A DNA stretch of 64,000 bases from Octopus bimaculoides. Taxonomy: Eukaryota. Within the stretch, counting starts at the first letter, position 1. Every line of letters begins with the position of its first letter. The notes beneath the pieces were generated by a model that searched no databases, was not told where the DNA came from, and saw nothing but the letters and a program-made list of their open reading frames with translations. The position numbers and the translations under genes were made by a program. Shown here in pieces: positions 1 to 64,000 of this stretch. The stretch is taken from contig NC_068981.1 of the NCBI RefSeq assembly GCF_001194135.2, forward strand, positions 197,375,253 to 197,439,252, written 5' to 3'.

Positions 1-13860: not shown

Positions 13861-14330
13861 AACCATCATGTAGATCACATGCCAACCGTCATTTAGATCG
13901 CATGCCAACCGTCATTTAGATCGCATGCCAACCGTCATTTAGATCGCATGCCAACCGTCGTTTAGATCGCATGCCAACCGTCGTTTAGATCGCATGCCAA
14001 CCGTCGTTTAGATCNNNNNNNNNNNNNNNNNNNNNNNNNNNNNNNNNNNNNNNNNNNNNNNNNNNNNNNNNNNNNNNNNNNNNNNNNNNNNNNNNNNNNN
14101 NNNNNNNNNNNNNNNNNNNNNNNNNNNNACCATCATGTAGATCACATGCCAACCGTCATTTAGATCGCATGCCAACCGTCGTTTAGATCGCATGCCAACC
14201 GTCGTTTAGATCGCATGCCAACCGTCGTTTAGATCGCATGCCAACCGTCGTTTAGATCACATGCCAACCGTCATTTAGGTCATGTCAACTATCATTTACA
14301 TCACAAGTCAACCATTAACTAGACCACACA
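13861..14330. repeat. 23-bp minisatellite (gccaaccgtcrtttagatcgcat)n spanning a gap
   Basis: Period 23 (units start at 13881, 13904, ...). Degenerate units continue on both sides. Confidence 0.92.
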
Positions 14331-15792
14331 TCGACCATCAATTAGACCACATGTCAAATACAATTTGACTATGCCAATCCCCAATGAGACAGTATACAAA
14401 ATAGCAGTGGACCCCAGAGTAAATACCAGTAGACCTTATGCTAACTATTGACCTTAAATCAAGCTTCCGTTAGATCACAGGAGTTATGTGGGGCATGAGA
14501 TGAACAATATTTACTGCAAACAGAATAATGGGATACAAATTAATAACACCAGAAATGGTTGATATATACAGTAGCAGCCCTGAAAAGCAACATTTCTGCT
14601 ACTAACTCTACTTTTCCTACCAGCCTCTGCCTGATATAATTGCTTCACTCCTCTTTTCATCCTTATTGTCACTAATAATCATTACACAATGTCCCCTTTT
14701 CTCCAGTGACTCATAAATCTTCTGAGACCCATTCTTTCATTAAACCAGATAAGTTTCAACCATTCCAACTTCTCTATGGCGTTACTTATATAAGGATACA
14801 ATATATGACAAAGAGACGAATATTTTCCTTTCAAAGAAGGCACGCTGTAATTTGAGGGAGATTTAGCTGCTTTTTCTAGCAGGTCATCTGGCCACATAGC
14901 AGTTACAATTTCTTTTCCATAGCTGCTAATCTAAAATTTTGCAATGACGGAAGCCTGAAGTACAATGGGTTTGTCCTACAGAGAATGTTTCCGGTTACTT
15001 TTGGGTACCTCCTTGTATATGATGGATTGACCTACTAGAAATAGCTGATAAATATCCCTGAAATTACACTCACTGTCTAAAAGAAAATAAATAAAGAGGT
15101 GAACTTTAGGAATTGTTATCCCTTAGCACATGAAAAATGAAATGAGGGGTAAAAATATAAANNNNNNNNNNNNNNNNNNNNNNNNNNNNNNNNNNNNNNN
15201 NNNNNNNNNNNNNNNNNNNNNNNNNNNNNNNNNNNNNNNNNNNNNNNNNNNNNNNNNNNNNNNNNNNNNNNNNNNNNNNNNNNNNNNNNNNNNNNNNNNN
15301 NNNNNNNNNNNNNNNNNNNNNNNNNNNNNNNNNNNNNNNNNNNNNNNNNNNNNNNNNNNNNNNNNNNNNNNNNNNNNNNNNNNNNNNNNNNNNNNNNNNN
15401 NNNNNNNNNNNNNNNNNNNNNNNNNNNNNNNNNNNNNNNNNNNNNNNNNNNNNNNNNNNNNNNNNNNNNNNNNNNNNNNNNNNNNNNNNNNNNNNNNNNN
15501 NNNNNNNNNNNNNNNNNNNNNNNNNNNNNNNNNNNNNNNNNNNNNNNNNNNNNNNNNNGAAGCAAAAGGAATTCAAAACTGAAAAATTACGGAAAACAAA
15601 AAGGAAGAACTACTCCTCGGTTTAAAACATGCACATCGGAAGACATTACAGTTTTTGGTGCTCTAGACGATTTCTAAGTACTCAACAGGAACACCTACAT
15701 AATGTAGAACCATGTGTGTGTGTGTGTGTTAGACAGAATAAGATAACAAATCCAAGGGTGTGAGGAGTTTTCAGGACATTTATAATAAAATA

Positions 15793-15840
15793 GTCTTACA
15801 GCTGTTTCTGGGATATTATGGATATCCCTTCATCAGAGAC
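15793..15840 (-). ncRNA. Minimal type I hammerhead ribozyme motif (Penelope-type)
   Basis: Minus strand reads GUCU-CUGAUGA-A-GGGAUAU-CCAUA-AUAUCCC-A-GAAA-CAGCUG-UA-AGAC: canonical core, 4-bp stem I, 7-bp stem II, palindromic stem III, GUA cleavage triplet. Confidence 0.75.
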
Positions 15841-15918
15841 GGTGTGAGAAAATATTTGAGTTCAAATTATCGTGGAAAAGACAGGGAATACAGAAGGAAA
15901 TATACATATGTATGTATA

Positions 15919-16550
15919 CAGGGTACAGTGAATAAACTGTATTCTAAATTACGCAAAAATGAAAATAACACTGACATCTCATTTCAACAGACATATTTAC
16001 CAAAATTACACACAAATATCTTGAAATACTAAAGAGTAAATTTATTCAATAAAATCGCCATTGGCTTCAACCATGGCCTCCAGATGACTTCAGAATCTCC
16101 TGCAACTCTTCTGGATGGTCTCCTTGTTTAAGTTGGTGAATGTTGCCATAATCCTTGCCTTCAGTTCATCTTTGGTTTTACAAGGAGTTCTGTTGGTCTC
16201 TCGCTCAACTGCACCCCACAAAAAATAATCAAGGGGGTTCCAGTCTGAAGAGTTAGGTGGCCAGATGTTAGGGATGATGTGGTTGCAGAAATTGTCTGAC
16301 AGCCAAGACTGGGTTCTCCTGATTGTGCGGCATGGTGCAGAGTCCTGTTGCCAGACATAATTTACACCCAAACACTCTGAAATGTTCGCAGTGGAGCTTC
16401 CAGCACGAATGCCAAGCAGTACAGCTTGTCGTTTCCAAATTTCTGGCAGAGTGAATTGCGTCATGGTGCTGTTTTTCTCACAGACAGTGCTCACAAAGTC
16501 AAAAACAAACAACGCATATGTACAAAATTAAAAATATAAAATGGCAAGAT
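15919..16550 (-). mobile_element. Internally deleted Tc1/mariner (DD37D/maT-like) relic
   Basis: ORF 16090-16512 encodes YVWQQDSAPCR...IWPPNSSDWNPLDYFLWGAVE...KDELKARI. The end reads TA|CAGGGT. Confidence 0.85.
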
Positions 16551-17174
16551 CAAACGTTATTTATTCCTTGGGACATTTTTGGATTCTCAAATCTCGTTTT
16601 ATTTGGTTTGTACCTAAAATTTCATTTCAAAATACAAATTATGTTTTTCACTGAATCTTCAATAATACATGCACACATATAAACATATAACACATACACA
16701 CACACGAGTACACGGAGGCAAAACAATGTGGAGAGTATTATTAGTACTCGAATACCAAAGGTAGAGCAAAATGTTATAGTTTGCGAAGTCTTTTCAGCTA
16801 CAGTAAAATAATATCTATTACACACACATATACAATTATTTCAGTGGCATAGTTTAATGTTAGTAAGCTGAAGTATTTGAAGAATCTTAGTGGTAACTTG
16901 ACCTATTTAAAGCAAAAAATACCCAACAAGTTTTGATCAAAAGGAAAAACATCGGACAATGTAGCCACAGACATGATGCCCATATTTGGAATAGCTTTTA
17001 TAATCAGTCTACCAAATTACAATTGTCCTGCCACAAAACAACTATTTTGGCGGCATTTTTTGAATTTAGCCGCGAGTCAAACGTGAGCCAACTGATCTAT
17101 AATCGAAGACAAACCAGTATATCTAGAATTATATCTTTATCTGATGTGTCAGCTTTTCTCTATGACGTCACACG

Positions 17175-17340
17175 ATGTTACTGATTTGGCTGCTATTTCT
17201 AGCATCCAGAGCCACCGTGGTTACCAGACAGAGACTGTTACCATTGCATTTGAGTAGAACCAGGTTTTCAGGGAACCTGAGGTTTTTCTCTGTGGTTGAG
17301 AGGTCAGCTAGAAATAGCAGACAACTCTCTCTTAAATCTA
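17175..17340. repeat. Copy of an abundant short repeat with inverted ends (gatttggctgctatttctagc / ctagaaatagcag.caa)
   Basis: Related pieces at about 9870-9910, 11330-11660, 14850-15070, 19745-19880, 35745-35900, 38605-38650 and 44030-44135. Confidence 0.6.
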
Positions 17341-17448
17341 TAAGCATCGTAAGAAAATGAGCGTACATTCATGAAGATCTACTTGAGTAAAGCTGACTTG
17401 GGCTAAACAGCAGGCTTGTGTGTGTGCGCGCGCTAATTATGTCTTTTA

Positions 17449-17640
17449 AGGCGACGGGCTGACAGAATGGCCCGCACGCTGCGAGAAATGCTTAATGGCA
17501 TTTCATCCGTCTTTACGTCCTAAGTTCAAATTCCGCCGAGTTCGACTTTACTTTTCATCCTTTCGGGGTCGATAAAATAAGAACCAGCTGATCACTAGGA
17601 TCGATGTAATCGATGTAACCCCTCCCCCAAACCGCTGGCA
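17449..17640 (+). mobile_element. SINE family A
   Basis: aaggcgacgggctgacagaa...aagttcaaattccgccgag...cggggtcgataaaataag. Confidence 0.78.
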
Positions 17641-17744
17641 TAATCAACTCCACACACACACACACGTTCACATGTATACAAACATTACACACATACCTAC
17701 TCTCACGTACACACCTGTAGAAGCTTGTTTACAGTTCTCTGCAG

Positions 17745-17929
17745 ACACATTATTCCCCATTATGTATTCATTACGTTTATCATTCAACATCAACTGGTCT
17801 CGTAATCTTTTAAATGGATCTAGTCGTTCATTTTACCTGGCTGAATATTCCAGAGATACACGTACATTTACTGTCATATCCTCGAATTCATTCAATGTTA
17901 ACACAGCTAGTTGGCTCTCTGAATTACAG
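17745..17929 (+). CDS. Candidate internal exon, faintly SEA-domain-like
   Basis: Strong acceptor cttgtttacagttctctgcAG, donor CAG|GTACAA. Open frame includes YSLRLSFNINWSRNLLNGSSRSFYLAEYSR in non-repetitive sequence. Confidence 0.25.
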
Positions 17930-18281
17930 GTACAAACCAATCATGTAATGTTAAATAGTTGAGGATTTCAGTCTTTCTCTGTACCCTAAACGGAATCCTC
18001 GACACAACAAGACTAGTTCCTTCAATTACTTGTAATGTCTATTAGAACGGGCTCTGACACGGTCCCTAGTTACCAAAATTTAGCATTCTTTTACAGTTAT
18101 ACCAGTCTAGTGACACAGGTGTAATAGTAAAGAATTAACTCTAAATTTTACTTAAATTAAGTTGAACATTGCTACTGTCAGTGGCATTTTTCAAGGTGCC
18201 ATGCAATGGACTCAATCTCGAGGCATCACGATTGAGAAGTGAGATTCTTAACCATTTGGCCATGTCTGCAACTTGTCTCTT

Positions 18282-18318
<37 letters not shown>

Positions 18319-20465
18319 TACACAGAGAATATAGCATTCCATATGTAGCATTCTCTCTCTCTGTATATGTTTTATGGGCGAAAATACGTAAAAATAATGA
18401 CACCGATTTTAATTAATGATGTAGAATATTCATATTCACACATTTTGTTTAACGTCTTGATAAAAAAAAAACAACCCATGTGTGCTTTATGGTCAATAAA
18501 TGAAAGGAAAAACAAAGGCAGGCACCTACCATATATGGCGAGATTAGAATTGGTCGATCGTGGAATTTGGCCGGATGGAAACTAGTGAAAAGTGACTGTT
18601 GTTAGACTCACGTGTTTCCTTGTTTGGACAACCAGGAAGTTTGGAAACAGAAACAACACAAGTAACAAAAATAAACCAATACTAAAACTGAATAGATTTG
18701 TTCAAAAAAGTAAATTAATTAAATAAAAGGGTTTATTAATATTTGCAGTTTTCCGAAGCTAAGAGACAACGGTTCGATTTCAGCGAAGGATTTGTTTTCC
18801 CAGATAAATTATAAAGTTATAGTTTAAAAAATAATTATTAGATTAAAAATACCGGGTTTAGTTTCACAAACAAGACACATTAATAGCATTTTCTTTCACA
18901 AACTGGTATAATAATCCACACGTGAGCATTTTCCGGAGTTAAATATATTTTTTTCTCATAAACAGGTTTATTCTCTGAAAAAGAATTTCCTTACAACACT
19001 GCACATTGTTGATTAAACTTGTAAATTAAAGTTCGGTTTTGTCAGAATGAAAAAAGAACGAATTCGTAATGAAGTGCAAACATCATACATATGGCACATT
19101 TTTCCGTGAAGTTAACATAAAATCACCCCTGGTGATTCATGTCTTTTGTATTTGGTCCTGCAAGGAAGAGGTAGATGGTCCATCCTTTGTCAATCTACGT
19201 AAGTTTAACTTGCTAAGGTAACAACAATACTTCTGACACCAGTAATAATAACCGCAGTTTTGATTTAACGCGCGCGCACTCTCTCTCTCTCTCTCTCTCT
19301 CTCTTCCTCCCTATCACCGCCACTATCTCCACCACGACCAACACATTATGTTGTGTTCAGTCAACTGTGAAATGAAACAAAAGAAAAAAACAACAACAAC
19401 AAAATAATGAATTAAATAGAGCGTGGATTGCAAGACAGCAAATCAGAGATGAATGGTTCGCATCCTAACCACCATCGTCAATTCAACGAATGTGTTTCTG
19501 CGGGAGTCTTTCAACGTGCTAGAAACAACAGTAAGCTTTAGTTCAAACCTTACCGGCTTAACAATAAATTGTATTTCTACCTCAGATTACAATGAAATGA
19601 TGTAACATTGATATATGATACCTGATACATGACGGGTTAGTCACGAATGGAATGGGTTTAAAATTTTTTTTTTTATTAAGCGTACTCAACCAGGACAGGA
19701 CAAAACAACAACTGCAACGAAGCGTGTCCACATAAACACTCAATCTGCTAGAAATAGCAGCCAAATTTCTCTAAAATCACAGCTTAGTGTTTTGAAAACA
19801 CTTTTTTTAATTTGGAAGAGGGACAGCGCCCATGTCCGTCTTACCTGTCTAGACCCTCTAGACAAGCGAGACTATCACCGGTTAAACTACGGCTGCCACA
19901 TTCTGAAGGGTGGAAGGGTGAGTGCTGAAATCAACTCCGAGTATCATGGGAAAGGACAAAATGAGAGAGAGAATGATGTTTGTGGATTCGAGGCAGTTGG
20001 TGAGTGATTCGATGCCAATTAGCCGGGATGGCCATTTTTTGCCTGTCGACTAATGATGCAGCATTGCTTTAGATGTGAGAACATTGTTCCGGGGTTTCGC
20101 CTAAGCTTTGTAAAGGGTGAGCAGTTTATCCGTCCAATGACGGGTAATTCAGAAAGAATACTTTTGCCACCATAGGTAGCAAAGTCAGGAAATCTGGCAT
20201 AAATGAAATAATTATAATTCTAGCTTTTAATAAAATTTCTTAGTGTTTATACAAAATCATGAAATTCTTTGATTTGTTTCAGTCATTTCATTGCGGCCAT
20301 GCTGGAGCACCGCCTTTAGTCGAGCAAATCGACCCCAGGACTTACTCATTATAAGCCTAGTACTTATTCTATTGGTCTCTTTTGCTGAACCGCTAGGTTA
20401 CAGGGATGTAAACACACCAGCATCGGTTGTCAAGCGATGTTGGGAGAACAAACACAGACACACAC

Positions 20466-22690
20466 AAACATCATCATCGTTTAACGTCTGTTTTCCATGC
20501 TGGCATGGGTTGGACGGTTTGACAGGTCTGGAGAGCCAGGAGGCTGCACCAGACTCCAATCTGATTTGGTAAGGTTTCTACAGCTGGATGCCCTTCCTAA
20601 CGCCAACCACTTCGAGAGTGTAGTGGGTGCTTTTTACGTGCCACCGACACAGGACCCAGTCAGGCGGACCTGACATCGACCACGTTCAGATGGTGCTTTT
20701 TACGTGCAACCGGCACGGGAGCCAGTCAGGGGCCACCTGCCACAGCTACGGTATTGGTTTTACTTGACTCAACAGGTCTTCTCAAGCATATCATATCGCC
20801 CGACGCATCAGGGGTACTCTTAACTGGGCCGGATATGCATGGCTGCCATCTCACTTTAGTTGCCGGGTCTTTTCAATCACAGCGTATCTCCAAAGATCTC
20901 GGTATCCTGTCATTACCTCTGTGAGACCCAATGTTCGATGGTCATGCTTTACCACCTCATCCCATGTCTTCCTGGATATACCTCTTCCACAGGTTCCTTC
21001 TACAGTTAGGGAGTGACACTTCCTCACGCAGCTGTCCTCATCCATACGTAACACATGACCATACCAGCGCAGTCGTCTCTCTTGCACACTACATTTGATG
21101 CTTCTTATGCCCAACTTTTCTTTCATGGCGCTTCCTTTCTGACATGTATGCACACTAACATTACACATCCAGCCGATCATAATAGCTTCATTTCTTTCAA
21201 GCCTACGCATGTCCTCAGCAGTCATGCCTATGTTTCACTGCTGTATAGCATGGCAGTTCGCCCACATGCATCATACAGTCTACCTTTTCATCTTGGGCGA
21301 GAGGCCCTTACTTGCCAGCAGAGATAGGAGCTCCTTGAACTTTGCCCAGGCTATTCTTATTCTAGCCGCTACACTCAAAGAGCAACCACCTCCACTACAG
21401 ACTTGGTCACCTAGGTAGCGGAAGCTATTAACTACTTCTAGTTTTTCCCCCGGCATGTGATGGAATCTGTTTTCTGTACATCTTCAGTGTTTATTGCCCC
21501 TGTGCATTTGCCACACACAAAAAATATCTTCCCGGTTAGCCTTCCTTTGATATTGCTGCACCTTTTATGTGTCCATAACTTACAGCGGGTACATCGTATA
21601 GAGTCTTTACCCACGCCTTTTCTACAGATCGAGCAGGGCCATCTACCTGAAGGGGTTTGTGATTTGTCAGCCTTCCTACTTACTAAGACTTTGGTTTTTG
21701 CTAGGTTAACCCTAAGGCCCTTCGATTCTAGACCTTGCTTCCACACCCTAAACTTCGTCTTTAGTTCTGGAAGTGACTCAGCTATTAGAGCAAGGTCATC
21801 AGCATAGAGGAGCTCCCAAGAGCAGCCTGTCGTGAATTCCTCTGTTATTGCCTGGAGAACTATAATGAATAAGAGGGGGCTGAAGAATGATCCTTGGTGA
21901 ACCCCTTCTTCTACTCGGAATTCTTCACTATATCCGTTGCCAACGCTTACCTTATTGCCAGTGTCCCTGTGCAGGGCCTGTACAGCTCTTACCAGCCACG
22001 CATCTATCCCCAGTTTCCACATTGATCACCAGATAAGGGATTGAGGGACTCGGTCAAGAGCTTTCTCCAACAAATCAACAGAGGTTTATCTTTGGCTAGG
22101 TATTTCTCCTACAGTTGCCTTACCAGAAATATAGCATCAGTGGTGCTTCTGCCTCGCACAAAACCAAACTGCATCTCATTCAGTCTAACTCTCTCCCTAA
22201 TTACTTAGGCTATGATCCTCTCAGTTACTTTTATCACTTGATCCAATAATTTGATAGCCCTGTAGTCATTTCTATCTAAAGCGCCACCTTTAGCTTTGTA
22301 GCAGTTGACTATGGTGCTGCTACACCAGTCATTGGGTAGGACTCCTTCATGATCTACAATATGGGTGACAAGACCATAATCCACACCACCCGATATTTTA
22401 AGTATCTCGGCGGTGATTCCTGATGGGTCGGGGGCTTTTCCTGTCTTCATATCCTCAATTGCTTTATCTACCAAGGTACTGTCGATTCAGATAGCTGGTC
22501 CCTCAATCGGGTCAACCTTTGGCAGACTCTCCTCCTCCCATTCATTCTCTACATTCAGCAGTCTTTCATAATGACATCTCCAAACCTCTTTCTTTGCAGA
22601 ATCATTAAACGCAAGGGCACCATCATCCATGCGGACACATTTCTCTCTTATAACATCACGGTTTTCTCTCACACACTGTCTTGCAATCCG
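20466..22690 (-). mobile_element. 5'-truncated, degraded RTE-type LINE (RT, Cys-rich domain, 3' UTR, GAT-repeat tail)
   Basis: ORFs 22487-22672, 22205-22474, 21438-22022 (GVHQGS, LLYADDLAL, CSICRKGVG...CTRCKLWTHKRC) and 20851-21225 (RLRWYGHVLRM). Several stops and frameshifts. Confidence 0.92.
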
Positions 22691-23979
22691 AAAAACTTCA
22701 GTGTGTGGGTGGCGTTCTTTTACTCAGTGCCTGCCACCAAGCCTAGTATGCGTACCCAAATGGCACGTCTTATATAACTCTTTCATCTACTCTCTCTCCC
22801 GCTTTCTATATACTACGCAAAGTACGAATAGAGATATCAACCAACCAATTATTATATGGAGATATGGACCCAGTACTTGACTGATAATTCATTTTATCGA
22901 CCTCGGAAGAACGAAAATCAAAATTGATATCGGAGGGATTTGAACTTGGTACGTAAAGGGCCGTAACTAAATACCATAAGGCATTTTGTTTGATCCTCTA
23001 ATGATTCAGTTAATCTTTTGCCCTTCTAGTTTGTCATAATTACATCCGTTTAACTAATTAAATCAATACCATTTTCAAGTTGTTGCTTGTTTTTCCGGCA
23101 ACATATTCTTCAAAGTCACCTCTTTTAATTGGAAGCATCATCTTCGGTAACAGCACCATCACCACCTACAACAGCCGTTAGTCACCTACGGGCGGAGTCC
23201 GGCTCAAAGTCTCCGAACAAAATTATATCTACTCGCTCCACAGCAGCTAGAAATAAATGCTGGCTGATTTCGAGGTCTATATTCCGATAACCAGCGATTG
23301 TAATAGCCAAACCATTAGACTTGCTATTAGTATTTTCATCCGGTACTGATCTGTGGAAATTCCACCGCCCATTGTCAATCACAAATATCTCCCTACTTGG
23401 TAGTAAAATATCCTGTTATTTCCTTCTTAATACTTCGAGTAATTTCCAGGAAATTTTCTCTATTCTTTGCGGCTATATTTTCTCTTCTAGCCCCCCACTC
23501 TTTTCTTTTTATTCTAACTTGTACAAAATATTCTTGCCCATCACAATCGTTCGTATTTTCTTTTCTTTCTTGACAAATACTTCTCTTTCTTTCCCTGTTA
23601 TCTCCGGCTTCGTCATCATACAACACCATTTAGCTACAATTTATCCCTTTTCTCTTGAGTTCATTCCTGATTCTCACTTTATTCCTAATTCTTATTTCTT
23701 TCTTTGCCATATTTCTAGTCTTTTTTTCTATCTTCTCTGTTTTTCTCGATTTAATTTTCGTTGTCCTTTGTAAACCACCAAACTCTATTTCGGTAATAAA
23801 ACAATTTAAGAAGCATTTGACGTTATATAGTTGGTAACACCTGGATCCAAGATATTTCGTTATACATCTTTTATGAAGAAAGTTAGGAACGCAGTTAGTA
23901 ATATAAAGATAACAGAAGAGACAGGTGTTCGATTTTCACGAGCTGCTCTATGGCACGTGCATTAAATCGTCAGGTAAAT

Positions 23980-24050
<71 letters not shown>

Positions 24051-25207
24051 GTCAAACAAACGCTATTGGCGCCTGCACACAAACACATACGAACGCTAAT
24101 GGCGTGCTCACATATGCACATCTCCCTCGCACATATATATACAGCATTCGTATATGAGTATGCGTAAGTGTACACGTGCCAGTAGCGTTTATTTGAATCT
24201 CTCTCACACATACACACACACTGTTACAATCCCCTTTCCACAGCATGACAGATTTTTTTTACACCACAGGAATTTATCATTAGCACTTTAATGTAAAAGA
24301 TATAGATATAGGTATCTGTAATCATTGATTGCCTGTCACAATATCACTACTAAAACCCATCAACCCAACCATCCATTCATCCGTCCATCTCTAGTAACAC
24401 CAAAATATATCAACCACGTGTTCAAAAGTGAACAACACCCTACAGTAGTTAACACTTGAAGAAGTGCACACTTCCCAATTATCTCCTATGCGACTCGACA
24501 ATCGTTACACTAATGAACCACAAGGAAAACCTTGAAGAGAAACACTGCATACCGTAAAGATGGTTAAGCATAGATAGGTTCCCCCCCCCATAAACTTGAT
24601 GACAATGCCAACAGTAACCTCGCCTGGAATCGTGAACCCCACATCAAGACATATTTCAAAGATGTGCAGCCCAAGAACAAGAGTTAGCTACATATTTCTT
24701 AAAGAACAAAAAGACAATGAAGATCTTCAACCCCCGAAGATGCGACCAAAATTATTGATTTTGCCATTTAAATGTAGGATCTTGTGTTCAAGTTGCCAAA
24801 AAGTGTCATAAAAATAGTAGTAGGAGTAGTATTAGTAGTAGTATGGGGGAATGTGATTCCCTACTAATTCTGACAGATGGCACCTTTGCGTCACTCAGGC
24901 AATAACCCTTCAACCCATGGGTCTGTTTCGGTAGTCGTTGCTGATGAGGGCTTAATAGGGTCGGAGTGCAAATCCTACTTCAACCTCTTTTACGATACGC
25001 AGAGGAAACTCTGGGTCTATTTATTGACATGCTGGTCCTCACACAGTACTAAAGTGATGTGAAATGAACACGAGGCGCTGCTCGGTCCGGGGATCGAGCA
25101 CACGATCTGGTGGTTATCAAACTATTACTTTTATTACTGAATGATGTTGTTAAAGCAATATGCAGTACCAACAGTACGAAGGAATAGCCTTGCATACATA
25201 GAAAAAT

Positions 25208-25238
<31 letters not shown>

Positions 25239-25290
25239 NNNNNNNNNNNNNNNNNNNNNNNNNNNNNNNNNTATATATATATATATATAT

Positions 25291-25677
25291 AGGCGCAGCT
25301 GTATGGTAAGACGCTTGCTTCTCAACCACATGGTTCCGGGTTCAGTCCCACTGCGTGGAACCTTGGTCAAGTGTCTTCTACTATACCCTCAAGCTGACCA
25401 TAGCCTTGTGAGTAATTTGCTAGGCGGAAACTGAAAGAAGCCCGTGTATATATGTATGTATGTATATCTGTCTGTGTTTGTCCACCCCACCATCGCTTGA
25501 CAGCCGATGTTGGTGTGTTTACGTCCCCGTAACCTAACGGTTCGGCAAAAAGAGCCCGATAGAATAAGTACTAGGCTTACAAAGAATAAGTCCTGACGAT
25601 CGATTTGTTCGACTAAAGGCGGTGCTCCAGCATGGCCGCAGTCAAATGACTAAAACAAATAAAAGAAAGAATAAAAG
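25291..25677 (+). mobile_element. SINE family B, full length
   Basis: Head, microsatellite and 3' module all present. Confidence 0.85.
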
Positions 25678-26579
25678 GATATGTACGAAAATGAGGAATA
25701 TTGGTGGAATATTCCCGTTAAATCGTGATATCGTTATTTGGGAGAGAAAAGAAAAATCACGCAGTCACAGAAGTCAGCTGACCCACAGATGTGAACATCT
25801 CCCCCAAAATAAGCAACAAGGAGAATATTTATGGACAACGGGTTCGAAGCTTACAGCATCCCTATCCTCATTGTAAATTCATAGTTATACCACTAATTAT
25901 GTCAGGAGAAGCCTATACCACAATCTGAAAAAGCTAGAATATTCAGGTAAAGTGACGACAGGCACTTTACATAAACAATCTGTAAGAGGAACTGTAAAAA
26001 TGTGCAAGTCGTTTCGAATGTTTAATATGTCAATATTCCAAATTCTTGCGATGCAGCCTCACTTATATATTAGAAACCAGCTTCGTCTATATAGGAAGAA
26101 TTCAAATAATTCTTTTAAAAGGAGACACACTTACGATTCAATGAGGGAGCCTCTACGCAAGGTGTGTGTGTGTGTGGGGGGGTGCATGGAGGGATGACCT
26201 CACGCCTATATTTAAACTTGAAACCTCCCGAAGACAAAGTCTGTTAAATCCCATAAAAACCCCCACCCACCGTTTCAGTCTGAATACCAAAACAATAACA
26301 TTTATATGAGAATGTGTTTGTTCTTTGCCACGTAAATGAAATGGTGTTAAAGTAGGAGGTTGTTAGAAAGTGTATGGGTTGCAGTAGGAGACATTTTACT
26401 TCTAACACAGTATACTACTTATTGTAGGAAAATAAAAGACTTTAATTGTGTGTAGTGTGTGTCTGTGTGTGCGAGCGCGAATCTATAAACCATCATCGTC
26501 GTCGCCGTCGTCATTTAACGTCCATTTTCCATGCTGGTAATGAACAGGAAAAGAAGACAACACCGGGGTGGACATGCGT

Positions 26580-39639: not shown

Positions 39640-40110
39640 GCGAGGGTTAAGGAACAGCGATGGGAATTAGGAGAGGCGAAGAGACAGGAAAGGCGGAGGG
39701 GGAAGAGGGATAAGAAAGGGGGGACAGGAATAATGCATGTGTGTGAGAGAGAGAGAGAGAGAGAGAAAGCATATTTTGGGTGAGGGGGAGAGAGAAAGAA
39801 GACGAACGAAGGGGATAAGGACCAGAACGAAAAAGAAAGAAAAGAGAGGGACGGAGACAGAAGAGAACCACGATAGAGAGACCGTGTAGTAGAGAGAAGC
39901 AGAGTGAGAGTAATATAGAGAGGAGTAGAGAGAGAAAGAGATAGATAAGGAGAGGAAAAGGAGAAGGGAGAGGGAGAGAAACAAAGAAAGAACTTGGGGG
40001 AGAGGGAGAGTAAAAGAAAACGAATGGGTGAGAGAGAGAAAGCAAAGTGTGTGTGAGACACAGAGAGAGAAAGAGAGTGGATGAAGAGGGTGAAAGAGAA
40101 GAGACGTGTT
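39640..40110. repeat. Long polypurine (GA-rich) low-complexity tract; a similar one lies at 45330-45620
   Basis: Almost only G and A on the + strand. Confidence 0.85.
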
Positions 40111-40678
40111 TGTTGTTGTAGTCATGTCAAAAAAAAGAAGTTAATTTTGATGACGTCTTCAGTTGAATCAGTGAACCTTTCACACGGAACTGACTGAGTC
40201 AGTAATATAAAGTGACGTGGGACACTTCACTGATATGAAATAACATCGCCACACTATGAGGGAAAGAAAAAAGTGGGAGTGGTCGAGGCTGGAATTTCTT
40301 TGATTGTAAACCAGCTCCACAACATCCAAACACGTGTCTTCACACAAACTCGGGCGAGAAAAATACGGAGTGCCGCAAAAGATCTTCCCTAAACGACACT
40401 ATTCTTGGCTGTGTGCAACGTGGGAAGTTTTTCTGCCTCACGTGTCTGCTGTTCTCCAAATGTCTGCCCTTTGTGCATATATTAAAATGTAAACACACCT
40501 GGGCAACGCAGTGCTGTGATTATGTGACTGTGTCATTAAATAAGTAGCTTGCTTCCCAAACACATCGCTCCGGGTTCAGTCCGACTGTGTGGTTCATTGG
40601 GCAAGTGTCTTCTGCTATAGCCTCGGGCCGATCAAAGTCTTGTGAGTGGATTTGGTAGACAGAAACTGAAAGAAGCTC

Positions 40679-40718
<40 letters not shown>

Positions 40719-41014
40719 CGTAGTAGTAGTATACTCAAAGTCTACTGAGGAATTCCTAACNNNNNNNNNNNNNNNNNNNNNNNNNNNNNNNNNNNNNNNN
40801 NNNNNNNNNNNNNNNNNNNNNNNNNNNNNNNNNNNNNNNNNNNNNNNNNNNNNNNNNNNNNNNNNNNNNNNNNNNNNNNNNNNNNNNNNNNNNNNNNNNN
40901 NNNNNNNNNNNNNNNNNNNNNNNNNNNNNNNNNNNNNNNNNNNNNNNNNNNNNNNNNNNNNNNTATATATATATATATATATATTTTTCTGTCTCCTCTT
41001 CTATCTTTTCTCTT

Positions 41015-41370
41015 GTTAGAGACATTATTCCTCCAGTGTTCGCTACCATACCTCATCTGGACTAACGGCCTCCATGTTTGTTTTCGTTTGGTTTGTTGTA
41101 TCTCTCCACTGTCCCGTTTTTGTTACCAACTTTGACCCTCCGCAAATCCCAAATTTTATTTTGGTTCGTGAGAGCAACTGCCTTTCGAAGCCTCATATTG
41201 TCATTAATTGCTCGAAATGAAGAGTAGATGGCCAGCCGACAACTGATGAAGGGTCGTTCTTTATGTTACTTGTCTTGTTTTCCAATGTTTCTCTCGTTCG
41301 CATACCCAAGTTTGTCTTCATATTTCATGTTGTTTACATTTTGTGACGTTCTGTACCCATATATGTATAT
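41015..41370 (+). repeat. Dispersed repeat shared with 53010-53320, containing a hammerhead 5' half (CTGATGAAGG)
   Basis: aactttgaccctcc...gagcaactg.cttt.gaa.ctcatattgtcatt...cagcc.acaactgatgaagg in both copies. No GAAAC partner found. Confidence 0.55.
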
Positions 41371-41947
41371 ATATATATATATATATATACCGACCCCCCT
41401 TCACACTTCGTTCTTTCCACTCTTCTTTCTTTCATTCCTGTCACATTTCCTGGCTTTCTCTTCACTCTCTCCCTTTTTTTTCTAATCCCTCCCTAATTCT
41501 TCTGTCCCTCTGCCTCTACATCTCTCCACATGATTGGTGTTCGGTCAAGCCTGACCTTTCTTTCTTGGTTCAACTACCATCCATGCAACATCTATATTCC
41601 TCCCGTTGCCTACCAAATCCTATGTCCCTGCTGTAAGGCTTCACTTCCACACACGCCAGCTTAATTTTATTCGTCCTTAGTCAAAAGACACCAGTTGTTA
41701 TGTCCTGTTATTTGCATTTGTATACCATTTCTCCATTTTATTCCGTCCTTGTTCCGAGGCTATAGTAGAAGACACATAACTAAGGTACTACGCAGTGGGA
41801 CTGAGCAAGCTTCTTACCACACAGCTACTCAGTACATAGATTATATATTTTCATAAATATATGCATTATATATATATATATATATCATCATCGTTTAACA
41901 TCCGCCTTCCATGCTAGCATGGATGGGACAAATACATACATTATATA

Positions 41948-42418
41948 CAGGGTGTGTAAGATATTTGAGGACAGATTTATGTTTATAAAACAACAGATTT
42001 ATAATAACAGATAATAACTTTATTTATCAAAAAACGTTATGAGGATAAAAATAAACCTTCTTTTCTATAATGTTATTCAATAAAGCCACCTTCAGCTTCA
42101 ACAACTGCTTCTATACGAGATCTAAGTCATCTCCATGCTCGAATCAAGTGGTCCTGGTTCATTTTGGACATTACTCTGACTATGGCAGATTTCAAAGAAT
42201 CTATGGTGTTATGGGTGAGTTCATTGACCTCTCTCTCAACAACGCTCCACATGTAATAGTCCAATGGATTGAGATCTGGCGAATTAGGAGGCCAAATGTT
42301 AGGGGTTATGTGATCATGACAATTTCCAGCCATCCATTCCTGTGTTACTAGAGCCATGTGTGATAGTGCAGAGTCTTACTGAAACACATATGGCCTTTCA
42401 TTGCTTACACTGTCTATC
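41948..42418 (-). mobile_element. Tc1/mariner (DD37D/maT-like) relic running into a gap
   Basis: ORF 42127-42357 encodes IWPPNSPDLNPLDYYMWSVVEREVN. The end reads TA|CAGGGTG. Confidence 0.85.
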
Positions 42419-43239
42419 NNNNNNNNNNNNNNNNNNNNNNNNNNNNNNNNNNNNNNNNNNNNNNNNNNNNNNNNNNNNNNNNNNNNNNNNNNNNNNNNNN
42501 NNNNNNNNNNNNNNNNNNNNNNNNNNNNNNNNNNNNNNNNNNNNNNNNNNNNNNNNNNNNNNNNNNNNNNNNNNNNNNNNNNNNNNNNNNNNNNNNNNNN
42601 NNNNNNNNNNNNNNNNNNNNNNNNNNNNNNNNNNNNNNNNNNNNNNNNNNNNNNNNNNNNNNNNNNNNNNNNNNNNNNNNNNNNNNNNNNNNNNNNNNNN
42701 NNNNNNNNNNNNNNNNNNNNNNNNNNNNNNNNNNNNNNNNNNNNNNNNNNNNNNNNNNNNNNNNNNNNNNNNNNNNNNNNNNNNNNNNNNNNNNNNNNNN
42801 NNNNNNNNNNNNNNNNNNNNNACGATGGGCTTCTTTCAGTTTTCATCTACCAAATAAACTCACAAGGGGCCACAGTAGAAGAAAGTTGCCCAAGGTACCA
42901 GGCAGAGGGACTGAACCCAGAACCATGTGGTTGAGAAGCAAGCTTTTTACCACACAGCCATATATATGTGTATATATATAACTATTTGGACTTAGGGTAT
43001 ATCTCTATTAGTATGCCGATTAAAACCCATTCACCGTTTGGGCTACCTGATGTCACCCACAGTTACAATATAAGTGTCACTGGATCTGCACCAAGCACCT
43101 CAAGTGACGGAGCCAACACTGATTGATGTAACACAACAAGATGCACAGTATCCTGCCTCTATGGGACAACTACCGGATGGGGCGAAACGATCGTCGGGCT
43201 GAATAAAGAGTCATACAAAATCCATCTTGTTTCCTTCAT

Positions 43240-43364
43240 CGGTACTACTAAAGCAGCGCGGACCTGAACGCGCAGCCGCGCTAGCTAGTCTTGAGTGGTC
43301 GATCCTAACCCTAACCCTATCCCTAATTCGCGTGTGCAAATGAATACGTGTTTAGGGTTAGGGT
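43240..43364. mobile_element. Second copy of the telomere-repeat foldback element, opposite orientation, truncated by a gap
   Basis: Same start cggtactactaaagcagcgcggacc. The core is the reverse complement of the core at 56830-56862. Confidence 0.7.
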
Positions 43365-44628
43365 NNNNNNNNNNNNNNNNNNNNNNNNNNNNNNNNNNNN
43401 NNNNNNNNNNNNNNNNNNNNNNNNNNNNNNNNNNNNNNNNNNNNNNNNNNNNNNNNNNNNNNNNNNNNNNNNNNNNNNNNNNNNNNNNNNNNNNNNNNNN
43501 NNNNNNNNNNNNNNNNNNNNNNNNNNNNNNNNNNNNNNNNNNNNNNNNNNNNNNNNNNCACACACACATATATATATATACACATAATTCACACACACCA
43601 TATACACACATATATATACACACGCACATAGACATACACACACACATAATACATATACACCTACATCCATACACAAACATAAACACACACATACATGTAC
43701 ATACAAATACACCACATCCATACACATAAATGTACATACATTTTTACCACGTCACCCCCACGTAAAAACTTACCCATACATACATACATACATACATAAG
43801 TACATATATTCATACATACATACATGCATACATACATATATTCATACATACATACATACATACATACATACATACATACATAAGTACATACATTCATACA
43901 TACAGCCGATTCAGACTTCCGAAACGACTCATTGGTTCTTACGAAACTGGTTGCACTCGATTCAATTCATTTCTAAAAACGGCTGTTTTCAGAGATCAAT
44001 AAATCACGATCAAATAAGACTATTGATCAAGGACATTCCAACCATAACCATCCAGCTCTTTGTGTGTGGGGGGATTAACCACGGTGTATGCTGAAGCGTG
44101 TGACTAAGATTTGGCTGGTATTTCTAGCAGGCTGCCTCTACTCTTACACGGTATAAAGAAATTATTGACTCATCAGGCACAACAAAGTTAGGCGGGGAAA
44201 AGCTGCCCTGAATGAACAATATATGGCGAGAGATGGGGGGGGGGTACTGACTGTGCCTAGGTCCGCCAATACACATTTATGTACGTACGTACATCCATAT
44301 AGAGATAGAGCCGCACTTGCGAGCACTCGTAAACACTGATATCATCAACTTAGAAAACATGTTTCGGTTATTTCCCAGCAAAACAACCATACAAACATTG
44401 TGCATTTAGAAATGAAGACACCAGGCGTATTTAGTGTGGAGAAACACAGACGAATGGTCAGGGTTAGAAAGCTTTAGATCATAGACCAACTGAGAGAGAA
44501 ATGGCCTGGGGTTAAACGACATTTTCAATTTAACGTGACGCGGGTATTGTTTCATACAAGAGTCGTGTCTGTGTATAAAGAGAGAGAGGGGGGGGGGGTT
44601 AGATAAATAGATATTTATATGTGTTTTA

Positions 44629-44880
44629 TTGTGTCTGGGGAGAGTCATTCTCTTTTGGTGCCTTATTAATTAACACACTCGCCGGTCTGCTTTCCACTCA
44701 TTAACTTACTTAAATAAATTAATGAGTGGCATTAACTTAAGTAAGTTAACGAGTGGAAATCAGACAGGTGCGTGTGTTAAATTAATAAGGCACCAAAAGA
44801 GAATGACTCTCCCCAGACACAACAGAATATGCTTCAACACACGAATTCACACAAAGAATCTTGCAAACCAAACGCAAAAA
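44629..44880. repeat. Head-to-head inverted repeat of a dispersed, probably Penelope-related sequence
   Basis: Arms 44629-44712 and 44738-44822. The + arm continues as MTLPRHNRICFNTRIH, also seen at 33495-33640 and 52320-52420. Confidence 0.6.
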
Positions 44881-45701
44881 CAAAATATATTAGTGTGTGT
44901 ATACATCTATGTATAAATGTGTGTAGAGAGAGACCATGAGAGTTATGTGTTGATATATAAATTCCAAGAGGGTCAACGACAGGGTTTTTTTTTTACTATT
45001 TTAACAATAATAATTATATCCTTATTATTTCCTCGACCCCTGAAGAAATGAAAAGTACAATCGACTGTAACGGGATTTGAACTTACAATTCTGTGTGTGT
45101 GTGTGTGTGTGTATTTATCGATACATTAAATGTCCATAAATCGCAACTTACCGCTGTTTGGCATTTTTAAAATCCGAGTGGCAAAACTTTGATGCAGGAA
45201 TGGCCAACATTTTCAAAGTGACTGCTGTATATATATGCACTTTTGTGTATGTATGTAGGTGTGTATAGATATATTTATTCACATGTATGCATATAATTGT
45301 ACGGGAAACTGTTATGGTTATTGTATAGCGGGGAAGGGGAAGTGAGAGAGAGGGAGAAAGGGAAAGGGTGGAGAGAAACAGGGAAGAGAGAGAGAGGAAA
45401 GGAGGAGGAGGGTTAGAGAAGGCGAGATGGAGAGAGAAAGAAGGACAGATAGAGGAGAAGAAAGAGTGAGAATGGGTAAAGAGAAACAAAGAGGAGATAG
45501 TTGGGGAAGAGATCAGAAGGAAGAGAGGGAGGGAAAGAAGAGGGAGAGAGGGAAACTAATAAATGAAGAGAAAGAGAGAAGAAAGTAGTAAATGGAGAGA
45601 AAGAGAATATGGGAGGGACGGGCGGAGATTACCGAATTTTGCCGACTGGTTTCACTTTAATTACTAAACAAACACTTGTTGGCAGAATACTTGAGATGTA
45701 T

Positions 45702-46008
45702 AGGGTGTTCAAAAAGTATCTCCGCAGTCAGTATTTTATTGCAAAATAAATATTTATATGATGGTTTAACACTACAAACGAATATATTAGACTTTAAAAA
45801 ACTTTATAAGAGGTGTTGAAAGTGTCGTCCTTCGTTTTCAATGCATAAGTTGACTCTTCTGAAAAAGAGTTAACCATTCTAAAATACATAAGTTAGTTGA
45901 CTCTTCTAAAAAAAAATTCACTGCTGAGAGATTTTAGTTCGGGTGACTAAACAGTTTGGTGTGTTGCAGAATTCAGTGTGGCGCTAATGAAATACTTTGA
46001 ACACGAGT
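45702..46008 (-). mobile_element. Short Tc1/mariner relic (transposase C-terminus only)
   Basis: Minus strand encodes FRRVNLCIENEGRHFQHLL*. Left end agggtgttcaaaaagtatc; possible decayed partner aaatactttgaacac near 45991. Confidence 0.6.
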
Positions 46009-46487
46009 TTTATCAGAAACATTTCCTTCTATAAATGAAAAAAGTTACTGTCTTCGAATTCTTACTGTAACATTTCCGAATTTAGTTCTTGCAGCCAAAG
46101 CTCACTGGTTCCTTGTAGCATGTCAAACAAACACGCATATATTTTCTGACGCCTAAAAACTGCAGTCGACCTACGAACCACCAACACACATGCACCTTGT
46201 GTATATGTGTTCGATTTTGTTTTTATGTACCTCGACGTGTTGCGCATTCATATTTGAATATATTGCTACATTTCGGAACGGTCATTTTTTTTCTTGTCAA
46301 ATAAACACACGCACTATATATGCGTTCTTCACTCTTTTATTATTGTTTTTATTTTTCTTATGTCCATTGTCTGGAAATCTTTCGTCACACATCTGTGACC
46401 TCTTCAGCGACTCTTCCATCCACGCCTATACTCTTGTTCTGTTTACTGAATGGATTATGTCTATGTGATTGGGTGAAGCGTTTATAT

Positions 46488-46518
<31 letters not shown>

Positions 46519-46529
46519 GTAAATCCCAA

Positions 46530-46720
46530 AAAGAACAAACACAAAAAACAACAACGCGAGAACGTGATACATGTAATATATTAGCAGACGCTCAGGAAAG
46601 GAAAGAAAGATGGCTTAATGTTTCGAGCAGACGCTCTTCTTCTGAAACAGAGGAAAGTCCAAAAGAAGGGAAAACAGGAAGAAAATCGCCAACGATTCAC
46701 ATGTGGTTATATATCTTTCA
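46530..46720 (-). mobile_element. Penelope-like terminal repeat relic with a decayed hammerhead motif (46613-46648)
   Basis: GUUU-CAGAAGA-A-GAGC-GUCU-GCUC-GAAAC-AUU-AAGC on the minus strand; the core has substitutions. Confidence 0.45.
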
Positions 46721-46726
46721 TTTGTT

Positions 46727-47104
46727 TAGGTGCAGGAGTGGCTGTGTGGTAAGTAGCTTGCTCACCAACCACATGGTTCCGGGTTCAGTCCCACTGCGTG
46801 GCACCTTGAGCAAGTGTCTTCTACTATAGCCTTGGGCAAACCAAAGCGTTGTGAGTGGATCTGGTAGACGGAAACTGAAAGAGACTCGTATATGTGTGTG
46901 TGTATGTGTTTGTGTGTCTGTCTTTGTCCCCCACACCATCGCTTGACAACCGATGTTGGTGTGTTTACGTTCCCGTAACTTAGCGGTTCGGCATAGGATA
47001 CCGATAGAATAAGTACTAGGCTTACAAAGAATAAGTCATTGGGTCGATTTGTTCGACTAAAGGCGGTGCTCCAGCATGGCCGTAGTCAAATGACTGAAAC
47101 AAAA
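46727..47104 (+). mobile_element. SINE family B, full length
   Basis: Full-length match. Confidence 0.85.
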
Positions 47105-47361
47105 GAACAAATAACATATTTTAACTAACCTAAATTTTGCTTATGCCGAAACACTGCTTGGCGCTAAAATTTCATTATTTTCCTCAATAGGGTGATACGA
47201 GTGCATATCACTCAACGATGTTGACTGAATCTTGCATAACGCTATTGCTTTATAAGTTTGTTCAGAGTTGCCTCCCTTAGGTACATCTCATTGACAAGAG
47301 TCAAGAAACTCGAAACATTGATGTCTCTACCCGTGATTCATTGGGTCACTAATAGTTCAAG

Positions 47362-48058
47362 GTACCCGAAAAAAACCCACATATCTTGGGAAACCGTGGT
47401 CCGATTTACACAAAGTTTGTTTTATTCCGTTTGTATTCGTATTTCAATGGCGCCTTATTTTCAGAGTATTTTCCTTTTGTGTGACAGTTTGGCTATTTAT
47501 AAAGATACCCGAAAAATCCGCGTATCTCAGGAACCAGTGATCCGATTTACGCGAAACTTGTTTTATTCTGTTTGTATTTACATTTCAATGGCGCATTACT
47601 TTCAAAGTATCTTCCCTTTATGCACCGGTTTCACCGTATTAAATTACAGACAAGCAGGCAATCATAAAGGTACCTGAAAAAACCGCGTATCTCAAGAACC
47701 CGTGGTCCAATTTACATGAAACTTGTCTTATTCCTTTTGTATTCCCATTTGAGGGGCACCTAACGTTCGGAGTATTTTCCCATCATGCTCCGGTTTGGCT
47801 GTATTAAATTACAGACAAGCACGCAAACAAACAAAACTGTCCATGTGTTCACAGTAAAGGGCAACAACTCCAGGTTTCACTGCTTAAATTTGTGGAACGC
47901 CCCCCGCCAAAAAAAAAAAACGTGTATCTGGGGTATCTGTGGTCCGATTTACGCGAAACTTGTTTTATTCTGTTTGTATTCACATTTCAGAGTATTTTCA
48001 GAGTATTTTCCCGTTATGTGCCGGTTTGGGTGTATTAAATTACAGACAAGCAAGCACA
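47362..48058. repeat. Four diverged tandem units of about 140-160 bp
   Basis: Recurrent gtatctc...gtggtccgatttac.cgaaacttgttttattc.gtttgtatt...gagtattttccc...gtattaaattacagacaagc. Confidence 0.8.
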
Positions 48059-48084
48059 GAGTTTTAGTAGTATATAGATTTATA

Positions 48085-48282
48085 AAGGCGGCGAGCTGGC
48101 AGAAACGTTAGCACGCCAGGCGAAATGCTTAGCGGTATTTCATCTGTCAAATTCCGCCGAAGTCAACCTTGCCTTTTATCCTTTCGGGGTCGATAAATTA
48201 AGTACCAGTTGCGTATTGGGGTCGATCTAATCGACTGGCACACTCCCCCCAAATTTCGGGCCTTGTGCCTAGAATAGAAAAG
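48085..48282 (+). mobile_element. SINE family A
   Basis: Well-preserved copy with a small internal deletion. Confidence 0.82.
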
Positions 48283-48872
48283 TATATAGATTTCTATATA
48301 TACATATATGACAAATGAAAGAAAGAGAAAATGGAATTCATGAGGCTTCGTTAATCTCAACAATCATTTCAACCCAACTTTTCAAAAGGTACCTCACTCA
48401 ATAAACTCATTTTTGCTCGATAATTCCAAACCATGAAACCTGTCTGCAATCAGCTACAGGTAAATAATGGCATGCATTATAATTGAACTCATATATGCTC
48501 AACAGACACTGAGAAATTCCCAAGGTAGAGAGAGACAGTGACATTTGTATCCATACTGTTGATGACATCAGGTAGCCATAGGCAGTGAATGTTTTAATGA
48601 TTATAAAGAGTTATTAATGAGGGATTATTAATCTGAACAAATTACTTTATATACTCTCTGTTAATACAAATATACCAGGCTTTAACAAAGATCTTTTAGA
48701 TTAGCTAAGAACTCCCCGTTTGCTTATGGCAGGGTCTGGGGTTATATTTGATCACCTTTCTATATTGTAAGCCCATGGTTGGATTCCCAGTTAGACTGGA
48801 TTTTTAAACAGAGAGATATACAAGACAAGGTATAAATAATGGTCTTTATATAGTCTGTTATTGTTGCAAATT

Positions 48873-49323
48873 CAACTTACAGCTGTTTCTGATAATCATT
48901 ATTGGTTCGTTCCTTGATTTTTTAAAACTCAGTTTGTCTGTTGATTGTTTGAGTAAAGTTTAGTAGAAAGTGGGTTATACATCTTTAGATTGTATACCTG
49001 ACTTTCTACTAAAAAATTTGAAGGAATAGACGGAACGCTGAACTCCAGACTAAACAACATTTATTTAGGTGATAAACATACATATCTTTAGTTATACATC
49101 TTTAGAGGTGAGAATAACGAGCTGTCGAGTATAAGACCGAAAGATGTAGAGACAGCTTTAAAACACACGTCCATGCTCAATCGCTGGCCAGCGTGAAAGA
49201 GAATGTATTGAGCGGGAAACGCTTGCTTTATTAATTCTACGCATGCGTAAGACTACGCATGCGCGGGCGTTACTACAAAAGTAAAACAAACTTAAAGAAC
49301 TGGTGCTATCTTCATCGGAGTCA
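48873..49323 (-). mobile_element. Penelope-type pseudo-LTR-like segment whose ends form a hammerhead-like motif with about 420-nt loop II
   Basis: UGACU-CCGAUGA-A-GAUA (49323-49307) ... UAUC-A-GAAACAGCUGUA-AGUUG (48894-48873). Internal hairpin at 48961-49011. Confidence 0.45.
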
Positions 49324-52300
49324 GACAGTATCAGTTATCAGAGACCGTTTTATTAAAAAATTTGACTGACAGAATTCTGTATAGTATCTGAGGTTGTTTT
49401 GTTTCGGAGCTCGATATTCCAGCTTATATAACATTCTGTCAAGCTTTCAGAACTTTCATTCAAACAATTTGACAGGAAATTTTTTCAAGCCTATTGTTTC
49501 TTCGGTTGCGCCAATCAGTCTGATTGGTCAAGCCTATGTTCACATAGGCGTGAAAGCCTTTTGTAATGACAAAGTAAATTTCTCGTAACTTGCCTTGCCT
49601 TTTATGGTAACTTTACCTTAAACTGAGGAATGTGAATGAGATCGTTGAAAAGTCAGCCGAAGCTTTGCTACAATAACATAATATTATCCTGTTTGTCTAC
49701 GATTGAATGCAGTTCAGGTGACTCCTTGTCCAAACGTGACAGATTGGACCATCAAATCAATAAAAGTTTTGAACAAAAAGGATCACACGCAGCTACGAGC
49801 TATGTGTTTGGATAAGCATTGTGTGACAATAATGAGGTCAATAAATAACAACGAACGTCTTCTTGATAACCGGACATGACAGAGGATTAACTGAGATGGT
49901 TTAACTGCTGCAACAACAACAACAACAACGACAACGACGGCGATAAATCTGAAGGATATTAAATGTTTAAAAACTACTAATAGATTTATTTCGTCTAAAA
50001 TAGGTGTGGCCAAAAGAAAAGTTTCGGTAAAGTTTTATATTAACACGCGCACGATTTTCACTACGTAAAAAAAAACAAAAAAAACTCGGACTTTTTGCGT
50101 GGNNNNNNNNNNNNNNNNNNNNNNNNNNNNNNNNNNNNNNNNNNNNNNNNNNNNNNNNNNNNNNNNNNNNNNNNNNNNNNNNNNNNNNNNNNNNNNNNNN
50201 NNNNNNNNNNNNNNNNNNNNNNNNNNNNNNNNNNNNNNNNNNNNNNNNNNNNNNNNNNNNNNNNNNNNNNNNNNNNNNNNNNNNNNNNNNNNNNNNNNNN
50301 NNNNNNNNNNNNNNNNNNNNNNNNNNNNNNNNNNNNNNNNNNNNNNNNNNNNNNNNNNNNNNNNNNNNNNNNNNNNNNNNNNNNNNNNNNNNNNNNNNNN
50401 NNNNNNNNNNNNNNNNNNNNNNNNNNNNNNNNNNNNNNNNNNNNNNNNNNNNNNNNNNNNNNNNNNNNNNNNNNNNNNNNNNNNNNNNNNNNNNNNNNNN
50501 NNNNNNNNNNNNNNNNNNNNNNNNNNNNNNNNNNNNNNNNNNNNNNNNNNNNNNNNNNNNNNNNNNNNNNNNNNNNNNNNNNNNNNNNNNNNNNNNNNNN
50601 NNNNNNNNNNNNNNNNNNNNNNNNNNNNNNNNNNNNNNNNNNNNNNNNNNNNNNNNNNNNNNNNNNNNNNNNNNNNNNNNNNNNNNNNNNNNNNNNNNNN
50701 NNNNNNNNNNNNNNNNNNNNNNNNNNNNNNNNNNNNNNNNNNNNNNNNNNNNNNNNNNNNNNNNNNNNNNNNNNNNNNNNNNNNNNNNNNNNNNNNNNNN
50801 NNNNNNNNNNNNNNNNNNNNNNNNNNNNNNNNNNNNNNNNNNNNNNNNNNNNNNNNNNNNNNNNNNNNNNNNNNNNNNNNNNNNNNNNNNNNNNNNNNNN
50901 NNNNNNNNNNNNNNNNNNNNNNNNNNNNNNNNNAATAAATACAAACACAGATACGCACAGCGTATATAATTGACTTGCTCCTTCCCTCAAAAACCAGGCC
51001 TTGTGCCTATAATAGAAAGGTTTATTAGCTACTGCCAATATGCTTCAGCCATTTTTTGACAAGGAAATAATAATTTTATCACCGCCAGAATCGTTTGTTT
51101 ACGTAGTCAGCACTTACTGTATTCGACTGAATGGACGTCAGTCATTGGTTGAAATTACAGAAATACGACAACTTTAACATGAAATAACTTGCGATGTACG
51201 TTTTTTTGTTAAGAAGACTAAGAGAAAAAGATGTGTTATATGACACATTCTACCAGTGTCCCAAGTTTCAAAGTGTTTCGTTAAGAAAATACTGGTGCCC
51301 CCGAGTGTCTTTCAAAAACATCTTAAATTTAATGATTATATCTTGTGTGTTTAGGAAAAAAACAAAACATTTTACAGAAATAAAATTCCCAGAATGTGAA
51401 TTGCATGGTTCGTCATTAAATATATGGCCCCTCGTCAATCACCATTTTCCAGAACCAATATAAGGGATTTGCAGCATATTAGGAGGTCAAGGTACTTGAT
51501 TCCACGCAAAAAAATCCGAGTTTTTTTTTTCTTCTTTGTGAAAATCGTGCGGGTGTTAATATAAAAATTTACCAAAGTTTCTGTCATGGCTGATATTTCT
51601 GCAATTTAAAATATATTTGATTTCCAATTCATTAACATTTTTGCTAATGAATAAATGGGATTTACAGTATAATTTAATGAATGACTAAAATTTTTATGTT
51701 AGATATAATAATAATGAAATTATTGTAAACAGTGCTCAGGTGCACTACAACAATCTCCGTCACTTTTCATCTACGATGAATACAGCACACACAGCCATAA
51801 TTAAAGCCCCGAATGGGGAACTGGAACCCTTAAAGCATAAAATATAGTCACAGAGGTCACGTTACAGAAATTCTTTAACAAAAGTCCCAAGGGAACTTAT
51901 TCCTGACAACCAACATTAATATGTAACGAGTTATGCCCCTTGCTCTGGCTTTATTCCTACCAAAAAGCAAGATTAATAAAACAAACCATTTACAAAAAAG
52001 TTGCTAAGATTTTCATTGTGATTTCCCGTCCGATATTCAAATAAGTTTGAGCTTCAAACTTCAAGTCATGAAGTATAACCATTGAAAGTTTCATATTTTT
52101 GTTTAAAGATTTTAATTTAATAATACCTAGCGTCTCTTCTGATGTCATTCCTCAACACACACGCTAATATCGAACAGTGTGAATGAAGGCTCAATACCGC
52201 GTTGGTGGATAAATATTCTTCGTTGTTAACAAAGCTACCAATAATGGTAGAGAGTAGTCTCTCAACAATATCAGCCCTGCCACATGGAAACATTGCTTCT

Positions 52301-52441
52301 CATCTCCATCCTGAATGAGAATACACAAAAAAAAAAAAAAATGACTGTCCCAAAATACAACAAAATTTGTTTCAATACATGGTTTCACATCAGGAATCTT
52401 GCAACACAAATTCATAAATATATACATATATATATATATTG

Positions 52442-52617
52442 CAGACAAGAAAGTAAATTTCGAATGCAATAAAGCTGTAAGAACAGCAGGGAAAAATTAG
52501 GTATTTATCCTTATAAGACAGGAAAAAGTTGTCAGTCGGCAGTTATGGAGATTGAACTTGTACCCCTCTGCTACCTAATCTTTCTCTGCTGTTCTTACAG
52601 ATTTACTTTCTTGTCTG
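52442..52617. mobile_element. Tc1/mariner-type MITE
   Basis: CAGACAAGAAAGTAAAT...CTGTAAGAACAGCAG...TTAGGTA is mirrored at 52572-52617, followed by TA. Confidence 0.6.
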
Positions 52618-52660
52618 TAAAATAACAAGCACATTTGACACTTCCAAAGTTTGTTTATAC

Positions 52661-53008
52661 GGGTTCAGTCCCACTGCGTGGCACTTTGNNNNNNNNNNNN
52701 NNNNNNNNNNNNNNNNNNNNNNNNNNNNNNNNNNNNNNNNNNNNNNNNNNNNNNNNNNNNNNNNNNNNNNNNNNNNNNNNNNNNNNNNNNNNNNNNATAT
52801 ATATGTTTGTGTGTCTGTGTTTGTCCCCCCACCATCGCTTGACAACCGATGGTGGTGTGTTTACGTCCCCGTAACTTAGCAGTTCGGCAAAAAGAGACCG
52901 ATAGAGTAAGTACTAGGCTTCCAAAGAGTAGTCCTGGGGTCGATTTTCTCGACTAAAGGCGGTGCTCCAGCATGGCCGCAGTCAAATGATTGAAACAAGT
53001 AAAAGAGT
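52661..53008 (+). mobile_element. SINE family B spanning a gap
   Basis: Head fragment plus 3' module. Further partial B copies at about 5973-6122, 20268-20466, 39270-39480, 40545-40678, 42826-42960, 53378-53600 and 63932-64000. Confidence 0.8.
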
Positions 53009-53814
53009 GTATGTTTTCATGTTTGTTTTCGTTCAGTTTCTTTGTATGTTTCCAATGTCATTTTTTTGTTCCCAACTTTGACCCTCCATAGATCCTAAAT
53101 TTTATCTTAGAATTTATGGGAGCAACTGTCTTTGAAAACTCATATTGTCATTGAATGTTTGACAGCCAACAACTGATGAAGGATCCTTTCTCTGTATTCA
53201 CTTGTCCTGTTTTCCATTTTTTTCTTGTTTATGTACTTCACTTGTTTTTCCCTCCTTTGTTTACGTATTTCATGTTATTTGCACCATTGGTGACGTCCTC
53301 TGCCTTCTATATCTATATACCTATATCATGTTGTGTCTGTCTATCTGTTTCTCTCTCTATATATGTGTGTGTGTGTGCTTTACTTGTTTCACTCATTTGA
53401 CTGCAGCCATACTGGCGCACCACCTTGAAGGAGTTGTTTAGTTGCACAAATTGTCCCCAGGATAGTTTTTCAAACCTATGACTTATTCTATTGTTCTCTT
53501 TTTGCCAAGCCACTAAGTTATGAGGACTTAAAAGCACCAGTACAGGTTAAGAGGTTGTGGGAGTGGGTGGTGGAAAAAAAAAAACAGACACAAAAACACA
53601 CACACATAGATACATATGAGGTGGTAGCAAAACATTCCCAGCACTTGTTATGTTAAATAAAAAAAAATAACTTATTTACCTAAGTTTTAACATCATCTCC
53701 TTTGAAATAGTCACCTTACACAGCAATACCCCGGTCCCAGCATTCGTGTCACTTTTAGAATCCAGCCTGGAATTCATTTTCCATAAAGAAGTTGAGGACC
53801 TTCTGTGATTCATT

Positions 53815-54289
53815 TATAGTGATGTCGATCATGTGACATCCTATAATTTAATAAGCATGAGAGAAAGAGGGGGTCACCATCTTATACGTAATGTCAAGAA
53901 ATATGAATTTATGAGACGTTTGTAATAAGTCATAACATATTTATTACTGGAGGTAATGTGTTAACATGTAAGGTTAATTGAAGGAAAAGCTTGTAACATC
54001 ACATGAACATACTCTCTTTGCAACCACATGTCTCCAAGTAAAATGAGGTGAACATATGCTGGTGCGGGTGTGTATGTGAGTGGTCCGACTCAACGCATGT
54101 CGAAGAATCAACAGGCAATGAATGGCGCAAATTTAGAAATGTGTTCCTTTATATAAGGGGTGAACCAGAAGTCCCTGACTTCCACGTCAACTGGAAACTT
54201 CTAGAATGCTTGAGAATTTTCTAGAAGGTTGAGGTAGATTAATCTCATTAAATCCTTTTCGTTTTGCTTTCCTGCCAGGGTTCACTACA
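53815..54289 (-). mobile_element. Solo LTR (probably Gypsy-like) inserted in a mariner relic
   Basis: On the minus strand it starts TGTAGTGA and ends TCACTATA (8-bp terminal inverted repeat, TG...CA with one transition). Flanks CATT (53811-53814) and CGCT (54290-54293) fit a decayed 4-bp TSD. It interrupts mariner sequence that is contiguous in the copy near 36170-36200. Internal order is HSE, TATA, Inr-like, AATAAA. Confidence 0.7.
54193..54231. promoter_or_regulatory. Heat-shock element array (nGAAn inverted repeats in 5-bp register)
   Basis: GAA 54194, TTC 54199, GAA 54204, degenerate unit 54209, GAA 54214, TTC 54219, GAA 54224, TTG 54229. TATATAAA follows on the minus strand at 54155-54148. 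Confidence 0.7.
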
Positions 54290-54886
54290 CGCTCTTAATC
54301 TCAACAATGGTGTTAAAACGGCAACGTTTGAGATGCATTTTCATCTTGAGGAAGAGATGGAAGTCCACAGGTTCTAAATCTGGTGAATGGGGTGGGTGCA
54401 GAAGTGATATCATATTGATTTTGGTGAGAAACACACGAGTGAGAAGAGCTCAGTGACAGGGTGCCTTGTTGTCATGAAGAATCCAATTCTTTGAACTCCA
54501 CAGATTGCCAAATGTCTTCCCTCAAATGCTTCAAAATATCACAGAAGAACTCTTGATTGATGGAAATGGTACATGCTTTAAACTGGTTGCTGTTAGCAAG
54601 GACATCCAGTGGCAGACATTGGAACATAATACTGTTATCCAACTCATGAAATTCTGTCAAACCCTTTTGCCCATGGCAGCATGGACACCAGATGTCAAAT
54701 TATGAGAGGAGGAAAGGAGGAGGAGGAGGATATGCCATGAGGGAAAGACAATTTTAGTTTCTAATATTTTGATTATACATGCATCACAACTTTAGATTAC
54801 TTAAGGCCTGTGATCTAAAGAACACATAAAGAATCGTCTTGCCAAAATTAGCAAAACTGAAAGCATTGCATTATTTTTGCTAAATT

Positions 54887-55348
54887 AAGGCGGGGGAGGG
54901 GGAGCTGGCAGAAACGGTAGCACGCCGGCTGAAATGCTTAGTGGTATTTTATCAGTCACTATGTTCTGAGCTCAAATTCTGCAGAGGTCGACTTTGCCTT
55001 TCATCCTTTCGGGGTCGATAAATTAAGTACCAGTTATGTACTGGGGTCGATCTAATCAACTGGTCCCCTCCCCCAAAATTTTGAGCCTTGTGCCTAGAAT
55101 AGAGAAAAAAAAAAGAAAAAAAAGATTATTTTTGCTAAATTAATAGAGCAGGGTCATTGGAATGCCAGATATAAAAAAGTCTTGTGGTATTCCTTTCATC
55201 TCTTTACATTCAGAGTTCAAATCCTGCTGAGGTCAACTTTGCCTTTCATCCTTTTGGGGTCTCTAAAATGAAGTACCAGCTAAACACTGGGGTCAATTAA
55301 TTGACAAACTCGTAGCTCTTAAAATTACTGGTCATGTGCCAAAATTAG
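54887..55348 (+). mobile_element. Two tandem SINE family A copies (54887-55105 and degraded 55142-55348)
   Basis: Two consecutive matches to family A. Confidence 0.78.
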
Positions 55349-55485
55349 AGACAGATATTTTTGGTTAATTCATATAACTCATTTTATCTCAGACAATTTC
55401 TTTGGAATAATGGTGATGGATTGGCATAATTGTGAGAACATCTGTTAAAATGCCTTGCACTATTTAACTCTACAAGGGCTAACAC

Positions 55486-55533
<48 letters not shown>

Positions 55534-56354
55534 ATGTATGTATGTATGTATACATGTATGTATCTATGTATGCATGTACATATGTACGTATGTGTGTGTG
55601 TATGTATGTATGTATGTATCTATATGTGTGTATATATGCATGTGTGTATGTTTACATGTATGTATGCATGTATGTATGTATGCATGTACATATGTATGTA
55701 TGCATGTACATATGTATGTATGTATAGGCATGTATGTATGTATGCATGTGTATGTGTAACCCCCATCTCATCAGGGAGACTGAGTTCTAGAGGTGTTTTG
55801 TATTGTGCTTCCTACCCACATTACAGTGACTTACCCTGACCCCATCACCTGCCTCTTCTTCCCGTCCCCTTGCTCCAACCATGTCATCCCCTCCTCTGAC
55901 AATTCTATCTAGATACGAGTGGCTATGCAGATCCTCTACAAGAACCAGTATTGTCCCTGCTTCTTGTCGTTCAATCCCGTTACCCTCTAGTATGAAGCTG
56001 ATCATCCTTCCCCGGGTCTGCATGTGTAGGTGCCATGTAAAAAAATGCACCCTGTACATATCTTAAAGTGTTTGGTGTTAGGAAGGGCAACAAGCTGTGA
56101 GAACCAAAACAGACATTGGAGCATGATGCAGTCCTTGCGCACACTGAATCCTGTCAGACCGTCCAATCTATGCCAGCATGGAACATGGATGTTGAATGAT
56201 GATGGTGGTGGTGGTGTGTGTGTGTGTGTGTGTATATATGTGTGTCCATGTCCATGGTCAATAAAATGAAGAACCCATGACATCCTGGTAACAATTTGCC
56301 TCTACAGATTTGTTGTCTTTTAGAAGGATGAATCAAGTCCAAAGAATGGTTATG

Positions 56355-56750
56355 TTGTAAGAGATGGACCTTTTTGTAGTGAAGGAGATGTGATCGCCTG
56401 GACTTCTCTGCTCCCTCCCAAGTTCTAGATGGGAGGGTCACTGCTTCCGTAGTTGAACGGAACAAAATCCTTAAGTATCGGGAAACATTTTCATCCAGAC
56501 TGTGGCGTCTGAGACTTTTGGAGGGGCTGAGCCGCTAACGTCGAAGTTTTTGTCATCGTTGGTGTCTCGCCTTACCGCGGTGTCAGGTGATGGCCGTGAG
56601 GGCGTTTGGCTTTCCCAACGCCTTAGCCTCGCCATCACTCGTGGAAATGCCGCGAGCGTGCTGGTTTGCTTTATTAGGTTCCGTTCACGATTGTGGTGTG
56701 CGACCAGTTGAAGCAATTGGTGTCGAATTGCTATTTTTCTTTCTCTTTCT
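56355..56750 (+). mobile_element. CRE-clade non-LTR retrotransposon 3' fragment (RLE C-terminus plus partial 3' UTR)
   Basis: ERNKILKY ... VASETFGG...LTAVSGDGREGVWLSQRLSLAITRGNAASVL, the characteristic CRE C-terminal motif. Confidence 0.75.
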
Positions 56751-56953
56751 CGGTACTACTAAAGCAGCGCGGACCCGAACGCGCAGTCGCGCGTCCGCGC
56801 TAGCTAGTCGTGAGTGGTCGATCCTAACCCTAACCCTAAACACGTATTCATTTGCACACGCGAGTTAGGGTTAGGGTTAGGGTTAGGGACAGGGTTAGGG
56901 TTAGGGATAGGGTTAGGGTTAGGATCGACCACTCAAGACTAGCTAGCGCGGAC
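56751..56953. mobile_element. Foldback element with (CCCTAA)n/(TTAGGG)n inside its arms, truncated by a gap
   Basis: gtccgcgctagctagtcgtgagtggtcgatcctaaccctaaccc ... gggttagggttaggatcgaccactcaagactagctagcgcggac around a 27-bp core. Confidence 0.7.
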
Positions 56954-57278
56954 NNNNNNNNNNNNNNNNNNNNNNNNNNNNNNNNNNNNNNNNNNNNNNN
57001 NNNNNNNNNNNNNNNNNNNNNNNNNNNNNNNNNNNNNNNNNNNNNNNNNNNNNNNNNNNNNNNNNNNNNNNNNNNNNNNNNNNNNNNNNNNNNNNNNNNN
57101 NNNNNNNNNNNNNNNNNNNNNNNNNNNNNNNNNNNNNNNNNNNNNNNNNNNNNNNNNNNNNNNNNNNNNNNNNNNNNNNNNNNNNNNNNNNNNNNNNNNN
57201 NNNNNNNNNNNNNNNNNNNNNNNNNNNNNNNNNNNNNNNNNNNNNNNNNNNNNNNNNNNNNNNNNNNNNNNNNNNNNN

Positions 57279-57311
<33 letters not shown>

Positions 57312-57904
57312 GTCAGTTATTCACAAGTCCGAAGAAAAGCACATTGTGTATGTATGTAATTGTGTATCACTCGCTTTCTCTCTTTCTCCTTATCTCTCTC
57401 TCTCTGACATCACGCGATACTTTCATTTCTTTTTGCCGACGCTATTCTACAAGTAAACCGTAAGCTGTAATTGTTTTAACCCCCACCTCACCCAGGACAC
57501 TCCCGTTCAATCAGATCTATTGTTAAAAACACCAAACTGTGAATAAGACCCGCAACCCAGTGATAGCCATTTTAATTTCGTCGTTAACTGTAAAACCGTG
57601 CGCCTCGACAAGAAATCGATTATCAGATCGAAAGTGGAAAGATGCAATCTATCAGATAACCAAAAGATGTAAAGTCAGAACTGAGATTTTTAAAACGAAT
57701 TTATTCAGAACACATGAAAATTTCTGTTCACCGTAACTAGATAATCGGGGTATCTTTCGGTAATCAGGGTATCATTTCAAACGGAATGGTATCGTTATTA
57801 TTTCGTCGTTGCAAATACAAATATCACAACAAATTCCATTTTTAAAGGGAAAACATAACAGCAACTGTAATAAGTAGTTAAAAAGCGAGGCGCAAAATCG
57901 TAAG

Positions 57905-57976
57905 GGTTCTATGGTGTAATGGTTAGCACTCTGGACTCTGAATCCAGCGATCCGAGTTCGAGTCTCGGTAGAACCT
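57905..57976 (+). tRNA. tRNA-Gln-CTG: tRNA-Gln (anticodon CTG), intact
   Basis: 72 nt GGTTCTATGGTGTAATGGTTAGCACTCTGGACTCTGAATCCAGCGATCCGAGTTCGAGTCTCGGTAGAACCT. Acceptor stem GGTTCTA/TAGAACC, anticodon stem CTGGA/TCCAG around CTG, T-arm CCGAG-TTCGAGT-CTCGG, intact A and B boxes. Confidence 0.96.
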
Positions 57977-57982
57977 GATACA

Positions 57983-57990
57983 TTTTTTTT
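57983..57990 (+). terminator. Pol III terminator (T8) of the tRNA-Gln gene
   Basis: Run of 8 T starting 7 nt after the tRNA 3' end. Confidence 0.85.
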
Positions 57991-58536
57991 TCAATATATC
58001 TTTATACGATAGAAATTATATAGTGTGATAAATATATTTATACTAAATATTAGTAAAATTGAAGTTAACTTCGATATATATATATATAATTTTATAGACG
58101 ACAGAATAAATAAATATAAACTGAATAGGTAAGAAGCTTGAATTTGTTTTGAGAAATATTATGAGAATCGTACCTGTCTCAAAGACATTGATAAACTCAG
58201 TTGACCAACATCATGAGTTTTGGAGGATTTCCTTGCGGGTGTGCAAAGGTCACAAGTATACCCCATCCCGCCCATGACCACCCACCACAACGCAAAATCC
58301 AATAAATATTTTAATAATTGAATGGCTTTAAATCAATATAAACCTCTGAAAGGATACATATAGAGGCTGAGCTTGAGAGAGAGCTTGACCACAAGGTCCA
58401 TTCGGAGGTCATCTTCCGATTTTAGCTCCAGATTTCCTTCGAGTCAACAAGATTCGACGATTCCTTATTTTTAATTAACACGGCGAAACGAATCACAAAT
58501 CACATGTAAAACCGAAAACGGAAGTGGCGAAAAGCG

Positions 58537-58616
<80 letters not shown>

Positions 58617-59089
58617 AACTAGCAAACTTTTACATATCTTTTACGATAGTATTCACACACGCAAACGTCATATATGACGTTTCGCTGCTTCCATTTCTAT
58701 TTTACATTTTACTTTTGCTATTGTCAAGCGTAAAACTATTTCGATGTTGTTCCATAATTTTCCACTTTCCAAAGATTGACGACGAACAAGGAGGAAAAAT
58801 ATGGAACACAGGAAGGACAAATCTTCGTAAAATATGGAACGCAGGATGTACCAAATCTTAGAATTGTGTTTCTTCTCTCACAGTTAAATAAACTAGTGTT
58901 ACCCTTTATATATATATATATATATATATATCATCTTATTCTACTGCTACTGCCATTTCCACTGCTACTGCCATTTCCACTGCTACTTCTCCAATTAGTG
59001 AAGAATCACGCCCCCCCCGCCACTGTTCACCTCAATCTATATGTATCCCTGACAGTTCCATGATAAATCTGCCAACTGTAAATAAAATA

Positions 59090-61243
59090 AAATTATGAAC
59101 ACACGAAGCTCAAAAATATGTCGTTATTCTCAATGGAGAAACAAAGAGAAACAGTGCTCTTCATCCAAGAAGACCCGGCAATAAATGTCCTCCTCTCCCT
59201 CTCCAACACTAATAATGCGATACACTAATAATGCATGTGATTGACCTCAATTTGATCATAGGCATTACCTGTTGTCTTCTTGATGCAGTTAAACATGGAG
59301 ATCACTTCAAAGATGCCTTGTCACTCATCGGTCAAACCACAAGTAAGGCCAGCCCACTGACCAATGTACTTTTAGCAGAGGATTTTAATTTTCTTCATCT
59401 TAGCTGGCCTGAGGGTTATATCCAACCTAGAATTAAACAACTGGACATGAGCTATTATAAATGTTCTTCTCAATACTATTAAAAGACTTTCTCATGCAAC
59501 AAATCTTTACCCATCCAACACGTCTTTACCCGTCCAACACACAAATAACGTCAAACATGACTCTTCATCAATTTGAATTTCAGGAAGGCCAAGTGGATAG
59601 AAATCAAAACTGAAATCTTCAAGACAAACAGGTCTGAGCAATTTGGCAATCTCAATGTTAACGAGGGAATGAAGTCTCTGTATGAAGAGTTAACCAGGAT
59701 CTGTTGAAAGCATGCCCCACGTAAACTCACCTATTCTTGAAAGCACTTGATTCTGTGAGATAGACGGATACAGAACCAAACCAACAAAACAACTAAAAAA
59801 CAAACAAAAAAAATTCTCAACAGATGAGAATGAGAAAGGAAAAAGTGAACATTGAACTGGACCTAAAACCATTTCATGAGAAAGAAACTTCACTGAGGGA
59901 ACAATGAGCAGTGTAAAATATAAAATCTATTTCTAAGTTCTTTTTCCACTTTGCTAAACAAAAATCAGCTTCGCATAACCAGATTGGCTCTCTAATGATT
60001 CACCACAAATATGCACATTCTTGAGTCAACATTATGACTGCGCATTTTCCCAACCTACACTTAACAAAACAATATATGAGCTAAATGAATTCTTTGCAGA
60101 GACACATCTAAAAATTAATGATACACTGGAAGATGGTATACTTGCAGCTAATGACCTAGATTCAAACTCAGCATCTGGACCAGATGGTCTCCCAGTCATA
60201 CAGCTAAAAACCTGCCAAAACAGCCTTGTGGAACCATTAAAGATACTATTTCAAAAGTTGCTAGATACCGGTGGATTCCTAGAACTACTGAAAGACACAG
60301 TAGTAACATTTATACACAAAGGAGAGGAGCAGGGCTGAAGCTAAAAATTACAGGCCTGTTACTTTCACATCTCCCATACCTAAAACTATTAACCTCGTAG
60401 ATGACATATAGCATGGTTTTTGGACTGGATGAAGTTGTCTTTCACAACTTTTACAACACCATAACACTATTCTTAAAAATCTCTTGAGAGAAAAGGACAC
60501 CAACTGTATATCCTTTGATTCTGTTAAGAATTTCATGGAATCCTCTGTCATAAGTTAAGGGATCTTGGTATCACAGGAAAACTGAGAGAATGGCTCTTTG
60601 ACTTTCTACATGGTAGGAACCAATTTGTTGCTGGAAATGGTTTTCTCTCTGCAAAGTCACTTGTAATAAGTGGTATGCATCAGGGAACAGTTCTAAGATT
60701 ATAATCATTTATCTTCAGCTTCTCAGGTATAGCGTAACAAGTGAACTCATCCAAACTAATGAGTTACACCTATGATGCTAACATATCAATGACTATCCAA
60801 AAGATACTGTCATGCCCCAAGTAGAGCTGAAACTCATTTATCAATGGGCAGATTAAAACAATGTGAAATTTAATGCATCAAAGTTTCAGGTTCATCGTTA
60901 AGGAGGGAATGCACACAAATCACTGCATTTGACACCAGAATGATTCAGAGAGCTAATGACAAATGGGACTTAGGAGTAATCATGTCAGATGAGGCATCTT
61001 TCATTAGTCACATCACCAAACGGATCTCTGAATACAAACGTCTCATTGGAATGATATTACAAACCTTCATGACAAGAAAACTAGTTGTTAGGTTAACTCT
61101 ATGGAAAGCCTGAGTTCTGAGCAGGTTAGATTACTGTTCACAGCTCTGGTCTCCCAACTCATCTGGCCTCATAACTCACCTGGTCTCAAATTGAAAGGTT
61201 ACAAATCATGTTCACCAGTTGCCTCTCTATTCTCTTGAATGTT

Positions 61244-61284
<41 letters not shown>

Positions 61285-61435
61285 CTATTACATGTGTATG
61301 GAAAATCCTGTTCCAAACATTGACATTAGAGAGAATTCGAAATCACAAGCAAAATCACTTTATTGTACTAGTACAATATTTAGAGGTGCTCAATTGTTCA
61401 ACTGCCTGCCTAAAGTAATCGGAAATATAAACTGA
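59090..61435 (+). mobile_element. Degraded CR1/L2-type LINE (APE plus RT remnants)
   Basis: EDFNFLHLSWP (APE), SASGPDGLP...KNYRPVTFTS, LRDLGITGKLREWL, SGMHQGTVL, LSRLDYCSQLWSP and RGAQLFNCLPK, in shifting frames. Confidence 0.85.
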
Positions 61436-61523
61436 ACCTTTACTGAAACACTAAACAAACATAATTATTTAGATATATCTCTAATTAGTATATCAGTTTC
61501 ATCTTTCGATGAACTAATAACAA

Positions 61524-62497
61524 AATTGTTTTTCTCATGGGCAAACTGTATGTAGCATGTACAAGAGTTGGAAGTCCACGCAATCTTTTTAAATATGTTC
61601 CTTCTGGAAAAACACGTAACATTGTTTATAAGGAAGTTCTAGATTTGGAATAAATACTAAATAAGATGAACAAATAACACAATTAAGAGGTGAAAGGACA
61701 CGGACCGAAAATAGGGATCTTAAAAATGAAATGCAAAAATGTATTTAGCATGGCAATACAGTGTCATATGGCAGTTGGCTCCCGAGTGACACTAGGTAAC
61801 CCTGATGTGTGTGTGTGTGCCTGCGCACGCACGTACTTCTCCACTTTCTGTTTTAAATACCAGGCATTACAATTTTGCAAATAAAAGGTTTTTCAAAATT
61901 GCAATTGCTTATCACTTTTTTGTCCTGCTTAATTTTAAAGTTATGTACACTAACTATTTCAATGTTCTGGATTTTTTTTTTTTTTTAGAATTATATGTTT
62001 CAAACATAGGAGATCGTGATTCCACACAACAATTAGGGCTAACGTTGGGGGTTGGATTTAAGATTTAATACTAGGGTTAGTATTGTAGTTTAGATTTTAG
62101 GGATGAAATTAGGATTAGAATCTTGAGTTAAGTTTTAAGGTAAGAAGAGCTGAGGGTTAGCATTTAGCATTAGGGTTTCGTGTTAGCATTTAGGATTACA
62201 ATTTTGAGTTAGGGTAAGGGTTAATTTAAACAGAAATAGAAAAGGGATTCAAAAGATTTGAATTTGTGTACAAATTTTTACAGAATTGAACTTGCATATG
62301 TTTGGAATATGGATATCAAACTGTATTCTTAAAAGAAAAAAAAGAAAAAGCTCTACAAAATGTTCTTAGTCCGAAATTTCAGTAAGTGTTTTCGTTTTTT
62401 TGAAAATATTTACTATAAGTTAGATAAAGAGCTTTGCGATGTTACAGTTAATTCTTTGAGTCATTAAATCGAGCAGCGCCGGGTGTTTCAGCTGGGA
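61524..62497 (+). mobile_element. Helitron 3' fragment (helicase C-terminus, 3' region with degenerate TTAGGG repeats, Helitron-like end)
   Basis: CFSHGQ / LYVACTRVGSPRNLFKYVPSGKTRNIVYKEVLDLE* (1-bp frameshift, 61524-61655). End-like motif gagcagcgccgggtgtttcagctgg at about 62472-62496. The 3' extent is inferred. Confidence 0.7.
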
Positions 62498-63472
62498 TAT
62501 ATAAATAAGGGAAATAATAAGGTACAGTCCCCTACGTCAAGGTTCGCAGTCAACTGCTCTAATCAGCTGTCGAGTTATCTACCCCTGATTCTGTTGACTG
62601 TAAACATGGCATTGAAGTTGCCCCACAACCTGAGAAGTGGCAAATTAATTTTAGATGTTTCTAATTTCAATCATCTGAAAAGCAACCACGACGCAATCGT
62701 CCTTTCACATTTCTTCAACTTTTCTGTAAGTAGACGTGAATATTTCCTTTCATTCTAACAGAATTCCATCAGATTCACCACGTGGGTTCTTTACAAACTG
62801 ATGTTTATCCATTGAGAGGAAACGGATTAATAATAATAATAATGAACTTGTTGCAGACAGTGTTCAGGTGCACCCTAAGTGTTCAGGTGCACTACAAAGT
62901 GCTCAGGTAGATTAATCTTCATCGAAAAGACTATTCATCATAGAAATTTCACTAATGGCCATCCTGTCTTGTGGTCGTTGTTGGTAGATATTTAGAATTA
63001 CATTATCTAAAGTTTATCGTCTTCATTATTTGTTTTAGAGAGATTTCGTTGCTATTTCTATCGGTTCGAGCGATCCCGTAGAATCTCTTTTTGCTTAATG
63101 TAAACTAGAAAATCTCCGGTAAAAATTATCCGACACTTCTTTGCTGTGGACAAACGATTTTATTTAAACACCCTTCATGCACGAATCGGTGTTTCAATAA
63201 GAATTTACATTTAAAGGGACCAGGATTTGTGTTGAGTGGAGTTGGGGAAAGGATTTACAAAACAGCGAAAAAATAAAGGCAATCTTTCCTTCGAAAAAAG
63301 AAAATTCATTCACAGAAGAAAACCCACCTTGTTTCTTATCCTTTCCATTCTCCACGGATAGACAATTCCGAAAGTCCACCGATCGTTAAAACAAAATTCA
63401 AACAAATAATATTTGACATTTATTTTATTATTTACATATAAATACAAAAAAACAATAATCTTATCAAAATAC

Positions 63473-63570
63473 GGCGAAGGTAAAGAATACGTACACCCGG
63501 TGGTTAGGGTTTAGGGTTAGGGGTTTTGTTACGCCGAAAACCAGGGGTGTACGTACTCTTTACCTCCGTC
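63473..63570. mobile_element. 98-bp MITE with about 28-bp TIRs, internal TTAGGG-like repeats and a 9-bp TSD
   Basis: TSD tcaaaatac at 63464-63472 and 63571-63579. Arms ggcgaaggtaaagaatacgtacaccc / gggtgtacgtactctttacctccgtc. Confidence 0.75.
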
Positions 63571-63579
63571 TCAAAATAC

Positions 63580-63795
63580 ATTCTGTTTGTTACAATTTGC
63601 AATAATTCAGTAAAAAAGAATATATTTTACAAAAGAAATAGAAAGGAAAACAAGCACCAATGCAGCACCAAGTGCTTCAACTGGCCGCACACCACAAGGT
63701 TGAACGGAACCTACCGAAGCAATCCAACACGTCCGCGGCATTACCATGGGGCGATGGCGTGGCTGAGGCGTTGGAGAAGCCAAACACCCTCAATT
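63580..63795 (-). mobile_element. Second CRE-clade 3' fragment
   Basis: Minus strand encodes EGVWLLQRLSHAIA / GNAADVL (frameshifted). The UTR aligns with 56640-56750. Confidence 0.7.
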
Positions 63796-64000
63796 AGCTG
63801 CGAAGATTTACATCTAATGATCTGTTAACAATTCTAAGATGATGTTTAATAAACATTAAAACTTTGAGAACGCTGAAGGATCAAAGCCGTCGTCGTCATC
63901 ATCATCATCATCATCAGCGTTAAGCGTTTGCAGGCGTAACTGTGTGATAAGAAGCTTGTTGCCCACCCACATGGTTCTGGGCTCAGTCCCACTGCTTAGC

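What the first reader, a model, noticed from the sequence alone, without database searches (positions are those of the whole stretch)
53815..54289. Solo LTR carrying a complete heat-shock promoter (candidate heat-inducible retrotransposon)
Seen in sequence: a 475-bp insert splits a mariner relic, has TGTAGTGA...TCACTATA ends on the minus strand and a plausible decayed 4-bp TSD. It contains two perfect three-unit HSEs (GAAacTTCtaGAA and GAAttTTCtaGAA) in one continuous 5-bp register at 54194-54226. On the minus strand, TATATAAA starts about 38 nt past the array (54155-54148), an Inr-like CCATTC lies about 32 nt past the TATA start, and AATAAA is at 54945-style U3-R-U5 position 53945-53940. Established: HSF binds three or more alternating nGAAn units; HSE-TATA at this spacing is the hsp70-type layout; heat-activated LTR elements (ONSEN in Arabidopsis) and HSE-dispersing Helitrons (C. 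elegans) are known. Inference: this is a member of an HSF-responsive LTR family whose solo LTRs could scatter heat-shock promoters through a marine ectotherm genome. I do not recall this being described for cephalopods.
Basis: partly seen in the sequence, partly recalled or inferred. Interest (0 to 1): 0.85.

Follow-up and report, generated by a model that had tools for sequence, protein, structure and literature searches.

The report
Lone retrotransposon LTR with heat-shock promoter
A 475-base piece of mobile DNA sitting inside a dead mariner transposon looks like a leftover retrotransposon end (solo LTR) carrying a textbook heat-shock promoter, a trick already shown in plants and flatworms, so it is a reasonable lead for octopus but not a new kind of thing.

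Summary
A 475-bp insert (53815-54289) interrupts a mariner transposase relic. A second mariner copy in the window (about 35987-36469) lacks the insert, and the interrupted copy has exactly 4 extra bases at the junction. On the minus strand the insert starts TGTAGTGA and ends TCACTATA. It carries the only two perfect three-unit heat-shock elements in the 64 kb, 20 bp apart and in register, followed by TATATAAA, an Inr-like CCATTC and AATAAA in U3-R-U5 order. This is not chance: 0 of 2000 simulated windows gave a close HSE pair. The best reading is a solo LTR whose U3 is an HSF-type promoter. The family-level claims could not be tested. There is no second copy in the window, and no accessible collection holds cephalopod DNA. 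The 4-bp duplication is only 2/4 identical. Nothing shows HSF binding or heat induction. The novelty was overrated: HSE-bearing, heat-activated LTR retrotransposons are experimentally established in Arabidopsis (ONSEN) and, since 2025, in the marine flatworm Macrostomum lignano. At best this is a new member of a known kind. Interest is about 0.3.

The parts
53815..54289 (-). 475-bp insert: candidate solo LTR. In LTR coordinates on the minus strand, U3 is about 1-166, R about 167-370 and U5 about 371-475.
   Evidence: It interrupts a mariner relic and is absent from the paralogous mariner copy. There is no other copy in the window.
54282..54289 (-). 5' terminus TGTAGTGA (a TG... start)
   Evidence: Read directly. 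It forms a 7/8 inverted repeat with the other end. The chance of this is 0.1-1%.
53815..53822 (-). 3' terminus TCACTATA. TCACTACA is expected, so the canonical CA reads TA.
   Evidence: Read directly.
54214..54226 (.). Distal perfect trimeric HSE: GAATTTTCTAGAA on the + strand, TTCTAGAAAATTC on the minus strand
54194..54206 (.). Proximal perfect trimeric HSE: GAAACTTCTAGAA on the + strand, TTCTAGAAGTTTC on the minus strand. It is 20 bp from the distal HSE and in the same register.
54182..54189 (-). TGACGTGG, a CRE/UPRE-like octamer between the HSE array and the TATA box. Its meaning is unproven.
   Evidence: The motif assignment comes from general knowledge and was not tested.
54148..54155 (-). 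TATA box TATATAAA, 38 nt downstream of the HSE array
54120..54125 (-). Inr-like CCATTC. The predicted +1 A is at 54123, 32 nt after the first T of the TATA box.
53940..53945 (-). AATAAA poly(A) signal, about 180 nt downstream of the predicted start. An ATTAAA also lies at 53852-53847.
   Evidence: Not significant on its own in A+T-rich DNA.
53811..53814 (+). CATT: 4 nt with no counterpart in the uninterrupted mariner copy. This is the putative decayed left copy of the target-site duplication.
54290..54293 (+). CGCT: putative right copy of the target site. The uninterrupted copy reads TGCT here.
53618..53814 (-). Mariner relic, 3' part: the end of the transposase ORF (SQKVLNFF...GDYFKGDDV) and a terminal inverted-repeat-like end
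54290..54700 (-). Mariner relic, upstream part of the transposase catalytic domain (...HPPHSPDLEPVDFHLF...RFNTIVEIKSE)
36182..36188 (+). Paralogous empty site (ATT|TGCT) in the second mariner copy (about 35987-36469). It has no insert and lacks the 4 extra nt.

Best explanation
The 475-bp insert is most likely a solo LTR.

How it arose (inferred):
- A complete LTR retrotransposon was integrated by its integrase, with a 4-bp staggered cut, into the 3' part of an already dead mariner transposase gene.
- Recombination between the two LTRs later removed the internal gag-pol region and left one LTR.

What it carries, read on the minus strand:
- U3 holds a compact stress-type promoter. A seven-unit nGAAn array has six perfect units. 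These form two trimer-binding heat-shock elements two helical turns apart.
- A TGACGTGG octamer follows, then TATATAAA, then an Inr-like start about 32 nt further on.
- R runs about 180-200 nt to AATAAA, and U5 fills the last roughly 100 nt.

How it would work (inferred):
- In the active element, heat or proteotoxic stress would trimerise HSF.
- HSF would bind the two HSEs cooperatively and fire transcription of the genomic RNA from the 5' LTR, as shown for ONSEN and for Macrostomum Mag/CsRN1 elements.
- As a solo LTR, the copy could still act as a heat-inducible promoter or enhancer firing towards lower coordinates, with starts near 54123 on the minus strand.

What is shown and what is inferred:
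- Shown here: the insertion, the termini, the motifs with their spacing, and their improbability by chance.
- Inferred: the LTR origin, that the HSEs are ancestral to the family, HSF binding, and heat induction.
- My rough sub-probabilities are solo LTR 0.7, HSEs a family feature that can bind HSF 0.6-0.7, and this copy still heat-inducible in vivo 0.3.
For: - The insert splits a mariner whose two halves align colinearly with Mos1 transposase and with a second mariner copy that lacks the insert.
- The interrupted copy has exactly 4 extra nt at the junction. The reading frame shifts by +1 there, as a 4-bp duplication predicts.
- The termini are TGTAGTGA...TCACTATA, a 7/8 inverted repeat starting with TG. 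The chance is 0.1-1%.
- There is no longer terminal inverted repeat (reading), which fits an LTR better than a MITE.
- The insert holds the only two perfect trimeric HSEs in the 64 kb, 20 bp apart. 0 of 2000 simulations gave such a pair.
- TATA and Inr sit at canonical distances, with a chance of 0.4%.
- All signals share one orientation, and the poly(A) signal lies downstream.
- The 475-bp length and the HSE-upstream-of-start layout match validated HSE-bearing LTRs, which carry one to four canonical HSEs per LTR upstream of the start site (PMC12801592).
- CpG observed/expected is 0.60 in the insert and 0.26 in the mariner flanks. This fits an insert younger than its host relic, though the counts are small.
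Against: - This is a single copy. No relative was found in the window, among 5.8 billion predicted proteins searched in six frames, in metagenome contigs beyond the HSE motif itself, or in GTDB genomes and IMG/VR. So there is no paired LTR, internal region, PBS/PPT or family consensus.
- The putative duplication is only 2/4 identical (CATT vs CGCT).
- The 3' terminal dinucleotide is TA, not CA.
- The A/B mariner alignment has other indels (37, 4 and 11 nt), so the 4-nt surplus is supportive, not proof.
- The decayed ends sit awkwardly with 18 of 18 intact HSE core positions.
- The two HSEs may be one duplicated unit.
- AATAAA is not significant on its own.
- There are no binding or expression data.
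Confidence: 0.5

Rival explanations
1. It is a solo LTR, but the HSEs are private to this copy. They arose by chance mutation plus a local 20-bp duplication, or they are inert in vivo. On this reading there is no HSF-responsive family and no heat induction.
For: - The two HSEs resemble each other at a 20-nt offset, so one chance motif plus a duplication could produce both.
- TTCTAGAA is a simple palindrome. More than 120 metagenome contigs carry the same double pattern. Some hold it as repeated matches at 10-bp spacing, and none is linked to an hsp70 motif.
- In Macrostomum, two Copia families with a canonical HSE were not heat-induced.
- No family data are available.
Against: - One perfect trimeric HSE in 475 bp is itself rare: about 0.7 per 60 kb.
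- Its position 38 nt upstream of a strong TATA with an Inr at the right distance has a chance of 0.4%.
- LTR U3 regions commonly duplicate their own enhancers, so a duplication does not argue against function.
Confidence: 0.2
2. It is not an LTR. It is a short non-autonomous cut-and-paste element, for example a Ginger-like element with TGT... termini and a 4-bp duplication, or another class of mobile DNA that happens to carry a promoter-like segment.
For: - The ends are inverted repeats and the junction surplus is 4 nt.
- From my own knowledge, Ginger transposons use a gypsy-like integrase and produce TGT termini and 4-bp duplications.
- No internal retrotransposon region can be shown.
Against: - The inverted repeat is only 8 nt, with no similarity beyond it (reading). 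That is far shorter than usual for TIR elements.
- The one-directional enhancer-TATA-Inr-poly(A) layout is what an LTR needs and what a MITE does not.
- Helitron ends (5' TC, 3' CTRR, insertion between A and T without duplication) are absent in either orientation.
Confidence: 0.12
3. It is a fragment of a host heat-shock gene promoter plus 5' UTR. The fragment was copied into the mariner as filler DNA at a repaired break, or transduced by another element.
For: The HSE-TATA-Inr layout is that of a cellular hsp promoter.
Against: - The inverted TG... termini sit exactly at the break, and the 4-nt surplus is not expected for filler DNA.
- No chaperone reading frame follows the predicted start in any frame.
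- The six-frame search found no protein relative.
Confidence: 0.05

Closest known systems
HSE-bearing Ty3/Mdg4 LTR retrotransposons of the flatworm Macrostomum lignano (Mlig-id115|Mag, Mlig-id36/55|CsRN1, Mlig-id38|Gmr1/Osvaldo; Ustyantsev et al. 2025, PMC12801592)
   Same: - The host is an animal, a spiralian from a marine intertidal habitat.
- Each LTR carries one to four canonical nGAAnnTTCnnGAAn motifs upstream of the start site. The insert here meets the same regular expression twice.
- Solo LTRs are known for these families too.
   Different: - Those families have several copies, full-length members, a phylogenetic placement, more than 250-fold heat induction, and reporters with mutated HSEs.
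- Here there is one decayed solo copy with no family, superfamily, expression or binding data.
- Sequence homology was not tested and is not expected, because acquisition of HSEs is convergent.
ONSEN (ATCOPIA78), the heat-activated Ty1/Copia retrotransposon of Arabidopsis (Cavrak et al. 2014, PMC3907296)
   Same: - HSEs in the LTR let the element exploit the host heat-shock factor.
- New insertions and solo LTRs can make neighbouring genes heat-responsive.
- From my own knowledge, the LTR is of similar size (about 440 bp).
   Different: - ONSEN is a plant Copia element bound by HsfA2 and subject to plant epigenetic control.
- Binding and transposition have been shown for ONSEN.
- Copia elements make 5-bp duplications, whereas the junction here suggests 4 bp.
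Helitron1_CE and related Helitrons that disperse HSEs in Caenorhabditis (Garrigues et al. 2019, PMC6927752)
   Same: Mobile DNA carries HSF-1-bound HSEs and spreads heat responsiveness to nearby genes.
   Different: - Helitrons are rolling-circle DNA transposons.
- Their ends and insertion signature are absent here.
Cellular hsp70-type promoters (Drosophila hsp70, vertebrate HSPA1A)
   Same: Arrays of alternating nGAAn units lie in register a few tens of nt upstream of a TATA box, with an Inr about 30 nt after the TATA.
   Different: - No chaperone gene follows.
- The unit is bounded by TE-type termini inside another transposon.

Membership tests
LTR of an LTR retrotransposon (solo LTR) | A discrete insertion that is absent from an uninterrupted copy of the target sequence | tested here: met
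   The second mariner copy reads straight through the site (ATT|TGCT at 36182-36188), while copy A carries 475 bp there. The flanks align colinearly with Mos1 transposase.
LTR of an LTR retrotransposon (solo LTR) | 5'-TG...CA-3' termini within a short inverted repeat | tested here: met
   The termini are TGTAGTGA...TCACTATA, 7/8 complementary. The 5' TG is present, and the 3' CA reads TA, one transition away. The chance is 0.1-1%.
LTR of an LTR retrotransposon (solo LTR) | Target-site duplication of 4-6 bp | tested here: inconclusive
   There are exactly 4 extra nt at the junction and a +1 frame shift. But CATT and CGCT are only 2/4 identical, and other small indels occur in the same alignment.
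LTR of an LTR retrotransposon (solo LTR) | U3-R-U5 organisation: promoter, start site and poly(A) signal in one orientation | tested here: met
   In LTR coordinates the HSEs start at 64 and 84, TATA is at 135, Inr at 165 and AATAAA at 345 of 475. This is at the motif level only, and R was not mapped.
LTR of an LTR retrotransposon (solo LTR) | Other copies occur as direct pairs flanking gag-pol, with a PBS and PPT | not testable with these tools
   No collection at hand holds cephalopod genomic DNA. The window has no second copy. External searches were empty. No octopus contigs could be fetched.
HSF-dependent heat-shock promoter | At least three contiguous alternating nGAAn units | tested here: met
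   There are two perfect three-unit HSEs, with 6 of 7 units perfect in one register. 0 of 2000 simulations gave a close pair.
HSF-dependent heat-shock promoter | HSEs upstream of a core promoter at a working distance | tested here: met
   There are 38 nt from the array to TATATAAA, and the Inr-like A lies 32 nt after the TATA start. The chance is 0.4%.
HSF-dependent heat-shock promoter | HSF binding and heat-induced transcription | not testable with these tools
   This needs EMSA, ChIP or CUT&Tag, heat-shock RNA-seq or CAGE, or a reporter assay.
Heat-activated HSE-bearing LTR retrotransposon family (ONSEN-like, Macrostomum Mag/CsRN1-like) | HSEs present in the family consensus LTR, not only in one copy | not testable with these tools
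   Only one copy is available.
Heat-activated HSE-bearing LTR retrotransposon family (ONSEN-like, Macrostomum Mag/CsRN1-like) | Sequence homology to a described HSE-bearing family | not tested
   Reference LTR sequences were not at hand. The literature describes independent, convergent acquisitions, so homology is not expected.
Helitron (HSE-dispersing type) | 5' TC and 3' CTRR ends, insertion between A and T without a duplication | tested here: not met
   Neither orientation has these ends, and the junction has a 4-nt surplus.
TIR DNA transposon or MITE (including Ginger-like) | Terminal inverted repeats clearly longer than about 10 bp | tested here: not met
   Complementarity stops after 8 nt (reading). 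The repeat finder reports no longer terminal inverted pair.

The most novel reading that the evidence does not exclude
The insert is one relic of an abundant octopod LTR family that independently acquired a double HSE. Its solo LTRs have spread HSF-dependent promoters or enhancers across the genome and rewired part of the heat-shock regulon of a marine ectotherm. The perfect preservation of the HSEs in an otherwise decayed copy would then reflect selection on co-opted copies.
Probability: 0.1. Interest if true: 0.6.

Novelty: new member of a known kind. Interest (0 to 1): 0.3.

Why it matters
- If the family exists and responds to heat, it would be a third independent case of an LTR retrotransposon borrowing the host heat-shock factor, after Brassicaceae ONSEN and Macrostomum Ty3/Mdg4 families. 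It would be the first in molluscs or cephalopods.
- That would support the view that this strategy recurs across eukaryotes.
- It would also give a concrete set of candidate temperature-responsive regulatory elements in an animal whose thermal biology is of ecological interest.
- As it stands, it is one decayed copy in repeat-rich, apparently gene-poor DNA. Its practical value is as a search seed.

Tried and rejected
Searches for other copies:
- blastn (word size 7) and nhmmer of the insert against the window found only the insert itself.
- I searched the six-frame translation of the insert as one 971-aa query against 5.8 billion proteins, hoping for spurious ORFs called on other copies. There were no hits.
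- A metagenome scan with the double-HSE pattern returned more than 120 contigs. All matched only insert positions about 365-435, which is the motif itself. None carried hsp70 or hsp90 motifs, and only 16 of 120 had a TATA nearby. They are uninformative as comparators.
- Exact 23- and 28-mers from the insert found nothing in GTDB genomes or IMG/VR.

Attempts to reach octopus genomic contigs:
- An exact look-up of a window ORF and of the nearest named protein P0028 found nothing on record.
- The mariner relic translation found no database relatives through the word index.

Other checks:
- Pfam did not recognise the mariner relic. The PDB search did.
- Tandem Repeats Finder found nothing in the insert.
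- Rfam found no RNA family in or near the insert.
- The bacterial promoter/terminator scan is irrelevant here.

Readings considered and rejected:
- Helitron: the ends are wrong.
- SINE or LINE: no tail, and the ends are inverted repeats.
- hsp gene fragment: no chaperone ORF follows.

Full report
**1. The observation**

I read 53300-54800 on the + strand and printed the insert on the minus strand.

- The 475-bp segment 53815-54289 begins TGTAGTGA and ends TCACTATA on the minus strand.
- GAAACTTCTAGAA lies at 54194-54206 and GAATTTTCTAGAA at 54214-54226. Their starts are exactly 20 bp apart. With the imperfect unit between them, they form a seven-unit nGAAn array with six perfect units.
- On the minus strand, TATATAAA is at 54155-54148, with 38 nt between the array and the box.
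- CCATTC is at 54125-54120. Its A lies 32 nt after the first T of the TATA box.
- AATAAA is at 53945-53940.

**2. Is it more than chance?**

- The two HSEs are the only perfect three-unit HSEs in the whole window. Shuffles expect 0.56-0.80.
- In 2000 first-order Markov simulations of the window, the mean was 0.71 sites and none had two sites within 40 bp.
- Given an array, a TATAWAW box 15-70 nt downstream has a probability of 2.6%. With an Inr-like site 28-34 nt further on, the probability is 0.4%.
- The AATAAA is not significant on its own in DNA that is 62% A+T.
- The two HSEs resemble each other at a 20-nt offset (85% over 13 nt), and the array is also nearly palindromic. They may descend from one duplicated unit, which is common in LTR enhancers, so they should not be counted as two independent events.

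**3. What the insert sits in**

- With the insert removed, the flanks translate on the minus strand into ...HPPHSPDLEPVDFHLF...RFNTIVEIKSE | SQKVLNFF...GDYFKGDDV, with a +1 frame shift exactly at the junction.
- Pfam missed this relic.
- The joined translation aligns without a gap across the junction to the C-terminal catalytic domain of Mos1 transposase (E about 4e-11) and of SETMAR/Hsmar1. The 'mariner relic' is therefore confirmed.
- A second copy of the same mariner family lies at about 35987-36469 (77-82% identity in blastn).
- That copy reads through the site without an insert. It has ...CTTCTGGGATT|TGCTTTAGATC..., where the interrupted copy has ...CTTCTGTGATT-CATT-[475 bp]-CGCTCTTAATC....
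- The interrupted copy therefore has exactly four extra bases at the junction, as a 4-bp target-site duplication predicts. This agrees with the +1 frame shift.
- The two putative duplicates, CATT and CGCT, now agree at only two of four positions.
- The same pairwise alignment contains other indels (37, 4 and 11 nt). I rate the duplication as supported in length but unproven.

**4. What kind of insert it is**

- The boundaries are fixed independently by the mariner break. At these boundaries the ends form a 7/8 inverted repeat beginning TG. The chance is 1%, or 0.1% if TG is required.
- Complementarity stops after 8 nt (no longer terminal pair). This is the pattern of LTR ends (TGT...ACA), not of TIR transposons.
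- The 3' end reads TA where CA is expected, one transition away.
- Helitron ends are absent in both orientations.
- There is no A-tail or long variable duplication as for LINE- or SINE-type insertions.
- Enhancer (HSEs), TATA, Inr and poly(A) signal are all on the minus strand in U3-R-U5 order. In LTR coordinates they start at 64 and 84, 135, 165 and 345 of 475.
- No chaperone or other reading frame follows the predicted start.
- CpG observed/expected is 0.60 in the insert, 0.58 in the window and 0.26 in the mariner flanks. This fits an insert younger than its host relic, though the counts are small.
- Together these make a solo LTR the best reading. I put it at about 0.7.

**5. The family question, which could not be answered**

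- blastn and nhmmer against the window return only the insert itself.
- A six-frame pseudo-protein of the insert found nothing among 5.8 billion predicted proteins.
They match only the motif (insert positions about 365-435) and nothing else of the insert. They carry no hsp70 or hsp90 motifs either, so they are useless as comparators.
- Exact 23- and 28-mers are absent from GTDB genomes and IMG/VR.
- The window is a draft eukaryotic assembly with many N gaps. It is full of SINE-like repeats, Tc1/mariner relics and a LINE with RVT_1 and PHD domains.
- The closest named relative of that LINE ORF is an Octopus bimaculoides reverse transcriptase, UniRef A0A0L8HFH9, at 78% identity. An octopod origin is plausible but not proven.
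- I could not fetch any octopus genomic contig, and the mariner relic query found nothing.
- Paired LTRs, an internal region, PBS/PPT, the consensus and conservation of the HSE block all remain untested.

**6. An internal tension**

- If the ends are read as CGCT|TG decayed to CATT|TA, three transitions have accumulated within six bases at one junction.
- Yet all 18 core positions of the two HSEs are intact.
- There are several possible explanations. The copy may be younger than the ends suggest, with the junction changes being one local event or the duplication misread. The HSEs may have been preserved by selection after insertion. Or it may be luck with small numbers.
- One copy cannot distinguish these.

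**7. How it most likely works**

Shown:
- a discrete insertion with LTR-type ends;
- a canonical HSE-TATA-Inr promoter.

Inferred:
- An LTR retrotransposon integrated into the dead mariner and later collapsed to a solo LTR by recombination between its two LTRs.
- In the active element, stress-activated HSF trimers bound the two in-phase HSEs and drove genomic RNA synthesis from the 5' LTR.
- The solo copy may still fire towards lower coordinates from about 54123, ending at its own poly(A) signal or reading into the mariner tail and the SINE-like repeats beyond.
- A TGACGTGG octamer (54189-54182, minus strand) between the HSEs and the TATA box resembles CRE/UPRE sites. I only note it.

**8. Comparison with what is known**

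- The mechanism is established. ONSEN in Arabidopsis has HSEs in its LTR and is heat-activated through HSF (PMC3907296; summarised).
- Helitron1_CE disperses HSF-1-bound HSEs in Caenorhabditis (PMC6927752).
- Drosophila TEs are enriched for HSF sites (PMC6649756).
- The decisive precedent is Ustyantsev et al. 2025 (PMC12801592). They show that Ty3/Mdg4 families of the marine flatworm Macrostomum lignano independently acquired one to four canonical HSEs per LTR.
- Four of those families are induced more than 250-fold at 37 degrees C, and mutating the HSEs abolishes induction of an LTR reporter. Six of 137 families carried such motifs.
- The authors predict more cases across the tree of life.
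- The insert here meets their HSE definition twice and has the same layout.
- I found no report for cephalopods or molluscs in the searchable library.
- The finding works like these elements. Membership in any described family was not and could not be tested, and homology is not expected because acquisition is convergent.

**9. Verdict**

- The solo-LTR and heat-shock-promoter anatomy is supported at the sequence level.
- The claim of a heat-responsive family is untested.
- The novelty is at most a new member of a known kind.
- Confidence in the full best explanation is 0.5, and interest is 0.3.
- The most novel reading still open is an abundant family that has rewired the octopus heat-shock regulon, with selection keeping the HSEs. 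I give it about 0.1 probability. A single BLAST against an octopus assembly would largely settle it.

Noticed in passing
window 57904-57977 (+): A tRNA-Gln (anticodon CTG) is called by both Rfam (67.7 bits) and ARAGORN. It is the only RNA-family match in the window. It could be a real tRNA gene or the head of a tRNA-derived SINE.
   Followed up: partly
window 54182-54189 (minus strand TGACGTGG): A CRE/UPRE-like octamer, which also contains the ACGTG core, sits between the proximal HSE and the TATA box of the insert. It may be a second stress-type site. Its significance was not assessed.
   Followed up: no
window 53811-53816: If the target site was CGCT and the LTR end was TG, three transitions (G>A, C>T, G>A) cluster within six bases at the left junction, while all 18 core bases of the HSEs are intact. 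The decay is uneven and I cannot explain it from one copy.
   Followed up: partly
window about 35987-36469: This is a second relic of the same mariner family, 72% identical overall to the interrupted copy. It carries a 37-bp and an 11-bp segment that the other copy lacks. I used it as the empty-site reference.
   Followed up: yes
window 20854-22723 (-): A LINE relic has an intact 194-aa ORF with RVT_1 and PHD-finger domains (21438-22022) and neighbouring ORF fragments. Full-length relatives carry an exo-endo-phosphatase nuclease domain. The closest named protein is an Octopus bimaculoides reverse transcriptase at 78% identity.
   Followed up: partly
window 52844-53003 and 53379-53548: Two arms of an inverted repeat (74-90% complementary) are probably two SINE-like copies in opposite orientation flanking microsatellite DNA. 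They lie just beyond the mariner end that the LTR promoter points towards.
   Followed up: no
window 54964-55051 and 55209-55297: Two direct copies (81-86% identical, 245 bp apart) of a repeat containing ...CCTTTCATCCTTTCGGGGTCGAT... The same repeat recurs at least nine more times in the window (blastn hits at 423, 5647, 38353 and elsewhere). It is presumably the dominant SINE of this genome.
   Followed up: no
window 16093-16527 (-) and 42130-42375 (-): Two Tc1/mariner-type DDE transposase relics (...NIWPPNSPDLNPLDY...; DDE_3, E 3e-5 for the second) belong to a different family from the mariner that hosts the insert.
   Followed up: partly
loci L001-L120 (metagenome contigs): The pattern GAAnnTTCTAGAA-7nt-GAAnnTTCTAGAA occurs in more than 120 metagenome contigs. 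Some carry several matches at 10-bp spacing (for example L015). None has a recognisable hsp70 or hsp90 motif. They may be TTCTAGAA-based periodic repeats rather than heat-shock promoters.
   Followed up: partly
window, many places (for example 2190-2510, 6330-6900, 50100-50930): Long runs of N show that this is a gapped draft assembly. Sequence near the gaps, and any copy-number statement based on the window, should be treated with care.
   Followed up: no
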